Below, one piece after another: positions 1 to 64,000 of a stretch of 64,000 nt of DNA. Source of the stretch: a virus (lineage: Duplodnaviria; Caudoviricetes); the IMG/VR virus record IMGVR_UViG_3300020112_000604, positions 119,721-183,720 of that record, one strand, 5' to 3'. Positions within the stretch are counted from its first letter, which is position 1. Each line of letters starts with the position of its first letter. A model generated the notes under the pieces. It was not told where the DNA came from. It did not search any database and worked only from the letters and a program-made list of their open reading frames with translations. Both the position numbers and the translations under genes were made by a program.

Positions 1-631
1 TGACCGTAGCTTCAATCTTATCTACATGTGCGAATGAAAGCTCACGTTTATTATATTCATTGAGGTCAACAATCTCACTCAGTTTAGCACCATTTTTGAA
101 CTGAGATTCTGACCAATTAGCGTGGTCTTCGAATATGCGGTTGAATTCATCTCTTGGGTCGTCATTACTGAGACCCAATACTGTACCACTTCCGAATTTG
201 TCTTTGAACCATTCATTTAAGAATCCCATACGAGTAGTTGCTACAAATTTGTCATCTGACAATGTATAATTGTCAAAATATTTATCCATATAGTCGTTTA
301 TCTCTAACAAATCCGTGCATAATTTTTCTATACCACCATTACGCATTATTATAGGACTATAAGCTGTGATGTACTTTATAGTGATATCATCATATTTATT
401 AGGGTTTTTAAAGTATTTATTAACAGCAGCTTCAATATCTTTGCGCTGAATATTCTTAACCAAGCCATCAACTTTTGATTTGAGTTTAACAAACAATCCA
501 GCAATCTTTTCACCAAGGTCTTTTAAAAACTGTATGAACTTAGCGAAAATGCCGTCTAAAACTTTTCCGGCCTTTTCACCAAGACCTTCGTTAACTACAG
601 TGTAGTTAAACGATTCTAAACATATATCCAT
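1..631 (-). CDS. Partial (3' end outside window) putative internal head protein, MDI(A/C)LESF propeptide family
   Basis: Not in ORF track. ATG at 631 with AAGGAGG SD reads MDICLESFNYTVVNEGLGEKAGK... open to the window edge; N-terminus matches 21678-22721 and 22736-23860. Confidence 0.75.
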   Translation of the reverse strand, partial: MDICLESFNYTVVNEGLGEKAGKVLDGIFAKFIQFLKDLGEKIAGLFVKLKSKVDGLVKNIQRKDIEAAVNKYFKNPNKYDDITIKYITAYSPIIMRNGGIEKLCTDLLEINDYMDKYFDNYTLSDDKFVATTRMGFLNEWFKDKFGSGTVLGLSNDDPRDEFNRIFEDHANWSESQFKNGAKLSEIVDLNEYNKRELSFAHVDKIEATV

Positions 632-663
632 AATATACAACCTCCTTAAGTATTCAAATACGT

Positions 664-675
664 TATTAAAAAGTT
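664..675 (-). promoter_or_regulatory. Late-type phage promoter AACT-N6-TA
   Basis: AACTTTTTAATA upstream of the SD of the 631 gene; motif recurs before many genes and resembles the AR9 late consensus AACA-N6-TA/G. Confidence 0.6.
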
Positions 676-684
676 GAAGTGGAA

Positions 685-717
685 AGTTACGTATTTCAGT
701 TGTATATTATTATAGTG
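685..717 (+). promoter_or_regulatory. Early-type phage promoter (TATATTAT core 703-710)
   Basis: TTTCAGTTGTATATTAT; six more copies upstream of non-structural operons; similar to the phiKZ early motif TATATTAC. Confidence 0.7.
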
Positions 718-794
718 ATAAGGAACAAGTGCATCACCTTATCTAATAAATTAAATCGCCTATGATGCAGGGCATATATGTACTTAGGAGGTAC
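717..794 (+). promoter_or_regulatory. Structured 5' leader (kissing-loop motif), copy 1
   Basis: GATAAGG/CCTTATC hairpin with loop TGCATCA; GCCT/GGGC hairpin with loop ATGATGCA; GTACTT/AGGTAC hairpin over the SD. Homologous copy at 41587-41660. Confidence 0.65.
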
Positions 795-799
795 TAATA

Positions 800-1069
800 A
801 TGAAAACAGCTATCAACAACTACATGAAGAAGAATAACATCTACGGCGCTATTGCTCACTCAGAACTGAGCACCGTAAACAAGGTGCTCGGCTGTATTTA
901 TACAGCCGTTGGTGCCGCTACAATCGGTGCAGCCATTGGCTTCATCGAAAGTGATGTACTCACAAATGACGGTAAAAACGTCAAGGCCGTTGTACATAAG
1001 ACTAAGGTTATGTGCAAGAAAATAGCACAGACTACTGTAGAATACGCTAAGGAAATGAACAGAAAGTAA
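800..1069 (+). CDS. Hypothetical early protein with Gly/Ala-rich hydrophobic segment
   Basis: AGGAGG SD; 89 aa; segment GCIYTAVGAATIGAAIGFI. Confidence 0.8.
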   Translation: MKTAINNYMKKNNIYGAIAHSELSTVNKVLGCIYTAVGAATIGAAIGFIESDVLTNDGKNVKAVVHKTKVMCKKIAQTTVEYAKEMNRK

Positions 1070-1082
1070 GGAGTGTCATACT

Positions 1083-1455
1083 ATGAAAGTAAAAATATTC
1101 ACAACAAGTTCTTGGAATGCGTCAAATCTCGAAAGCGAGGCTAATCGTTGGCTCGAAAAAAAATGATGTCGACATAATCGACATCAAAATTGCAGGAACT
1201 CAGGATAGAGCCATATTTGTATTAATGTACGAAGAGAAACCAGCAGCCTCAATGTCGGTAGAAGAAGCCATGATTGAAGCGGCACGTGCAGGAGCAATAT
1301 TGACAAGGAACAATGACGTTCCGAAAGAATCACCAAAACCAAGTCCGTGCGGATTTTGTTCTCTCTGCCCGGCAGACTCAAACGTGTGTCCGATAACCGG
1401 AAAGGATATCAACAAAGTCGACACGTGTTCTGAAAAGAAAATCGACATAAAGTAA
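1083..1455 (+). pseudogene. Cse60/DUF2758-like protein with Cys-rich tail, frameshifted at A8 (1156-1163)
   Basis: SD (AAGGAG) plus ATG 1083 gives MKVKIFTTSSWNASNLESEANRWLEKK*. Removing one A joins it to ...NDVDIIDIKIAG...FVLMYEE in the 1117-1455 frame, restoring the Cse60-like pattern. Confidence 0.6.
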
Positions 1456-1473
1456 ACACAAAACGCAGAAGAA

Positions 1474-1509
1474 CCGGGATACCTATCTAAGGTATCCCGG
1501 GTGTCTTTT
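1474..1509. terminator. Intrinsic terminator between convergent genes
   Basis: CCGGGATACCT/AGGTATCCCGG stem followed by TCTTTT. Confidence 0.75.
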
Positions 1510-1585
1510 GTGATATTATTTTTTTTATTTCAGCATTGTTGTGAGCTAGTCTCACATGTCATTTCCGTAATTAGAACAATCAGAA

Positions 1586-2551
1586 TTACGCTCGATAAAA
1601 ATGGTTGTACCATCCATCGCCCCACCATGAATCCGCTCCGGTTTCCCAATATCCAGAATCCCAGAAACCAGATTCTCCGTATGTGAAGTAATAATCGATC
1701 GCGTCGCTCATAGATGAAGCTGCGACACCGCTATAATATGTGTATCCTGGGGTATATCCGTATGGTACACATGCCGTATATATAAAAGCCTCTATAGACC
1801 AGCCATTTCTGTTACATGCGTTAAATGTTGCAGCAACAATCTTAGCACGTTCCACAAGAGACGCGCTTCCATATTCGTTAGCTATAAGACCACATAATAA
1901 GTTGTATTCGTAATCAGACATGCTAACGTTTCCACTTATATTAACCGGTTCCGGAACCGGTTCGATATATTCTATGTATCCTTCACACTGCACACCACAT
2001 TCTGTGCAGAGTCTTGCTTCTAATCCATCCGCATTATCTATTTTATATGCATCGCCACAATTCCAGTGACATGTATTCTTGTGAATATAATGTGTACTTG
2101 GTTTGTATACCAAGTATTCTTCTACGATTGGTGCCGGTGTAGTCTCTTCTACGTTTCTATCACATGGTTCTGGAAGTGGCTCAGGCTTCGGAACCGGTGT
2201 AGGTGTAGCTTCCTCTCTCACCGTAGGAATATTAGTCGTAGGAACTTCTTCCTTAGAATCAGCAACAGTGGATGCTACAGCTGTTGTTGAAGTAGTAACT
2301 GCTGAGTTGGTTGTAATGCTTGTTGTTACATAGGAAGTAGTTGTTTCTTTCATTGTTGTTGATGAAGAACTTGTAACGAGACTACCGTCGTCAGATACTG
2401 TAGTAACAGCTGTTGTTACAGTGTTACCCTTGGCACACTCTGTTGATCCGTTCTTCTTGGTTACACCTATAACAACACAAAGTATTGTTATAAATATAAT
2501 TGCTGAAATAGTTATCACCTTGACAATTTTAGAATTACTACTAGATTTCAT
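1586..2551 (-). CDS. Membrane-anchored protein: TM, Thr/Pro linker, Cys/His metal-binding motif, C-terminal SleB/Hydrolase_2-like cell wall hydrolase
   Basis: N-terminal hydrophobic helix; HYIHKNTCHW...CTEC; YNLLCGLIANEYG...GDGWYNHF resembles the SleB catalytic-Glu motif. Confidence 0.55.
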   Translation of the reverse strand: MKSSSNSKIVKVITISAIIFITILCVVIGVTKKNGSTECAKGNTVTTAVTTVSDDGSLVTSSSSTTMKETTTSYVTTSITTNSAVTTSTTAVASTVADSKEEVPTTNIPTVREEATPTPVPKPEPLPEPCDRNVEETTPAPIVEEYLVYKPSTHYIHKNTCHWNCGDAYKIDNADGLEARLCTECGVQCEGYIEYIEPVPEPVNISGNVSMSDYEYNLLCGLIANEYGSASLVERAKIVAATFNACNRNGWSIEAFIYTACVPYGYTPGYTYYSGVAASSMSDAIDYYFTYGESGFWDSGYWETGADSWWGDGWYNHFYRA

Positions 2552-2589
2552 TATAAACCTCCTTCTATCCCTAGGATCCTCCTAGCGAT

Positions 2590-2601
2590 TATAGACTAGT
2601 T
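2590..2601 (-). promoter_or_regulatory. Late-type promoter AACT-N6-TA
   Basis: AACTAGTCTATA upstream of the 2551 gene. Confidence 0.55.
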
Positions 2602-2654
2602 AGGTTTATAGTTAAAAAGTAAAAATATTACACGTTAAACTATAACATTTAAAA

Positions 2655-2767
2655 TAAGAGTGCTAGAATCTTCTCTAAATCTCTGTTATTTCTCCAAATT
2701 TGTGTTCGGTTTCATGTAATTCCTTTCCTATGGTCCCAGTACGATTATATCGTACTGGGAATCTTTT
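2655..2767 (+). ncRNA. Candidate sRNA (~110 nt) with anti-SD/anti-start tract
   Basis: Near-consensus promoter AACA-N7-TA at 2644; plus-strand terminator 2734-2767; no plus-strand ORF; contains TTTCATGTAATTCCTTTCC. Confidence 0.45.
2734..2767 (+). terminator. Intrinsic terminator (plus strand)
   Basis: TCCCAGTACGAT/ATCGTACTGGGA stem plus ATCTTTT. Confidence 0.75.
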
Positions 2768-2770
2768 GCG

Positions 2771-2806
2771 AAAAAGACCCCGTAGGCTATATTGGCCTAC
2801 GGGTCT
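2771..2806 (-). terminator. Intrinsic terminator, GTAGG/CCTAC family
   Basis: CCCGTAGGC/GCCTACGGG stem with T-run on the minus strand, after 2830-3666. Confidence 0.75.
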
Positions 2807-2829
2807 CTAATAGATGCTGTTATTTGTTT

Positions 2830-3666
2830 TTAGTTACCACTCAGGATGTCTTCACGATGTTCGTTAAAGTCCATCACTGATGAAAGAGACATGGCTCTAT
2901 CACCAACTCGCTCTTTGATAGATAAAAGTTCTTCTTTGGTCTTTTTATCCAAGAATGTGAGATAAACAAAACCTACGGTTTCACTGTTTTCGTTATAAAC
3001 GGATACTGCAACTGCTGCATTAAATCCGTCTCGTTTTAACCTGGCTATTGCCATAGGGAATGCATATTCCAATGACACCAAGTCATCAATAACGAATCCA
3101 CCGTCTTCGTTGATTGACGTAGATGAAAGTTCATCCATTACTGATAGTGGAACGCCTTGCTGTTCCGCGATTCTAGGAGTAACCTGTTTTTCTCTTCTTA
3201 CAATTTCCTGGATACATGTATACTTATAGAACGGTAATCCATGTGATGAATGTGTACCGTTGTGGAATACATAAACTGATATTCTGTCTGCATCAAAATC
3301 ATCTTTAGCTTTTAATAGCATTGGACGTATAGCTTTAGATATCTTATTGTAATTCGAAAGAATATCTACATTCTTTCGAGTCTCATCTTTGAATACTTTG
3401 GCAGTTTCCGCATGGACAATTTCTTCGATAAAGTGTTTAAGCTCTTCTCTAGTCATTGGTTTTTCACCATTGTCTCTAGTATCAGAAGTCTTCGAAAGCT
3501 CGTCGAGCTTACTCCACAATCTGTCCTGCGTTTTAGTATTCTGTTTTACAAACCAAAATATACCAAATATGAGTACTACACAACAAATAGTACCAAATCC
3601 ATAACGTTCAAATACTTCGGCAAAACCTCCTAGTTCGTCGGGTGACATCATTTTTTCTATCAGCAT
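2830..3666 (-). CDS. Putative holin-like membrane protein with C-terminal GAF-like domain
   Basis: Single N-terminal TM, coiled segment, then ADRISVYVFHNG...AVSVYN...VGFVYL GAF-like pattern; architecture like T4 holin T. Confidence 0.45.
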   Translation of the reverse strand: MLIEKMMSPDELGGFAEVFERYGFGTICCVVLIFGIFWFVKQNTKTQDRLWSKLDELSKTSDTRDNGEKPMTREELKHFIEEIVHAETAKVFKDETRKNVDILSNYNKISKAIRPMLLKAKDDFDADRISVYVFHNGTHSSHGLPFYKYTCIQEIVRREKQVTPRIAEQQGVPLSVMDELSSTSINEDGGFVIDDLVSLEYAFPMAIARLKRDGFNAAVAVSVYNENSETVGFVYLTFLDKKTKEELLSIKERVGDRAMSLSSVMDFNEHREDILSGN

Positions 3667-3685
3667 GATTTAAAATCCTCCTTTA

Positions 3686-6600
3686 TTAGAATTCAGCCAA
3701 CCATGAGTCGTCATCACTAGATACGAAATCTAGAAGAATTGCATTCTTTACAGCATCTTTAGAAATTCTATTTGGAAATACTTCTTCTTCATCACCTGAA
3801 GGTTCAGTATTTGTGTCCATCAGCCAATCGAGTACTTCAGGTTCTTCCGGAACCATGTCGTCTAATTTAGACGGTGCGTATTCGGTTAACTGATAGTCTT
3901 CGTTGGTATATAGGTAACGATAAACTTCCAGAGACAGCTCCATAGAGGCTGGGTTAGGATATTCATCTGTTACTTTAACGATGTCTGATGAAATATCCTT
4001 TACATCATCATATGATATTTTTCTTCCATTAACAAATACAAATGATGAGTTTCTGGATATTCCTGTCTTAGTATGTGTCTTGTCGATCTTTATATAACCA
4101 GAGTTTGTTTCTGGTGTACGTTTTATAACCGATTCGTTGAAATCGACGTTCATTTCATCCGGCACATAATATATGTCAACTACGTCACCTATTGCTAATG
4201 TAATGTTTGAATAGAATGTAATATGTCCTACCGGGTTAGATCCATGGTAATCGGCTTCAACCCAATAATATTCATGTGTTTCTGTGTTTTCTTTTGCTAA
4301 ATAATAGTGATTCTGTAAGAATCCGTCGGCATCATCACCGAGATAATGATATGTCTTACCTACCATATCTGCTGTAGGAGTTGTAAGCATAACCTCTACA
4401 TTTATTGGTTTGTTAACTCCAACACTTGGGGCAATAACGACATAACTTCTTGGCAGGCAACGCTGGTTAACAAACACCATGTACTGTCTTGGGTTAGTAC
4501 AGAACTTGAATGTCTCATTAAGTGAAACAGTTCTTGCTCCGAGAATCTCAATAGTAGTTCTCTGATGTCTGAACTGTCGTCTCGATGTAGTCCATCCGTT
4601 AGCATTATCCCAGAATAAGAGGTCTGATGGTGTGAGTTCAAGCTTATACATTTCCGGGTCAGGAATCAGATACCAGTCTGTTGTAGGCTCTGGATCTGGT
4701 TCTTCTGGTGGATCGTCGCCCTCCTCTTCTAGGCTATATTGATAGATGGCATCCATCAATTCCTGAATTTTGTCAATATCAGTATCTTGCACGGAGAATG
4801 TATCTGAAAGGTGAGATCTGAGCGATAATTCCGAATACATATTACTCTGGTCTGACAGACTGAAGTATTCAACCCAATTAGCCGATGCCGAGTTATACTG
4901 ATAATGACGTCCGTGCTTGAATGACATATAATCATCGCCGACAAAGAATATAATCATTCCGTTAGTTGGGTCAGTTGGTAATGAAGCATAGCTAGCTACT
5001 ACTGTAGACTTAGGGAAGTCTGTCTCGTAAGCTGCGGTTGCGGCATCATGTAATATGGCGTTGATTTCCGAATCGCTGATGTAGGTATCGATCATACCTT
5101 CAACTGCTGCTAATCCGGCTGGAGTTGTAATATTAACGAAAGCATCATAGCCAATATCAGAATCATCGAAATGAATTACTGGACCATTGATGAATTCAAC
5201 ACCTCCACCACTAGGCAGCGGAGTTACACCATGTCCTCTAACCCATGGGTCGGTTATGGTAAACGGAACCTGATATACCTGGTCCTGATGGTCCACCCTA
5301 CCTTCCGGTGTTATATCGGACCATAACTGTACTTCAGGTTTATCATACAGGTACTTACATGTGACAACAGAGTCGTTTATCTTTAACGGCATTATTGTAT
5401 TATTGCAGTACAGATAAAAGACGATTTCAATCTTGTCTTCGTTGGCACAAATGAAGTTTGGTACCTTGAAGTATCTGTCGTGGTATGTAATCTTGTCTGC
5501 ATTGGCATACAACTCACCATTTACGAAAATCATTACGTAATTCTCTCTATGGTTGGCAGGTCCACATACCATTTCAAGTGCACCTTCTGTATTGATGAAA
5601 CTCTGAATAGCTTCGCCGGTAGTAACAGCACTGAACTCGAATCTAGGTAATCCACATTCAAGTTTATCTGAATCATAATTAGCAATGTATGCTATGGCAG
5701 CTAAGAAGTTTTCTTCGTAAGACTTAGTATCATAAAATACGAAGTCGAATGAATCATTGATTCCTCCCATGCCATGGAAGAATCTCGGATCTTCTTTTTC
5801 TTCATGTGAAAACATTTCCGGAAGATTCTTTCTGAGAATCCATTCATCATTATTGATGAGTCCGTCGTATTCTTCCTGATAAGCTTCATCAACTATTCCC
5901 TTCATAACGTCACGGACTTCTTGAACGTCCTTCTCGAATATTTCTGAAATAAGATGATATAAAGCTTTCTTGGTGTCTTCGTTAGTATAAGTGATGATTT
6001 CATCCCACGGTGTAGGATATTCTTCAGCATTGTCGATATGAACGTTATGGAATTGGAATCCATACTTATCACTACGTGCTGCCATTCTATATATTTCGTC
6101 GATGAAAGTTTGGCAAGATAACTCAGTGTCATCAAGGAAGTCCTCGAATGCTGAGCCAAGTGTTTCAACGACACTATGTGCGAGTCTTAATGTATTGTCT
6201 TCGGTGTATTCAACCCTCTTGGATACTACAACCATAGCTCTAGAGTCTTCGTCAAATTCCTGATATCTTACGGAGATGATATTGAAGTTTCTACAGTCCA
6301 CTTCAGCATCTCTGATGAGACGACCATTCTGAAAACAATATACACAATTTGGTTTTACTTTATTCTTGTAGTGTAATCCTTCTACTCTTTCGAAAAACAT
6401 GGTGCCATATGTACCACGATGTGTTTCAGGATCGACAAACATTTCTTTCGAAAATACCAAAGGATCGTTGGAGTATACATGGAAACGACGCATATCTCCT
6501 TCGGATGTAGGTGCGGAAGTAATGGAACCGTTTCCGTCGAATGTAAATATCTCGTGCTCTGTAGGTACAGGTGATAAATATCTGTACTGAAGCATATCGA

Positions 6601-7189
6601 GTCTAGTGTAGTCTCTAATTAAAGTATCTCGGTTCTCCATCCAAGAAATATCAAGTAAAATATAATCATTGTATAAATCGGTTTTCATGCGGGTATATTC
6701 TATTGGAACGTATAACCCGTCTAGGAAGCACATAAAAGGTCTGATAATTCCGAGCTTAATTAAGTTCGGTAATGTTGCTTCCAATGTCGTGTCAATAACA
6801 ACACCGTAGACGCTGGTATTAGCGTCTACAGTGATGTCTGAAGGAAATTTGTCACGATTAACTGCCATAAGAGCGGCAACCGGAATAGAAGTGATAGCTG
6901 ATATGTCATTGAACGTTTCGTTCACTTTACCCTGTAAAGTGATAGTGTTATCAATAACACTACGCTGTCTGTCCGGCATATTGTTGAATAGTATCGATTC
7001 CGTCTGGAATATACGAACACTTGCACTTGAAGATAACACGTAGTCATCTTCAAATACATGTGTAGTAACAGGTTGAGTTGTAACACCGTCTATAAATTCA
7101 GGGACGAAAGCCTTACCCAGGCATCTGTTGACAGAGTCGGTCCTGGATCTAAGGTACTCGACCCGTTCTTTATAAGGTGGTATTATCAT
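3686..7189 (-). CDS. Large virion structural (baseplate-type) protein
   Basis: 1167 aa; repeated (M/V)FVNG beta motifs; late operon. Confidence 0.55.
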   Translation of the reverse strand: MIIPPYKERVEYLRSRTDSVNRCLGKAFVPEFIDGVTTQPVTTHVFEDDYVLSSSASVRIFQTESILFNNMPDRQRSVIDNTITLQGKVNETFNDISAITSIPVAALMAVNRDKFPSDITVDANTSVYGVVIDTTLEATLPNLIKLGIIRPFMCFLDGLYVPIEYTRMKTDLYNDYILLDISWMENRDTLIRDYTRLDMLQYRYLSPVPTEHEIFTFDGNGSITSAPTSEGDMRRFHVYSNDPLVFSKEMFVDPETHRGTYGTMFFERVEGLHYKNKVKPNCVYCFQNGRLIRDAEVDCRNFNIISVRYQEFDEDSRAMVVVSKRVEYTEDNTLRLAHSVVETLGSAFEDFLDDTELSCQTFIDEIYRMAARSDKYGFQFHNVHIDNAEEYPTPWDEIITYTNEDTKKALYHLISEIFEKDVQEVRDVMKGIVDEAYQEEYDGLINNDEWILRKNLPEMFSHEEKEDPRFFHGMGGINDSFDFVFYDTKSYEENFLAAIAYIANYDSDKLECGLPRFEFSAVTTGEAIQSFINTEGALEMVCGPANHRENYVMIFVNGELYANADKITYHDRYFKVPNFICANEDKIEIVFYLYCNNTIMPLKINDSVVTCKYLYDKPEVQLWSDITPEGRVDHQDQVYQVPFTITDPWVRGHGVTPLPSGGGVEFINGPVIHFDDSDIGYDAFVNITTPAGLAAVEGMIDTYISDSEINAILHDAATAAYETDFPKSTVVASYASLPTDPTNGMIIFFVGDDYMSFKHGRHYQYNSASANWVEYFSLSDQSNMYSELSLRSHLSDTFSVQDTDIDKIQELMDAIYQYSLEEEGDDPPEEPDPEPTTDWYLIPDPEMYKLELTPSDLLFWDNANGWTTSRRQFRHQRTTIEILGARTVSLNETFKFCTNPRQYMVFVNQRCLPRSYVVIAPSVGVNKPINVEVMLTTPTADMVGKTYHYLGDDADGFLQNHYYLAKENTETHEYYWVEADYHGSNPVGHITFYSNITLAIGDVVDIYYVPDEMNVDFNESVIKRTPETNSGYIKIDKTHTKTGISRNSSFVFVNGRKISYDDVKDISSDIVKVTDEYPNPASMELSLEVYRYLYTNEDYQLTEYAPSKLDDMVPEEPEVLDWLMDTNTEPSGDEEEVFPNRISKDAVKNAILLDFVSSDDDSWLAEF

Positions 7190-8139
7190 ATCAGACTTCC
7201 TCCTGTTTTAATAATTTCCTTGGCGAGCATAACCATGTTTGGACCGCAGATCTTCTCGATGGTCTTCTGGTTATTGATGTAGCATCCGACATAAGCATCT
7301 GTTACCATAGCTGCAAGAGCCGGCCAGTACTCTGTAGCGAATGCTGTCTTTGTTCCGTATATGAATAGCCATCTTTCGATAAATGCATCGAGAGACAGTG
7401 TTGGTATCTTGAGAACGTGACCAACGAACGAAATGAATGTCTTGATATCCTTAAACGGATTAGGCATATCGCTTGTTTCGATATACTTTTCGATGATGCC
7501 TTCTTCACGGTCTGAGAGTCCAGTCCATGATAATGCAGCATGTCTTAACTTCTTATATCCGTCTTCGATACCGCTCATATTCTCAGCAAAGTACATGCAA
7601 GCCATAAGCTTACATCTTGCGGTGAGGTTCTTATCGAGACTTATCTTGTGAAGATAATCAACGATGTTTGTGAAGAGCGATGCCCAGCACTGCATAGACA
7701 TAGTCCTTGCTTTAGCTGTACAGATAACGGATCTGAACTTCTCATCTGAGAAAGCAAAGTTTTCTGTAGCCGCGATAAGCTGAGCTATAAGCTGGTCGAT
7801 ATCAACGCATTTGTATTTACCAGCAATATTGTCATAACGGATAACTCTTGACACGTCCATGAATACCTTCTTAGCATTGCCCGACTTCACATCCTTAGCA
7901 ACGAATACGTTGAACTGTGTTGGAAGTGAAACCTCTGGAGCAAGTAAGATGCAGTTCTTACTCTGGAAGATAGTAATCATCCAGTTATCCATCTGGCGAT
8001 GTTTGAATTCATTTATAATGTCATCAAACTTAGGATCATTCTGATTAAGCCTTTCAGCTTTAAGCATGCATTCTACGATCTTCTTCTCGTATTCTGGATT
8101 CATAGTATACAGATACGATTCAGAATATTTTGTAGCCAT
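7186..8139 (-). CDS. Conserved hypothetical (probable virion) protein
   Basis: 317 aa; AAGGAGG SD; own late-type promoter. Confidence 0.7.
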   Translation of the reverse strand: MATKYSESYLYTMNPEYEKKIVECMLKAERLNQNDPKFDDIINEFKHRQMDNWMITIFQSKNCILLAPEVSLPTQFNVFVAKDVKSGNAKKVFMDVSRVIRYDNIAGKYKCVDIDQLIAQLIAATENFAFSDEKFRSVICTAKARTMSMQCWASLFTNIVDYLHKISLDKNLTARCKLMACMYFAENMSGIEDGYKKLRHAALSWTGLSDREEGIIEKYIETSDMPNPFKDIKTFISFVGHVLKIPTLSLDAFIERWLFIYGTKTAFATEYWPALAAMVTDAYVGCYINNQKTIEKICGPNMVMLAKEIIKTGGSLI

Positions 8140-8171
8140 ATATATGTACCTCCTTTAGTAGTAAACATTGT

Positions 8172-8183
8172 TACTTGAATGTT
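8172..8183 (-). promoter_or_regulatory. Late-type promoter AACA-N6-TA
   Basis: AACATTCAAGTA. Confidence 0.6.
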
Positions 8184-9925
8184 TAGAATTCCATCTTTTC
8201 GTTTAGTTTAGAATCCCATTCATTGTCAGGACAGTTTGTAAGAGTATAAAGACAGAGAATACCTTCTTTAGATATACTCTTAGCAGAGTTACCATCAAGA
8301 CTATGTAAGCATCCCTTAGAATGCAAGAACTTCTTGAGTTCATTGTTGGCTTCAAGTGAATATACAGGCTTGCAAGTTACCGTGTCGCCGTCAAAGTCGC
8401 CCCCGGCACATCCGATAGTAGGGTTGGAGCCCGTGATTGTGTCGTTGAATAATGTAGATGTATTCTTACCGATCATTGATGCGTCGATGTCTGGATACCA
8501 TCTATAATACTTGCCGTTTACGATACGCGGTGTTGTTGTAGCTGTAGTTCTTACACGAACCATCTGAGGGAACTGGTTGAAGTATGAGTCCATAGGGAAT
8601 CGTGTAAGTACAACACATTTATCCTCAGTCATCTCGACTGCAGCCTGATACAGTAAATCTGCCCAAGTCAATGGACGATTTGAAATGCTTAAAGCCTCAC
8701 GTTCTGCTCCGCTCATATTCTGCCAGTCTTTGAGTTTGATAGATTTATCGAGACCCTTAGAAGTCATAGCCATATAAACGTTTCCGCTCTTATTGACAGA
8801 CTTAATAATACCAGCTTCATCAGCCATTTTAGTAAGAGCGGCTTTGTCCACTGGCACTGGTACAGGAATAAGACGATTGAAACGACCCTTAACGAAACGG
8901 TCTATCTGTGATTCCAGATATGCATCTGAAAACATAACCTGATAATCCTGTATAGGTACGGAGATAACCTTTACTCCATCCTTGGTCTGAATCTGAATAG
9001 GATAGAAATTACGTCCAGCGAATTCGTTCTCGAAGAAGTTTCTTAACCAGAACATGATGAATGGCTTAAAGCATGTAATAGCAATCGCTAATGGGATTGC
9101 TGCATGGTCCATGTCAACAAACATGTCGTCAAGGTCTTCACACTTATTATCTGGAGCTGTGATTACAGAACGACAACAGAAGTCTGTTGTCTTAGACATG
9201 ATACCACGTCTGATAATACCTGTCTTACCAGGAAGATTCTTTGAAGTCTTTTCGGAACCAATTGTTGTACCGTTACCGAACCAGTCGAATATCGATACGA
9301 TTGTGTCCTGAATACGTCCAGCAGATGTGTCTAATAATGTAAGACCATAATCTGCAGACTGTTTGTACTGATTAGTAGCCATTATAAGCTGTTGATACAG
9401 TGAGTTAAGTTCACCAATACCAACACCCTTTGCTGTTGTAACAACGTCACGATATCCCGGAGGAATTACCGGAAGCTTTGAAATCCAGAGTAATTTCTTC
9501 TTGTTTATCATGTCGATGAATGCAGCCTTATCTTGAGCTGCTTCTGTTGTGGAGTTAGTCCACTTGATTTTATCGAAGTTTTTACGGAGCCATTTGATAC
9601 CGGTTCCGCCATTATCGTCTTCAACAAGATTTCCATTTTCATCTATAGAAAACTGCTGAATGCCATGAACAATCGCTCTAACCTTTCCGTTAATGCGACA
9701 TAAACTTTTATAGCATAATGGATTCATGAATTCGCCGCCGAGATCGATGTAAGCGTATATTCCGTATCTTTCCGAATGTGTTATACCAAAGATTTCATCA
9801 GACAGAAGACCGTCTGGTGTAGGTTTATTGGAATTGAGGAACACTACCGGATTGGTAATGCACTTACAATCATTGACTTTAACGAATCGATCGACATCCA
9901 TTATTGTACCATTAAATCGTTTCAT
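8183..9925 (-). CDS. rpoC: Phage multisubunit RNA polymerase beta' N-terminal subunit (catalytic), probably virion RNAP
   Basis: GLLSDEIFG, YIDL, LPVIPPGYRD, GKTGIIRR..K..D...RSVI, RFP and GGDFDGD motifs; ends shortly after the active site, as in split phiKZ/AR9 beta'. Confidence 0.92.
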   Translation of the reverse strand: MKRFNGTIMDVDRFVKVNDCKCITNPVVFLNSNKPTPDGLLSDEIFGITHSERYGIYAYIDLGGEFMNPLCYKSLCRINGKVRAIVHGIQQFSIDENGNLVEDDNGGTGIKWLRKNFDKIKWTNSTTEAAQDKAAFIDMINKKKLLWISKLPVIPPGYRDVVTTAKGVGIGELNSLYQQLIMATNQYKQSADYGLTLLDTSAGRIQDTIVSIFDWFGNGTTIGSEKTSKNLPGKTGIIRRGIMSKTTDFCCRSVITAPDNKCEDLDDMFVDMDHAAIPLAIAITCFKPFIMFWLRNFFENEFAGRNFYPIQIQTKDGVKVISVPIQDYQVMFSDAYLESQIDRFVKGRFNRLIPVPVPVDKAALTKMADEAGIIKSVNKSGNVYMAMTSKGLDKSIKLKDWQNMSGAEREALSISNRPLTWADLLYQAAVEMTEDKCVVLTRFPMDSYFNQFPQMVRVRTTATTTPRIVNGKYYRWYPDIDASMIGKNTSTLFNDTITGSNPTIGCAGGDFDGDTVTCKPVYSLEANNELKKFLHSKGCLHSLDGNSAKSISKEGILCLYTLTNCPDNEWDSKLNEKMEF

Positions 9926-9949
9926 ATCGACACAGCACCTCCTTATTAT

Positions 9950-9961
9950 TACATTAAAGTT
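9950..9961 (-). promoter_or_regulatory. Late-type promoter AACT-N6-TA for the RNAP gene
   Basis: AACTTTAATGTA directly after hairpin 9961-9987. Confidence 0.6.
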
Positions 9962-9987
9962 CCCGGCAGGACCATATCCTGCCGGGA
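9961..9987 (-). terminator. Hairpin/terminator
   Basis: TCCCGGCAGGA/TCCTGCCGGGA perfect stem. Confidence 0.6.
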
Positions 9988-9997
9988 CTGTAATAAT

Positions 9998-10315
9998 TTA
10001 TATTATATCAGTGTCTATCATTGAGATTATGTACCGGTCGTTTTTGACAGATGTCTTAACCAGTATATTTCTTCCATAAGCCATTACCACAGGAACTGTT
10101 AGTGCAGCTTGGATGTATTCTTTGAGTTTAGCATCTATACCAATGATAATGTATTCGATACCGCCCGTATCGCATATATTAACACCGATTGATGCTGGTG
10201 CATTTTGACCGAGTAAATCGTACAGTATTACTGTTTCCGGCATATGGTTATGTAAGTAATCCGGAAATGTCATATTGTTTAATTGCAATCTTCGGCCGAA
10301 ATCAACAAGAGTCAT
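9998..10315 (-). CDS. Hypothetical protein (start moved to 10315)
   Basis: GGAAAGGAGG SD precedes ATG at 10315. Confidence 0.7.
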   Translation of the reverse strand: MTLVDFGRRLQLNNMTFPDYLHNHMPETVILYDLLGQNAPASIGVNICDTGGIEYIIIGIDAKLKEYIQAALTVPVVMAYGRNILVKTSVKNDRYIISMIDTDII

Positions 10316-10331
10316 ATTATGCCCTCCTTTC

Positions 10332-10514
10332 CTAGAATCCCTCCATAGCATCTTGAACGGCTTCTGAGGCAGCTGCATCTTGTCCCTCTTTAGACTTTAA
10401 TGCAGTGAGAGCATCATGGAATAGTTTACTGAGCATACCAGCAGGTAGGTTCATCAACTCTAAGAAAGATATGCGGGCTTTGTAAAACCCGCTTATACTT
10501 TCACAGATATTCAT
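10332..10514 (-). CDS. Small T4 gp51-like / tail-chaperone partner ORF
   Basis: ATGA overlap with the upstream gene; ISFLELMNLP motif. Confidence 0.5.
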   Translation of the reverse strand: MNICESISGFYKARISFLELMNLPAGMLSKLFHDALTALKSKEGQDAAASEAVQDAMEGF

Positions 10515-12301
10515 GAGTTCATCAAACGAACGAGCTGGTAACGGGTAAAAAGCATTGACGATGGATCTGCGTACATCTTTTCAATTTTCTTTTTACACTT
10601 TGGACAGATAGCTGATGGGTAGATGTATCTGATTGCATCTGTTGGTCTGTCATAGTCGTCAGTCTTCTTAATGAGAACTTCTCTCTGGTCATTTGTAAGA
10701 GAAGTCTTAATGATATTGCCGAGGTCACGGAGACGGCTCTTAGCAGCCTTACGAGTATCGTCTGGATATTCCTTGAACTTAACCGGAACGAGTGAGTTTG
10801 AAGCCTTATCAATATAGTATACCTCGTAGATGTACTGTGTGATAGAGATAAGGTCCATATACTTGTTAGCAAAGTCCATATCGAGAGCTGCAATTTCGGC
10901 AATCTTTTCGAGTGTTGGTGCACCCATTGTGACAGCGTATTCTGCAGAAATCTGAACAAGGTCTCTCTGTGGTTCGAGACAAGCATCTGGATTGAGATGC
11001 ATAATCTGATCGAAGCGTTCTTTCCACTGTGGGTCGTCGTCGCTGAATTCGATCATTTCTTCAACGTTCTTGATTTCCGGCCATACTTCCTTACACTTAT
11101 CCTTATCGTTGTTGCATTCGTATGAAAGGATATTACCTACCTGGCCATATGTAGCCTTATACGCAGCGAAGATAAGGTCATCAACGTCTGCCCAGTATAT
11201 AGTCTTAGTCCATTCATTGAATGTAGACGGCTTAGGTGAAACGATATGGTTGTATATCATTTCAAGTAAAGATACGTAGTAAGCGAAAGTAGAGATTGTA
11301 AGAGCTGTCTGTCTTGCATTGCCTCTGTAGTTTCTGTTTGTAATGTACTTTAACTGTTCGAGGTAACTAGGATCGAAGCTAGCGATCTCCGGACCGTCAA
11401 ATGCAGTTAAAGTGATTGCACGTCCTGATGTAAGGAGTGCGTGTGTAGCAGTGGTTGTAGGAATCTTTGTGTATCCTGCAGCCTTTGATGCTGACATAGT
11501 TTTTGTTGAGATAGACATTTTTGAAAGGTCAACGACATCGTTCTCAGGAATGATATTGAGAAGAGACTTAACCTCACTGATATATTTCTGTTTACGAGCT
11601 TCGAATTCTTCTTCGCTTTCTTCCTCGTCCTCGTCTTCAGATTCTTCTTCGTCGTCGAGGTCAGCAAAGTCACGTTCATCCATTTCGAAGTTAGGGTTTA
11701 CAGCATCTCTTACTGGAAGTTCTTCAAGCTTCTCTTCAGATTCAGTTTCTTCGGCAGGAACTGGTTCTGGAGCAGGAGTTGGCTCGAATGTCTGGCCAGG
11801 AACGAATTCGTTCGGATCATCTTCTTCAGGTTCAACTTCTTCTGGACGTTCTGCTGCTGCCGGTGTAGCCGCCTGTGGAATAGATGGTGCTGCTGATGGC
11901 TTTGTCATTCCAGGAACGAATTCAGCCTGACGGTTTTCAACTTCTGAATCGAGGTTTGGGTTGAAATTCATTGCATGCTTTTCAAGTTCAGCATCAGTGA
12001 TATTTCCTTCAGCTCTGAGTTCTTCACCTTTCTGCTTAATCTGAAGCAGCTCTGCGTTGAATCCTGTGAGAGCAACGTCCATTGTGTCCATGGCTTCAGC
12101 AACCATGGCATTGCTTGTCATTGTTGCGGGTTCATCTGCTTTATCTGTGACGATAACTTTTTCTTTTACAGCGTCACCGCTGAGGATGTCTCCAAATCCG
12201 CCTGTAGGTACTGCCATTACTAAATCTCCTTCTGCAGGTGCAGCAGGTGTTGTAACAGCTTCTTCTGTTGGTTCAATACCTTTTAATTCGTCGAGTTTCA
12301 T
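10511..12301 (-). CDS. T4 gp26-like baseplate hub / tail assembly protein with long acidic N-terminus
   Basis: DDLIFAAYKATY, C-x6-C and CPKC motifs; ends MLFTR; next to gp25-like gene. Confidence 0.5.
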   Translation of the reverse strand: MKLDELKGIEPTEEAVTTPAAPAEGDLVMAVPTGGFGDILSGDAVKEKVIVTDKADEPATMTSNAMVAEAMDTMDVALTGFNAELLQIKQKGEELRAEGNITDAELEKHAMNFNPNLDSEVENRQAEFVPGMTKPSAAPSIPQAATPAAAERPEEVEPEEDDPNEFVPGQTFEPTPAPEPVPAEETESEEKLEELPVRDAVNPNFEMDERDFADLDDEEESEDEDEEESEEEFEARKQKYISEVKSLLNIIPENDVVDLSKMSISTKTMSASKAAGYTKIPTTTATHALLTSGRAITLTAFDGPEIASFDPSYLEQLKYITNRNYRGNARQTALTISTFAYYVSLLEMIYNHIVSPKPSTFNEWTKTIYWADVDDLIFAAYKATYGQVGNILSYECNNDKDKCKEVWPEIKNVEEMIEFSDDDPQWKERFDQIMHLNPDACLEPQRDLVQISAEYAVTMGAPTLEKIAEIAALDMDFANKYMDLISITQYIYEVYYIDKASNSLVPVKFKEYPDDTRKAAKSRLRDLGNIIKTSLTNDQREVLIKKTDDYDRPTDAIRYIYPSAICPKCKKKIEKMYADPSSMLFTRYQLVRLMNS

Positions 12302-12316
12302 GTGTACTTTTCCTCC

Positions 12317-12694
12317 TTAAATTAATGAATCGAGAGTCTTTCGGGTGTTCTCATCCACGAGAACTTTCATTGATGACATCAGAGATGACACCGTAATTTG
12401 TATTGTGTTTGTGTTGTCCAGGTTCTTGATAATGGTTACGTGAACCTGAGGATCTATCAGATGCGGCATAAACCGCTCAATCTGACGTTTAATGTCATTT
12501 GCCAATGAAGCCTTTATAGCTTCACAGTCTTTGTATCGGTATTTAGATACCAAGCCAACACCCAATGTAGGATGTGATGGATAGGTTCCCGGTTCCATCA
12601 TTATAAGTCTTACGATATTGATTTTATCGCCCTCAATACCTTCGAAAACCTTAGCTTCCTGTTTACGAGTAACACTCAATACGTGCTCGTCCAT
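12317..12694 (-). CDS. gp25-like baseplate wedge protein (start moved to 12694)
   Basis: LIMMEPGTYPSHPTLGVGL...IKRQIERFMP matches the gp25/GPW pattern. Confidence 0.65.
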   Translation of the reverse strand: MDEHVLSVTRKQEAKVFEGIEGDKINIVRLIMMEPGTYPSHPTLGVGLVSKYRYKDCEAIKASLANDIKRQIERFMPHLIDPQVHVTIIKNLDNTNTIQITVSSLMSSMKVLVDENTRKTLDSLI

Positions 12695-12722
12695 ATGAAG
12701 CCCTCCTTTCAAATATTGCTAT

Positions 12723-12747
12723 TAATTACTTGTTTGTTATGGTGTAA
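12723..12747 (-). promoter_or_regulatory. Promoter TTACACC-N6-AACA-N6-TA
   Basis: TTACACC ATAACA AACA AGTAAT TA. Confidence 0.6.
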
Positions 12748-12783
12748 TGTTCTATGGGTAAATTTTTACATAGGCTTATACGA

Positions 12784-12795
12784 AACATTTACATA
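12784..12795 (+). promoter_or_regulatory. Late-type promoter AACA-N6-TA (divergent)
   Basis: AACATTTACATA. Confidence 0.6.
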
Positions 12796-12822
12796 ATCTT
12801 GTACGAAAGGAAGGTGATTACA

Positions 12823-14250
12823 ATGGGCAGAAAATACAGATGTGTTTACTGTCAGAAGCCGTTAGAACGTGCAGATCTTATCAAGCATATTGACAGAAAT
12901 CATATGGACATGGTACCAAAAGAGTACCCTGTTGAAAGGCTTGTGTTTGATATTTGCAATAATAAAGATGTCGGACATGGTCACGGCATCTGTAATATAT
13001 GCAAAGGTCCTACTGAGTGGGATGACAAATCTGGACGATATAAAGTATACTGTTCGGATAAATGCCGTTCAATCATGAGAGAGAACGCCGTCAAGAATAT
13101 GATTAAGGTACATGGCAAAAGCACACTTCTTAATGATATAGAGCATCAGGAGAAGATGCTTGCTGCAAGAAAGATATCTGGTAAATACAAGTTTACTGAT
13201 GGTGGCGTATGTACTTATACCGGTTCGTATGAACACAAGCTTCTTGAATTCATGGACAAAGTACTTCATATTACATCTGATGACTTAGTTGTGCCAGGTC
13301 CAGTAATAGAATATGACTTCAAAGGTGAAAAGAAGAAATACATCACAGATTTCTTCTACATTCCATACAATCTTATCATCGAGGTTAAAGACGGTGGTGA
13401 CAATCCGAACAAGGCTGTTGACCAGTCTGAAGTGCGTGAGAAGACTCATGCTAAAGAAGATGCAATTGTTAAACTCGGAAAGTATAACTATCTCCGTTTA
13501 ACAAACAACAACTTCATGCAGCTTCTTGATACATTCATCGAGCTCAAAGAAAAGTCTATTGACAACGATGAATCCAAGACATATTCTATCAACGAATACT
13601 GTGCCAATACTCCAATGGTTGGATTCAATGGCCCAGTGCAGCAGGACGTACTTGCACGTCCATTATTCATAACACATTGCTTTGATGCTGAAGTCAAGAG
13701 AGACCAGTATCTGTTATCTAACGACGTTGTTAGCCCGAATGTAATGTGTGTTAATGATGACGGTAAACTTGAAAAGAAACCATCATCAGAATTCAAAAGT
13801 TCCCGTTGCAATATCTACAAGTATGTCGGCAAAAAGTCTGCAGACATTCTCTCGGAGGTATATGCTGCATATAAAAACAATACTCTTGTGAAAGAAAACT
13901 ATCTGGCTGAACTAGTTACAGAATCTTTAATCCTTGAACCAGATCAGCTTAAGTGCTGTGCTTTGCTCGAGGAAGTACAGCTGGTTAGTGATTCAGCAAA
14001 TAGCAGTATGACTACATTCTTAACAGAAGCTGCTAGACTGAAAGATTCTAACAAAGTTGTAGATTTCGCAGTATTGGATGTCAACCTTTATGACATCAAG
14101 AATGCAATGCTTGAAAACTACGAGAATATTGACATACGGGAAGATGTTAATGGATACTTCGCAGTTAACACCAAGACTCACTGTAGAACTATAAGTGTAA
14201 GAGACTTTGATTCTATCAGTGAATCTATGATCAATTCCATAGTTTTATAA
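12823..14250 (+). CDS. Zn-finger plus TnsA-like (PD-(D/E)xK) head-completion nuclease
   Basis: CxxC..H..H and CxxC..CxxxC motifs; GSYE...YITDF...IIEVK nuclease motif; SD supports ATG 12823. Confidence 0.65.
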   Translation: MGRKYRCVYCQKPLERADLIKHIDRNHMDMVPKEYPVERLVFDICNNKDVGHGHGICNICKGPTEWDDKSGRYKVYCSDKCRSIMRENAVKNMIKVHGKSTLLNDIEHQEKMLAARKISGKYKFTDGGVCTYTGSYEHKLLEFMDKVLHITSDDLVVPGPVIEYDFKGEKKKYITDFFYIPYNLIIEVKDGGDNPNKAVDQSEVREKTHAKEDAIVKLGKYNYLRLTNNNFMQLLDTFIELKEKSIDNDESKTYSINEYCANTPMVGFNGPVQQDVLARPLFITHCFDAEVKRDQYLLSNDVVSPNVMCVNDDGKLEKKPSSEFKSSRCNIYKYVGKKSADILSEVYAAYKNNTLVKENYLAELVTESLILEPDQLKCCALLEEVQLVSDSANSSMTTFLTEAARLKDSNKVVDFAVLDVNLYDIKNAMLENYENIDIREDVNGYFAVNTKTHCRTISVRDFDSISESMINSIVL

Positions 14251-14263
14251 AGGAGGACATACT

Positions 14264-14776
14264 ATGAACTTATTTGCATTTAACGTAGCTGACCTTTTAA
14301 AGAAGGCTGCTGAATCTGATGGTTCAGCTCAGGACTCAGTATGGACAGCTGATATCAGAAAGAACTTCCAGGACACACTCGCAGGATTCCCAACTGTAGC
14401 TAAGTGCTGCAAGGAATCATTCAACTGGACACCAGAAATGGTACCTGTAATCTGTGCAGAAAACATCGAAGAAAGCACAGAACCGAAGACTGAATACTAT
14501 GTAGAACTCGAAATGGTTGCTAAGCTTGCTGACTCAAAGCAGACAGGCATTGCAGAAGCATTCTTCATGGTTCAGAACTACATCGAAGAACAGGCTGGTG
14601 AAGAGGCTGCTAACGAAACATACCTCGTTATCAGAAACGAATCAGAAATGCTTCTTCAGGAAGCTGCTGACGCTGCTGGTTCAAGACTTGAAGACATCAA
14701 GTACAACGGACTTAAGGCTACAACAGATATCCTTAACGACCTCGTAGCAAAGGCTGTACCGATTAAGACAATGTAA
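14264..14776 (+). CDS. Acidic hypothetical (probable head/prohead) protein
   Basis: AAGGAGG SD; biased codon usage; AxE sites. Confidence 0.65.
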   Translation: MNLFAFNVADLLKKAAESDGSAQDSVWTADIRKNFQDTLAGFPTVAKCCKESFNWTPEMVPVICAENIEESTEPKTEYYVELEMVAKLADSKQTGIAEAFFMVQNYIEEQAGEEAANETYLVIRNESEMLLQEAADAAGSRLEDIKYNGLKATTDILNDLVAKAVPIKTM

Positions 14777-14787
14777 TCACAAAAGAT

Positions 14788-14813
14788 TCCCCGTAGGATT
14801 AATCCTACGGGGA
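14788..14813. terminator. Bidirectional terminator, GTAGG/CCTAC family
   Basis: TCCCCGTAGGAT/ATCCTACGGGGA between convergent genes. Confidence 0.8.
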
Positions 14814-14823
14814 GTTTATTTGT

Positions 14824-15633
14824 TTACTTGATATCCGGCATTGGAGCACCGTTTTCTGAACCTCGTACTGCAATATAGCAACCCTGTAATACCTGTATCA
14901 TTGCTGTTATATATTCATTAGCAAATGCCATAGGACTAAATACTATTGTGTATATAGATGTCAAGAATGTTTCCGTGAATAACGGCATATCTAAATCATC
15001 CGTTACGTTGAGCTTACGAAGCTGGTCAACTATCTTACCAGCTCTGTCGTTAGCTGCTTTGTACCAAGTAGATAGCTTGGTGCTATAATCTTTTCCAGCT
15101 TTTTCGGTTATGTTAGAAAAGCATTCTGCCTTAATAGCTTCAGCTAAGTCGACACGGCGCTCTTTAACGTAAAACTGATTGCATAATATATCTATTCTGT
15201 TGATACTAGCACCGGCACGTTTAGATATAAGACTGCCATTATATTCAGCTTTAACTAAAGATTCGAGAGCGTCTATACCGTTATATTCGGTATTGTTCTT
15301 AAGACTATCTACTACCTTATCCATAATATCAAGACCCTTATCTGCTACACCGGTAACATGGTCTAAGTCCATTATAGGTTTATTAAATACAGTAACTTTA
15401 AGCGTACTTTCATACTTACCAGGATCCGTTTTGTATTCATTATACGCTTTTTCTAATGCAGTCATCTTTTCCTTGTTCTTACCAAAGAATTTTTCGATTA
15501 TTTTAAGAACCTTTTCTCGGGCCTTATCGAATAACTCCATGAGCTTTCCGAAAATCTTGATAACTTTCTCTTTGATTTTCTTTATATCAATTGATTCGTT
15601 AACGGCGAATGCGTCGACACTGAAATCTATCAT
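14824..15633 (-). CDS. Putative internal head protein (propeptide family)
   Basis: MIDFSVDAFAVNES followed by a Lys-rich amphipathic helix like the MDIALES paralogs. Confidence 0.55.
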   Translation of the reverse strand: MIDFSVDAFAVNESIDIKKIKEKVIKIFGKLMELFDKAREKVLKIIEKFFGKNKEKMTALEKAYNEYKTDPGKYESTLKVTVFNKPIMDLDHVTGVADKGLDIMDKVVDSLKNNTEYNGIDALESLVKAEYNGSLISKRAGASINRIDILCNQFYVKERRVDLAEAIKAECFSNITEKAGKDYSTKLSTWYKAANDRAGKIVDQLRKLNVTDDLDMPLFTETFLTSIYTIVFSPMAFANEYITAMIQVLQGCYIAVRGSENGAPMPDIK

Positions 15634-15657
15634 AATATAAAACCTCCTTTACAAATA

Positions 15658-15688
15658 AAGAGTCTGTACCATTTAGGTACAGACTCTT
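15658..15688 (-). terminator. Intrinsic terminator
   Basis: AAGAGTCTGTACC/GGTACAGACTCTT. Confidence 0.7.
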
Positions 15689-15695
15689 GTATTAA

Positions 15696-16589
15696 TTACT
15701 TGTTACGATTTTTCTTGTTCTTCTTGTTACCGTTGCCGTTGTTGTTAGGCTTAACTTCCTCAGAAGCAGCTTCTTCAGATACATCGTATTCTTTAACAGT
15801 TCCTGTCTCAGGTTCCACGGTTTCTTCTTCAACAGCATTTTCTTCACCTGATGATTCCTCAACTGCCGGTTCTTCGATAGTTGGAGCATCAGTTTCCGGC
15901 TCAGGTTCTGGGTCAGATACTGTTTCAGTTGGCTTATTCTCTTCAACTGTTCCGTTATAGTAGTCATGAATGATTGAACGCTTAGCAGCTTCAACAAATC
16001 TTGTGATTCTTGAAGCGAGTGTTCCGTCTTCAACTGTAACAGCATTGAATGCAGAAACGATATTGTTTATTGTTTCAGCATCTGTTGTTCTGCTAGCAAC
16101 AGCACGCATTACGATTGATTCGTACTGCATAACGATCTGCAGCTTGTTTGTAACTGTTTCGTCAGTGATGAATTCAATTACCTTAGCGTAGTCATTGATA
16201 TCAGATACAGACTTGTCGTTTGTGTTGTTAGGAATCTTATCAGCCGGTGTTAATGTGCTATGGCAAAGCTTGTTACCAGCAAACACTTCTTCAGCCTCAT
16301 CGATGTAACCAACGTTGATTGTCTTGAGGAATTCAAGATGCTTGTCGCTGAATACCTTGTTAGCTGTGTTTGTCATAAGAGCAATCTTTTCGGCTGAACG
16401 AACGCCTTCAGGTAATTCGTTTACTTTGATTCCATTACGGAGACATCTTGTGATGTCGTTAACTGTAGTACGAACCGGAACAGGTTTCATACCACTGATT
16501 TTTCCTGTAGAAAGAGCAATTGTTGCTCCACAAGGATTGATTTCTACAAACTTGTTAGTTGTAGTTTTAAGAATGATTTTCTTCTGCAT
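15696..16589 (-). CDS. Hypothetical protein with acidic low-complexity tail
   Basis: 297 aa; SD GGAGG; Glu/Pro-rich C-terminus ending in a basic tail. Confidence 0.7.
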   Translation of the reverse strand: MQKKIILKTTTNKFVEINPCGATIALSTGKISGMKPVPVRTTVNDITRCLRNGIKVNELPEGVRSAEKIALMTNTANKVFSDKHLEFLKTINVGYIDEAEEVFAGNKLCHSTLTPADKIPNNTNDKSVSDINDYAKVIEFITDETVTNKLQIVMQYESIVMRAVASRTTDAETINNIVSAFNAVTVEDGTLASRITRFVEAAKRSIIHDYYNGTVEENKPTETVSDPEPEPETDAPTIEEPAVEESSGEENAVEEETVEPETGTVKEYDVSEEAASEEVKPNNNGNGNKKNKKNRNK

Positions 16590-16604
16590 TGTGTTAACCC
16601 TCCA

Positions 16605-16958
16605 TTAAAATTCGTTTGCGGCTTCTTCGTATTCTTCCCAGGCGTCAAGTTCAGATTCTACATCTGTATCGTCACCTGCATCAGCGATTGAGTCAACAGC
16701 ATCGTCGTCGAATTCGTATTCGTCATCGATGTTATCGTCATCACCCTGTACGTATTCGTTCTCCATATCTTCCGGAGAAACGTCTGCACCGAATGAAATA
16801 GCTGAGTCAATATCAGAACCGTTAAGGCCTTCAACTGTATCAGATTTGAGTGTAGCTCTAGCAGCTATACATGCTTCTTCAACCGCATTTTCGAGATACG
16901 CACACTCTTCGATGGAAGCGTGTTCGCTATCGTTAATGATATCAAAAACATTTTCCAT
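16605..16958 (-). CDS. Highly acidic small protein (possible prohead core)
   Basis: 117 aa; Asp/Glu-rich. Confidence 0.65.
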   Translation of the reverse strand: MENVFDIINDSEHASIEECAYLENAVEEACIAARATLKSDTVEGLNGSDIDSAISFGADVSPEDMENEYVQGDDDNIDDEYEFDDDAVDSIADAGDDTDVESELDAWEEYEEAANEF

Positions 16959-16960
16959 GG

Positions 16961-17179
16961 TTATACCTCCTCATCAAGTCTTTCTCTTAATTCACATATA
17001 AGTTCGTCTTTGGCAGTTTTTTCTTTTACACCGAAAAGATCAGCTGATTCTGTTACAGAACCAGATTCTGCTTCTTCAATAAGTGAATCGACACAGTCAA
17101 TTCTATCTACAGCTCCCAAAGCATCTTCTACTTCAAAGTCATGTATGCTTTCGGAAAGTACTTCATCAACAGTCTTCAT
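16961..17179 (-). CDS. Acidic small protein
   Basis: 72 aa; SD AAGGAGG; late promoter at 17204-17215. Confidence 0.65.
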   Translation of the reverse strand: MKTVDEVLSESIHDFEVEDALGAVDRIDCVDSLIEEAESGSVTESADLFGVKEKTAKDELICELRERLDEEV

Positions 17180-17203
17180 AGTATGGTACCTCCTTATTAT
17201 TTT

Positions 17204-17215
17204 TATTATGATGTT
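17204..17215 (-). promoter_or_regulatory. Late-type promoter AACA-N6-TA
   Basis: AACATCATAATA. Confidence 0.55.
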
Positions 17216-18435
17216 TTGGTAATTCTGTTTAAGTAATACTTCAACACGTATACAAGTATAGGTATATAGTAGAAGAAGTCCTTATTTGCCTTGAATTTAA
17301 TCTTCTGAAGCACATCTAAGGTGTTAGAATCAAGTTCTTCTTCGTTGAAATATGATGTAATCGGATTGTACATAGAGTATTCTTCCTGAAGAATATAATG
17401 GCAGCCTTCCTGAGCGGACGCAACCATTACACTAGGTATTGGCTGGAATAATCCGAACATACATGGCTTATCATATATTACAGCATAGTATGTCTGAGGC
17501 ACTGTAGCAAACAGTGTATTTACATTGTCTATCATCTGACCATAAGCCTGCCTATCTGTAAATGCCTTAAGGTCCTGCATCTCGATAGCACGGAATACCG
17601 ATTCCATATAATCGATAGCAAATGTCTTAGGCATCGGAAGTTCGTGGTGAATATGAATGTATTCTGAGCAGAATCCGTTGAATACTTTATTACGAATCAG
17701 GAATTCAATAAGATATGGGTCATAGTAGAATCCCATAGCTGTACTGTATGTAAATGTCTGAAGAGAATTATTCCAGAACAGTCCCTTATAGAAGTCAATG
17801 ATGTCTCCGATTACCGTATCAAGTGTGGAAGCAAGCTGGTTATCTTCTTCGGTCATTACACACTTCATATCTGTGCCGGAATTGTCGATGTTCATAACGA
17901 ATGTACGAACAACCTGACGTTCAAGAGATTCGTAATCTCTTCCGTGAGTTGAATACAGATGACAACGAATACGATATGAGTTAGCATCGTTTTCAAATGT
18001 ATCTATAACGACTTCATCAACAATGAAGAGATAGCCCTTTGTCTTAGGGTTCTGTTCCAGCTGGTCAAAGATGATGAATGAGTTTGGATATGGTTCAAAT
18101 GTATTCGGAATGACAACCAATTCGAATTCGACTGGTGTTGTTTCCAATCCGTTTTCGCCATAGTCCATATTAAACAAAACTCTTAAATCCTGACCATAGA
18201 GTGTAGCGTTCTTAATCTTATTGTATCGGAACGGTGACTCTTTACCAAGTACGGCGAATTCTGTTATAGTACCGGTGTCCCATGTAGAACCTGTCTTGTC
18301 TATATTATAGAAAGTCAGGTTTACCGGTTTAAGATTGTTATACATATAGTGGTTATTGGTAACCACTCTTTCATTAGCGTCCGAAATCAGTGTTGAGACT
18401 GACTCGGCGTAATTTGATTTAACAAACGTAGCCAT
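17206..18435 (-). CDS. Virion structural protein (neck/head-tail joining-like)
   Basis: 409 aa; SPFRYNKI and IPNTFEPYPN motifs in a beta-rich N-terminus. Confidence 0.45.
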   Translation of the reverse strand: MATFVKSNYAESVSTLISDANERVVTNNHYMYNNLKPVNLTFYNIDKTGSTWDTGTITEFAVLGKESPFRYNKIKNATLYGQDLRVLFNMDYGENGLETTPVEFELVVIPNTFEPYPNSFIIFDQLEQNPKTKGYLFIVDEVVIDTFENDANSYRIRCHLYSTHGRDYESLERQVVRTFVMNIDNSGTDMKCVMTEEDNQLASTLDTVIGDIIDFYKGLFWNNSLQTFTYSTAMGFYYDPYLIEFLIRNKVFNGFCSEYIHIHHELPMPKTFAIDYMESVFRAIEMQDLKAFTDRQAYGQMIDNVNTLFATVPQTYYAVIYDKPCMFGLFQPIPSVMVASAQEGCHYILQEEYSMYNPITSYFNEEELDSNTLDVLQKIKFKANKDFFYYIPILVYVLKYYLNRITKTS

Positions 18436-18448
18436 GATGTATCTCCTT

Positions 18449-19489
18449 TCACATTATAGAATAATGGCTGTCCTGAATATGATCAGCCGTAACGCCATAA
18501 TCTTTCTCTCCTGGATAAGCATTACGATGACAAGTTATGCTATCTACAATCGGAGCAATCTTACGAACAACGCTCTTTACCGAACGGTCGTCGACATCGG
18601 CGTCTGGATATAAATGTACATTTGCCATTACGAAAGGATACGCTGACAATACGTACTCAACAGCTTCAGAATATGACTTTCCGAAACCTGCGATTACTAC
18701 ATGGTTACCATTTGTATCACCATGCAATACGTTAAAGAAGATGCCTAATGCATCCATAAATCCCTCACAAACATGAATGTTTACTGGGACTATTGTATTC
18801 AGATTAGTTGGTATTACGTAATACTTATCCGTATTCATGTTGTCATTGACTACATAGTTTACGTATTTCTTACCTAATAAGTCATACTTAGGAAGATTGT
18901 TTCCCTTTTTGTAGGTAAGATTACGAAGTGAAATCATATTATTGTTTGCGCCAATGGCTCCGATAAAATACTTATCCAGAGTTTCCATATCACGCATGTT
19001 TCTTGTATATGACTTAACCTCGTTACCATTAAGTACATCTGATATATTTAAAACAAGTTTTAACCGAGTAGCATCATCATACGAAAGCTGAGTGCCAAGT
19101 CTTCCATTGATGTACTCTAACTTGTGTCTTGTCAATTTATTATCGGTCACTTTAGTTGGACCTAAATCCAATACTGTACGTCCAGTTATTCTCTTAGCTC
19201 TAAAGCCAGACTTATCTTTAGATACAGAATTGAATCCCTCTGGCATCCAGAGATTGTATCCATTTAACCAGTTCTGATTTACAATACCAGACTTCATCGG
19301 ATTGTGTGGGTCACAATGAAAACAGTTATGCATTACCGGAACTGTGTCATCGTTAAATGGGCCTATATAACAATGTCCAGATCTATCTCCGCAATATGGA
19401 CATATACAAACAATTTGTTCTCCACCCTTAGCTGTTCTAGCTTCAGGTAAGATATTCAGTAAGTAATCTTTAAACTCTTCTCTAGTCAT
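18449..19489 (-). CDS. DNA primase (Zn-binding plus TOPRIM)
   Basis: CPYCGD..H, CFHC; VCEGFMDA, DAD, KDYG TOPRIM motifs. Confidence 0.8.
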   Translation of the reverse strand: MTREEFKDYLLNILPEARTAKGGEQIVCICPYCGDRSGHCYIGPFNDDTVPVMHNCFHCDPHNPMKSGIVNQNWLNGYNLWMPEGFNSVSKDKSGFRAKRITGRTVLDLGPTKVTDNKLTRHKLEYINGRLGTQLSYDDATRLKLVLNISDVLNGNEVKSYTRNMRDMETLDKYFIGAIGANNNMISLRNLTYKKGNNLPKYDLLGKKYVNYVVNDNMNTDKYYVIPTNLNTIVPVNIHVCEGFMDALGIFFNVLHGDTNGNHVVIAGFGKSYSEAVEYVLSAYPFVMANVHLYPDADVDDRSVKSVVRKIAPIVDSITCHRNAYPGEKDYGVTADHIQDSHYSIM

Positions 19490-19504
19490 TATAATCTCTC
19501 CTAA

Positions 19505-19759
19505 TTACATAACTCCGGTTATCTTTCCATCAGATGTCATCATTATAATTGTTGGAGCTTTCTTTTTCTTTAACTCCACCGTGTACCCTAGCGAATCAGC
19601 GTATATTAGGAAATCTTCTAAAGATGTGAATTTGTCATTCTCAATATTGGCAATCTTTGCAACACTCAGACCAGACGCCTCGGACATTTCTGCCCGAGAC
19701 TTCATGGCTTGATTGCGAATCTTTTTAATATCTGCCGCCAATAGACTTTTAACTGTCAT
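19505..19759 (-). CDS. XRE-family HTH regulator
   Basis: IKKIR..SRAEMSEASGLSVAKIANIEN. Confidence 0.85.
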   Translation of the reverse strand: MTVKSLLAADIKKIRNQAMKSRAEMSEASGLSVAKIANIENDKFTSLEDFLIYADSLGYTVELKKKKAPTIIMMTSDGKITGVM

Positions 19760-20642
19760 ACGAGTCTCCTTCGTCTCCAGAGAAATTGTATGAATTTGTA
19801 GTATCCTGGATAAGTGACACTACCGATGAACACAGCCCTCTGGATGGCAATTCTTTAAGAAGTTCTTCCGCTAATTCTGCACGTTCTTCTGGTGCAGCTA
19901 AGGTAATTGACCTAAGTACGACTAATGTTGCAATATCAGCATCGCCTTCGGTAAGGTCGGTTAATTTATCAGCTCCGGATAATTCAATCAGACAATCTAC
20001 AACATTGTCCACAGAAACTGGAACACCTTCGAAGTATTCGTCTACTGCATCGGTTATACGTTTATCTTCGCAGCTCTCCGCTACTTTGAACCAGTCAGCA
20101 ATAAGGTCATCATAGTCTGTGTGGTTTAATGAGTCTACAAACGATGCAACCTGGTGGTTGATTTCTCTCCATTCTTCGATGCTCTTTTCACTGACAAAGT
20201 CAGCAAGACCGTACATTGTGTTAGGTCTAGCACTTGTTCTTTCAAAGAGATTGTACTGCAGCTTGATATTTGAATCTCTTCGATCAGCCTGCATCTTTTC
20301 AACAAGATATTTAGCATTCTCGGATATATTTCCATATCCACGAGCCTTATAGTCTTTGGCTATAGCGCAAACGAACTCAATATCCATATCAGTAAATTTA
20401 GGACAGAACGTATCAGAACGTTCTACCACTCGGATTTGGTTAATCACATCTTTGCTCGGTAATACATATAAGAGTCTCTTAGGATATTCTATTACGTCGT
20501 ATGATTCTATCGACATAATTGTCACTTTTCTAAATCCAACCTTGAGGATTATACCTAAGATAGTACTCTGGTATTTGGATTGTTTGAGAGTGTTAAGCGG
20601 GTCGACGATGACCACATCTCCTCGTTTGAATTTCATAATCAT
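19749..20642 (-). CDS. Hypothetical protein
   Basis: 297 aa; FKRGDVV (KOW/SH3-like) start; operonic. Confidence 0.7.
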   Translation of the reverse strand: MIMKFKRGDVVIVDPLNTLKQSKYQSTILGIILKVGFRKVTIMSIESYDVIEYPKRLLYVLPSKDVINQIRVVERSDTFCPKFTDMDIEFVCAIAKDYKARGYGNISENAKYLVEKMQADRRDSNIKLQYNLFERTSARPNTMYGLADFVSEKSIEEWREINHQVASFVDSLNHTDYDDLIADWFKVAESCEDKRITDAVDEYFEGVPVSVDNVVDCLIELSGADKLTDLTEGDADIATLVVLRSITLAAPEERAELAEELLKELPSRGLCSSVVSLIQDTTNSYNFSGDEGDSYDS

Positions 20643-21013
20643 TCCTCCAGTATAAAGTCTTTGATTAGTTCGAATGTACCGATGTTGAATCCTTCATCGG
20701 TAGCAACGTATTTCTTTGTGTCGGTTTTTAAAAGGTCTTGCACTTGGTCTATAGATACTCTGTCACCATCGATGACACTACGAGCAGGTACAACCAAGAG
20801 ATTGTGCCTTACATTTAAATAGTTTGTAAGTCTTTCAGAACTGAATATTTTAAGTATAGTAATGAAAGATTTCTGTACGGATTTTCTAACTGCTGAGTCT
20901 GACGCATCTTGGTCAAGAACTGTCACTTTGTCACTAAATCCCTGCACAAAGTCTTCAGATATCGCTAACGGATGCATCAATAATAAGTAATGATCTTCGC
21001 TGCTTTTGTTCAT
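20639..21013 (-). CDS. Hypothetical protein
   Basis: 124 aa; AAGGAGG SD. Confidence 0.7.
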   Translation of the reverse strand: MNKSSEDHYLLLMHPLAISEDFVQGFSDKVTVLDQDASDSAVRKSVQKSFITILKIFSSERLTNYLNVRHNLLVVPARSVIDGDRVSIDQVQDLLKTDTKKYVATDEGFNIGTFELIKDFILEE

Positions 21014-21039
21014 CTGAACAAGACCTCCTTTATATAATT

Positions 21040-21064
21040 TACTCTGATGTTGAGCTAGGCGTTA
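21040..21064 (-). promoter_or_regulatory. Promoter TAACGCC-N6-AACA-N6-TA (primase operon)
   Basis: TAACGCC TAGCTC AACA TCAGAG TA. Confidence 0.55.
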
Positions 21065-21071
21065 AATAAAA

Positions 21072-21098
21072 ATCCGGAGTAGAAAATCTACTCCGGAT
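21072..21098 (-). terminator. Intrinsic terminator
   Basis: ATCCGGAGTAGA/TCTACTCCGGAT plus T-run. Confidence 0.8.
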
Positions 21099-21102
21099 GA
21101 GT

Positions 21103-21663
21103 TTATTTTTTAGTAGTTGTAAATATAGGTACAGTCGAAGTTGTGTGTTGGAAAAACTTACCGTTAGACATGCCAATGGTGCCAGATGGATTGTATGCAT
21201 AAACGTCATAAGGATTGTCTTTACCGTATGAATCTTTGAGTACTTCAACGACGTCTTTATACGAATCGACTTCGTGTAATCCTTGGTGTTTTCTCCACGA
21301 TGACTCGAACCAGTATTGTTTACCATCAATAGTTATGATTGAAAACGTATGAGTTACGATATCATCAGGATTATTGCTCTTCTGCATTACGAACATATAT
21401 GACTTGTCTTTAACCCGCATTTTAGTAAATGCGTCATGCTGATAGTTTACAAAGTCCCAACATATGCCGGCATGATATTTATTCATATCGGATAACGAAT
21501 GCATCCGGTATTGGGACCAGTCTACTTTATCCGGATCGGTTATCAGCTTACCGTTTATCAGAACACCATATTTCCATTTGGAAAGCTTCGAATTCAATTC
21601 TTTAACTTTAGTAAGTTTATCGGTATTGTTAAATGCTTCTAGAATGAATGATACGTCACTCAT
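21103..21663 (-). CDS. Transglutaminase/papain-like Cys-His-acid fold protein
   Basis: AGICWDF, THTF and YWFES motifs. Confidence 0.55.
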   Translation of the reverse strand: MSDVSFILEAFNNTDKLTKVKELNSKLSKWKYGVLINGKLITDPDKVDWSQYRMHSLSDMNKYHAGICWDFVNYQHDAFTKMRVKDKSYMFVMQKSNNPDDIVTHTFSIITIDGKQYWFESSWRKHQGLHEVDSYKDVVEVLKDSYGKDNPYDVYAYNPSGTIGMSNGKFFQHTTSTVPIFTTTKK

Positions 21664-21677
21664 AACGTATCCCTCCC

Positions 21678-22721
21678 TTATCGTACATTACAGAAATCAT
21701 ATGACTCTGTAACTGAGTTACCGCGATACTTTTCGGCAATAGCGTGGCGAACACTGGCATTATTAGTCATTACGTCGACTATAGCCTCGTCAATTATTTT
21801 AATGTATTCTTTGGTTACTTCGTAAACTGATGCCGCCATCTTTAAATAGTACGTTGTCATAGCCGCGAAAACGACACTCCATTTTGATACTATCTGTTTG
21901 ACAGCATCTGCGGCTGCAACAGAATCATTGTCAAGACGTTCAACGAATTTATTCATAGCAGCTTTACCAGATTCAATGCTTTCACCGACACTGTCACGAG
22001 AATATATGCTAAAATGTATATTGGCTGCAGATACAGCAAATTCAAGCATATCCGGTCTGAATCCAAACCCTTTCAGATTGTTCATAGTATACAGATATAT
22101 CTCAGACTGTAAGCATTCTTCGAGCGTGTGAGTACCGCCAGTAACCATATCGCTTAACTTGGATGCAAAATCGTCATCACCCATTGAACCTATACCAAGA
22201 GCTTCAACCTTGGACAGTGTTTTTGATGATGATGCAATAATGTACGCAATCGGATCTTTTTCATTTTTCAGTTTATCGACGGATATGCCGAATAGATCGT
22301 TGAATAATACTGATTCAATGTCGTATATGATAGCACCCACATCATCAAGACGTTTTTTCGATAACTCAGGATATACGTTCGATAACTTAATATCCCCGGC
22401 TTTCTGGTTTACCAATTTGATAGCCTCGTCTTCGGCCAGTTTGCCATATGTGTGTATTTTTAACCGGTTCGACAATATATCCTTCATAATTTCGTCATCG
22501 GTTGCTTCTTTAGATTCCGGTTCAGGTTTAACGTCTTCCAGCTTCGTGTTAGGTTTCTTCTTACCGAATCGTTGATTCAGCTTCTTTAATGCTGCGACAA
22601 ACTTCTTAGCAACGTCTACGATTTTATCAATTATAGCTTTGAAGATCTTTTTGAACTTCGCTTTGATATCGAGGCCTTCGTCAATGACATCGTAGCTAAA
22701 CGATTCTAATGCGATATCCAT
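21678..22721 (-). CDS. Putative internal head protein, MDIALESF family
   Basis: MDIALESFSYDVIDEG start; ESYDFCNVR end. Confidence 0.6.
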   Translation of the reverse strand: MDIALESFSYDVIDEGLDIKAKFKKIFKAIIDKIVDVAKKFVAALKKLNQRFGKKKPNTKLEDVKPEPESKEATDDEIMKDILSNRLKIHTYGKLAEDEAIKLVNQKAGDIKLSNVYPELSKKRLDDVGAIIYDIESVLFNDLFGISVDKLKNEKDPIAYIIASSSKTLSKVEALGIGSMGDDDFASKLSDMVTGGTHTLEECLQSEIYLYTMNNLKGFGFRPDMLEFAVSAANIHFSIYSRDSVGESIESGKAAMNKFVERLDNDSVAAADAVKQIVSKWSVVFAAMTTYYLKMAASVYEVTKEYIKIIDEAIVDVMTNNASVRHAIAEKYRGNSVTESYDFCNVR

Positions 22722-22735
22722 ATTACGTTACCCCC

Positions 22736-23860
22736 TTATCTTATTGAACAGAAATCGTATGACTCGTGCTTCAGGTATGAAAATACGCCGGTTTCGTTTT
22801 TATATTCATCAACCAGTTTCTTCTGAAATTTAGTGTCATTGTTAAGCATATCATCGTATGCGGAATCAAGCAGATTTTCCATTGTGGTAATAAAATTATT
22901 TTGAACCGTGTACATTCGGACGTGTGCAGATGCGAGCACTGTGACTGCAGATACGATGTCCTGCATATGTGCCACAATTTTATCAAACTGTGAAACCGAG
23001 AATGGAGACAACGAAGTTATTTTGTGTGACATGAGTTGAATAAACGTGTCCGCATTCTCCTTAATAGTGGAACTCTGGAACTTTCCGTCGCTTTCATAGA
23101 TAACCGCAAATCCAAGTGTGTCACCACCGTAAAGATGCACGGCATCAGCGCCGCTTCTTGCTACCGAGCCGAGATCTTTTTTAGCATACTCAAACCACGT
23201 TTGGAATTTTTCATATTTCATGCATTCAGCAACAGACACTTTTTCGGTTTTAACGAGTTCTTTAATATCATTTACAGGATCATCTGTATTTGGTAATATC
23301 GGTGAAACTCTTTTAGCTAACTCAGAGTCTAAACGTTCAATAATTTTCGTAAATCCGTCTTCAGCGTCGTCTATGTACGAAAAATCATCAAAAAGGAAGA
23401 ATGCCGATGAACACGATGTGTAGTTCCGCAATTCGTTGACAATGTTGCCGATGTGTTCTTTACCGTATAACGGCAAAGCTACATTGTCAATCATAACAGA
23501 ATTGAAATTCTTTTTAGCATGTTCAACAATGTCATCCATGTACGCGCGCTTTATAAACGTTGCATGACCTGTGCGTTTTACGAAGTCTAGCGATTTATTA
23601 AAATCATCGGCAGCTTCAGCTGCAGCTCGTTCTTCCGCTGACGGTATATGAATAGTTTTTACTTCACCCGGTTTGTCCTTATTGGCTTTAGCAGCCTTTC
23701 GTTTTGCCATGATTTTCTTAACAAAATCTGAGATTTTTGTCCATAAATTTATGATAGCGTTTACGATTTTACCAACAACAGTTTTGATTTTAGACATAAT
23801 TCCGCTTGTTGACACTTCATTTACTACATCATAGTTAAATGATTCTAATGCAATATCCAT
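22736..23860 (-). CDS. Putative internal head protein, MDIALESF family
   Basis: MDIALESFNYDVVNEV start; ESYDFCSIR end. Confidence 0.6.
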   Translation of the reverse strand: MDIALESFNYDVVNEVSTSGIMSKIKTVVGKIVNAIINLWTKISDFVKKIMAKRKAAKANKDKPGEVKTIHIPSAEERAAAEAADDFNKSLDFVKRTGHATFIKRAYMDDIVEHAKKNFNSVMIDNVALPLYGKEHIGNIVNELRNYTSCSSAFFLFDDFSYIDDAEDGFTKIIERLDSELAKRVSPILPNTDDPVNDIKELVKTEKVSVAECMKYEKFQTWFEYAKKDLGSVARSGADAVHLYGGDTLGFAVIYESDGKFQSSTIKENADTFIQLMSHKITSLSPFSVSQFDKIVAHMQDIVSAVTVLASAHVRMYTVQNNFITTMENLLDSAYDDMLNNDTKFQKKLVDEYKNETGVFSYLKHESYDFCSIR

Positions 23861-23875
23861 AATTCATATCCTCCT

Positions 23876-24367
23876 TTATCCATGTTTATGCTTTCGCCAA
23901 GAGTACACATACATCTCAGCCTGTTTGTTGTCATCACATTGCTCAAATCCTAAAGACTTGTATAGTTTCTGAGCCTTTGTGTTTGTGTATGATACCTGGA
24001 GTTTAATTTGAGTGTGTTTACTCATAATGTCTTTCAGTATCTTGGTTCCTAAGCCGGACCCACGATATTCGGGTTTAAGGAATATCTCTCCGATATACCA
24101 CCAAGCACCACCGTCTATCGAACACTGAGTAAGCATTCCTGCAGATTTGTCATCTCCAATGACAATCATTTGTGTATCTTTAACTGATTCTTTAACGTCA
24201 TCACGGATAGCTTTCTGAATCCACGCTTTGTCACGCTGTTTAGGTGATATGGAATCCATTTCCATATCGTACATTGTATCTTCGTCTTTAGTAGTAGCTC
24301 TACGTAATGTATACGTCATAGCAGCTTCGTTAATTGAGAACACTGACATATTGAAATCCATAGACAA
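23876..24367 (-). CDS. GNAT family acetyltransferase
   Basis: PEYRGSGLG acetyl-CoA motif; N..A..LY..LGF. Confidence 0.9.
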   Translation of the reverse strand: MSMDFNMSVFSINEAAMTYTLRRATTKDEDTMYDMEMDSISPKQRDKAWIQKAIRDDVKESVKDTQMIVIGDDKSAGMLTQCSIDGGAWWYIGEIFLKPEYRGSGLGTKILKDIMSKHTQIKLQVSYTNTKAQKLYKSLGFEQCDDNKQAEMYVYSWRKHKHG

Positions 24368-24387
24368 TTCACCTCCCTAAGCTCTGT

Positions 24388-24399
24388 TATAAAAAAGTT
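24388..24399 (-). promoter_or_regulatory. Late-type promoter AACT-N6-TA
   Basis: AACTTTTTTATA. Confidence 0.6.
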
Positions 24400-24402
24400 G
24401 AG

Positions 24403-24438
24403 AAAAAAAAATAATGGGGAGCTTTTTAAGCTCCCCAT
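24403..24438 (-). terminator. Intrinsic terminator
   Basis: ATGGGGAGCTT/AAGCTCCCCAT plus long T-run. Confidence 0.8.
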
Positions 24439-24447
24439 ACAAGTGGT

Positions 24448-26016
24448 TTAAATCATAAGAATGTACTGCAGATATTCTCTGATAATCAGTTCGCTCTGCT
24501 CTGTCGGAATCCTGATGTCGTTGATTTCGTTTCTCGGGTCAACGATGTATATCTCTGAAGACAACAGTGATGCGATCGTTTCGATAACGCTGTTCATTAC
24601 CTTCGGAGACATGTACTTCTTCTGTACAGCCTGGTATTCTTCCATCTGTTCCAACCGCACTGAATCCTTACGATTGATGAACGACTTTGCCGCAAGTTTG
24701 CTGATTCGTCCTGAAATGATGTAAGGGAATATCTTGAGATTTGCATTCAGCAATCTTTCCTTTGCAAGAATGATTAACGCTACATAATCTCTTATCGTGA
24801 TTTCACGAATTGATGCTGTATCACCAAATTCTGCATTCCAAAGATTGAGAATCATTCTTCTCTGGAAACCATCCTTTGGCTGAAGCTGCTGATTATTTTT
24901 GGTTAACTGAGCAATGTAGTAGTTTACTTCATCTACCGTAGGTCTACGATATTTGTTGTAAATTGTTTCCATTGTGTACTCACAGTTAACCTGATTCTGA
25001 ATCATTAATCCGATATCAGCCTTTTCACGCTGCATCTCAAATCTGTCGAGAGGTGTAGAATTATCTTCACCATCTCTCTTCGATGAGTCGTGAATAATGA
25101 AGTCGTACTCATAGGATATATCAGTAATCTGATGTCCTATTGAGTTCTTAATAACCGCGATATTATAGTTTAACGGATTGTCGTTATAAGTGTACTTAGG
25201 GAATGATGACAAGAGAATAGTTGACACAGTTGCACAAGTATTTGTGATTGCGTCAATGCCTCTTATCTGACATGTGTCCCAAAGTTTCTTGTCATTCTTC
25301 GCAAGACTTGAAACGATGGTCATAACGGTTTCCTGAATCTTTGCGTGGATGTCGATTGTTGGATACAGATCCAGTATCATCTGTACAATTTGACTTAAAA
25401 ACGCATTGAAGTCCGTCTGCTTACTTACATACGCATAGTGAGCAACGATTGGAAGTAAGATGTCCATGATTGTAGACATTTCCATCATTGTCATTACGTG
25501 TACCGTGTCGTAACAGAGTGCGTCATTTGTTGACGCATACGGTTTAACCAATTTGTTGTTAAACTGTTCCTGATTAAGCTGTCTCATCTTAGATAACAAC
25601 GTTGGTTTGTTTGGATTCAATGTCAGGAAGTAACGCTGAATGTCGCACTTAAACATGTCTACGGTGTACTCTTCCTTTAAGATTAAATCACACTGAGCTT
25701 TGATATTAGCATATACCAATATCAATTCTCTATCCGGGTCATAGAACTTCTCGAAGTAGTTGATGTACTTGAAAAGCTTTGGCTTGATACCGTCAAGGTA
25801 TCTCTTCTTTGATTTCAGGCAGAATGAATCAAGCTCGAAGCTTGCTTCTTTCATACCTAATGCATAACTGACTGGTGCCATGATTGTGTCCTTAGTATAT
25901 GTGATTAACATATCATTCGGACCCGGTTGCCAATCGTCAATTGGCCATCTCGTATTGTTAACCTGAGCTAATGTTGGTCTCTTTCCTATCCACTGTTCTG
26001 GTGTATAGAATTCCAT
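24448..26016 (-). CDS. Probable non-virion RNAP promoter-specificity subunit (AR9 gp226 / phiKZ gp68-like)
   Basis: 522-aa helical protein with its own early promoter, two genes from the chaperonin as in AR9 gp226-gp228. Based on synteny, size and timing, not alignment. Confidence 0.55.
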   Translation of the reverse strand: MEFYTPEQWIGKRPTLAQVNNTRWPIDDWQPGPNDMLITYTKDTIMAPVSYALGMKEASFELDSFCLKSKKRYLDGIKPKLFKYINYFEKFYDPDRELILVYANIKAQCDLILKEEYTVDMFKCDIQRYFLTLNPNKPTLLSKMRQLNQEQFNNKLVKPYASTNDALCYDTVHVMTMMEMSTIMDILLPIVAHYAYVSKQTDFNAFLSQIVQMILDLYPTIDIHAKIQETVMTIVSSLAKNDKKLWDTCQIRGIDAITNTCATVSTILLSSFPKYTYNDNPLNYNIAVIKNSIGHQITDISYEYDFIIHDSSKRDGEDNSTPLDRFEMQREKADIGLMIQNQVNCEYTMETIYNKYRRPTVDEVNYYIAQLTKNNQQLQPKDGFQRRMILNLWNAEFGDTASIREITIRDYVALIILAKERLLNANLKIFPYIISGRISKLAAKSFINRKDSVRLEQMEEYQAVQKKYMSPKVMNSVIETIASLLSSEIYIVDPRNEINDIRIPTEQSELIIREYLQYILMI

Positions 26017-26063
26017 AATTGATGTCCTCCTTTTCCGAGCAGACTTCTATCTACTTCACCCTT

Positions 26064-26088
26064 ATAATATATAAGTGTTTTTCTGATT
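26064..26088 (-). promoter_or_regulatory. Early-type promoter
   Basis: AAAACACTTATATATTAT. Confidence 0.65.
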
Positions 26089-26854
26089 AACGTTTACGGG
26101 TTTTACCAACGGTTTTGGTTGTCTTAGTTTGTCCGACGGTACGAGTTGTTTTGCTCTTTCCGGTAGGCTTTGATGGATTAACCGTGTTGACAATCTTGTC
26201 AACTGTATCCTGAATCTCTGATGGAAGCTTCTGAATCTTCTTTTCAACCTTACGTTCAAATCGGTTTATCTTATTTGTCGTATCGATCTTGTGTCTTACT
26301 GAGGCATCAGTATGAATCTTGCCATTTATGATAATCTGACTGTACTTTGCCGGATGCATCATAGCGATATTCTCTTTATTGAAGAGATTGAGTTTATGCA
26401 TTACGAGATATGCGAAGTAAAATGACTTGCACATTCTCAGATTATGGTCTGGATTAGTATGTACCGGTTCCTGTTTAAGAGCCAGTTCATTAAGCTTGAA
26501 CTTGAGAGAATCGATAAGCATGTTCTCCTTATTGAAACACCAGCAATAGTAATAGATGAATCCTGGGTCATTCGAGAAGAACTTAACTTCGTATTCGGAT
26601 ATTGTCTTGTTTGTAATCTGCTTATCGTTCTTAGGGATAAACTGAAGTACTACGTCATACTTAACGTTCTTTAGTTTAGCGTCAGGAATGTAGAAGTAGA
26701 ACCAGTATTCATCTCCCTTTGTATATATAGCCACTTCGGGCATCTTGTTTTCTCTGATAATGATATCGTTAAGCTTGTTAGAGTAAGACTGCATCAGTTC
26801 TCGGTTAGTCTGATTAGCAAGCTTAGGATCGTTAATGTATTCTAATAAAGTCAT
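26087..26854 (-). CDS. Conserved hypothetical protein with basic C-terminus (start moved to 26854)
   Basis: The TTG at 26917 abuts a terminator hairpin; AAGGAG SD supports ATG 26854. Confidence 0.7.
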   Translation of the reverse strand: MTLLEYINDPKLANQTNRELMQSYSNKLNDIIIRENKMPEVAIYTKGDEYWFYFYIPDAKLKNVKYDVVLQFIPKNDKQITNKTISEYEVKFFSNDPGFIYYYCWCFNKENMLIDSLKFKLNELALKQEPVHTNPDHNLRMCKSFYFAYLVMHKLNLFNKENIAMMHPAKYSQIIINGKIHTDASVRHKIDTTNKINRFERKVEKKIQKLPSEIQDTVDKIVNTVNPSKPTGKSKTTRTVGQTKTTKTVGKTRKR

Positions 26855-26883
26855 AAGAACTTTAGCTCCTTTCTTCTTAACGT

Positions 26884-26915
26884 AAAAGGCGGAGTCAGAA
26901 TAATCTGACTCCGTC
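26884..26915 (-). terminator. Terminator after chaperonin
   Basis: GACGGAGTCAGA/TCTGACTCCGCC plus TTTT. Confidence 0.75.
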
Positions 26916-26940
26916 AATTACAAGAATTATATATAGGAAA

Positions 26941-28710
26941 TTAGAGGTCTTCTGGTTCTGGTCCGTAAGATGTGTAGTTCACATCTGAAAGGATGAACTG
27001 GTTTGATGTGAAGATGAGCATAAGAATCTTTGAAATTGTCTTAAGGATGCAGATATCTGTTTCGATAGATGACAGCACCTTTCCGTCGAAGTCCTTAGTT
27101 CTGAGGTTGAATGGGCAACCCTTTTCAAGTGATTCGTTTGCGAGTTCTTCAGCCTTTGCATCGTCGCCGCTTACGGATGTGATGTAAAGTGCCTTTGTAA
27201 GTTCACGATAAGCAGTCTTAATGATACCGAGAATCTTCTGTGTTTCTTCATCATCAGAAGTTCTTTCTGTAACTGCACGGAATGCTTCGAAGTTAGCACC
27301 GAAACCTACACCGTACTGTGATGCTGAACGAGCGTTGAGTACTGCGTCATCAAGTGCGTCGAGTTCCATGTCTCTATCCTGTGCAGAGATACCGCCGTAT
27401 GAAATCTGAACCATACGTCCCTTAAGGCCGTTAATTCTCTTTTTATAATTGAAAGTATCTGTGAGTGGAGCACCGTCCTTAGACATTTCCGCATACTTAG
27501 CTTCGAGTTCACGGAGCTTGTTTGAGTATATATCTGTAGGTGTTCCATCTTCGTTGTACATGCATGCAGGTGAGTATGCCTTGCATGATGTGAATGTAGC
27601 TTCAACAGCTGCAGCATGACCTGCAAATGATCTGAAGTTAGCCTGTGTAACAGCCTTACCTGTCTTTTCCATGTACTTCTTGTTTTCGGGGTCAAGGTAC
27701 TTGCAGATGTGCTTACCGCCTGACATTGTGCAGAGGTCATCCATAGATGGCTTATCAACTGAAGTTACGTTTGGAATAAGGAGGAATGGAGGCTTCTGGT
27801 CGTAAGGGCAAGCAGCCATCATTTCTTCTACCTGTGCAAGGTATGCTGAATAGTCCGGTGTGAAGTGTGGGCAGATAACTACTGTAGGTGTGTACTTACG
27901 TTCAGCAAGAAGCTTTTCGCTAGGTGTCTTACCCGCAGCAATAAGTCTGTCGCATTCTGTCATTGCAGCGATTGGCTTAGCAATGTTTTCGTTGAATATA
28001 ATTTCGAATGTGTGAAGCTGTTCAGCATTGTCAATCGGATCATCAAAGAAGTAGATTTCCGGATTTTTGATTATGCATGTGTTTCCAGGTCCGTTTACGT
28101 ATACGCCGCTCTTGAAGCCTTCGAATATCATCATACCGTCAAAGTCAATGATTTCTGTTTTGCTGTCTGAAGAAGCGACTGTTTCGATAAGTACATCAAG
28201 ACCGTACTTGTCGTACTGATCCATGATAAGGTTAACGAGATCTTCTCTGCCGTTTGTTGAGATATAGCAGATGTCTCTGATGAGTTCCGGTGTAGCATCC
28301 TTGGCATTCTTCTTGATGTCTTCGCAAAGCATGTCGATTACTTCACCGAATTTTGTCATGATGCCCTGACGGTCGTATTCACGATCAGCCGGATACATCT
28401 TGTTGAGCTCGTTGAAGAGCAGATAAGAAAGCATTACGATTGAAGTTGTAGCATCGCCGACTACCTTAGCCTGCTGCTGACACTGTGAATCGATATCTGC
28501 TTTGATTGAGTTTTCAATTTCGCCGCTGAAATTAATCTCTCTTACTACAGAGAGACCATCCTTTGTGAACTTCGGGAACATGTTTGGCTTGTAAATGTTT
28601 GTAACAGAGCCATTCGGTCCGAATGTTCTTCTGAGTGCTTTGTACATCTCCTTGAGAGTTGCGAGCTGTACACTTCTTAATACTACTGGTCCTACAATAT
28701 TTGTTTTCAT
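26941..28710 (-). CDS. groEL: Phage GroEL-like chaperonin
   Basis: TFGPNG, TKDG, GDATTS, DDAV..A and GVGFG motifs; no GroES adjacent. Confidence 0.9.
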   Translation of the reverse strand: MKTNIVGPVVLRSVQLATLKEMYKALRRTFGPNGSVTNIYKPNMFPKFTKDGLSVVREINFSGEIENSIKADIDSQCQQQAKVVGDATTSIVMLSYLLFNELNKMYPADREYDRQGIMTKFGEVIDMLCEDIKKNAKDATPELIRDICYISTNGREDLVNLIMDQYDKYGLDVLIETVASSDSKTEIIDFDGMMIFEGFKSGVYVNGPGNTCIIKNPEIYFFDDPIDNAEQLHTFEIIFNENIAKPIAAMTECDRLIAAGKTPSEKLLAERKYTPTVVICPHFTPDYSAYLAQVEEMMAACPYDQKPPFLLIPNVTSVDKPSMDDLCTMSGGKHICKYLDPENKKYMEKTGKAVTQANFRSFAGHAAAVEATFTSCKAYSPACMYNEDGTPTDIYSNKLRELEAKYAEMSKDGAPLTDTFNYKKRINGLKGRMVQISYGGISAQDRDMELDALDDAVLNARSASQYGVGFGANFEAFRAVTERTSDDEETQKILGIIKTAYRELTKALYITSVSGDDAKAEELANESLEKGCPFNLRTKDFDGKVLSSIETDICILKTISKILMLIFTSNQFILSDVNYTSYGPEPEDL

Positions 28711-28738
28711 GTTTAGTCCTCCTATATATAATTTTATA

Positions 28739-28763
28739 TACTTAATAGTTATGAATGATGTAT
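28739..28763 (-). promoter_or_regulatory. Promoter ATACATC-N6-AACT-N6-TA
   Basis: ATACATC ATTCAT AACT ATTAAG TA. Confidence 0.55.
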
Positions 28764-28767
28764 TATT

Positions 28768-29628
28768 TTACTTGGCATATGCGTTGTATGAGCCAACCTG
28801 ACAGTTGAGTGTAACCATCGCGAATAACAGATTCTGATCGATATTAACGTAGTTTTCTTTCATCATATTCCTTGACCAGTTTGGAACAAGAATTGATGTA
28901 TTGGTTAAAACGTTAATATCTTCGCCATCTGCTACAAGTGACAGGCCATCCTTTAAATCGTCAATATTTTCGATGTAGACTTCGTCTGCTCCCGATATAT
29001 CGCCGATGAGAGTGGTCTTTCCCGACATCATCGTAGTAATTTGTGTATTACTATCGGGATATGTCTTTTTAAGTTCAGCAAGAACTCGGTTGAATACATC
29101 CGCCTTGATAGAAGCAATGTCGTTGTTTTCTGAACGACAAAGTATATCGATAGTAGCCGATGTTTCAGACACGAGCTTTTCAAAGAACGCGAAGATTGAT
29201 GTCTTAAAGAATGATGCCGATATAAGGACATCTCGCATAACCTTAACGTTATTGGTGATGTCGTAATACAGCTCATCAAGTTCTTCAGGGTCTGTAGAGA
29301 TATCGTAATTGCGTATCGGATTACGATTCTGTCTGTCTCCGAGTAATGCTCTAAACATTTCTGTATTAGGAGCATCAACGTGAGTAAGCTGCCATGCCCA
29401 GTGTGTCTTGTCGTTGGATACAGCTAAGGCTAAGTAAGAGCCTATAGCTACATCTATATCGAACAGACAATCAAAGTCCATGACGATATGTGTTGTTTTC
29501 GTAAATGCCATTTTAAACTCATCCTCCGTAGCGTTGAGATAATCTTCAATCTTAGCAGGTTTAGAATGAAGTCTAACCAACTTAAGGCTCTTCTCCGATA
29601 TCCTTAAGCTAAAATCTACGCTTTCCAT
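28768..29628 (-). CDS. Hypothetical protein, possible HAD-like fold
   Basis: IVMDFDCLFDID motif; function uncertain. Confidence 0.55.
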   Translation of the reverse strand: MESVDFSLRISEKSLKLVRLHSKPAKIEDYLNATEDEFKMAFTKTTHIVMDFDCLFDIDVAIGSYLALAVSNDKTHWAWQLTHVDAPNTEMFRALLGDRQNRNPIRNYDISTDPEELDELYYDITNNVKVMRDVLISASFFKTSIFAFFEKLVSETSATIDILCRSENNDIASIKADVFNRVLAELKKTYPDSNTQITTMMSGKTTLIGDISGADEVYIENIDDLKDGLSLVADGEDINVLTNTSILVPNWSRNMMKENYVNIDQNLLFAMVTLNCQVGSYNAYAK

Positions 29629-29640
29629 AAATAATCCTCC

Positions 29641-29826
29641 TTATTCGTTATCGTCGTCATTTCCGACGCACATACAAAGAAATATAAGCAACAGACATAA
29701 TCCGTATGCTAATATTCCTCTGAATGATAATAACACGGCTGTTGGTACAGTAAATACAAACCAGACTATCATAAGTCCGGCTATTATGACGAATTTACCT
29801 AAATCAGATTTAAAGAAACGTTTCAC
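29641..29826 (-). CDS. Small 2-TM membrane protein
   Basis: Two hydrophobic helices; GTG start. Confidence 0.6.
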   Translation of the reverse strand: MKRFFKSDLGKFVIIAGLMIVWFVFTVPTAVLLSFRGILAYGLCLLLIFLCMCVGNDDDNE

Positions 29827-29838
29827 ATATGACGCCCC

Positions 29839-30024
29839 CTATTCGGTTGCGGTCAAATGAAAACGAATTTCATCAATATCCGGGTTGGTTTCTTTCATGT
29901 GTTTTGACCATTCGGTAGCTTCTGTTCCTGATGTACACCGAAATGTTCCATATGTTATTGAACCGTTCTTTTTGATGTATTCGATGACATACACCAGCAC
30001 CTTATTTTCGTTTGAATCAGCCAT
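29839..30024 (-). CDS. Small hypothetical protein
   Basis: AGGAGG SD. Confidence 0.65.
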   Translation of the reverse strand: MADSNENKVLVYVIEYIKKNGSITYGTFRCTSGTEATEWSKHMKETNPDIDEIRFHLTATE

Positions 30025-30037
30025 GAATCATTCCTCC

Positions 30038-30181
30038 TTAACAAAATCTTACACCATAATCTTCCATGGACCAAACATCATTACCATACTTAATCTGCCC
30101 ATCTCTGATTACAAGCCATTCGTCCATTTCGCTTACAAGCACATTTTCTCCAGTCTTTTTATTGAATATTTCAAATCTCAT
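30038..30181 (-). CDS. Small hypothetical protein (start moved to 30181)
   Basis: AAGGAGG SD before MRFEIFNKKTG. Confidence 0.6.
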   Translation of the reverse strand: MRFEIFNKKTGENVLVSEMDEWLVIRDGQIKYGNDVWSMEDYGVRFC

Positions 30182-30198
30182 ATTCAATTCCTCCTTAA

Positions 30199-30256
30199 CA
30201 AAAAAAAATAATACGGTGACAGATGCTTGTGACATCCGTCACCATCCCGTATTATT
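30199..30256 (-). terminator. Intrinsic terminator
   Basis: GGTGACGGATG/CATCTGTCACC stem with outer pairing and a long T-run. Confidence 0.7.
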
Positions 30257-30274
30257 TTTTAGTTTCGGCCGCTG

Positions 30275-30490
30275 TTATTTTTTATTCTGGTCATCATATT
30301 CTTTTGCAACAGATTTGACGCCGATGGCTTCAAGTGTTGTTGAGATGATGCACATGATTACCAGTGCCCATGTGGATGATGTGTTTGGAATGCCAAGTTT
30401 AATAAGAATAGCAACTGCGATCCATATCGCTACATTCATCGGAATACTCCAACGACATGTTTTGAGAATGTACTTTGTTTTCTTACTCAT
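30275..30490 (-). CDS. Small 2-TM membrane protein
   Basis: GAGGAGG SD; two hydrophobic segments. Confidence 0.6.
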   Translation of the reverse strand: MSKKTKYILKTCRWSIPMNVAIWIAVAILIKLGIPNTSSTWALVIMCIISTTLEAIGVKSVAKEYDDQNKK

Positions 30491-30504
30491 AATGCATAGC
30501 CTCC

Positions 30505-30684
30505 TCACATCTTAGTACATGATAATGTACTTACGATTAGACATGCGAGCGATATTACTGATGCCGGGGTTTCAGGAAGGATACCCTTACATGCAGCAAA
30601 TACAGAAATAACCGACATCAGTATTGCAACTGATGCCAGAATAATCATTGAAGTTTTTGATGTTTCTTTCTTTGGCGTAGCCAT
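30505..30684 (-). CDS. Small 2-TM membrane protein (59 aa, not in ORF track)
   Basis: GGAGG SD; MATPKKETSKTSMIILASVAILMSVISVFAACKG... Confidence 0.65.
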   Translation of the reverse strand: MATPKKETSKTSMIILASVAILMSVISVFAACKGILPETPASVISLACLIVSTLSCTKM

Positions 30685-30687
30685 ATT

Positions 30688-30924
30688 TCATTCCTCCGTT
30701 TTATACGTGTTGTTGATTGCCTCAATAGCATCACAAAGTATGCACAGACATGCCAAGAAGACGATTCCGCATATAAAATAGCGGAACCATCCTGAATGAC
30801 ATTCTATTACACATACCTGAAATGTACCAATCATAATTCCTGAAAAGAATGCGTATGTCAGTACCTTAATGATTATTCTTTTTATTCTTTGCTTCAGTTT
30901 CTGCAGAGACTGGGAATGGGTCAT
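30688..30924 (-). CDS. Small 2-TM membrane protein
   Basis: Two hydrophobic segments; SD upstream. Confidence 0.6.
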   Translation of the reverse strand: MTHSQSLQKLKQRIKRIIIKVLTYAFFSGIMIGTFQVCVIECHSGWFRYFICGIVFLACLCILCDAIEAINNTYKTEE

Positions 30925-31195
30925 TAGTCATCATCCTCCTATCATCCTTGTCATCCGAAAATCCTTCTGTAATTCTGATCATGTCGTCGAAGAGCTTGTG
31001 TCTTGCTTCAACGTTGTTTACAGCTGCCTTGAATGTCTTGTCATCATTCGGTGTCATAAATTCGTTAAGCAGATTGTAGAGAATAAGGGTTCCCACAAGC
31101 ACACAAACGAATCCTATGATTGACTGCGGGTCAAAGATAAGAGCTATTGTGATTGCGATTGCTGCTGATGCTGAATTCTTAACAAACTTTCTCAT
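30866..31195 (-). CDS. Membrane protein (2 TM)
   Basis: GGGAGG SD; N-terminal hydrophobic hairpin. Confidence 0.65.
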   Translation of the reverse strand: MRKFVKNSASAAIAITIALIFDPQSIIGFVCVLVGTLILYNLLNEFMTPNDDKTFKAAVNNVEARHKLFDDMIRITEGFSDDKDDRRMMTNDPFPVSAETEAKNKKNNH

Positions 31196-31210
31196 TGTTA
31201 TTTCCTCCCA

Positions 31211-32077
31211 TTATTCAAAAGATGCTTCTCTTACAACTGGAATAGCGTCTTCTGGTATTATATTCCAATCTTCTTCATGCCAGATGATTTCGCCATTTTC
31301 GTCAAATTCGAAAACGTCTTCACCAACGACTCTTGTATATGCAACTTCAGGTTCCTTCTCAACTTCAGCTTCTGTTACCAGAGCTGTCTCGATTTCTTCA
31401 ACCTCAACTTCAGTTACCGGAGCTACTTCTGTTTCTTCAACTTCAGATTCAACAGTTTCTTCAGCTGCTGCGTCTTCTGTTGTACATGTTGTCATCTTGG
31501 TAATAAAGTTATTACCAACTGGTTCGGATACCTTGTTGTTACCACCAACGTCTCCGAATTCTCTGAATCGTACCTGAGGTTCTTCTGGTGATTCAGTTGT
31601 TATGGATTCCACAGTCTCATCAATAGATGCCTGGATTCCTCTCTGAATCATACCTCCAGTCTGGTAGTCCTTAACCATTATACCAAGGACTACCATTCCT
31701 ACCCACATAGCTAACCAAGGCCAAGCCTCGCTTGACTTGCAGCCTTCGCTGTGATTCTTCTTATCAACCATCATCGCATTCTTTGTGTTGTTCGCGATGA
31801 GAAGTAATATACCGAGCGGAGTGATTGCGATTTCAGTTAAGATAACGAGAAGCCATACAAGCCCAAGTGTGCCGCGCTTACGTACTTTATCGCGTGAAAA
31901 CTCTGTAGCGGCTTCATGTGACTCGTCAAAAGGCTTAGGCCAATTCCAAATTGTTTTTCTTAAACGTCTCCACTTTTCCGGAGTACCAACAAGTTTTGAC
32001 TGGTACTTCTGTGGCTTTGTTGGTGCTGGTGTTGTTTCCTTTGTACTTCCAAATCCAAGTAAGTTTCTGATATTCAT
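31211..32077 (-). CDS. Membrane protein with acidic C-terminal region
   Basis: Two TM segments; Glu-rich tail. Confidence 0.7.
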   Translation of the reverse strand: MNIRNLLGFGSTKETTPAPTKPQKYQSKLVGTPEKWRRLRKTIWNWPKPFDESHEAATEFSRDKVRKRGTLGLVWLLVILTEIAITPLGILLLIANNTKNAMMVDKKNHSEGCKSSEAWPWLAMWVGMVVLGIMVKDYQTGGMIQRGIQASIDETVESITTESPEEPQVRFREFGDVGGNNKVSEPVGNNFITKMTTCTTEDAAAEETVESEVEETEVAPVTEVEVEEIETALVTEAEVEKEPEVAYTRVVGEDVFEFDENGEIIWHEEDWNIIPEDAIPVVREASFE

Positions 32078-32112
32078 AATTTTTCCTCCTCATACGTTGA
32101 GTTCTTTTCTTC

Positions 32113-33330
32113 TTATCTTACGAACGCTTCCCATGATTCTGGGATAGGTTCATACTGCCCGCTGTTTCCGGTGAGATTTACTAAGCCATTGTAAGCCTTA
32201 GCGAAATCCGGGAACAGTGTTATTATTAATTCTTCATCAGAGTTTGATTCAATCAAGCTCTTCATGTTTGTGATTGGACGAATGTTTGATGACTCGCCTA
32301 ATCCGGTTTTGTAAATGTCCATACCGTTTGTGATGATTTTCATAAGTTCGTCGTTAACCGGATTGGCAACTTCCGGAACGATCGACTGAGGTTCTGGTTC
32401 TGGTACGAATGGTTCTTCAAACGCAGCTTCAGTTGTTTCCTCAGGTGTTGTTTCTTCGATAGTAGCTTCTTCTGTCATTGGGGTATCTCCTCCGTCGACG
32501 GAATCGATTCCACTATCTTCTGAAGTGTTATCCTGAACCGCCTCCACATTCTCCTCTTCTGGACGAATGTCAGGCTCTTTAATATTAGCTTCTTCACCCT
32601 CACCATAGTCTGATGAATCGGCCTCGTCTGCCGATTTGTCTGAGGGTGTTGTCTTGTCAAAGAAGGCGTCGTCCTTGTTGTTTGTATAAAACTTTTCCGG
32701 AAGACCAAATCCTGCTGCTCCGCTTCTGAATGTCTGTGCGATACTTTCAACTTCCCATACAAACAAGTCGTTGTACTGGGTGAACTGATTATCGACAAGC
32801 GTCTTTGTCATGATGACTCCGATTGAGATGTCCTGAATGTCGTCAACCCCAAACAGAGTGCAGGTTCTGTTGACGAGAGATTTGCAGAGTCCGTATTCTG
32901 GTCCTGCACAAATGTGCCACCAGAATGTCTCGTTACTTGTGACGTCCTGGATGACACGTACGGCATCCGATACACGTTTAAAATTACATGTCTGAATCGA
33001 ATTAAAATCGAAATCAGACATCTGAAGCTCATATGTGAATTCATCTTCCGGCTGTTCTATTGATTCGGAAACGCGTGCTTCCGCATCATAGAAAGCTGTC
33101 TCAAAATCTGAGTCTTCATCTTTCTTGTCGTTTGTTAACTGTGAGAATGCGTCTGCAACAGCCTCAAAGGCTGCTACAGTACGGATACCCTTTACGTTAA
33201 AGGTGTTGCTGATGTTGTTCAGCACACCTCCAAGTCTCTTGAGTTTTTTGTGAACCTCTTCCGGTGTTCTCTTATCAACATCGAGTTCGAGTATTTCTGC
33301 AATTTTCTTAAGCTGGTCTGACTTAGTCAT
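32113..33330 (-). CDS. Acidic hypothetical early protein
   Basis: 405 aa; SD present. Confidence 0.7.
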   Translation of the reverse strand: MTKSDQLKKIAEILELDVDKRTPEEVHKKLKRLGGVLNNISNTFNVKGIRTVAAFEAVADAFSQLTNDKKDEDSDFETAFYDAEARVSESIEQPEDEFTYELQMSDFDFNSIQTCNFKRVSDAVRVIQDVTSNETFWWHICAGPEYGLCKSLVNRTCTLFGVDDIQDISIGVIMTKTLVDNQFTQYNDLFVWEVESIAQTFRSGAAGFGLPEKFYTNNKDDAFFDKTTPSDKSADEADSSDYGEGEEANIKEPDIRPEEENVEAVQDNTSEDSGIDSVDGGDTPMTEEATIEETTPEETTEAAFEEPFVPEPEPQSIVPEVANPVNDELMKIITNGMDIYKTGLGESSNIRPITNMKSLIESNSDEELIITLFPDFAKAYNGLVNLTGNSGQYEPIPESWEAFVR

Positions 33331-33351
33331 AAGTATAACTTCCTTTCCTTA

Positions 33352-35088
33352 TTAAGCCTTGAGGTCATCTGCTGTGATAACCTTCCATGAATGATTTCTG
33401 AAATCTGCTTCTACACTATCCTGATTCATGATATTGATATTAGCAAAGATTTCGTCTACTGATGCCTTTGGATGATCGAGAATCCACTGCTGTGAATCAC
33501 TATTGCATCCCGCATTGATGTAGCAGCGTGTGTAAAGGATGATTGCATCCTCATCTGTAACGCCGGCTTCCTGAGCTTTCTTGATTGCTCGTGAGATTAC
33601 ATTACAATCGAATCTCCACTGTGTATCAACAGCCCAATCCTGAATAAGAAGTTCTGATATGAATCTTTCATCATCAGTGCCTTCTACAAGATAGAAGTTT
33701 TCCCAATAGTCATCAAGTTCTGGATCTGAGAATCCAGTATACTTAGCGAGTATTGAATTGAATCCTTCAGGGTTCTCGTCTCTTATCTGTTCGATAAGTT
33801 CTCTTCCGAGTTCTCCTCTAGCCTGAATTGCACCGAGTGAGCATGCACCGTTGTCATTCAGGTTTATAGTGTTGGCCTTTCCATAGGCGCCGATTTCAAA
33901 CCATTTGTTAAATGAGAGACACTTCTGAATAAGTTCCATCGATGGTTCAGAAACGGATCCGGTGTTGGATCCGGCTGAACTGGGTGTAACGTTTTCAGGT
34001 TTTACAGGTCCAACCATTTCTTCTGGTTCTGGTTCTGTGTTGACATATACCATTCCATATTCGTTAGGAATGTCTATGCCGATTTCAGGGTCGAGACAAT
34101 TTACCGGACAACCGTTGTCTCTGATTTCATAGTGACAGTGGTCACCTGTTGATGAACCGGTAGTTCCTTCGTAGCCAATCTTCTGTCCCGCTTCTACGTA
34201 ATCGCCTTCTGATACGTAGATTTCAGACATATGACCATAGTAGTACCAGTAGCCGTTATCTCCAACGATCTTTACATACTGACCGAATCCCTGATATGGG
34301 TCGTAAGGGTTTTCCCAGTCAGCATATTCTACATATCCTGGATGTGTTGCAAAGATTGTGTAGTCGCCCTGTGAGCACAGGTCAACTCCCCAATGGTAGA
34401 TATTGTCTCCTCTGTATTCACCATAGATTGATGATACATAGAAGTCGCAATTGAAAGGCATCTGAGTCTTGCACTCTCTTGAGTCAGTTGCTTTGCCGCC
34501 GCCATCATTAGATGTCTCTAACGTAACTGTATAGATTGCATCTTCTGACAGGACATATTCTTTACCCTTAGTATCTATAAATACCATATCCGAAATACTG
34601 AGGCTTGTACCTGTGCACCATGTAAATTCAAGTGTCATGGTATTGTCATCATCGACCCACATGTTAAGTGGTGATGACTTGGTTCCGATTGAATATGTAG
34701 TCCTTACGGACTGTTTACCTGCGACTTCTTTGTAATCTTTGCTGTCTACAGGAACACAATCGCAGAATGTTCTTGTAGCTTCTTCAGAGTTCTTATCTTC
34801 ATATGTAAGGATACCCTGTGTACAGAATGCCTTATATTCAGGAAGTTCTGATGTGTTGACATCACAAGTGAACTTGATGCTTGCGATATCGATAGGTTTC
34901 GGATTTGCTGTTGGACATATTCCGCCAGTTGCGAAGAATGCCTCGTCAAGATCGATTACTAATGGATAGTATCCAATTTCTCCATCCATGTATTCACTAC
35001 TTCCGTTGTAGTTACATACGTTGGATATCATTGTTAATCCCGTGATAGCTGCTGTTACCACACTAATTCTGTTCTTTGTTACTGCCAT
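33352..35088 (-). CDS. Secreted M23 peptidase with C-terminal lysozyme-like domain
   Basis: Signal-like N-terminus; HWGVD, YGHM and HCHYE M23 motifs; FEIG...NDNGACSLGAIQ glycosidase-like motif. Confidence 0.85.
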   Translation of the reverse strand: MAVTKNRISVVTAAITGLTMISNVCNYNGSSEYMDGEIGYYPLVIDLDEAFFATGGICPTANPKPIDIASIKFTCDVNTSELPEYKAFCTQGILTYEDKNSEEATRTFCDCVPVDSKDYKEVAGKQSVRTTYSIGTKSSPLNMWVDDDNTMTLEFTWCTGTSLSISDMVFIDTKGKEYVLSEDAIYTVTLETSNDGGGKATDSRECKTQMPFNCDFYVSSIYGEYRGDNIYHWGVDLCSQGDYTIFATHPGYVEYADWENPYDPYQGFGQYVKIVGDNGYWYYYGHMSEIYVSEGDYVEAGQKIGYEGTTGSSTGDHCHYEIRDNGCPVNCLDPEIGIDIPNEYGMVYVNTEPEPEEMVGPVKPENVTPSSAGSNTGSVSEPSMELIQKCLSFNKWFEIGAYGKANTINLNDNGACSLGAIQARGELGRELIEQIRDENPEGFNSILAKYTGFSDPELDDYWENFYLVEGTDDERFISELLIQDWAVDTQWRFDCNVISRAIKKAQEAGVTDEDAIILYTRCYINAGCNSDSQQWILDHPKASVDEIFANINIMNQDSVEADFRNHSWKVITADDLKA

Positions 35089-35162
35089 GATTTGGCCCTC
35101 CTTGATAAAAATGATTTAGATTATAGTGCATATGCGATTTCCTTGAACACATATACACTGTA

Positions 35163-35188
35163 ATAATATACAAATGAAATTTTGACAT
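35163..35188 (-). promoter_or_regulatory. Early-type promoter
   Basis: GTCAAAATTTCATTTGTATATTAT. Confidence 0.7.
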
Positions 35189-35248
35189 GAAAAATAAATT
35201 CCCCATAAGGGGAGGCCATCGGAAACAATTCCGATGACCTTTGTTTTA

Positions 35249-35608
35249 TTACATATTCTTTGATGTAAGGATACCCAAATTAGTACCTCTTACATCCGCA
35301 CTGTTATGTTCGAATACAGATTTGTCGTCATATGCATCAGTTGTATTGTTGTTTACAATCTTTCTGAGCATTTCAGTCATCGTTTCAGAATTAGTGTATG
35401 TATTGATACGCAGCTCAGCAGCCTTTTGAACAAACTTCATAGCCACGTCCGTAAACTTACGACAATTCTCGAAATCGATGATGAGAGCTTTGACATCAGA
35501 TGTCAAGAAACGTAAATGCTCTGGATTACTGATATTGGCACTGATTCTGATGAATGGTTTTGACTTAAGGTTTTCCATTGTTCTGCCATTGATAAGTGAA
35601 ATATTCAT
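35249..35608 (-). CDS. Hypothetical protein (start moved to 35608)
   Basis: AAAGGAAG SD. Confidence 0.6.
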   Translation of the reverse strand: MNISLINGRTMENLKSKPFIRISANISNPEHLRFLTSDVKALIIDFENCRKFTDVAMKFVQKAAELRINTYTNSETMTEMLRKIVNNNTTDAYDDKSVFEHNSADVRGTNLGILTSKNM

Positions 35609-35637
35609 ATTGAAACTTCCTTTCTTAACCTGCAGAT

Positions 35638-36183
35638 TTATCTGCATGAAGTTGAACCAAATCCTCCGACTCTTGATGCTGTTACCGCGAACTCGTCAAC
35701 ACAAAATACTTCTTCGAAGACACCCTGGCAAATAGGTTCGTTAACTTCGAATGACTTGTGTTCTTCAAGTCCATTAGGTGTTAAGCAGATGTAGATATGA
35801 CCTTCGTTATCCGCATCAGCATAATCGCTATCTACAATTCCTGTAGAATTCGATAATACCCATCCTTTCTTTGTACCAGTGCTGCTTCTTACGAAAAGCT
35901 TAAGTACGAAGAGTCTTAAATTGCCCATAGAATCTGTAACAGGATACGGAACAAATCTGAGTCCTGTCGGGAGTTTAATCTGACCCTTAACCATCATGCC
36001 TGGGTAAACGTCATATGGAACCGCAATGTCGTAACCTGCTGAACCAGCTGTTGCTCTTGTCGGAATTACGATGCTATCGTATTCCTGACGAATTCTTCCA
36101 TCAGTGATGCTAGGGTCCATCTTTCTTCTTGCTTTCTTGTACTCATTAAGAGTAACCTTTTCAAATCTTCCTACACTAATCAT
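35638..36183 (-). CDS. dut: Trimeric dUTPase
   Basis: All five motifs: AGYD, RSS, GIVDSDY, Q, RVGGFGST. Confidence 0.95.
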   Translation of the reverse strand: MISVGRFEKVTLNEYKKARRKMDPSITDGRIRQEYDSIVIPTRATAGSAGYDIAVPYDVYPGMMVKGQIKLPTGLRFVPYPVTDSMGNLRLFVLKLFVRSSTGTKKGWVLSNSTGIVDSDYADADNEGHIYICLTPNGLEEHKSFEVNEPICQGVFEEVFCVDEFAVTASRVGGFGSTSCR

Positions 36184-36196
36184 GGTTTAGTCCTCC

Positions 36197-36751
36197 TTAA
36201 AATGGTATACGGAATTCATCGGGTATCTTGGCAATCTCCACTCTAGGGATTCCTGTACCAAAGTACCCACGGTCGGTTAATAAATCTGTCAGGTCTTTTA
36301 CAAAGTACCCGAAGATATACGGTAATGCAAATGATGGGTGTAAATTAGAATCTCTCTGTTCAATCAGTTTATGATAGTACTGAATGGCAGGTGAATCCTT
36401 ATTACCCAGGTCGCTGTAATCAAGCATCGTATCTAACAGATTAGGATAATCCCAATAGTCTGTTAAAAACTTTTCGATTGACTCAGACATGTCATCTGTA
36501 ATCTGTGCACACAGATTACCAATTTTGTAATAGCACGTCTTATCCCAATGCATCTGTGCTTCACTACGTTCTGCCATAGATGATGAGTAGCTATAGAATG
36601 TTTCGGGATATTCAGATGCTAAACGAATCGATGCAGATTCGCTCATTGCTGAGATTAGAAATTCTACAATATCAACCTCGGTGAGATCGACGTCAATTTT
36701 ACAGTGGTTCATAAGGTGATCCACTAAATAAAAATATTCCGGACAGATCAT
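36197..36751 (-). CDS. Hypothetical early protein
   Basis: AAGGAGG SD; first gene after an early promoter. Confidence 0.7.
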   Translation of the reverse strand: MICPEYFYLVDHLMNHCKIDVDLTEVDIVEFLISAMSESASIRLASEYPETFYSYSSSMAERSEAQMHWDKTCYYKIGNLCAQITDDMSESIEKFLTDYWDYPNLLDTMLDYSDLGNKDSPAIQYYHKLIEQRDSNLHPSFALPYIFGYFVKDLTDLLTDRGYFGTGIPRVEIAKIPDEFRIPF

Positions 36752-36777
36752 AATTCAATCGTCCTCCTTTCACTATT

Positions 36778-36803
36778 ATAATATATAAGTGAAAAGCTGA
36801 CTA
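36778..36803 (-). promoter_or_regulatory. Early-type promoter
   Basis: GTCAGCTTTTCACTTATATATTAT. Confidence 0.7.
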
Positions 36804-36811
36804 AAATAAGA

Positions 36812-36835
36812 CGGGAGTACCGTTAAGTACTCCCG
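36812..36835 (-). terminator. Intrinsic terminator
   Basis: CGGGAGTAC/GTACTCCCG. Confidence 0.75.
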
Positions 36836-36848
36836 CAAAAGGTTGTTA

Positions 36849-37631
36849 TTAGAATGGTGATTCGTCGTCAAAATCTCCTAAGAGAGCTGATACGTCGTCG
36901 ATTTCTTCTGGTGCTGAACTTGCACGTCCGCTGTTGCTGCCGCCGCTTGGGTTCATGTTGAAGAATGATGCGTTAGACTTGGATGCTTTACCGCCTGAAG
37001 AAACTCCGAGTTTGCTTGCGATATTGTTGAGTGTTTCATATGTGTGCTTTGAACTGCTGAAGTACATAGCATCAACAACTGAGTATGCTGTAGCTGAGCA
37101 TGAAGCCTTGTAGAATTCATAGAGATTTGTCTGAAGCATTCTGAGTTCAAATGCTGCATCCATGTCCTCGGTGCTGAATGTGTTTGTGTCAAGATCGAAG
37201 TTTGTAACACCCTTATAGAATCCTGTTGAGAATTCGTATGTAACGATTCCTTCGATTCCGGATGGTGAAGCGTTGCCGATTACGAGAAGATAAGCATCGC
37301 CCTTCTTTGTGATAGTGATGAGTCTTGTATCGTTTGATACTGTTACGCCGTATGATGAGAAGTCACCGTTGATAAGCTTGTCAATACCGTCAGCAAGGAG
37401 CTTTGCCTTTGCCGGTGTAACGAAAGCGTAGTTGCCGTTCTTGTCGTCATACTTAACGAAGTTCTGTGAATTGTTTTCATCCTTTGGCTGGATGTGGAGC
37501 TTCATAAGACCTTTCCAGTATGTGATAGCAATTCTGGATGCACCTGAAGCTGCTGCAGGATTTGCGAATGAGTAACCGCCGTATACGGTTGGTCTGTAGT
37601 CCTTTTCTGTGTTGTTTGAATTAAAAGCCAT
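36849..37631 (-). CDS. Putative single-stranded DNA-binding protein (start moved to 37631)
   Basis: Gly/Ser-rich linker; acidic tail DFDDESPF; biased codon usage. Confidence 0.55.
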   Translation of the reverse strand: MAFNSNNTEKDYRPTVYGGYSFANPAAASGASRIAITYWKGLMKLHIQPKDENNSQNFVKYDDKNGNYAFVTPAKAKLLADGIDKLINGDFSSYGVTVSNDTRLITITKKGDAYLLVIGNASPSGIEGIVTYEFSTGFYKGVTNFDLDTNTFSTEDMDAAFELRMLQTNLYEFYKASCSATAYSVVDAMYFSSSKHTYETLNNIASKLGVSSGGKASKSNASFFNMNPSGGSNSGRASSAPEEIDDVSALLGDFDDESPF

Positions 37632-37696
37632 AGTAATGTACCTCCTAAGATTTTTCATATATGATTAAAAAGATTCGATTACATAATCTATGTAAT

Positions 37697-37721
37697 TACT
37701 TTATAGTTTACACTGGTGTAA
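37697..37721 (-). promoter_or_regulatory. Promoter TTACACC-N6-AACT-N6-TA
   Basis: TTACACC AGTGTA AACT ATAAAG TA. Confidence 0.6.
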
Positions 37722-37726
37722 ATTTT

Positions 37727-37738
37727 AACTTTTATATA
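37727..37738 (+). promoter_or_regulatory. Late-type promoter for terminase
   Basis: AACTTTTATATA. Confidence 0.6.
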
Positions 37739-37755
37739 AATTGGAGGTGGGCATT

Positions 37756-39963
37756 ATGATGCAATTGCAGACACAGATGGCCGTTGACCCTCGGTTCGCA
37801 CAATGCGCTACCTGGACAGCGGACTATTCTACTAGAAATAAATCTTTCCTAGCTATGCACTTCTACTTAAAGAAGAAGGGTCTGAAGAACAACAACTTCA
37901 TGCTTATGCTTTTTGACCAGGGACTGATCGGAGTAGATCCGTTTGATCCGAATCTTTCCCCGCAGTTTAAAGCTAGAATCCTTATAGAGGTTCAGCGTAA
38001 CTTCTGGTACTTTATACGAGAAGTAGTTAGAATGATCAGCGCCGGTGGTGCGCCGTGTTCATTCCGTCTTGACCCAGCCAATATGGCTATGTCATACTTA
38101 TTACAGTATTCAATCAATGTATACGAAGAGATCCCTCGTCAGTGCGGTAAAACACTTCTCGTTGCTGCTTGGTATCTATGGATTTATAACTTCCGTTCAC
38201 GTTCATCGAATATAGTATTCCTGAACAAGAAGATGGAAACGACAAAGGAAAACTTGGAACGTCTTAAGACTCTGAGAGACAACCTTCCAGACTATCTTAA
38301 GATGGATGCGGTATACGACGCTCAGGGTAAGCCATTAAAGGCTGCCAGCACCGTAGAATATATCAAGAATCCTATCAATAAGAATATGATTAAGTGTTTA
38401 CCATCAGCTACATCTGATGGTGCAGCTTCAAACCTGCTTAGAGGTAAATCTCTTTCAGGTCTGTGGATCGATGAAGCGGCCTTCATTCCACATCTTAGAA
38501 CTATTCTTATCAACGGTATGCCGGCCTTACGTACATCTATGGACCAGTGTGCTATGAACGGTGCACCACACGGTATCATATACACATCGACACCGGGTTC
38601 TCTTAAGGACGAAAACGCTGCATACTTCAACGACTTACGTCTTAGTATGACACCATTCCAGGAAGCATGGTATGAACTTCCAGCAGAAGAGCTCTTCAAT
38701 ATCATCAAATGCAATACGAAGAGTTCATTCGTTTACGTTAAGTTTGAATACCAGCAGCTCGGTAAATCTGAACAGTGGTTCAAGGATAACTGTAAGGAAA
38801 TGTCTTATGACTATGCAGGTATCCGTCGTGAAATTCTGCTTATGTGGGAAGCTGCTTCGGATAACTGTCCATTCAGCAAGGAACAGCTCGATATCGTTCA
38901 GCAGTATACAAGAACTCCTACTAAACAGATGCTCGTATTTAACCGATATGCTATCAACTGTTACAAGGAATTCAAGTCTCAGTTTGAATTATACAACTCA
39001 CAGTTCGTAGTAGGTTGTGACGTTGCTGCAGGTACACAGCGAGATGCTTCTACAATGGTAGTACTTGATGCAAGAACAAGTGAACTCGTACTTGAATTCA
39101 ACTGTAACTACATCAGCACCATAGAGTTTGCTAAGGTTATCATAGAAGTCGTCTCGCATTGGCTTCCTATGGAACGAACGTTGGTTACTGTCGAACGAAA
39201 CGGCGTCGGGCATGGTGTATTGGCGAAACTTATTAACTCGCCGATTAAACGATGTCTATACTATGAAATCAAAGAAAAGGTTGTTGAAGAACGTGGTGAT
39301 GCTGGAAGAATGCGTAAGTTCTCTGAAATGGTTAAGTCATATGGTCTATACAACGTTAACGAAGTTCGTTACGACTTAATGGACTTACTTGCTAACAGAA
39401 TCGAAAACTATCCGCATCTTATCACTTCTAAGATAATGCTGGACGAAATTCGCGGACTTGAACGTAAGAAGGGTGACAGAATAGAGCACTCTAACGTATC
39501 ACACGACGATACATTATTCGGATATCTCTTAGCGTTATATCCTCTCTACTATGGTAAGAAGGTTGCTGAACGTTGGCACTTACCACCGGCTAGATTTAAG
39601 ACCCTCGACCCAGAAGGCGAAGATATGATGCTTGATGATGAAGAGACCGCAACAGAGCGGTTCTGTGTTGCTCAAAAACTTGCCGAGGACGCAACTCTCG
39701 ATAAGTTCGAGCATCTTAATCTCAAAGAATCAATCGAATACGTTAAGGGTCCTAAGAGTATGTCAATCGCCGAATACACCGCTCAGCAGCGAGCAGCTGA
39801 TGAAGAAGATATTCGTCGTCAAGTTTCTACTAAGCTTGGACGACAAGCTTATCAGAATACATATCATATATCAGACGATTGTATGACTGCGCAGTATGGC
39901 GATGTAAACAATCAGTGCATTCCTATGGACATATTCACCGACTTCTATAAGTATAACGACTAA
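37756..39963 (+). CDS. terL: Terminase large subunit
   Basis: Walker A PRQCGKT, Walker B LWIDEAAF, STP, nuclease GCDVA...ERNG...HDD; GGAGGTG SD supports ATG 37756. Confidence 0.92.
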   Translation: MMQLQTQMAVDPRFAQCATWTADYSTRNKSFLAMHFYLKKKGLKNNNFMLMLFDQGLIGVDPFDPNLSPQFKARILIEVQRNFWYFIREVVRMISAGGAPCSFRLDPANMAMSYLLQYSINVYEEIPRQCGKTLLVAAWYLWIYNFRSRSSNIVFLNKKMETTKENLERLKTLRDNLPDYLKMDAVYDAQGKPLKAASTVEYIKNPINKNMIKCLPSATSDGAASNLLRGKSLSGLWIDEAAFIPHLRTILINGMPALRTSMDQCAMNGAPHGIIYTSTPGSLKDENAAYFNDLRLSMTPFQEAWYELPAEELFNIIKCNTKSSFVYVKFEYQQLGKSEQWFKDNCKEMSYDYAGIRREILLMWEAASDNCPFSKEQLDIVQQYTRTPTKQMLVFNRYAINCYKEFKSQFELYNSQFVVGCDVAAGTQRDASTMVVLDARTSELVLEFNCNYISTIEFAKVIIEVVSHWLPMERTLVTVERNGVGHGVLAKLINSPIKRCLYYEIKEKVVEERGDAGRMRKFSEMVKSYGLYNVNEVRYDLMDLLANRIENYPHLITSKIMLDEIRGLERKKGDRIEHSNVSHDDTLFGYLLALYPLYYGKKVAERWHLPPARFKTLDPEGEDMMLDDEETATERFCVAQKLAEDATLDKFEHLNLKESIEYVKGPKSMSIAEYTAQQRAADEEDIRRQVSTKLGRQAYQNTYHISDDCMTAQYGDVNNQCIPMDIFTDFYKYND

Positions 39964-39972
39964 AAAAAATAA

Positions 39973-40001
39973 AGTAGGGTAGGCTTGTAGCCTACCCTAC
40001 T
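39973..40001. terminator. Bidirectional terminator, GTAGG/CCTAC family
   Basis: AGTAGGGTAGGCT/AGCCTACCCTACT. Confidence 0.8.
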
Positions 40002-40005
40002 ATTA

Positions 40006-41583
40006 TTAGTCTAACTGTTCGAACACGTGGTCGTCATTAACGATGACATGGTGTTCGCAAATCCTGATGATTTCTGGACGGTGGGTGATTACAAGTAAAG
40101 TATTCTTGCAATTCTTATCCAGAAGATTTACAGCAATCTTTTCCGTTGCATCATCGAGGTTTGATGTAGGCTCATCGAGAATGATGAGACAATCATCGTC
40201 GCATTCGCGCATCTTAAGGATTGTACGAACTATATTTATCCTCTGCTTCTGTCCAGACGATACTTTGCTGCCTCTTTCGCCCATTATGGTGTCGAGACCA
40301 TTGTCAAGTTCGTAATGAACCCAGTTTCCAAGACCGAGTTCTTCAAGAAGCTCTTCAATCTCTTCGTCAGAGTGTTCAACGCCAAGGTTAATGTTTTCTC
40401 TGAGTGAAGTGTCAAGAAGTTCTGATTCCTGATATACATAGAATGTCTTAACCGGATTGAAATCGGATGCTTCTACTGTACCCACAATAGCATTTGCTAA
40501 TGTCGACTTACCTAAACCAGATGAGCCAGTAATTACGGTTCTTGAACCATAATTAAAGTCAAGCTTAGGAGCCTTGAAGATTGTCTTAGTTCCATCTTCC
40601 TTTGTATAACCAAAGTGGAAGTTTCTAAGATGTAACCCCTTCTTTATAGACTTCTTAACTTTTGTATCTTTGTCCTTGAGACATTCGAGATGCTCAAGAT
40701 TTTCATTGAGAGTAGCAACTATATCTACCGAGTCGAGTATGAAGTTTACACTACCCATGAATGATGACACTGATGTAAGTAAGATTGTACCAAGTTCAAG
40801 TCTGTTTTCTTTTGGTATCATCATTACTCCGAAGAGTGTCGGAATTAAGAATACGAGATATGAAATCTGGTATCCTATGTGTCGACAAAGCTTTGATGAA
40901 TACGGCATATAACCGTCCTGAACTTCGTTAAGCTTCTTAGCGGCATAAGCTTCCTTACCGAGGAATCTAAGAGTCTTGCTATTGAGGAATAAGTCTACCT
41001 TGGTGCCTCTGATAGCAGCTCCTCTTTTGCTGCATTCCGTGTATCTTATCTGACCGCATAAAATGCCAATTGCAGACGATAATATGATTGCTGCTATAGG
41101 GATCGTCATGATGACTCCGCAGTGAGCTTTAATCATCTTATACAGCACCGCTAAAAATGGAGAAAATACTGAAGGAAGCTTGATGGCATTAACCACGATG
41201 TCCTTCTTGGACTGTGACACGGCTTCTATATATGACGTAATCGTGCCCGAGTTCATGCCAGTAAGCTTAGCTGAATAATATTCCTGCATCATTTTGCGGT
41301 CAATACTATTCTGGTACTTAAGGCCGAAAGTTCTTGTCCAGTTGTGTGAAAATGATGCAACCAGGCATAGAACGATTTCAATTGCAATTTCCACTGCAAT
41401 CCATTTGAATAAACTGTCCGAGTTTAACGAGCATATGAGTTTAGCAAATGCCATAGTCACACACACGCCAAGGAGTGTTTCCATGAGTCTTGCAATACCC
41501 ACCAATGTGCCTTGTCTTCCGAGAGATAATGCTCCGAACCATCTACTCTCTTTGGTTGTGTGATTAATCTTAAATGTTTTCAT
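40006..41583 (-). CDS. ABC exporter (fused TMD plus NBD), start moved to 41583
   Basis: About six TM helices; GSSGLGKST, SSGQKQR, ILDEPT and ITHR motifs. Confidence 0.92.
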   Translation of the reverse strand: MKTFKINHTTKESRWFGALSLGRQGTLVGIARLMETLLGVCVTMAFAKLICSLNSDSLFKWIAVEIAIEIVLCLVASFSHNWTRTFGLKYQNSIDRKMMQEYYSAKLTGMNSGTITSYIEAVSQSKKDIVVNAIKLPSVFSPFLAVLYKMIKAHCGVIMTIPIAAIILSSAIGILCGQIRYTECSKRGAAIRGTKVDLFLNSKTLRFLGKEAYAAKKLNEVQDGYMPYSSKLCRHIGYQISYLVFLIPTLFGVMMIPKENRLELGTILLTSVSSFMGSVNFILDSVDIVATLNENLEHLECLKDKDTKVKKSIKKGLHLRNFHFGYTKEDGTKTIFKAPKLDFNYGSRTVITGSSGLGKSTLANAIVGTVEASDFNPVKTFYVYQESELLDTSLRENINLGVEHSDEEIEELLEELGLGNWVHYELDNGLDTIMGERGSKVSSGQKQRINIVRTILKMRECDDDCLIILDEPTSNLDDATEKIAVNLLDKNCKNTLLVITHRPEIIRICEHHVIVNDDHVFEQLD

Positions 41584-41586
41584 ATT

Positions 41587-41660
41587 GTACCTCCTAGTAC
41601 TAGTGCCTTGCATCATAGGCTATTGTAATGTATAAGGACGATGCATTCTTTGCCCTTATC
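41587..41660 (-). promoter_or_regulatory. Structured 5' leader (kissing-loop motif), copy 2
   Basis: GATAAGGGC AAAGAA TGCATC GTCCTTAT...GCCT ATGATGCA AGGC...GTACT AGGA GGTAC. Confidence 0.65.
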
Positions 41661-41666
41661 AATATA

Positions 41667-41692
41667 ATAATATATAAATTGAGATCTAGAGT
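41667..41692 (-). promoter_or_regulatory. Early-type promoter
   Basis: TCTCAATTTATATATTAT. Confidence 0.65.
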
Positions 41693-41700
41693 TTCTCGGC

Positions 41701-41736
41701 AAAAAATAAAGCGAGGTAGGCATTGAGCCTACCTCG
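41701..41736 (-). terminator. Intrinsic terminator, GTAGG/CCTAC family
   Basis: CGAGGTAGGC/GCCTACCTCG plus T-run. Confidence 0.8.
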
Positions 41737-41743
41737 AATTACT

Positions 41744-42871
41744 TTAGTTAGCGTTAAGTATACCCATGAAGTCGACAGGTGTATCTCTGAATACCTTGTC
41801 GTTCAGGTCTTTCAAGCCTTTGTTATCTTTAAGTACTACGTTCCACGACAGATCCTTGGATTCTGGGGTGAATAGGTAAGTATTGTAAAGATGATTAGTG
41901 TCAAGTACCCAGTTGTTTACGAGACTCTGATATACATTGAGTATCTCCGAGTCTGTAAGCTTAGATGGAAATTCCAGTATTCGGCTTTCGACTTCTGTTA
42001 TTGTTACTGAACCGAGAATCTTATGAGCAGATATATTGTGAAGTACTGCATCAATAGCTTCTCTTGGAGAATGAGACTTACAGAGGTCAGTCTGTTTTGG
42101 TGGACAAAGAGCAGCAACCAGATTCCATAAAGTGTATGGAATTGCTGATGCGTCAAATGCCATCTTCTGTGACATATCATTCATGGCATTTCCGTCAACC
42201 AACAAGCTCGAAATTGCGTTGGCTGCGTTGATGCAGTATGATGAGTCATCACCCTTAGATTTCTTAGGTCTGAATATAACGGTGTTGGATATCGTTGGCA
42301 ACTGATACGAAAAGATGTCTTTGGTTATAACGATATTAGGGATGTCTTCAGCTTCGAATCTCTTGATGTTGTTGTATGTGATAAGATGCGGTTCCGCTGT
42401 ACCACATATGGTCTTAACGTTAGGCAGATACATCGATACCATCTTGAGAAGTTTGATATTGGAATCGATGATTGCCTTATTGCCAGCGTTCTTTGTGGCG
42501 TAGATTCTTTCGTTTCTTCTGCCATAGATATTGCGTCCCTTGGTGTGGGATACTGGCTTAGATAAGTCACTCCATATCAAGTAAAACATTGGTTCCACAT
42601 TGTATGGATAACTTCTGAAGAATGTCGCATAGTGAGCAACCATGTTAAGGATACCCACTGCGAAATCATAATGTGACATCATAGTTACATTGCTTACGCA
42701 AGCTTCCATGATATTCACCAAGTCAATATAGATATTGACGTTGTTCTTTGAGGCGTTTGCACCAGAACCTAAACCGATGTTCACGAGTTCTGGCAGTTTG
42801 TTCTTACGGATATAATACCCGTAAATAATTCCTTCCATTGGCTGCATAGTTGCGGCTGGATTTCTACCCAT
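41744..42871 (-). CDS. Possible RNase H / 5'-3' flap nuclease (PIN-like)
   Basis: NIYIDL...EPH...VITKDIFSYQL resembles degenerate T4 RNase H/FEN motifs. Confidence 0.45.
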   Translation of the reverse strand: MGRNPAATMQPMEGIIYGYYIRKNKLPELVNIGLGSGANASKNNVNIYIDLVNIMEACVSNVTMMSHYDFAVGILNMVAHYATFFRSYPYNVEPMFYLIWSDLSKPVSHTKGRNIYGRRNERIYATKNAGNKAIIDSNIKLLKMVSMYLPNVKTICGTAEPHLITYNNIKRFEAEDIPNIVITKDIFSYQLPTISNTVIFRPKKSKGDDSSYCINAANAISSLLVDGNAMNDMSQKMAFDASAIPYTLWNLVAALCPPKQTDLCKSHSPREAIDAVLHNISAHKILGSVTITEVESRILEFPSKLTDSEILNVYQSLVNNWVLDTNHLYNTYLFTPESKDLSWNVVLKDNKGLKDLNDKVFRDTPVDFMGILNAN

Positions 42872-42894
42872 AAGAATTCACTCCTGTATAGTTA

Positions 42895-43311
42895 TTATTT
42901 TTTGAATGGTGCTAAAGACATGTCAAGATTCGGGTCAATTCCGAACGGGATTTCAAAGTGCTTACCGCCTTCGATGTCAAGTGACCAGAAGTTGTATTCA
43001 GCATTGAATTCAGCGTTAGTGATTTTTCCTGTATCAAGTGTGACATTGTCTAATTTGATTGCACTCACTGGCATGAATGACATACAGTCACCGACCATGA
43101 CTACGATGTAGTCTTTTTCCATGGTGATGCTGTCTACGTCTTCGAGTGAGATACGGCCTGCGGTTTCAGTGCTTGTTGAAAGTGCAGCTTCCATAGCATT
43201 ATGAGATTCGTCTGCTGCAAGTTTGAATCCGATAAGGAATCCTCCGAATCCGATTGCAAGAATTGCGAGAACGCAGAAAAATACGATTGTTAATTTTGAA
43301 AATTTCTTCAT
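42895..43311 (-). CDS. Membrane-anchored hypothetical protein
   Basis: N-terminal TM/signal. Confidence 0.7.
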   Translation of the reverse strand: MKKFSKLTIVFFCVLAILAIGFGGFLIGFKLAADESHNAMEAALSTSTETAGRISLEDVDSITMEKDYIVVMVGDCMSFMPVSAIKLDNVTLDTGKITNAEFNAEYNFWSLDIEGGKHFEIPFGIDPNLDMSLAPFKK

Positions 43312-43330
43312 AGTATTGTCCTCCTTTTAA

Positions 43331-43753
43331 TTAGAACGGTAATTCTTCGTCGTCTTCTTCTTCCTGTACAAAGGTAGAAGCATCAAAGACTTCATCCATT
43401 TTTACATCGGGATCGTATCTCTTATCATCCGGTCCAAGTACCTTGTTGAGAGCCTGGTCGAAATCCTCACGAGTATCTTTAAGTTCCTGAATGTATTCTG
43501 TTGTTTCACCGAAGCCGGCTCTGATAATGGCCTTAGCAGCTTCCTGTGGTCCTGTAGGTGTCATGAACACGACGCCCTTAGCCATCTGTTCATTTCCTTC
43601 TTTGTTTACTGAGTAACGTCTGAGTTCAATACTTGGCTTCTCTGAGTCATTGTAATAAACTTCTCTTAAAGCTGTGAACTGAGAGCCTTTCTCTTCTACG
43701 AATTCGTCAATCTTTCCTACTGTGTAGGAAAATTCTCCACTGTTTTTAAACAT
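43331..43753 (-). CDS. YdbC/PC4-like ssDNA-binding protein with acidic tail
   Basis: LREVYYN...IELRRY...MAKGV..T pattern; ends DDEELPF. Confidence 0.6.
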   Translation of the reverse strand: MFKNSGEFSYTVGKIDEFVEEKGSQFTALREVYYNDSEKPSIELRRYSVNKEGNEQMAKGVVFMTPTGPQEAAKAIIRAGFGETTEYIQELKDTREDFDQALNKVLGPDDKRYDPDVKMDEVFDASTFVQEEEDDEELPF

Positions 43754-43770
43754 AGTAATTTCTCCTTATC

Positions 43771-43801
43771 AAAAAATATAGGGCACTCCGAAGAGTGCCC
43801 T
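43771..43801 (-). terminator. Intrinsic terminator
   Basis: GGGCACTC TTCG GAGTGCCC plus T-run. Confidence 0.8.
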
Positions 43802-43857
43802 TAATGAAGGCGTTTCTTATGAAAGGTCAGGCATCGACTATTTATTTCTCGCCGATT
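43771..43857 (-). ncRNA. Candidate 3'-intergenic sRNA (~85 nt)
   Basis: AACA-TCACGA-TA (43857-43868) followed by ~55 nt and a terminator. Confidence 0.3.
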
Positions 43858-43869
43858 ATCGTGATGTTA

Positions 43870-45027
43870 TCAGAATGCAGGATTGTAGTAAACGCCGCAT
43901 GGACGTCCGTATCTTCCTGTTCCTGTAAGTCTCATGAGTCTGAGTTCTTCCTTGATTGAAACTGTTTCCACTCTGATAACGAATGGAAGCTTGTCTGAGC
44001 TTCTCCATACATTCCAGAATGAATATCCGCCGCCTGCAGATGCAACAACTGATGGGTCAGCCGGTGCAAGATACTGGCACTTGAAGATGTACTTGTCAGG
44101 TGTGATTTCCTTGAGAAGTGACATAAGCTTGCTGATGAAGATAGCGATGTCAATCTTAACTGATACAACGAATGCTCCGTTTGTAAGGCAGTTGTTACCC
44201 TGAGGCTGACCTACATTACAAGCGTTTGTTTCGATGTTTCTCCAGTCAGGTTCCATGCCGTTTGGAGTATTGATGAATACATCCTTGCTGATGAAAGGTG
44301 TGAGAATCTTTCTTGTCAGCTTGTTAAGCTTAAGATTTGCCTTCTGTCTTCCGAGGCTTCTCTGCATTGAAGCGAGTTCGCCGAGTTCAGATGAAGCTGA
44401 AGAATTTGTATCGAGCTCATCTTCGATTGTTACGACGTTCTTGATCTTGCCATCAGTAGCTTCAGCTGCTGACATGCAGAACTGAAGTTCCATTGACACG
44501 AGAGTCTTAAGTTCTGTCTTGCCTGTTCTTGGGTCCGGAACGTGTACGTCGATTGCGTTTACACGTGTGCCGATGAAGTCTGCGAAAATCTGTGAGAATA
44601 ATGAGTTTGAGCATCTTTCGATTTCGACTGATGTAACGTTACCTGCTACACTGTGAATCGGAATAAGTTCGCGGTCATTGTCATCGATTTCGATTTCAGC
44701 CTTGGAATCATCCTTTTCTTCCTTAGCTTCTTCTTTCTTGTCTTCCTTCTTTTCAGCCGCTTTCTTCTTGTCGTCTGCCTTGATACCGAAGATATCCTGA
44801 CATTCGTCCTTTACCTTTTCGACAGCTGAAGGTGAAATCTTCTTGAGAAGATTCTTGATGTCGACCTGTTCGAGGTCTTCTGATTTTGTTTCTGACTGCA
44901 CGTAATCAAGTGATCCACGTGCTGTTGCTGCAGCATAGGCTCTGTCAAAGTTTTCCTGCTGCTGACATGCGTCAAAGAATGCTGTGCTGTTGTTTACTGG
45001 TGCTCCGTAAAATCCGTTGTTCATCAT
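43870..45027 (-). CDS. Hypothetical early protein
   Basis: 385 aa; strong SD; biased codon usage. Confidence 0.75.
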   Translation of the reverse strand: MMNNGFYGAPVNNSTAFFDACQQQENFDRAYAAATARGSLDYVQSETKSEDLEQVDIKNLLKKISPSAVEKVKDECQDIFGIKADDKKKAAEKKEDKKEEAKEEKDDSKAEIEIDDNDRELIPIHSVAGNVTSVEIERCSNSLFSQIFADFIGTRVNAIDVHVPDPRTGKTELKTLVSMELQFCMSAAEATDGKIKNVVTIEDELDTNSSASSELGELASMQRSLGRQKANLKLNKLTRKILTPFISKDVFINTPNGMEPDWRNIETNACNVGQPQGNNCLTNGAFVVSVKIDIAIFISKLMSLLKEITPDKYIFKCQYLAPADPSVVASAGGGYSFWNVWRSSDKLPFVIRVETVSIKEELRLMRLTGTGRYGRPCGVYYNPAF

Positions 45028-45089
45028 GATCGATGTCCTCCTTAAAATTATAAAACTTTGGTGATATAATTATCACCTCTTACACACTA

Positions 45090-45115
45090 ATAATATACAA
45101 CTGAAATTTTGACTC
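45090..45115 (-). promoter_or_regulatory. Early-type promoter
   Basis: GTCAAAATTTCAGTTGTATATTAT. Confidence 0.7.
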
Positions 45116-45130
45116 TAGTTTTATATTAGG

Positions 45131-46093
45131 TCAAACTCCGGCGTATGTGAATGATGAGTCTTCAGACTTTCTTTCCTTAGGATTCTTTCGTCCTATAGAT
45201 TTGTAAAGGAAGTCCAATTCGTCTTGGGTTTCTTTGTCTCCGTTTACGTAGTTTACTTTGTACTGTTCGTAACCGGATGTATATGGTACTACATAAATCT
45301 CACCTCTATCTCCAAGTCGTACCAAGAAGTATTCTTTCTTCTGAATCTTTTCAGGGATGATAGTGATATCTAACTTAACACCGTAAGCTGAGATTACTGT
45401 ATTAGTTATAAACTTCTCTATCTCTCTGTAAAATCTTACAGACTTTGGCCCGCCTTTCTCATAAAGAGCTTTTGTTACCGGGTCAATTCTTGTATCATAA
45501 AGCTGAATCGCATCCATGTCTTTGTCAATAGCAGTGAGTATCAAATCGATGAACTCATGTATCTTGACTGGCACGTCTGGTTCAGTCTTTATAGGGAATT
45601 TAGGATGACGCTTTGCTGTATTACATTCATGAGCATGTAATATGTCGTAGCGTATCGGTGTCTTCCAAAGAAGACGTCTGATTGTTTCGAATGTCTCCCA
45701 TGGATACAGTTTCATTTCGAATACAGTATCTCCAGGATTCAAATCTTCTATAGCATCTTCATCTAAGAAGTCTGCTACATAGAATGGTTCAAACAATCCT
45801 TTGTTTGTGTCGACTACCGGAGCCATTGCTACAATGTATCCATTGTGCTCTTCTCCAAAGTCGTCTGCTTTACTTCCTATATAGATTACTCTGAGAGTAT
45901 ACTTAGGAATAATACAACTCAGTTCACTATTGGAAGCTAAGTCTGAATCAAGTATATGGCCTACAACATCTGTTTCCATATTCATCAGATATACTGTAGG
46001 ATTCTTTTCGTTTGATAAAGTAATATGTCTATATACTGATATCTCGTTCTGAGATTCAGACTTATAGAATACTTCTCCAAATTTGGTTCTCAT
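45131..46093 (-). CDS. Hypothetical protein
   Basis: 320 aa; AAAGGA SD. Confidence 0.7.
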   Translation of the reverse strand: MRTKFGEVFYKSESQNEISVYRHITLSNEKNPTVYLMNMETDVVGHILDSDLASNSELSCIIPKYTLRVIYIGSKADDFGEEHNGYIVAMAPVVDTNKGLFEPFYVADFLDEDAIEDLNPGDTVFEMKLYPWETFETIRRLLWKTPIRYDILHAHECNTAKRHPKFPIKTEPDVPVKIHEFIDLILTAIDKDMDAIQLYDTRIDPVTKALYEKGGPKSVRFYREIEKFITNTVISAYGVKLDITIIPEKIQKKEYFLVRLGDRGEIYVVPYTSGYEQYKVNYVNGDKETQDELDFLYKSIGRKNPKERKSEDSSFTYAGV

Positions 46094-46120
46094 AGAAGAA
46101 TCATTCCTTTCTTTGTTTTG

Positions 46121-46145
46121 TATTTAAACGTTCCTTTATGTGTAA
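46121..46145 (-). promoter_or_regulatory. Promoter TTACACA-N6-AACG-N6-TA
   Basis: TTACACA TAAAGG AACG TTTAAA TA. Confidence 0.55.
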
Positions 46146-46250
46146 GTATGTACAGATTGACCTCTGTTCTCTTATAATATAAGGAAATATGTAAATAGAA
46201 GACGTAGCCTTAGCGTAGTCTTCTATGGGTATATCCAATCTCGGATGAAA

Positions 46251-46282
46251 TAAAAGCCCCGTAGGCAACCAAAGGCCTACGG
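46251..46282 (-). terminator. Terminator, GTAGG/CCTAC family
   Basis: CCGTAGGC/GCCTACGG then GGCTTTT on the minus strand. Confidence 0.65.
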
Positions 46283-46406
46283 ATAAATTTGGAGTTTTGG
46301 AATCATTTCGTTTTATACAGAAATCATAAGACCAGTTAGCTTAGTGTGACTTACACTAAGGTGTAGTCACACATAGACTAATTCTAGTCTTATTTTCGTA
46401 TAAATT
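46251..46406 (-). ncRNA. Candidate structured ncRNA (~155 nt; long rod hairpin plus terminator)
   Basis: Promoter AACA-TTTTCG-TA (46406-46417); nested inverted repeats 46312-46404; terminator 46251-46282; no ORF. Confidence 0.55.
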
Positions 46407-46496
46407 ACGAAAATGTTATGAAGACTGTTGTAAACTACTTTTTCCAAGAGTGACTACCCTTAGTGTATTAAAAGGCAATATTATGCTTATAAACGG

Positions 46497-46508
46497 AACA
46501 TAGTATTA
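46497..46508 (+). promoter_or_regulatory. Late-type promoter AACA-N6-TA
   Basis: AACATAGTATTA. Confidence 0.6.
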
Positions 46509-46583
46509 ATACTACTCCACTCATCTGCCTTGAGTAGTGTTAGTATGATTAATCATATTAATATTTAAAAGGAGGACATAATT

Positions 46584-46976
46584 ATGGCTAAGACTTATGA
46601 TTTCAGTACATTCCACGGTGCAATGTACAACAAGAATTTTGCTCCTACAAGCAGAAATATCCTTTTCGAAGGAAAGGACATAATCAATATCGAAGGTGAC
46701 ACAGTTTCAGAACCTATCGGCGTTGGCGCATCAGACCAGCTCTACGTTCAGGGTAACGGTTCAGCTCCTTCATACACAGTAGAAGGAAGACTTACAGATG
46801 CTTCACCTTGGACAGCTCTTACACTCACAAAACTCGGTGACAGATCAGAATCAACAGACGCAGTTTCAGACGGCGCTGTATACGTTGCTGACGTACACTA
46901 TCTTTTCCAGATCAGAATTGCTAACGCAGGTACAGATCCTGTAATGGCTAAGTTCGAAAACTTCGGCATCAAGTAA
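46584..46976 (+). CDS. Probable virion decoration/fibre-associated beta protein
   Basis: Late promoter; strong SD; biased codons. Confidence 0.6.
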   Translation: MAKTYDFSTFHGAMYNKNFAPTSRNILFEGKDIINIEGDTVSEPIGVGASDQLYVQGNGSAPSYTVEGRLTDASPWTALTLTKLGDRSESTDAVSDGAVYVADVHYLFQIRIANAGTDPVMAKFENFGIK

Positions 46977-46999
46977 TCACCGTAAAGGAGGAATCTGTT

Positions 47000-49900
47000 A
47001 TGGCTTTAAATAGCAACACAATGGAATTCTTCCGTAGACTTGAAAACAACGGCACTGGTAGTAGTAAACTTGGAAAGATTATTACTACCAGCAAAACCGT
47101 TGGTTCTATAGCTAGCGGATCAATTCTCTCATCAAACATTACTTTCCCAGCTTTCATAGATTCACTCTTCGGCAGCGGTGATGATATGGCTATGGACGTT
47201 TCACCAGTAAGACTTGAAGAAAGCTCTGGCGAATACATCGTAGATCCTACAATCGTTTCACACCGTGAAGTTGACGAAGACGGAAATCCGGTTGAATCAA
47301 ACTTCAAGATCAAACTCGAAGTTACACCAGGTTCAGATCTTATCGAATGCATCAATATTCAGAAGATCATCACAACAACAGACCCAGAAACTGGCGATTC
47401 AGTTTCTAAGAAAATTACTGTTTCAACAATCAAAACAGCTCAGGCTAGTGCACCAAGTGAGACTGGCGTTAACGACTTCATTATCACAGTACCATGTACT
47501 AAGGAAGACGCTGCTGCTGACGAGGTTAAGCTTCGTGTTGTTGCATACGAATACATTATCGCTCCAGGCGGTCCTGCAAAGCCAACTCCACTTCCAGACG
47601 AAAAGCCTTCAAACGGCCAGCCATCAAAGGTTGTTGAAATCGGCGTGACATTTGGCGCGCTTCAACTCACAAAAGCCAAGCTTACATCAACTCAGTCATC
47701 GCCGGTAACTAATGTAGTTACTGGTACTTCTATTGACTTCCCACTCACTGGTGAAGTTGTAATTGGTGAAGACGGCTTAACAATGGACGGCATCGTATCA
47801 CTCGAACTCTTCGAAAACGGCGGTTCATCACCTGTGGCTACAGCTACAGATCCTGCATCCGGCGGTACTGTTACATACACAGCTACAATCACAGCTGATG
47901 CTTCTGCTCCGTATAGAAAGGTTTCCGTACCTTATACACTCGTAGCTACATGGGATGACGGTACAACAAAGGAAGCTACTTTAATTCCTACAGTTGTTGC
48001 TAAGGAAGTATCATCTTTCGCTAAGGCAACAATAACTGTTCCAAACCCAACTCGTACAAACGTAATTTCCGGCACATCTGAAACTTTCAATATCACAGGT
48101 TCCGTTGAACTTGGTGACGATGGAAGAACACGCGATACACTCGAATCTATAAAGATTTTAGTTGACGACACAGAAGTTGCTTCTTCAGCTTCACCAGCTA
48201 CAGATGATGCTACATATGCATTAAGCATTGAAGCAAGCGCTACAGCTCCATCAAGAACCGTAACTAAGACAGTTAAGGTTGTTGCAACATGGGCAGATGG
48301 CTATTCATCTTCTTCATCAGACGTTGTTTGTAAGGTTGTTGCTAAGGAAATTTCTTCATTCACAACTGTTGAAACAGCTATCGACAATGCAACTCGTACA
48401 GCAAAGATCGGTGTTGCCGAAACATTTGCTATCACAGGCACAGTATTCATTGGCGATGACGGATATAAGAAGTCTGAACTCACATCATTAAAGATTGTTG
48501 ACGACACAGGTGCAGAAATCGCAACTGCAACAGATCCAACAACAGGTGCAGTAGCTGTTAATGTTCCAATCACAGCTGTAGCTCCAATTGGAACAACTGT
48601 AACAAAGAAATTCAAGACAATTGCTGAATGGGGTACAGACACTAAGGAATCAACACTTGCTACAGCTTCAGTTAAGTCAGTTTCAACTGATGCATCTAAA
48701 GCTGGCGTAACAGTTTCACCAACTTCACCACAGTCAAATATTACACATGGTACAGCGGTTGATTATACTGTAACAAGTGCTACATATTTCGGCGATGATG
48801 CTAAGACATACGCTTCAATTGCTAAGATTGAAATTCTTGATGGCTCAACAGTCCTTGCATCTGCTACTTCACCAGCTTCATCATCAGATGAACCATCTGC
48901 AACAGTAACACTTACAGCAGACACAAGAGCAGCTGGCCGAAAAGTTTCAAAGACAGTAACTGTTAAAGTTACTTGGAACGACGGTACTACAGCTTCAACA
49001 AAGAACACAACTCTTGAAGTTGTTGCAAAGGCTCCTACAACTGAAACTAAGACTACTATCACATCATCAACAACATCACCAGCAACTGCAGCTGCAGGCG
49101 TAGCTGTTTCATTCCCACTGACTGGTACTATCGCATTTGGTGATGATGGATATGAACTTTCTGAAGTTACTTCATTCAAACTCTATGAAGGATCTACAGA
49201 AATAGCTTCAGCAACTGCTCCATTTACAACAACACTTGAAAAGGCTGATTACAAGATCACTGCAGGAAGTACTGTTGGTGGAACTGTAACAAAGACAGTT
49301 AAGGCTGTTGCTATTATCGGCGGTAAGACATTTACATCAACAGCAGTTTCACTTGCTGTTAATACAGCTGACGTAACAAAGGTTAACGTTACAAGTACAA
49401 AGACAACACCACAGAGCAATATCGAAACTGGCTCAATCGTAAGCTTCCCTGTAACAGGTAAGATTGCTATCGGCGGAGACGGAAAGACTCTTGTAGATCT
49501 TACATCTCTCGAATTATTTGTTGATGATGTTAAGGATACATCAGCATCTGCAGATCTTTCAACTGGTACAATCACATCTAATGTGGATATCACAGCAGAT
49601 TACGGCGCAACAAGTCATAAGGTTGCAAAGACTGTTAAGGCTGTTGCTACATGGACTGACGCAACAACAACAGAAGGAACTAAGACATTTGAAGTTGTTG
49701 CTAAGGCTCCTGAAAAGAAGATATACACTGGATTCATGATGTTCCCATACTCAGGTTGTATCACATATGACGGCACAAAGGCTGTTCCTATGGAAGATAT
49801 GACTGACGCAAAGTGGCCAACACCTGAAGCTATTGCTGCGGATATAGACGATTCTGGCACAGGACATTCAACATTTATGCCATTATTAATATCAAATTCT

Positions 49901-50440
49901 GGAAATCCAGATCAGCTTATTGAAGCATCTATGACAAAGCACATCGATCCAGATACGCTTGAACTGGTTGACGGTACAACATACTCAGCTGAAATCTTTA
50001 CAGAAACACGTAAGCCTAGCGAAATGCGCGACGAAATCTTCAACAACAGACGTCCATTCATTATCGGCGGCGGTAAGTATTCATTAGATAGTGCTGAAGT
50101 AACAGCTATGTGCTCAGCATCTGGTTATGTAACACCGGTATGTACAGAAGAAGAAAAGGCTTATATCGCTGACTTAGTCGATGGTGACCCATACGATCCA
50201 CCGAGCAACGGTGAACATCCATCAACATGGGGTATCGGACGTACTAACTACTGTTTCGTAGCATTCCCAACTGATGACTTTACCCTTAAGGAAATGGTTG
50301 TTGCTGGCGTTGACTGCAAGAAATCTGACTACGCAACGTTCGACATAAACGGCGTTAACTATACTCTCAGACATATAGCAGGTGGTATAGCAGCAGAACC
50401 TACAGCTCTCTTATGTACTGTAAAACTTGAAAGAAAATAA
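47000..50440 (+). CDS. Large Ig-like repeat virion protein (fibre/adhesin)
   Basis: Six ~110-aa Thr/Val-rich repeats marked by (I/L/F)G(D/E/G)D(G/A) and mostly AxW. Confidence 0.7.
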   Translation: MALNSNTMEFFRRLENNGTGSSKLGKIITTSKTVGSIASGSILSSNITFPAFIDSLFGSGDDMAMDVSPVRLEESSGEYIVDPTIVSHREVDEDGNPVESNFKIKLEVTPGSDLIECINIQKIITTTDPETGDSVSKKITVSTIKTAQASAPSETGVNDFIITVPCTKEDAAADEVKLRVVAYEYIIAPGGPAKPTPLPDEKPSNGQPSKVVEIGVTFGALQLTKAKLTSTQSSPVTNVVTGTSIDFPLTGEVVIGEDGLTMDGIVSLELFENGGSSPVATATDPASGGTVTYTATITADASAPYRKVSVPYTLVATWDDGTTKEATLIPTVVAKEVSSFAKATITVPNPTRTNVISGTSETFNITGSVELGDDGRTRDTLESIKILVDDTEVASSASPATDDATYALSIEASATAPSRTVTKTVKVVATWADGYSSSSSDVVCKVVAKEISSFTTVETAIDNATRTAKIGVAETFAITGTVFIGDDGYKKSELTSLKIVDDTGAEIATATDPTTGAVAVNVPITAVAPIGTTVTKKFKTIAEWGTDTKESTLATASVKSVSTDASKAGVTVSPTSPQSNITHGTAVDYTVTSATYFGDDAKTYASIAKIEILDGSTVLASATSPASSSDEPSATVTLTADTRAAGRKVSKTVTVKVTWNDGTTASTKNTTLEVVAKAPTTETKTTITSSTTSPATAAAGVAVSFPLTGTIAFGDDGYELSEVTSFKLYEGSTEIASATAPFTTTLEKADYKITAGSTVGGTVTKTVKAVAIIGGKTFTSTAVSLAVNTADVTKVNVTSTKTTPQSNIETGSIVSFPVTGKIAIGGDGKTLVDLTSLELFVDDVKDTSASADLSTGTITSNVDITADYGATSHKVAKTVKAVATWTDATTTEGTKTFEVVAKAPEKKIYTGFMMFPYSGCITYDGTKAVPMEDMTDAKWPTPEAIAADIDDSGTGHSTFMPLLISNSGNPDQLIEASMTKHIDPDTLELVDGTTYSAEIFTETRKPSEMRDEIFNNRRPFIIGGGKYSLDSAEVTAMCSASGYVTPVCTEEEKAYIADLVDGDPYDPPSNGEHPSTWGIGRTNYCFVAFPTDDFTLKEMVVAGVDCKKSDYATFDINGVNYTLRHIAGGIAAEPTALLCTVKLERK
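47665..49710 (+). repeat. Six tandem Ig-like domain repeats (approximate limits)
   Basis: IGEDG, LGDDG, IGDDG, FGDDA, FGDDG, IGGDG spaced ~110 aa apart. Confidence 0.75.
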
Positions 50441-50475
50441 TACGATCAAATCGTAAATAAAGGAGTTGATTATAT

Positions 50476-51510
50476 ATGGCTACGGCGATAGGTGATGGTT
50501 ATTCACTTGATAAAAACGTACCTGGGTTTGAACGTGATGTGTTTGATACACTAACGAATATGCTTAAGTATTCAGCTAATAAGTTACCGGATATTTTCGA
50601 GACATTAGTTATTTCTAACGGTCGTAAGTATCGTTATCAGAAATCTAATGCCAATATTCCTGTTCCTACAGGCGCAACTGAAGAACAGCTTCAGGGTCTC
50701 AAGGAACTCAGAAAATGGCGTCTTGTTGAAGAAGGCGGCGGCGGTTCGGGTTCTGGCATTATTACAGCTAATACAGCTGAAGAAATGGCTAGCCTCGCTG
50801 AGGATGGTGCTATAGTATTCTTCACAGGTGACGACGATTCAGCAAATGGATTCTTCCACGGCGATGTCTACAGATACGAGACAGATAAATGGAATATTTT
50901 CGATGGCAACAAGAAGAATTCAGCATCTGTTGAAGATTGGAATGTTGGTGATACAAAGGTTTACACCGGACCTGACACTGACTCACTTAAACGTGGTGTT
51001 ACATATACATGCACAGACGTTGTTCCGGAAACAATAGTCGACACATTCATCCAGTTCGTTCCGGTCGAATTTACCGAAGATCCTTCAACTGATAGCACAA
51101 TGCTTCAGAGAGATAGTTCGGCGTCGCTAATATACTACAAAGTATCAGATGTTGAAACAGATCCTGTTGTAACAGCAATGAAGGCTATTTGTGCTACATC
51201 ATGTGATGCATCCCTCGGTCTTCCGGGAGAATTCATTGCAGATACTTCCTATACTGATGCAATCAGCGTTAAACCTATTTCAGAAATTTCGGGTTCTTAT
51301 AACCATAAATGGATAGAAACAGAACCTGGAGTTTACACAGAAACTGAAATTTTTATGCCGACCGGTAGCGTAGGTGAAGATTTTGATGTTAACATTGGCT
51401 TCTCTATGTCACAGGCAGGCATAACAAGCGCTGACGATATCTTCTTTGTAATGCTTAAGGCATCAGACGGAACACTATACGTATATGACCGCGACGGTTA
51501 TTTCGTATAA
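50476..51510 (+). CDS. Putative fibre protein with N-terminal anchor module
   Basis: N-terminus similar to 60243-60899; GGGGSGSG linker; two G-D-x-F-x-x-G-x-x-Y-like modules. Confidence 0.55.
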   Translation: MATAIGDGYSLDKNVPGFERDVFDTLTNMLKYSANKLPDIFETLVISNGRKYRYQKSNANIPVPTGATEEQLQGLKELRKWRLVEEGGGGSGSGIITANTAEEMASLAEDGAIVFFTGDDDSANGFFHGDVYRYETDKWNIFDGNKKNSASVEDWNVGDTKVYTGPDTDSLKRGVTYTCTDVVPETIVDTFIQFVPVEFTEDPSTDSTMLQRDSSASLIYYKVSDVETDPVVTAMKAICATSCDASLGLPGEFIADTSYTDAISVKPISEISGSYNHKWIETEPGVYTETEIFMPTGSVGEDFDVNIGFSMSQAGITSADDIFFVMLKASDGTLYVYDRDGYFV

Positions 51511-51530
51511 AAACTTGACATAGATAAAAA

Positions 51531-51572
51531 AAAATAATTCGGGGTAGGCTTTTAGCCTACCCCGGTTATTTT
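51531..51572. terminator. Bidirectional terminator, GTAGG/CCTAC family
   Basis: CGGGGTAGGCT/AGCCTACCCCG flanked by A and T runs. Confidence 0.8.
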
Positions 51573-52162
51573 TACTTTATGAATAAAGCTGTATAACTGT
51601 CTATGATGAGTGTTCGTATTGCAAACACAACATGTTGCAGTCTTTCTGAGTTCATACCTAAGTCTACATGGTACTGGGCAACCTGATGTATAGCATCACA
51701 TTTCTCTGGACATTCGGTAAGTGCTATAGCAAGAACTACAGCAAGTTCGAGAGTGATGTATATGATATCCGGGTCAAGCACTGATGTCAATGGTACATAA
51801 TAGTCATTGAATAATTCAGTACTTGCTTTTGATTCAGGAAACTCCTCGCGTTCTGCAGTCTTGATTACTTTCCAATCGAGGTTGGCATCATTTGCCATTC
51901 CCTTAAGTATGGATACAATCAAAAGCAGCGTAGATTCCTTTATTTTGACTATCTCTTTATAAGTCTCCATAGAGAGATAAACTTCTCCATTTTCACAAGA
52001 CATAGTTATCTCAACGTCCTGTATAGCAGACTTGAGAGCATCCAAATTATAAATGCCCTCGTGTTTGCGTGCTTTAATAATAACTGCAGCACTATCTTTC
52101 GATAGTGTGTAGTTCTTATCACGTATTGTGTATGGATTAAATGGAAACAGATTCATATGCAT
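51572..52162 (-). CDS. Hypothetical protein
   Basis: 196 aa; early operon. Confidence 0.65.
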   Translation of the reverse strand: MHMNLFPFNPYTIRDKNYTLSKDSAAVIIKARKHEGIYNLDALKSAIQDVEITMSCENGEVYLSMETYKEIVKIKESTLLLIVSILKGMANDANLDWKVIKTAEREEFPESKASTELFNDYYVPLTSVLDPDIIYITLELAVVLAIALTECPEKCDAIHQVAQYHVDLGMNSERLQHVVFAIRTLIIDSYTALFIK

Positions 52163-52164
52163 AC

Positions 52165-52581
52165 TTAGTTAATCCCTCCATGTAAAAGATTTGCTGATAT
52201 TTCTTTACATACGTCGTGCATTGCTAATCGCCGCAGGATTGCAGTCATTATATGTTTCTGAGCATCCTTTGATACGTAATACTGAGGTTCAGCATTCGAT
52301 TCCCACGGATTAATACAAAATCCCGGAATGTTGTTTTCCTTACAAACTGCTTCATTGTGTGATGTTATGGACAGAATATACTGTCCGACTTCGAATGCTT
52401 TCTGACAACGGAGTTTATATGCTTTCAGTATCATATCTAAATTGTTCTGCCATGCCTTTGTTCCAGGTTCATGGCGATTCGTTTCACAAATGAAATCCAT
52501 AATCTCTTCTTCGAGTTCTGAGATTTCTTCTGCGTACTTATTAAGTACCTTTGTGTCTATTATTATAAGACCTAAATCCAT
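52165..52581 (-). CDS. Hypothetical protein
   Basis: AAGGAGG SD. Confidence 0.7.
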   Translation of the reverse strand: MDLGLIIIDTKVLNKYAEEISELEEEIMDFICETNRHEPGTKAWQNNLDMILKAYKLRCQKAFEVGQYILSITSHNEAVCKENNIPGFCINPWESNAEPQYYVSKDAQKHIMTAILRRLAMHDVCKEISANLLHGGIN

Positions 52582-52594
52582 ATAATTATCCTCC

Positions 52595-52870
52595 TTATAT
52601 ATGTGCCTCTTTAATCAGTCGTTTCTTTGCATCTGACCAGGTTTTAGCCACCTGAGAATGAGTTCGGCATATAGGCAATGCATCATTAATATCGAACAAT
52701 GTTTTACGTATCTTGTTGGTTGAGTAAACATCGAAGCACGCGGAAATGAATCTGCGTGCCATGTCTACTTCAGCGTCTGTTGGTTTAATTCTACATCTAT
52801 CATATATGAGATATGATAATTCGTCAAGTTCGTTCTTTCCGATTGATACGAATTCTTCCTTAGGTTTCAT
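52595..52870 (-). CDS. Hypothetical protein
   Basis: Operonic; SD present. Confidence 0.65.
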   Translation of the reverse strand: MKPKEEFVSIGKNELDELSYLIYDRCRIKPTDAEVDMARRFISACFDVYSTNKIRKTLFDINDALPICRTHSQVAKTWSDAKKRLIKEAHI

Positions 52871-52886
52871 AAAACCACACCCCTTA

Positions 52887-53276
52887 TTACTGACGTCTGA
52901 ATGATATGTCTATTACGTTGTTATTTTTAAGCTGTTCGTGCCGTTGAACGACACGCTGGTCCATGTCTTTATAGAGTTCGTTCTCTTCGCCGATTGTCCA
53001 ATTCTTAAGCATTTCGATTGCAGCATCACAGTCTTCACAATCGGATATGTCATCTCTCAATGCACAATACTCAACCAGGAATGCCGGTAAGTCGTCATTG
53101 AAGATGATTGCCATATTACTTATGATATTTATCAGACAGCCCATCAGTTCATCCATCTGAGACTGATCAAGTGATTTTGGTGAAAATGATGATAATGATA
53201 ATACATTGAGTACAGTTTTGTGTACGTGGTCTAATCCCATAATGCTGTCATAATAATTCAGTTCGCTTGTATTCAT
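52887..53276 (-). CDS. Hypothetical protein
   Basis: GAGGAGG SD. Confidence 0.65.
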   Translation of the reverse strand: MNTSELNYYDSIMGLDHVHKTVLNVLSLSSFSPKSLDQSQMDELMGCLINIISNMAIIFNDDLPAFLVEYCALRDDISDCEDCDAAIEMLKNWTIGEENELYKDMDQRVVQRHEQLKNNNVIDISFRRQ

Positions 53277-53662
53277 TACTTTTCCTCCTCGAATAACGAA
53301 TCAATAAGTTCCTTTACTCCTGAATCAGAAATGTCTCTCATCTCTTTGAAATGAGTTGACACTTTATAACGAGAAACCATATCATCGGAAGCATATACGA
53401 ATCGTTTATCTTCCATGGTCACGTCATACACATAATGCGTTTTGTCATTTCCGTGATGTACACGGAATAACCTACATGATTCGGTAACCGGTGTTTCGTC
53501 ACCAGGTACGCCAAATTTCAATGTAGAAAATGAACCTTCATTTACAAGTACAATATAGTCGTCATACTTGTCTCCAGTAAGAATGAAGTCTGATGATATT
53601 GCTTTACCAAGTGCTTCATTCTGTTTGGTTACATAAAATCCTCGGCATTTTTCAGTAGTCAA
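53276..53662 (-). CDS. Hypothetical protein
   Basis: TTG start; operonic overlap. Confidence 0.6.
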   Translation of the reverse strand: MTTEKCRGFYVTKQNEALGKAISSDFILTGDKYDDYIVLVNEGSFSTLKFGVPGDETPVTESCRLFRVHHGNDKTHYVYDVTMEDKRFVYASDDMVSRYKVSTHFKEMRDISDSGVKELIDSLFEEEK

Positions 53663-54197
53663 GATTCATATACCCCCTATCAAATACTGCGCCGTGGTCA
53701 TTGATACTATTGTATCTTCCGGACACAGCATGTTCATCATATTTTGCATTAAGAGAAAAGAATCTCTTGCGTGCTGGATTCCAGAATGTGTTGTTAGCAT
53801 ACTTGTAGTACACCTTATTCACATCTTCTTCGAATGTCAGCACCGCCTGCACATTGTTACTTTGCAGATTGAGTATGGTTGTCTTTAAAGCTGAGAATCT
53901 GCATTCTTTGTTTCGAATGTAGTTATCAGTCTTAGTACCCTTGTACTCAAACTCGAATACAATATGATTTTTTCGTTCATAAATGTATCCGTTGAATAAT
54001 TCCGTCATATTGGCACGGAATCTAAAGCCCTCCGTCATGCGTTCAACGAGGACGAACTTAGATGATGACGTGTCAATTAACAATCCGATGTTATACTCGT
54101 TTCGTCTCCAAACCAGAACGCATGTACCATACGTTCTTACGTTTGGATAAAACATTTGTGTTATCTTATCTACTACGTATGGTATCAAATTATGCAT
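53652..54197 (-). CDS. Hypothetical protein
   Basis: AAAGGAG SD. Confidence 0.65.
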   Translation of the reverse strand: MHNLIPYVVDKITQMFYPNVRTYGTCVLVWRRNEYNIGLLIDTSSSKFVLVERMTEGFRFRANMTELFNGYIYERKNHIVFEFEYKGTKTDNYIRNKECRFSALKTTILNLQSNNVQAVLTFEEDVNKVYYKYANNTFWNPARKRFFSLNAKYDEHAVSGRYNSINDHGAVFDRGYMNLDY

Positions 54198-54786
54198 CGC
54201 TCCTTTCTATTTTAAGTGAACAATCCTTTGCGGAAAGCGTCATCTTTTCACCGTCGATTGTTGTAAACGTGTAAAAGAGTTCATACTCTGTTACTTCGTT
54301 TACCTCATTGTTCTGCAGTGAAAACTTTCTTACATTTGTAGATAACGAGGTAGTAAGTTCTACTACTTCGTATTCAATGTTTCTGTGTGCAACGACGTCA
54401 TACAATGTAATGGTCGCTACAGATGGATTTACCGTCGTTGTCGTTACCGCTGTTGTTGTGGTTGTTACTTCGGTTGTTGTAACAATTGGTTCCGTTGTTG
54501 TTACCGCTTCAGACGTAACCACGCCTACAGGTATAGTGATTCCGTCATCAGATTCGGTTGTGATTGCTGGTGCGCCGTTGAGTTCGAAATTAAACTTAAC
54601 TCCGTTTGGAACAATCTCCTTTGCAAGTTTAGGTCCGACTAAAATCATTCCCCAAACAACAAGAGCTGTTGTGGCAAGTGCTTTGATTTCTCTGCCAGTT
54701 AAACTGACACCTTCCTTTTCCTTGAACTGCACAGTGTCCTGTACGTCCATTTCGTTTTCATCTTCGAAATTTTCACGGTAAATCAT
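54190..54786 (-). CDS. Membrane protein with Thr-rich linker (start moved to 54786)
   Basis: One TM; TTTTT linker. Confidence 0.7.
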   Translation of the reverse strand: MIYRENFEDENEMDVQDTVQFKEKEGVSLTGREIKALATTALVVWGMILVGPKLAKEIVPNGVKFNFELNGAPAITTESDDGITIPVGVVTSEAVTTTEPIVTTTEVTTTTTAVTTTTVNPSVATITLYDVVAHRNIEYEVVELTTSLSTNVRKFSLQNNEVNEVTEYELFYTFTTIDGEKMTLSAKDCSLKIERSDA

Positions 54787-54840
54787 ACTTTGATTCCTTC
54801 CTTTCAAAATGTATTAGACATTACTGTCCTTGTTTAGCTT

Positions 54841-54865
54841 ATAATATATAAATCAAAATCCGATT
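54841..54865 (-). promoter_or_regulatory. Early-type promoter
   Basis: TTTTGATTTATATATTAT. Confidence 0.65.
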
Positions 54866-54866
54866 G

Positions 54867-54905
54867 AAAAGATATCCTCCATAGGCACTATACCTATGGA
54901 GGATA
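54867..54905 (-). terminator. Intrinsic terminator
   Basis: TATCCTCCATAGG/CCTATGGAGGATA plus TTTT. Confidence 0.8.
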
Positions 54906-54936
54906 ACTGGCGTTGTTGATGCGATGGAAGGTTGTT
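54867..54936 (-). ncRNA. Candidate tiny sRNA (~70 nt)
   Basis: AACT-ATACAA-TA (54936-54947) then ~30 nt and a terminator. Confidence 0.3.
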
Positions 54937-54968
54937 ATTGTATAGTTAACCCGTCATACAAAATGTAT

Positions 54969-56795
54969 TTATTTACGAAGTCCGATGAATTCGAATCTTT
55001 CAGTATCAGTATTGTATTTATACAGAGACCTCTTATCTACAGAGTCGCGAACGATAATATCCTTCTTAAAGGTATCAATAATGACACTTGCTGAAGAGCT
55101 TCCTTCGAAATTTGTTCTCTGTGTACTACTTGCGAGAATATTGCCGTCAAGTGTGTTTGTGTCGATATATTTGTACATACTGATTGAACCATAATCAACA
55201 GTCTCATCAATTGCTCCACTTGGGTCAATGTCTTCTGATTCTGTGTCGAATACGAATTTGTAATCAGTATATTCATCGAATGTGATTGGAGTTTCGGAAA
55301 CGAATATAACTATTGAACCAAAGCTTCCAGATACCTGTACCGGTTTAAACATGCTTGTTACTTCGATACCGCACTTGTCGAATACACGGAAGTGAGTAAG
55401 ATGAACGCCGCCATAACCGTGGAACTGGTCTGAGAAGAAGTAAACGTGCTGATTATTTGGTTTGAATGTAACCGATGCAGAACCATACTTCTTGAGTATG
55501 TCAAATCCGATTACATCGGTGCCTGTTCTGAGCGATTCGATAGTTGTTGATGCTTCAGGAATTTCGTCTATAACACCAACTCTGAGCACAGGTGTTACGT
55601 TTACCGGCATGCTTGTAAGCACAACACAGTCAGTACCAGTATCGTTTAAGAACTTAACTAATTCGAATGTGATTACTGGCGCCGGATCGGAAGATGATTC
55701 GAAATTTTCTGCGTTAAAATATAACGGTAAGCGTATCGAATTATTGTTAGGAATGAAGAAATGCAATTCTGAGAATCTGAATACTGATAATGGATCTCCT
55801 ACGAATTCATGTGTGGTACTATTGAACTCGGTGAAGAAACATGAAACAATATCATCGTTGTGATGTATTCTAATTCCGATATTAGGATTAGCTTCTACGA
55901 ATTCCCATATAGTATCAAATGACAGTTTATCTGCTAAGTCATCAATGAAACAGCCGATTTCGAGTTTTACGTCTCCAGAAGATAAAGCTCCTGTTATGAA
56001 GTTTATATTATCTACAGAAACCATCAGCGATATATCAGTATCAACAGTTTCACCGCTATAGTCCACGCACGGAACCGATACTGTTGGGTATTTATTAAGT
56101 GCATGGATGAAATCTTTAAACTTGTATGGGGTATAAGAAGCATCAAATTTGATCGTGTCGGTATTTGGACGGAAATAGCTTATTATAGAATCAAGAGAAT
56201 CTTCTGCTGTAATTGGCACTGCAATGTAGCCGCCTATACTGAAGGTGTCGAGGCCAAAGTCTTTTATGATTTTGGGATCGATTTCTCGAGATTTATTAAT
56301 TGTGTCCATCGTCATATAATATCCGTTTTCGTCTTCTCCAATGCATATCTGAAGATACCCACCAACATGTAACTCGTATATCCCGGTTTCTTCGTCATGT
56401 GTTGTATAATATGCATTAACGTCTGACAGGTCTATCAAATAACCGAATGGCGTAGTTGAGCCATGAGTTTTAGCATATTCGTAGACTTCTTTCAAAGACA
56501 TCCCTAAAAGGTAGAACGATGACATGGCCGCACTAAGGCTCTCGGCAACAGCATGAGTGAATGTCGGTTTCGGGTCGATACGATAAATTGCTCCGTCTAC
56601 TAATTTAGTCATGCCTGGATAATCGTAGTGAAATGCTGAAATTTCGGTACGATGAATGAAATATTTTCCAACGTTAGCGGCTAATTCGTCTTCTGATAAT
56701 GCGTTGATGTCGCATATTACGGCATCATCGTATGTGCGTGTTAAAATCTTACCAGGCACGCCGCCAATATTTAAAACGTTAACATTATTTAGCAT
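54969..56795 (-). CDS. Putative fibre/baseplate-associated protein, paralog 1
   Basis: MLNNVN start; motifs shared with the two neighbours. Confidence 0.55.
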   Translation of the reverse strand: MLNNVNVLNIGGVPGKILTRTYDDAVICDINALSEDELAANVGKYFIHRTEISAFHYDYPGMTKLVDGAIYRIDPKPTFTHAVAESLSAAMSSFYLLGMSLKEVYEYAKTHGSTTPFGYLIDLSDVNAYYTTHDEETGIYELHVGGYLQICIGEDENGYYMTMDTINKSREIDPKIIKDFGLDTFSIGGYIAVPITAEDSLDSIISYFRPNTDTIKFDASYTPYKFKDFIHALNKYPTVSVPCVDYSGETVDTDISLMVSVDNINFITGALSSGDVKLEIGCFIDDLADKLSFDTIWEFVEANPNIGIRIHHNDDIVSCFFTEFNSTTHEFVGDPLSVFRFSELHFFIPNNNSIRLPLYFNAENFESSSDPAPVITFELVKFLNDTGTDCVVLTSMPVNVTPVLRVGVIDEIPEASTTIESLRTGTDVIGFDILKKYGSASVTFKPNNQHVYFFSDQFHGYGGVHLTHFRVFDKCGIEVTSMFKPVQVSGSFGSIVIFVSETPITFDEYTDYKFVFDTESEDIDPSGAIDETVDYGSISMYKYIDTNTLDGNILASSTQRTNFEGSSSASVIIDTFKKDIIVRDSVDKRSLYKYNTDTERFEFIGLRK

Positions 56796-56811
56796 GTGAT
56801 ATCACCTCCAT

Positions 56812-58383
56812 TTACACAATAGCTCTGAAGTAACCCGTTAAGCTATTGAACGTGTTGCCTGGTGCATATGAGAACTTTGCGCCATTATCCAAACAGTATA
56901 TTTCAATGTACGAATCCGGAAGAGACGATGTTTCGATATTTCGCATTTCAACGATGTAAAGAGAATCACCATCTGCTAACTTAGTACCTTCAGGTGGAAG
57001 ATTATCGTAATTAGCCGCGAGTCGTTTATCGAAGATCTCGATTGTAACAGGACTTTCACCACCGATAGGATGTAAGCTTATTGCTACAACAACAGGACGC
57101 TGTGTATCGCCATAGTTTCCTCCAGATATTGGTACATCCATAATGAACGGAGCAAACTCGCCTGTCAGGTCTAATCCGTTTCCATCGGTAACTTTAACGC
57201 CGATTGCTTCGTTTGGAATATCTATTCCGTCATCACCCATACTAGGTAATGGGATGAAAATCATACGATTGTGCGCGGTATCAGACTCGGCGAATCTTAC
57301 ATTTATCTTACGGAAATTATCTGTGATACGTCGTGTATCCGCATTATCCACAAAGTCTTCAATGTTGAATGATGACGAATTGAGATTCTGTGCCCAGTAT
57401 GTGCCATGAGGAGCTAAGCCTGATGTAAGTATTGAAGAATCAAATGCTACCTTAAATGAATAAGAAGCAATTACTCCTTCATCCGAATGTAGTTCGAATA
57501 ATGCTTCACCATAACAATCAGCCTGTTCAATCTTAATATCAAATACGCATTCACCAGTTTCGAGCATTTCCGTAGGGATCTCATATGAGTAACCGTATCC
57601 GAATGTATCGTTAACCTTGAATCGTATATTTGATACAAGCTTTACAGTTCCAGCAGGAAGTAATGACTTAACGTAAACACGTTCGGTTAAATCTGATTCA
57701 TCAACAGAAATGGTTGCATGCTTTTCGCTAACGAATACTGTTCCTAATGAACCGCCGTTGTTGATTGCTTTGATGAATTCGCTGAATGTAACGTCGTTAC
57801 CGAGTTTGGTTTTCTCAAGAATAGATGGATCTATTTCAATCTTTGAACCGATGTATTCAAGACCTTCATGAGTAACTTCGACAAATCCGTATTCACCGAA
57901 TGGCAGGTCTTCGCTGATCTCTTCGACTTCTTCGGTATCAAATAAGAATCCGTAATACACATAAGAGTTTCTAGAGAAAAGCCTCTTTCCATCGTCGCCA
58001 ACCGTGATAACGCATGGATTTGCATCCGGTATTCTGTACATCTCATCGCCATCTATAACAACGTTGAACCAGGTTTCATCAAACTCTAAATCACCGTCAG
58101 CCTTTGACAGAAATTTGTAGTATGCTGCATTATCACGTAAATACATTACATGGATACCATCGTCTGCGATGAACTTATGAGCGGTTTTACAAACCTTGTA
58201 TATATGTCCAGGAATGAAATTTCCATTATCATTTCCACAATGCATGAAGTAATTGCCTGTGTCTGATGCTGTCGGAGTGAAGTTGTTAAGGTCTTTACGG
58301 AATTCGGTATTGGTTGGAAGTATAGCCTTAGAATAACCCAAAGATAATTTAATCGGAAAAAGATTTATATTATTAATTGCCAT
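56812..58383 (-). CDS. Putative fibre/baseplate-associated protein, paralog 2
   Basis: MAINNIN start; C-terminal LPD..IYCLDNG..F.Y...TGYFR module. Confidence 0.55.
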   Translation of the reverse strand: MAINNINLFPIKLSLGYSKAILPTNTEFRKDLNNFTPTASDTGNYFMHCGNDNGNFIPGHIYKVCKTAHKFIADDGIHVMYLRDNAAYYKFLSKADGDLEFDETWFNVVIDGDEMYRIPDANPCVITVGDDGKRLFSRNSYVYYGFLFDTEEVEEISEDLPFGEYGFVEVTHEGLEYIGSKIEIDPSILEKTKLGNDVTFSEFIKAINNGGSLGTVFVSEKHATISVDESDLTERVYVKSLLPAGTVKLVSNIRFKVNDTFGYGYSYEIPTEMLETGECVFDIKIEQADCYGEALFELHSDEGVIASYSFKVAFDSSILTSGLAPHGTYWAQNLNSSSFNIEDFVDNADTRRITDNFRKINVRFAESDTAHNRMIFIPLPSMGDDGIDIPNEAIGVKVTDGNGLDLTGEFAPFIMDVPISGGNYGDTQRPVVVAISLHPIGGESPVTIEIFDKRLAANYDNLPPEGTKLADGDSLYIVEMRNIETSSLPDSYIEIYCLDNGAKFSYAPGNTFNSLTGYFRAIV

Positions 58384-58397
58384 ATTCGTTCACCCCT

Positions 58398-60173
58398 TTA
58401 CTTTAATACATATCGTCCGAATCCACCAGATTCGAATGATTTCCATGGTGTTGCATCACGGTATTTGAATAATTTTCCTGTAGCAGCATATATAACAACA
58501 CTTGGTGGAATATCAGTGTTATCGTCTCTTGTTAATTCACACATCTGTGAACGTGTGACTACCGGAAGATTCTGAGGTATATAATCAAATACCAGGTATT
58601 CTTCACGCATTATTTCGATAGTGAATTCGACTGTATGAGTTCCGGTATATGTTGTGTTGCCAATTTCTACGATATATACGTCACCGACATATTCACGAGT
58701 GGTTTTACGTGAAATTGTCGGAACAATAATTCCGTCAACTCTTGCTACTATATTAATAGGAAGTTTAATACTATTATCTTCACAATATACGAACTGAATG
58801 TGCTCGTTGTTTAATGTCATTGTCATAGAACCCGAATATCTAGGTACATCAGGATTTTCACGTTTTAAAACGAGATTGCGTCCATTTGTTGGTGTATCAG
58901 TTTCGGTTTCGCATTTGTATACCGAAATCGCAAATGCGTTTTCATCACTTACGTCAATATTATATATCTCGGTGTATCCATCAACATCGGTAAACATAAC
59001 TTCGAGAAAACCGGACGCCGCTCCACCAAGCCAGAATGTAACGTGTTGACTTTCAGGACTTATTTCGTTACCTCCAACGATATCTCCGGTTTCGGCATCG
59101 TACTGCAGACCACAATTAACAATTGATGCTGTTCCGTCAGGATACATCCACTTTATCTCCGCAGTTGCATATTGGTCCGGATTTTTGTTGACAATATCAA
59201 ATTCGACACATGACGGCGGAAGTTCTACACCAGTATCCATATTCGGCACGTATTTACGTGTCACATTCTTGAGTGCTATGTTGTCATATGTCTCACGACC
59301 ATATGAGTAATTAGTTAAGCAATCCGCGAATTCGTTAAATGTCGTGTATTCTGCAGCATCGGCGGTATAAGATGATTCGAGACAACGTAAAATACCCTTT
59401 GTGTTGTTGAAGTTGCCGTTATTATTAGGCTTTTCTAATTCGTCGATAACAAATTTATCACAACGATATGCATTGAATCCTGAGACTTTAGCATCAGGAT
59501 AGCTTTTCATTACATATACCTCATACATATCGTCACCAACACGTAACTCTGGATGCTGTACCATACGTAACGATTCTAATGGTTCACTCCACGAACCATC
59601 ACCGTTTCTTACGATGTATATTTCGTTCATTTCGGCAAACTTGCATTCGTTGTTGAAGCGCCACGGATGTTCGTCATCAATAATTTTCAAAAACAGATCT
59701 CCGATAAGTAAACGGTATTCATCCGAAGCATCATCATGAATATATCGTTCCGGATATGCAGCAATAATCTTATCAGAATTATCAATGATGTCCTGTACAT
59801 CATAATCAGTCCTAAATATATACGGACCTACATCTCCAGTTTCGTCGATGAATGAATATGATGACACCATACTACATGAATCGTGTATACCGAAACTTTC
59901 TGCATAATTGTTTAAGGTATTAATAGCGTATATATTGCCAGTTTTGATTTCCGTTACATCGTCCGTTACATTTAAAGCGTCAACCGTAAAGTTTTCTCCA
60001 GTATGCATGATAACCTGATTCCTGATTCTAGGATTCAGTATTTTACTAGACTTATAGTTGAAAAGTTCTTTAGCCAGATCAGCACTAACAACGCCACAAT
60101 ACTTGGATTTATAATGTGCAGTATTCTCGGTGGTCAAACCATCGATAAACACACGATTAATATTATCTAGCAT
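58398..60173 (-). CDS. Putative fibre/baseplate-associated protein, paralog 3
   Basis: MLDNIN start; C-terminal TRSQM..D..IP...TGKLFKY...FGRY module. Confidence 0.55.
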   Translation of the reverse strand: MLDNINRVFIDGLTTENTAHYKSKYCGVVSADLAKELFNYKSSKILNPRIRNQVIMHTGENFTVDALNVTDDVTEIKTGNIYAINTLNNYAESFGIHDSCSMVSSYSFIDETGDVGPYIFRTDYDVQDIIDNSDKIIAAYPERYIHDDASDEYRLLIGDLFLKIIDDEHPWRFNNECKFAEMNEIYIVRNGDGSWSEPLESLRMVQHPELRVGDDMYEVYVMKSYPDAKVSGFNAYRCDKFVIDELEKPNNNGNFNNTKGILRCLESSYTADAAEYTTFNEFADCLTNYSYGRETYDNIALKNVTRKYVPNMDTGVELPPSCVEFDIVNKNPDQYATAEIKWMYPDGTASIVNCGLQYDAETGDIVGGNEISPESQHVTFWLGGAASGFLEVMFTDVDGYTEIYNIDVSDENAFAISVYKCETETDTPTNGRNLVLKRENPDVPRYSGSMTMTLNNEHIQFVYCEDNSIKLPINIVARVDGIIVPTISRKTTREYVGDVYIVEIGNTTYTGTHTVEFTIEIMREEYLVFDYIPQNLPVVTRSQMCELTRDDNTDIPPSVVIYAATGKLFKYRDATPWKSFESGGFGRYVLK

Positions 60174-60242
60174 TTCAATTTACCTCCTTTAATACAGCAG
60201 ATGTACCAATAATGATACATCCACTATAGAATGTGTGTGTAA

Positions 60243-60899
60243 TTAGTCATGAATTATGCGTCCATATTCACGTAAGTCGTTTCCAACAGGATCACTGTCA
60301 AATGCAACATTCCATTCCACACCAGTAGCAGCAAATGCATCAGCCTTTACATCAGCGAAGAGAGCGTCGACATCATCGTAATCCTGGTTAATGTTTGTGA
60401 TATAGATTGTGTTGGAATCACTTTCAACCCAGCCATTGTACTTCTTGGTTGTGTCATGTAATGTAATACCAATTTTGTCAGCAATAGCGTCATCCATACC
60501 AACGAATCTTTCGTTAGATGATGTACATACAGCCTGACCATCTTCGAGACCCACGTATACGTCACCAACGTATTTGCCGCCGTCCTCATGAACCCACACA
60601 ATCTTTTTGCCAGGTTCAATGTCGCCCTTAATAGGCTTATTAAATACAACTGTCATAACTTCTTCACCTCCGCCACTATTAAGTTTACGATATTTACCGT
60701 ATCCGTCTTCGTCATACGGGATGAACTCGTTGGCTTTGTTATAAATATACATATCCCCGTCGTCAGCACATACGCAAAAATAAACTGCCGGCATTATATT
60801 GTCGTCAATATTACACATCTGTTCTCTAGTTAAAAATAGCCTGTCGTCGACTGATACAGGAGATTTTACCGAGAAGCCTGTGCTTAATGGTGTACCCAT
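60243..60899 (-). CDS. Putative fibre protein with N-terminal GF.V.S..VD.R anchor module
   Basis: GFSVKSPVSVDDR...DGDMYIY...YGKYRK then GGG linker. Confidence 0.55.
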   Translation of the reverse strand: MGTPLSTGFSVKSPVSVDDRLFLTREQMCNIDDNIMPAVYFCVCADDGDMYIYNKANEFIPYDEDGYGKYRKLNSGGGEEVMTVVFNKPIKGDIEPGKKIVWVHEDGGKYVGDVYVGLEDGQAVCTSSNERFVGMDDAIADKIGITLHDTTKKYNGWVESDSNTIYITNINQDYDDVDALFADVKADAFAATGVEWNVAFDSDPVGNDLREYGRIIHD

Positions 60900-60952
60900 A
60901 TATTAACTCCTCCTTTTACATATTGTTAATAGCTATTAACACTAAGTAGTGT

Positions 60953-60964
60953 TACTATAAAGTT
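60953..60964 (-). promoter_or_regulatory. Late-type promoter AACT-N6-TA
   Basis: AACTTTATAGTA. Confidence 0.6.
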
Positions 60965-60965
60965 C

Positions 60966-60999
60966 AAAAAATGGAGAGTGGACTATAAGTCCACTCTCC
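60966..60999 (-). terminator. Intrinsic terminator
   Basis: GGAGAGTGGACT/AGTCCACTCTCC plus T6. Confidence 0.8.
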
Positions 61000-61057
61000 G
61001 TATATTGATAAATCTAAAACGTTAATGTCCGTTATACGAACCTCAAATATAATTATA

Positions 61058-64000
61058 TCACTGTACAATAACGCTAGTACCACTATATGTGTAATTAGTT
61101 ATTGATGGTGATAATGTTTTGTTTACATATACTGTCGGTACATGTGGACAGTTACCAATTATCTTATTTATATATGCAGTAGAAACGCTTGGTGCTTCTA
61201 TATAAACAGTGCATGAACTACTGTTGGCAGTGTTAAACATATTATACATCGCATTTAATTTGTTTGAATATACCGTAAACTCTGTAATGTTATTGCAGTT
61301 ACGATATGCATCGCTTGCATTAACTACATTCGGACCAATCATACCAGAAGTTAGATTTGCACAATTATTATATGCATAATTCATCGTAGTTACATTAGGA
61401 CCGCATACACCGGCACCGGTTAGATTTCTACAATTACTATATGCATTCTGCATGTTGGTTACATTATATCCACATACCGGATTGCCAGTAAGACTGTAAC
61501 AATTGTTATATGCGTAGGCCATATTTATTACATTATCGCCACATACAGGATTGCCAGTGAGATTTGAACAATTGCAATATGCGTAGGCCATATTTTCTAC
61601 TTTGTCACCACATACTGGATTACCGGTGAGGTTATTACAATTCTCATATGTGCAACCCATATTAGTTACACTATCACCACATACCGGATTACCAGTAAGA
61701 CTGTAACAATTGCGATATGTATTACACATAGTAGTTACATTATTTCCGCATACAGGATTGCCAGTGATACCGCAACAGTTATAATATGTGCCCCACATGT
61801 CAGTTACCTTATCACTACATACCGGCATGCCTGTAAGCTTAGAGCAGTTATAATATGTAGCATGCATGTCAGTTACATCATCACCACATACTGGATTACC
61901 CGTGATATTATTACATTCCTCATATGTTTCATACATATTCGTTACGTTAGGACCACATACCGGACTACCTGTAAGGTTATTACAACGGCTGTATGTATAA
62001 GCCATATTAGTTACTTTATCTCCACACACCGGATTTCCGGTCATGTTATAACAAGAACGATATGTGTTAGACATATCCTCTACATTAGGACCGCATACAG
62101 GTCTACCAGTGAGGTTGTAGCAATACATATATGTGTTACTCATGTTTATTACTTTATCTCCGCATGCTGGGTTGCCAGTTAAGTTAGCGCACTGGTAGTA
62201 TGTCTGATACATATTTTCTACATTAGGACCGCATACTGGTTCTCCAGCAAAATTTCTGCTGTAACAGTAATAATATGTATTACTCATATCGGTTACTTTA
62301 TCCCCGCATACTGGACCATCTGATAAATTATAGCAGTAAGTATATGTATTAGCCATATTAGTTACATTAGGACCACATACAGGACTACCTATGATATTAC
62401 CACACCCACAGAATGCACTACTCATATTAGTTTCATTAGGTATACATATAGGAATCATTACTGGAGCTGTAATAAATTTAGTATTCGCATTTACCATGGT
62501 GTCGATACCAGGAAAAGCATAATTGCTTCTAAACTCACGAGCTTCATCTGTAGACCAGTCTCTAATATTAATGCATGATCTGTAGTATACATTATTTAAA
62601 GCAAACATCTCTTCGACATTTGTGCTCGCATAGTATGGAAGATTACCGTCTGATGAAAAACGATATTCTTTTCCTCGGCACCAGCCACTTCTGATAACTA
62701 CCGGTGGATATACATTATCACATACTACACCGTTGCCATATGCTAAATAATGATAATCTAAGAAATTGTTTATTACAGAATCGTCTGGAATGTTATTCTT
62801 ATTTTCGAAAACTATCCTATGTGCAGCATAGCTTCCAAGCTGTGGTATACCAGTTTTATTAAAGAATATGCTAGGATCGGTGATTACGAGTGTTGTGTCT
62901 GTATTAGTGAACGCTCCATAATAGTTGTCTAACTTAATCAAGTCACGATCATATATATTTCCACAAACGTTTGTACACTCGTAAAATGCATACGCAATAT
63001 CACGTACATTAGGTCCAATGTTTATTTCCGTAAGATTTGGACAATTATAGTATGTACTATACATATTGGTTACATTAGGACCACATGCTCCCCTTTTAAG
63101 AGACTTACAGTTAGCATATGTGTATTGCATGTTAACGACATTGTTACCGCATGCTGCGTTTTCGAGACTAAAACAGTTGTAATATGCGTGAGTGAAATCT
63201 ACTACGTTATCTCCACATGCTGCGTTTCCAGTGATCTTTATGCAATTATCAAATGCACTGTACATATTAACTACATTAGGACCACATGCTGCTTTATTTA
63301 AATTCTGACAGTTATAATATGTGTAACCCATATTAACAACATTATTACCGCAGACACCGGTTCCTGTTAGCTTTTCACATCCGTAATATGTATCTATCAT
63401 ATCAGTTACTTTATCGCCACATGCTGCGTGTCCAGTCATATTGTTACAATAGTAATATGTGTAATACATATTCATTACATTAGGCCCACATGCTGCATTT
63501 CCGGAAAGATTATTACAATAATAATATGCGTAATCCATAATGGTTACGTTATCTCCACATACTGCATCCCCGGTAAGTTTATTACAACAATAATATGTGT
63601 AATACATATTGTTTACATTGTCTCCGCATACAGGACTACCAGTAAGATTATTGCAATACTGATATGCACAACTCATATCTATTACATTGTTCCCACATAC
63701 CGGAGAACCAGTGATGTTGTAACACTGATGATATGCACCGTTCATATTTACTACTTTATCGCCGCATACTGGTACACCAGTAAGCTTATTACAACCGGAA
63801 TAAATGCCGCTCATATTTGTTACATTAGGTCCACATACCGGATTACCAATGATATTATAACAATACTGATATGCACCAGCCATATTTACTACATTATTTC
63901 CACATGCAGGATTGCCATTAAGATTATAGCAACCAGCGTACGCGAAGCTCATATCTTTTACATTAGGTCCGCATGCCGGATCTCCAGTTATATTGCCACA
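61058..64000 (-). CDS. Partial (5' end outside window) Cys-rich BspA/TpLRR-like repeat protein
   Basis: Frame stays open to 64000; at least 30 copies of a 23-aa repeat MxxxYxxCxNLTGxPVCGxxVxN in two blocks. Confidence 0.85.
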   Translation of the reverse strand, partial: CGNITGDPACGPNVKDMSFAYAGCYNLNGNPACGNNVVNMAGAYQYCYNIIGNPVCGPNVTNMSGIYSGCNKLTGVPVCGDKVVNMNGAYHQCYNITGSPVCGNNVIDMSCAYQYCNNLTGSPVCGDNVNNMYYTYYCCNKLTGDAVCGDNVTIMDYAYYYCNNLSGNAACGPNVMNMYYTYYYCNNMTGHAACGDKVTDMIDTYYGCEKLTGTGVCGNNVVNMGYTYYNCQNLNKAACGPNVVNMYSAFDNCIKITGNAACGDNVVDFTHAYYNCFSLENAACGNNVVNMQYTYANCKSLKRGACGPNVTNMYSTYYNCPNLTEINIGPNVRDIAYAFYECTNVCGNIYDRDLIKLDNYYGAFTNTDTTLVITDPSIFFNKTGIPQLGSYAAHRIVFENKNNIPDDSVINNFLDYHYLAYGNGVVCDNVYPPVVIRSGWCRGKEYRFSSDGNLPYYASTNVEEMFALNNVYYRSCINIRDWSTDEAREFRSNYAFPGIDTMVNANTKFITAPVMIPICIPNETNMSSAFCGCGNIIGSPVCGPNVTNMANTYTYCYNLSDGPVCGDKVTDMSNTYYYCYSRNFAGEPVCGPNVENMYQTYYQCANLTGNPACGDKVINMSNTYMYCYNLTGRPVCGPNVEDMSNTYRSCYNMTGNPVCGDKVTNMAYTYSRCNNLTGSPVCGPNVTNMYETYEECNNITGNPVCGDDVTDMHATYYNCSKLTGMPVCSDKVTDMWGTYYNCCGITGNPVCGNNVTTMCNTYRNCYSLTGNPVCGDSVTNMGCTYENCNNLTGNPVCGDKVENMAYAYCNCSNLTGNPVCGDNVINMAYAYNNCYSLTGNPVCGYNVTNMQNAYSNCRNLTGAGVCGPNVTTMNYAYNNCANLTSGMIGPNVVNASDAYRNCNNITEFTVYSNKLNAMYNMFNTANSSSCTVYIEAPSVSTAYINKIIGNCPHVPTVYVNKTLSPSITNYTYSGTSVIVQ

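Follow-up and report, generated by a model that had tools for sequence, protein, structure and literature searches.

Early genes of an uncultured jumbo phage related to AR9 are preceded, at six places in its genome record, by copies of a single RNA leader. The leader extends from the predicted +1 position of an AR9-type early promoter, and pair-preserving changes in all three of its hairpins argue that it is real, structured and conserved.

Structured leaders behind two early promoters

The DNA that we analyzed (the window, 64,000 nucleotides) is the terminal 64 kb of a 183.7-kb virus record with an estimated completeness of 75%. Genes of the record include those for a beta subunit of the jumbo-phage multisubunit RNA polymerase (phrog_2986, 4e-65), for a large terminase and for a GroEL-like protein. 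Judged by the terminase, AR9, PBS1, Goe21 and BpSp, all Bacillus jumbo phages, come closest among named phages, with identities of about 35%. Comparison of parts of the window with known phages by megablast and tblastn gave no match. Contigs of the Ga0255343 metagenome are 91-96% identical to the present genome across shared stretches; in one of them about 2.3 kb of DNA lies 3' of the ABC-transporter gene (L062:91-2385) and is missing at that site in the present genome.

The first leader in the window (copy 1, plus strand) follows an early promoter at 681-716, which matches the AR9 consensus and is composed of GGAAAGT (681-687), TTTCAG (694-699), TATATTAT (703-710) and a six-base spacer (711-716). 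The transcript is predicted to open with hairpin P1 at 717-743 (stem 717-723/737-743), whose 13-nt A-rich loop contains TGCATCA (730-736) and has GCAUCA (731-736) as its 3' end. An AU-rich linker (744-757), which measures 11-16 nt and varies in sequence in alignments of the paralogues, leads to P2 (758-773), a 4-bp stem GCCU/GGGC (758-761/770-773) closed by the 8-nt loop 762-769, which reads ATGATGCA in DNA and AUGAUGCA in RNA. UGAUGC in this second loop (763-768) is complementary to the GCAUCA of the first (731-736), and the duplex between them is calculated at about -8.6 kcal/mol. P3 follows at 780-794 (GUACU/GGUAC, 780-784/790-794; fold -3.7 kcal/mol) and holds in its loop the AGGA of the SD sequence AGGAGG (786-791). 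The first gene (800-1069, start codon ATG at 800) encodes an 89-aa protein of no family; behind it are a second ORF (1117-1455) and a two-way terminator (1474-1500).

Copy 2, on the minus strand, is a self-contained unit of terminator, promoter, leader, gene and terminator. Its upstream terminator (41736-41712) lies within the promoter region 41661-41736, where TATATTAT occupies 41674-41667 and the spacer 41666-41661. The leader (41584-41660, with G41660 as its predicted first base) forms an 8-bp P1 (41659-41652/41639-41632) with UGCAUC (41645-41640) in the loop, P2 (41620-41617/41608-41605) with loop 41616-41609, and P3 (41600-41596/41591-41587), with the SD sequence at 41595-41590. The gene that follows (41583-40006, ATG at 41583) encodes a 525-aa ABC transporter (Pfam ABC_tran 1.2e-16, phrog_2392 1.1e-45) and is followed by the downstream terminator (40001-39973). 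The strong two-way terminators at 1474-1500 and 39973-40001, with stems of 11 and 13 bp, end the two leader-driven units where they face converging genes.

Both stretches, 717-794 (+) and 41587-41660 (-), have the common layout that an earlier, sequence-only reading of this DNA had described. Taken as a whole, the module is about 125 bp long and is composed of the early promoter and a structured leader of 77-86 nt, within which P1 and P2 make up a core of about 57 nt.

Early promoters and predicted transcription start

Early promoters of AR9 follow the pattern AAATATATATTAT-N6-G(+1), which was mapped via dRNA-seq and primer extension (PMC5312081). The same rule applied here puts +1 at G717 in copy 1 and at G41660 in copy 2, at the start of P1. 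We infer the transcription start at the first base of P1 because of this consensus, which was established in a phage whose terminase is just 35% identical to the present one. The two phages agree in the core motif of their early promoters and in the 6 nt that separate it from the starting G; the present phage has in addition an upstream GTC...TTTCA part. Copies 1 and 2 can be aligned from about 40 nt 5' of the TATATTAT box as far as the start codons, at which two unrelated genes begin. A sigma-70 scan at copy 1 found nothing better than a 9/12 match (680-708), of a kind that shuffled sequences contain at least as often.

The extended motif, GTC-N5-6-TTTCA-N-TT-R-TATATTAT-N6-G/A, is found at approximately 21 intergenic sites of the record. 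Six of these sites are followed by the structured leader described here and seven by leaders of 11-18 nt that run almost directly into an SD sequence, while different leaders, 25-83 nt in length, stand at the last eight, and the majority of these open with a hairpin at +1 to +7. The claim that the five other early leaders of the window lack the element holds for the five early-type promoters with a full upstream motif; a sixth early-type match, at window position 46167, is weaker. Other long early leaders that begin with a hairpin were seen at window positions 26057, 35156, 45083 and 46167 (minus) and at genome positions 14014, 18488 and 64604.

Copy number and distribution of the leader

A BLAST search with the element located six copies in the whole record, at genome positions 13592+, 20654+, 49549+, 100857-, 120437+ (window 717) and 161380- (window 41660). 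The covariance model R1, built from these six, recovered the same six in the whole record and none weaker. A pattern scan of metagenome contigs, filtered with the model, added eight copies on seven contigs, all of the metagenome Ga0255343. Copies in further phages were reached via homologues of three downstream proteins and the contigs on which these are encoded (Logan/ENA); in those phages a 156-aa protein encoded behind one of the copies is 76% and 50% identical to its counterpart here and the ABC transporter is 57% identical. The sequence-only reading had the element present twice; it is not a two-copy duplication, and the resulting family alignment (model alignment A4) has 24 rows, among which are 20 complete copies.

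Searches in other genomes returned no member of the family. Models R1 and R2 gave noise only and no significant match on five distant IMG/VR relatives, AR9 and BpSp; thus a covariance-model search that finds the leader six times in the record and again in related phages finds no repeated structured leader of this kind in AR9 or BpSp. Every additional match from further pattern scans of viral contigs was discarded by the model, as were all matches from a scan of 185,579 species genomes, so that none was retained in cellular genomes. The sequence-only reading had not recognized a known RNA family, and this agrees with the Rfam 15 covariance models, which have no match in the entire window at gathering score and, with the limit relaxed to E 1, still leave the element unmatched in four copy-bearing loci. 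Orthologues of the ABC transporter at 46%, 39% and 33% identity are preceded by the same type of promoter and by different leaders, in which P2 and the loop motifs are absent. Three loci with the orthologous gene behind a TATATTAT-type promoter and an unrelated leader are L078:9780-10000, L079:120-336 and L080:9800-10000; inspected by eye, the L078 and L079 leaders have a 5' hairpin and a short inverted repeat flanking the SD sequence. As far as these collections show, the leader family appears to be limited to one narrow clade of uncultured phages.

Comparative support for the three helices

Minimum free energy structures calculated with RNAfold contain the identical three hairpins in copies 1 and 2. 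The stability of these folds does not exceed that of shuffled sequences (z of -0.97 and -1.45), and support for the helices therefore comes from comparison and not from energy. In the 24-row alignment 94% of the cells are occupied by standard pairs, and this value drops to 33-48% when the pairing partners are slid by 1-3 columns, a sliding and shuffling control that is not to be read as a probability.

Pairs that have changed on both sides are found in each helix across the 24 rows: three of seven in P1, one of four in P2 and two of five in P3. In P1, AAGG/CCUU is replaced by AGAG/CUCU in one orthologous pair, by AAGA/UCUU in L040 and by ACGG/CCGU in L077. The second pair of P2 is C-G in some copies and G-C in nine of the 24 rows (GCCU/GGGC becoming GGCU/AGCC), and its closing pair occurs as U-G, U-A or C-G. 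P3 takes the forms GUAC/GUAC, GUUC/GAAC and AUUC/GAAU. These compensatory changes can be counted as roughly 8-10 independent events, and every copy comes from one narrow clade of closely related sequences; on this comparison the three helices can be considered well supported, though below the level of a deep family.

The leader is also conserved in relation to the genes behind it. In front of the ABC transporter the P1-P2 core retains 95% identity in one comparison, in which the ORF has 89%, and 78% in another, in which the ORF has 64%. At the 20-kb locus the leader over its full length keeps 87% identity beside an ORF that has fallen to 65%.

Complementarity of the two loops

In all complete copies loop 1 is 12-16 nt long and ends with GCAUC(A/G), and loop 2 consists of the 8 nt AUGAUGC(A/G), so that the complementarity between GCAUC(A/G) and UGAUGC that had been noticed in the two window copies extends to the entire set. 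Six loop-loop pairs are possible, or seven where a U precedes GCAUC. The predicted duplex has an energy of -7.9 to -8.7 kcal/mol in 20 of 20 complete copies, a value matched by only 2-13 of 2000 shuffles of loop 1 (0.1-0.65%). Five of the pairs are invariant and one alternates only between A-U and G-U, while the seventh column is unpaired in 11 of the 20 copies. Since the core pairs never vary there is no covariation, and comparison cannot decide for or against a kissing helix, which we regard as plausible.

Four properties speak indirectly for this helix. The two loops are complementary and not identical, which favors pairing between them. P2 has only 4 bp and is nevertheless compensated, which suggests that it needs stabilization from outside. 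The part of loop 1 that does not pair is A-rich and 7-10 nt long, as a strand spanning a helix is expected to be, and its length varies. The distance from GCAUC to GAUGC ranges from 30 to 35 nt across the copies, a variation that an RNA linker, being flexible, would allow and a rigid DNA operator would not.

Other explanations for the loop sequences were considered and set aside. An operator at the level of DNA, with GCATC and GATGC as half-sites, was rejected on account of the 30-35 bp variation in spacing. By rough estimate a long-range hairpin between GCAUC and GAUGC (a 6-bp helix around a loop of about 26 nt) would be far weaker than P1 and P2 together, and it never appears among the minimum free energy folds of the copies. 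Upstream ORFs opening at the AUGAUG of loop 2 vary in length and phase and are not conserved. A mini-ORF that starts in loop 1, (A/G)UG-CAU-CAC-CUU-AUC-UAA, is present in only nine of the 20 complete copies; the other 11 carry AAG or ACG at the position of its start codon. Where U precedes GCAUC, as at window 729-746, this mini-ORF begins 5-6 nt after the SD-like AAGGA in P1; it has five codons within P1, or eight in the case of copy 2 and its orthologue.

The third hairpin and the SD sequence

A strong SD sequence lies 10-18 nt 3' of P2, usually in the loop of a weak P3 (-3.0 to -4.2 kcal/mol), where its AGGA is exposed and not buried. In the ABC-transporter orthologues of L062 and L077 P3 is essentially gone (-0.5 and 0 kcal/mol), while their P1-P2 cores are the 95% and 78% identical ones; the segment after P2 is only 52% identical at this locus. 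We take the function to reside probably in the P1-P2 core and regard P3 as optional and of local importance.

The sequence-only reading had proposed a pseudoknot coupled to a hairpin that occludes the SD sequence, with GCCU of P2 able to pair alternatively with AGGU of the SD sequence. This pairing is lost in nine of the 24 copies, where the P2 strand reads GGCU and the SD sequence is still AGGAGGU. No conserved, mutually exclusive pairing was found across the aligned copies, and hence no expression platform is seen. Together with the weakness of P3 and its absence from two orthologues, this leaves the proposed switch unsupported, and nothing in the leader points to a metabolite or temperature sensor, which had also been suggested.

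Downstream genes and mosaic leaders

The proteins encoded behind the six copies have, in record order, 68, 156, 103, 62 and 89 aa, followed by the 525-aa ABC transporter. Pfam assigned no family to the five small proteins, and the 89-aa protein has a marginal match of unknown function among PHROGs (E 0.0036). Terminators are located 5' of some copies, outside the conserved block.

Leaders have been exchanged between loci. At the 13-kb locus of the present genome a B-type P1-P2 is followed by the P3 block GUACUUAGGAGGUACAUUACU and by gene X1. The Ga0255343 relative has at this locus an A-type leader, whose P1-P2 is identical to that of its own 120-kb copy, and gene X2, and a third phage has a B-type P1-P2, a P3 that resembles the 100-kb copy, and again X2. 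An X1-type gene with its P3 block is found on a further contig of the relative, where the leader in front of it is different again; the relative thus has both the X1 and X2 types at different loci. The small proteins X1 (68 aa) and X2 (74 aa), encoded at genome 13678-13884, L063:8100-8318 and L040:259-500, are very divergent and have in common the motif HTT[TS]AWY.TD, so that the swap at 13 kb exchanged divergent paralogues and did not bring in a foreign gene. The leader at 20 kb shares 82% identity with that of the nearest relative, between flanks that are 94-95% identical, and it is still 85-87% identical where the ORF is down to 80% and 65%, which is the hallmark of constrained sequence repeatedly overwritten from paralogues. 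The notion of a promoter-leader cassette is supported: the module stands in front of unrelated, fast-changing genes, and its leaders are mosaic.

Six Logan contigs of related phages start in or just before a leader (L071:1-90, L072:1-57, L073:1-49, L076:1-56, L083:1-55 and L084:1-58), and the repeat evidently breaks short-read assemblies.

Possible function of the leader

The reading to which we commit, with moderate confidence, is that a knot at the 5' end protects and standardizes a subset of early mRNAs and travels with its promoter as a portable package. The AR9-type promoter in front of the structured leader would presumably be read by the injected virion RNA polymerase, and the module would serve six of the roughly 21 early transcription units. 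The RNA would begin directly with P1, and GCAUC(A/G) of loop 1 would most likely pair with UGAUGC of loop 2, clasping the first 57 nt or so into a compact 5' knot. Such a knot may shield the 5' end from decay that depends on it (of the RNase J1 or RNase Y type if the host is, as is likely, a Firmicute), and together with the strong SD sequence it may set a common level of translation. It may in addition be read sequence-specifically by some trans factor that gives the mRNAs common timing, as the invariance of the loops beside drifting stems suggests. Because one leader sequence recurs in front of unrelated genes, the copies also recombine among themselves. We arrive at this proposal from the position of P1 at the predicted +1, from the long early leaders that begin with a hairpin, from the strong SD sequence and from the known effect of 5' hairpins: 5'-terminal stem-loops combined with a strong ribosome-binding site are established stabilizers of mRNA, as in B. 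subtilis aprE and in leaders of the E. coli ompA type (references in PMC3997798). Stabilization alone leaves P2 and the invariant loops unexplained, since a plain 5' hairpin would suffice for protection.

It is precisely these loops that give weight to a possible, if rather unlikely, alternative in which the leader is mainly an operator for a trans-acting factor (a repressor or nuclease of phage or host, or a small RNA) that binds the invariant loops or the SD loop and shuts off the set of early mRNAs together. Its main argument is that the loop cores are the same in all complete copies while each stem compensates copy by copy, which suggests a constraint on loop sequence beyond pairing; if the six loop pairs drifted like the stems, several changes would be expected in them, by a rough estimate that is not a test. 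Copies distributed over unrelated genes would also suit a regulon. In other systems T4 RegA and RegB act on early messages and CsrA acts at sites with GGA in a loop, and here P3 sets a GGA in the loop of the SD hairpin and a second GGA is found at the junction of P1 and its loop in 16 of 20 copies; the first of these is contained in any AGGAGG, and a search of the phage record, 75% complete, for homologues of CsrA, RegA and RegB found none. Complementary loops, moreover, point to mutual pairing and not to two subunits of one protein. As for an antisense partner, the genome outside the leaders has no extended complement to loop 2 and only scattered 8-9-mers within coding sequence. A candidate small RNA does contain CCUCCUAAGU, the complement of ACUUAGGAGG in P3, but this 10-nt match is whole in only three of the six copies and about 0.35 such matches are expected by chance in the genome.

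The candidate small RNA lies at genome 34031-34150, about 85.6 kb before the start of the window, behind a late-type promoter of the form AACA-N6-TG. It is a stretch of about 100 nt that ends in a GC-rich terminator hairpin and has, in its single-stranded part, CCUCCUAAGU and a second CCUCC. This RNA could be a general anti-SD small RNA, and the 10-mer match is within chance.

Two further readings are less likely than either the 5' knot or the trans-acting factor. It is improbable that the RNA has no function and that the element is a recently spread, gene-converted repeat next to promoters, acting as promoter context and recombination site in the manner of T4 PeSLs. The mosaic leaders, including the A-type for B-type swap at the 13-kb locus, are what such a repeat would leave behind, and so are the six assembly contigs that end inside the element and a leader identity that stays at 82-87% at any distance and, in the nearest relative, is below that of the 94-95% identical flanks. 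A sequence that spreads without function would not be expected to keep 94% of its pairs standard, against 33-48% in the slid control, or to have a P1-P2 core that outlasts coding sequence at larger distances, nor to hold its loops fixed while the adjacent linker and the loop spacer drift. Very improbable, in our view, is a riboswitch or physical sensor, in which a ligand, Mg2+ or temperature stabilizes the loop-loop contact and alters access to the SD sequence. The leader does resemble guanidine-II in having two hairpins with conserved loops, covarying stems and a variable linker just 5' of the SD sequence, and one of the downstream genes encodes an ABC transporter; however, its loops are not ACGR tetraloops, Rfam is silent for E values as high as 1, P3 is both weak and dispensable, and no alternative pairing is conserved, GCCU/AGGU failing in nine of the 24 copies. 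The other downstream genes are unrelated ORFans without a common metabolism, and the family is restricted to a single clade of phages, with no member in cellular genomes.

To return to the 5' knot, a more speculative and on present evidence unlikely extension is that P1-P2 tags the early transcripts of the virion polymerase, either as a fold that stalls the host exonuclease acting 5' to 3' or as a sequence-specific "licence", recognized by a protein of phage or host, by which messages are kept, translated or released. Flaviviruses carry exonuclease-resistant RNAs, of which the knot could be a counterpart in a bacterial virus.

Comparison with known systems

The closest parallels in arrangement are the PeSL cassettes of the T4-type phages RB49 and phi1, which consist of a sigma-70-like promoter and a terminator stem-loop (PMC2839356, PMC4122927). 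Like these, the present modules are short, multi-copy blocks with an early promoter in front of small non-essential or ORFan genes, and they are points of exchange by which close phages differ: we found six copies, placed before ORFans and one ABC transporter, with mosaic leaders and an allele swap at 13 kb. The promoter here follows the rule of the AR9 virion RNA polymerase instead of being sigma-70-like. P1-P3 are predicted to be transcribed, being downstream of +1, and have no U tract, and the terminators are separate from the repeat; what is conserved here is a leader of three hairpins that has complementary loops and an SD sequence.

The 5' stabilizers of aprE and ompA/papA, which are cited in PMC3997798, have a hairpin at the very 5' end followed by a strong ribosome-binding site, a layout that the present leader would share if P1 begins, as the AR9 rule predicts, at +1. 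These stabilizers need no second hairpin and no conserved loops, whereas our leader adds P2 and an invariant loop complementarity. The resemblance to guanidine-II (mini-ykkC) is one of topology only, with two short hairpins of the kissing type, conserved loops, a variable linker and an SD sequence nearby. Guanidine-II has ACGR tetraloops, in contrast to loops of 12-16 nt and 8 nt with other sequences here, and our leader has no match in Rfam, no guanidine-linked genes and no visible conserved expression platform. Judged by these comparisons and by the Rfam result, the leader is an uncatalogued RNA family in which known kinds of element, a phage regulatory cassette and a structured leader, are combined.

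The modules have some practical implications. Promoter-leader blocks of this type can be joints for the swapping of fast-evolving accessory genes, and they also break metagenome assemblies. The knot might serve as a small, portable 5' stabilizer or translation element for expression in Gram-positive bacteria. The two invariant complementary loops offer a cheap and clear test that involves six base pairs.

Little is known about the fate of jumbo-phage early messages after the injected polymerase has made them. If the knot does act as a tag on these messages, AR9-like jumbo phages would have a post-transcriptional early regulon. If the knot controls stability or translation, the leader would represent a new RNA family and offer a way into the control of early genes in those AR9-like phages that infect anaerobic Firmicutes.

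Follow-up and report, generated by a model that had tools for sequence, protein, structure and literature searches.

An uncultured jumbo phage of the gut, which its sequence marks as a distant relative of AR9, PBS1 and phiR1-37, probably (we put the chance at roughly 55%) encodes a family of four paralogous small RNAs of ~150-160 nt, each predicted to be driven by a late promoter and bounded by a terminator. In the copy analysed here (c1, minus strand 46406-46250 from predicted start to predicted end, with the promoter motif just upstream), an AR9-type late promoter (AACA-N6-TA) would be recognised by a non-virion multisubunit RNA polymerase of the phage itself, and transcription would run from 46406 to a stop near 46250. 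The product would be an RNA whose extreme 5' end is closed by a 97-nt rod hairpin, which would be followed by a single-stranded A-rich tail of 25-33 nt and then by an intrinsic terminator. This RNA unit would sit inside a larger portable 5' module that includes a second hairpin and that stands before four unrelated operons, and in two of the copies (c2 and c4) the module would also take in the next promoter and the ribosome-binding site.

The window (the whole stretch of DNA that was analysed, 64,000 nt) corresponds to positions 119721-183720 of a 183,720-bp virus record (C1), which is estimated to be ~75% complete, and the public runs that contain the phage are mainly animal gut and faecal metagenomes. 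The cassette lies in a 490-bp gap (46094-46583) flanked by divergent genes (45131-46093 on the minus strand and 46584-46976 on the plus strand), which a sequence-only reading of this DNA had described as free of open reading frames, and where a mechanical ORF list indeed holds only ORFs of 55 and 31 aa. All the sequence features named in that reading, including a second inverted repeat at 46195-46226, were found where it had placed them. Read 5' to 3' on the minus strand, the order is block 1, block 2 with the promoter, rod, linker, terminator and second hairpin (Table 1). No tRNA or tmRNA was found in the searched sequence.

Table 1. Features of cassette c1 and of its surroundings (positions are those of the window).
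Feature	Position	Strand	Basis or conservation
Divergent late promoter motif AACATAGTATTA for plus-strand gene 46584-46976	46497..46508	+	motif scan
Block 1, AAAAGTAGTTTACAAC, conserved upstream	46427..46442	-	copy alignments; 4/4 copies as AAAAGTArTwwACwAC
Block 2, TAACATTTTCGTAATTTATACGAAAATAAGAC, 32 nt	46387..46418	-	identical in 4/4 paralogs and in strain orthologs
AR9-type late promoter motif AACA-TTTTCG-TA (AACATTTTCGTA)	46406..46417	-	identical in 4/4 copies
Perfect 9-bp inverted repeat ATTTTCGTA-ATTTA-TACGAAAAT over predicted start	46392..46414	.	identical in all copies
97-nt rod hairpin, ~40 pairs, apical loop CTTA at 46360-46357	46310..46406	-	folds and 39 consensus pairs
Single-stranded A-rich linker with CTCCAAATTT at 46285-46294	46284..46309	-	folds, copy alignments
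Intrinsic terminator T1, 9-bp stem CCGTAGGCC/GCCTACGG(G), tail GCTTTTATTT	46248..46283	-	terminator scan
Second hairpin ATAGAAGAC-TAC-GC-TAAG-GC-TAC-GTCTTCTAT	46195..46226	-	nhmmer: only beside the three cassettes of the record
Early-promoter-like TTATATTAT before downstream gene (inferred)	46174..46182	-	compared with phage early consensus TTGTATAyTATTATAGTGATAAGGAAC
Downstream co-oriented gene, 320 aa	45131..46093	-	no Pfam or PHROG match

Block 2 runs from the promoter motif across the predicted start and takes in the initial 20 nt of the predicted RNA. The promoter AACA-TTTTCG-TA, which had been proposed from the letters alone, is invariant among the four paralogous copies and matches in motif and spacing the late promoters of AR9, which read AACA-(6N)-TA/G and whose last base is the start site (PMC5312081). 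The motif's final A at 46406 is hence the predicted transcription start, which would place the first pair of the rod 2 nt from the 5' end and give an RNA of ~157 nt. Within 120 nt upstream of 162 ORF-based genes of this phage, AACA-N6-T[AG] occurs 38 times in the sense and nine times in the antisense orientation, against 12.6 expected, that is, the motif is threefold enriched, and in a complete relative (G001, 37% polymerase identity) the corresponding figures are 57, 13 and 13. The phage encodes a beta'-like RNA polymerase fragment (a PF00623 match in a 535-aa ORF), while the contig of a sister strain that carries c4 (L009) encodes a beta-like subunit (PF00562 match) and a tubulin-family protein. 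The likeness to AR9 has its limits, since the closest database relatives of the beta'-like subunit (in phiR1-37, AR9, PBS1 and their kin) are just 28-33% identical, the start is predicted, and the promoter is here overlapped by a perfect 9-bp inverted repeat. This repeat, which spans the predicted start and which the other listed late-type promoters of this genome do not have, is a possible sequence-specific operator or extrudable hairpin, and it suggests that the cassette promoter may be under operator control. A start-spanning repeat would also explain why 32 nt have remained invariant while the terminators diverged beyond recognition.

The nested helices and the CTTA loop of the rod, which had been drawn by eye from the sequence, are borne out by sequence and fold alike, and the rod begins at +3 in all four copies. 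On the minus strand, 46240-46420 folds at -58.2 kcal/mol, against -30.3 +/- 3.3 kcal/mol for 200 shuffled versions, none of which was as good (z -8.5). RNAalifold, run on five sequences, returned 39 consensus pairs, and 93.8% of the cells are paired in this structure versus 32-36% when the partners are slid by 1-3 columns. Seven rod pairs carry a change in both partners, where column shuffles give 3.0 +/- 1.1 (1/500), double-change cells number 10 (3.7 in shuffles, 0/500), slid controls give 0-1, and the covariation score is above that of all shuffles, figures that have low power since they come from four independent sequences of a single phage species. To give one example, GTGTGACT/AGTCACAC in c1 and c2 becomes GTATGACT/AGTCATAC in c3 and GTACGACT/AGTCGTAC in c4. 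Invariance covers the 5'-terminal 20 nt and much of the 3' arm, and the interior is held by pairing. The double changes are suggestive of a rod maintained by compensatory change, a signal that an RNA hairpin and a DNA hairpin would give alike. The argument that a G-U pair favours the minus strand proved equivocal: the consensus has 10 G-U versus 6 A-C cells and, folded singly, c1 is 3 kcal/mol better in the sense orientation, c2 is equal, and c3 and c4 are 5-6 kcal/mol better in the antisense orientation. Wobble pairs leave the strand undecided, so the case for the direction of the cassette is made by the promoter motif and by T-runs that follow the terminator stems on one side only.

The orphan minus-facing terminator of the sequence-only reading is there too (stem 46283-46258), it is the region's only terminator-like site in the scan, and it predicts an RNA 3' end near 46250, in keeping with an RNA of ~157 nt. 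Terminators were called at the equivalent place in four copies out of four, on the sense strand only and with none antisense. Their stems fall into three lineages that share no sequence (c1; c2; c3/c4), of which the homologous stems of c3 and c4 differ by a compensated change (CCTGA/TCAGG versus CTTGA/TCAAG); the tail of the c4 terminator is weak (TAATTTCTCT). Since the genes upstream of c2 and c3 have terminators of their own, the unit is insulated on both sides. With an invariant promoter, a rod at +3, sense-only terminators in every copy and compensatory changes in the rod, the earlier proposal of a discrete structured phage RNA finds indirect support.

The record holds three copies, c1 at C1:166138(-), c2 at C1:51176(+) and c3 at C1:106259(+), the last two of which are oriented as the window's minus strand. 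The fourth paralog (c4) came from an exact-pattern scan of metagenome contigs, which located it on contig L009 of a near-identical strain and also recovered all three orthologous loci of that strain, and the quarter that the record lacks is presumably where c4 belongs. All four copies have the same rod size, a linker, a terminator at the same place, a spacer and a second hairpin; between the two strains, the c1 RNA (175 nt) is unchanged while its flanks show ~12 changes. Homology between the copies extends 45-110 nt upstream and more than 200 nt downstream of the palindrome, which makes a unit of ~330-400 nt. The cassette is therefore not a simple MITE, and the ends of the palindrome show no duplication. 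The upstream stretch of c2-c4 resembles a decayed early promoter and leader (GTATACTTTTGTTAAGAACAAGGGG, to be compared with GTATAyTATTATAGTGATAAGGAACAAG). As for the genes that follow, the downstream operon of c1 encodes a 320-aa protein of no known family, that of c2 a 405-aa protein, that of c3 a 70-aa Cys-rich protein followed by a thymidylate-kinase-like gene, and that of c4 a 241-aa protein followed by tubulin-like and polymerase beta-like genes. These four operons are unrelated, and the cassette thus behaves as a portable 5' module.

So far, the family is confined to one phage species, in two assemblies. A blastn search with 45900-46800 against 50,697 phage records gave no match, relatives of the two flanking proteins were not found in IMG/VR, and an exact 20-mer of the second hairpin had no match in IMG/VR either. 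A 23-mer and a 21-mer of block 2 occur in the same phage species alone (L006, L008-L011), apart from a chance match (L007). Several candidates were examined and set aside: two matches in 185,579 prokaryote genomes lie inside coding sequence (e.g. ...RFRNLYEN...) and are coincidences, none of seven further IMG/VR matches of a 16-mer from the rod 3' arm fits the covariance model, and the best match of covariance model R1 in four relatives (37% polymerase identity) is, at 23.5 bits, a spurious one inside a 363-aa ORF. The cassette is absent from the orthologous loci in G001, where repeated 150-nt intergenic units (70-80 kb) turned out not to be rods but ordinary repeats of terminator, promoter and leader. 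When G000 and G001 were scanned for similar rods by MFE in sliding windows, the output was too noisy to be of use.

The second hairpin starts 21 nt after T1 and would be in the RNA solely through terminator read-through. Its pattern across copies is ATAGGAC-TAC-GCTAAGGC-TAC-GTCCTAT, and the outer stem covaries (ATAGGAC/GTCCTAT, ATATGAC/GTCATAT, ATAGAAGAC/GTCTTCTAT). The core (GACTACGCTAAGGCTACGTC) resembles the rod tip once this is reverse-complemented (0/2000 shuffles as good), which makes the hairpin an inverted partial copy of that tip. Its loop (UAAG) is therefore complementary to that of the rod (CUUA), a match that common descent by inverted duplication would explain.

What the predicted small RNA might do is a more tentative matter. 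Within the small-RNA reading, and at odds that we would keep somewhat short of even, the conserved double-stranded rod may make it an abundant protein-binding RNA, that is, a decoy or a scaffold. This proposal rests on the conservation pattern and on copy number, since several gene copies would supply RNA dose. Action via a seed in the linker is improbable, as conservation is lowest there and the base of the rod is invariant.

The alternative that survives best, unlikely as we find it, is that the rod belongs to a cis-acting structured 5' leader with an attenuator. Transcription from the late promoter would then mostly stop at T1, with the short RNA as a by-product (a "5'UTR-derived sRNA"). 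Transcripts that read through would join both hairpins to the downstream operon, the rod acting as a stabiliser of the 5' end, and would add late expression to genes that have a promoter of their own as well. In every copy the next gene runs in the same direction as the cassette, with its start codon 292-349 nt from the predicted start, and homology between c2 and c4 continues via the second hairpin and the next promoter-like motif to the ribosome-binding site AAGGAGGAATG, which makes the repeated unit a 5' regulatory module that goes beyond an sRNA gene. The rod also starts 2 nt from the predicted 5' end, and a hairpin at this distance is the geometry that shields Firmicute mRNAs from 5' decay. 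There are precedents, as AR9 has early promoters (AT-rich elements of the TATATTAT type) besides the late ones and its continuously expressed genes have both (PMC5312081), and 8 of the 11 sRNAs of 201phi2-1 come from premature termination in 5'-UTRs (PMC11512511). However, the sequence of T1 differs between copies whereas the 3' arm of the rod is conserved, which leaves no conserved antiterminator pairing. Moreover, promoter-like motifs follow the second hairpin (c2 AACATTTTAGTA, c1 TTATATTAT, c3 TATAAT), so that the downstream gene of c1, with an early-promoter-like element of its own, need not depend on the cassette promoter, and the orthologous genes of G001 manage without any such leader. 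A leader and a small RNA are in any case not mutually exclusive.

We are more doubtful of an explanation at the DNA level, a version of which (a DNA hairpin or origin element) the sequence-only reading had itself offered, and in which the cassette would be a palindromic unit of regulation or recombination, with extruded hairpins, operators, hot spots or origins, and the RNA would be incidental. It is true that both strands fold about equally (the plus strand of the same region is nearly as stable, at -57.9 kcal/mol, z -6.7), that block 2 has a perfect inverted repeat over the start site, and that the palindrome reaches into the promoter and past the predicted RNA by the pairing of ATTTTCG with CGAAAAT, which is out of reach for an RNA starting at 46406. 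Because the second hairpin repeats the rod tip in inverted form, the same near-palindromic site is found twice, ~150-200 bp apart. The cassette is also missing from the orthologous loci of relatives, which would fit an inserted or mobile unit, and T4-type phages are known to have repeated promoter-terminator cassettes through which shuffling takes place (PMC2839356, PMC4122927). Yet the variable positions of the rod and of the outer stem of the second hairpin keep their pairing, which is needless for a double-stranded binding site, and asymmetric T-tracts face the sense direction in all four copies. As for an origin, the cumulative GC skew peaks near 50-52 kb, by c2 only, tracks gene orientation and shows no inflection at c3 or c1 (two of the three copies of the record).

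Two less conventional functions for the four rod RNAs can be imagined, at a probability that we consider low: a dsRNA mimic that would titrate a duplex-recognising protein (a nuclease or an immune sensor), or multimers that would form through loop-loop contacts (CUUA/UAAG) on read-through molecules. Loop-to-loop multimerisation is how the phi29 packaging RNA assembles. In c2 and c3, the loop region of the rod (GCCUUAGC) is the exact complement of GCUAAGGC in the second hairpin. This complementarity shows no covariation: the sequence in c4 is CCUAUAG, and two copies of the sister strain have an altered loop in the second hairpin (GCUAGGGC, GCUUAGGC; GCTAGGGC, GCTTAGGC) with the rod loops unchanged.

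The least probable of the alternatives weighed here is a trans-acting RNA that would bind targets such as the ribosome-binding regions of mRNAs by base pairing, whether through its linker, its apical loop or a CUUA/UAAG loop-loop contact. The exact complementarity of the loops in c2 and c3 could speak for it, but it is accounted for by the inverted copy of the rod tip. Each linker has a short C-rich patch in an A/U context (CUCC, UCCU, UCCCU, CCUCU), and in c1 CTCCAAATTT complements the downstream gene. The sequence-only reading had seen in this 10-mer a seed shared with an sRNA candidate elsewhere in the window, and CTCCAAATTT is present at both places (46285-46294(-) and 2692-2701(+)), with a third site at 46075-46084(+), making 3 matches in the window versus 0.17 expected. 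The third site is exactly complementary to codons 4-7 in the downstream gene (45131-46093), and the duplex between the c1 linker and the start region of that gene reaches -12.4 kcal/mol, a value that 4% of shuffles equal. The shared seed is nonetheless not supported, since the context of 2692-2701 is unrelated and the paralogs read AACCAAATAC (c2), AACGAAATAA (c3) and CTCTGAAATA (c4) in place of the 10-mer, in what is a weakly conserved linker (25-33 nt across copies) with only AUxCC ... AAAU in common. Nor do the linkers of c2-c4 pair with their own downstream start regions (shuffle fractions 0.22-0.89), and a target scan over 162 translation-start regions was unspecific and gave no common target. 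Readings as a retron, a Y RNA, a CRISPR-repeat mimic or a type III antitoxin were discarded, as their defining neighbours or repeats and an Rfam match are absent.

Returning to the small RNAs proposed here, their nearest counterparts are the short promoter-to-terminator units that give sRNAs in the jumbo phages 201phi2-1 and phiKZ (PMC11512511), with which the cassette shares a phage promoter, a terminator at most 250 nt further on, a place upstream of a co-oriented gene, and a jumbo phage with multisubunit RNA polymerases. Such short RNAs are therefore already known, but there is no similarity in sequence or by covariance model, and the four paralogous copies, the 97-nt rod and the inverted copy of its tip set the present family apart; the sRNAs of 201phi2-1 and phiKZ have been seen by RNA sequencing, whereas the cassette RNA is predicted. 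Another point of comparison is the PeSLs of T4-type phages, which are short, place an early promoter behind a terminator stem-loop, and are repeated around variable ORFs (PMC2839356, PMC4122927). Like PeSLs, the cassettes are repeated composites of promoter and terminator, intergenic, placed before unrelated genes of a large myovirus and plausible substrates for shuffling. Their order is nevertheless different (late promoter, 97-nt rod, terminator, second hairpin), the rod shows compensated changes, and PeSLs encode no structured RNA, in contrast to the rod RNA predicted for the cassette.

In shape alone, the predicted RNA is like bacterial 6S RNA and adenovirus VA RNA, which are rod-shaped protein-binding RNAs: ~150-180 nt, most of it in a single long imperfect duplex that the 5' end closes. 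Given the multiple cassette copies, abundance is also likely to matter here. The suggestion that it could be a 6S-like RNAP mimic did not hold up, because the rod has only bulges and internal loops of 1-3 nt in place of the large central bubble of 6S RNA, and there was no 6S match in Rfam at the gathering score or at E <= 10. The Rfam scan of the cassette as a whole gave no match at the gathering score and only noise at E <= 10 (snoR31, LhrC, a miRNA). Listeria LhrC (RF00616) does share with the cassette several sibling copies and C-rich patches in single strands before a terminator, but the C-rich motifs are the conserved part of LhrC whereas the linker is the least conserved part of the cassette, and membership was rejected (19.3 bits versus a gathering score of 110, E 1.6).

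It is only recently that RNA sequencing has revealed small RNAs in jumbo phages, and to our knowledge no function has been assigned to any of them. The cassette is a credible new family of phage small RNA or leader. With four copies per genome, an invariant 5' block, a rod that shows compensatory change and a clean layout from promoter to terminator, it is an unusually well-defined candidate with which to begin functional work on jumbo-phage small RNAs. Several implications could follow, namely (i) that the AR9-type late promoter logic (AACA-N6-TA) would extend to uncultured gut phages whose polymerase is ~30% identical, (ii) that an RNA-based layer would be added to phage takeover or counter-defence, if the rod is a true protein decoy, (iii) that regulatory modules would be seen to spread before unrelated operons within one phage genome, if it is merely a portable leader, and (iv) that a jumbo phage would have a new kind of RNA-based function, if the dsRNA mimic or the loop-loop multimer is true.

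One last observation, which speaks neither for nor against transcription because it comes from assembled contigs, is that in four RNA-library runs the low-depth contigs covered parts of the flanking genes within 44000-49000 and left 45837-46838 bare save for a 34-nt piece. This piece is an exact match of block 2 in a 206-nt low-depth contig from a c4-like copy, which reaches 130 nt upstream of the promoter block.

The late promoter motif described for AR9, AACA-N6-T(A/G), appears to be in use by this phage. Across the whole record, it lies upstream of genes 38 times in the sense orientation and nine times in the antisense one (12.6 expected), and a relative with 37% polymerase identity, G001, displays the same enrichment (57 sense, 13 antisense, 13 expected). 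The beta'-like subunit of the phage is 28-33% identical to those of AR9, PBS1 and phiR1-37, its distant relatives. Next to c1, the cassette copy in the window, the predicted late promoter of the divergent plus-strand gene 46584-46976 is overlapped by a perfect 12-bp palindrome, AGTATTAATACT, and a 7-bp hairpin (ACTACTC...GAGTAGT, 46511-46538, plus strand), immediately 3' of the predicted late start site, opens the 5' UTR.

One early-type promoter/leader sequence, GGAAAGTC-N12-TTCAGTTGTATAyTATTATAGTGATAAGGAAC, is strongly conserved and occurs at least eight times; it is similar to the AR9 early consensus TATATTAT. Decayed versions are found downstream of c1 and, at the other three copies of the cassette (c2-c4), on the upstream side. 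As for the c1 terminator, its stem is nearly identical to that of the terminator that follows gene 2830-3666(-) (CCCGTAGGCC...GCCTACGGGG followed by a T-run), the loops being different, and this near-identity suggests copying of terminator hairpins within the phage genome.

Coordinates of features in the window, the 184-kb record (C1) and related contigs
Feature	Coordinates	Strand	Remark
55-aa ORF, TTG start	window 46101-46268	-	overlaps c1 terminator tail and second hairpin
Terminator after gene 2830-3666(-)	window 2771-2810	-	
Chaperonin, Cpn60/TCP-1-like	window 26941-28710	-	Pfam match, window survey
M23 peptidase domain protein	window 33352-35088	-	Pfam match, window survey
Large terminase subunit	window 37741-39963	+	
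ABC-type ATPase	window 40006-41616	-	Pfam match, window survey
BspA-type leucine-rich-repeat protein	window 61058-63952	-	Pfam match, window survey
AACA-N6-T(A/G)	window 46497-46508 (+); 46406-46417 (-)		many more, record-wide
Early-type promoter/leader	C1:13578, 20640, 49535, 100871(-), 120423 (= window 703), 161394(-) (= window 41674)		
Operon 3' of c4	L009:483-7671	-	sister-strain contig Ga0255343_1008816
~150-nt repeats	G001 70.7-79.4 kb and 161.2 kb		

Nothing corresponding to the 55-aa ORF is present at c2-c4, and it is unlikely to be a gene. In the sister strain, the operon downstream of c4 encodes a 241-aa protein without known family, a tubulin/FtsZ-family protein (possibly PhuZ-like), a 434-aa protein without known family and a polymerase beta-like subunit (PF00562). 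The 184-kb record lacks all four genes, in keeping with its completeness of 75%.

In G001 (IMGVR_UViG_3300035498_000530), at least eight copies of a ~150-nt repeat sit between tandem minus-strand genes. In each copy, what looks like an AT-rich promoter/leader is combined with a bidirectional terminator-like element; the copies are regulatory repeats of an ordinary kind and not rods.
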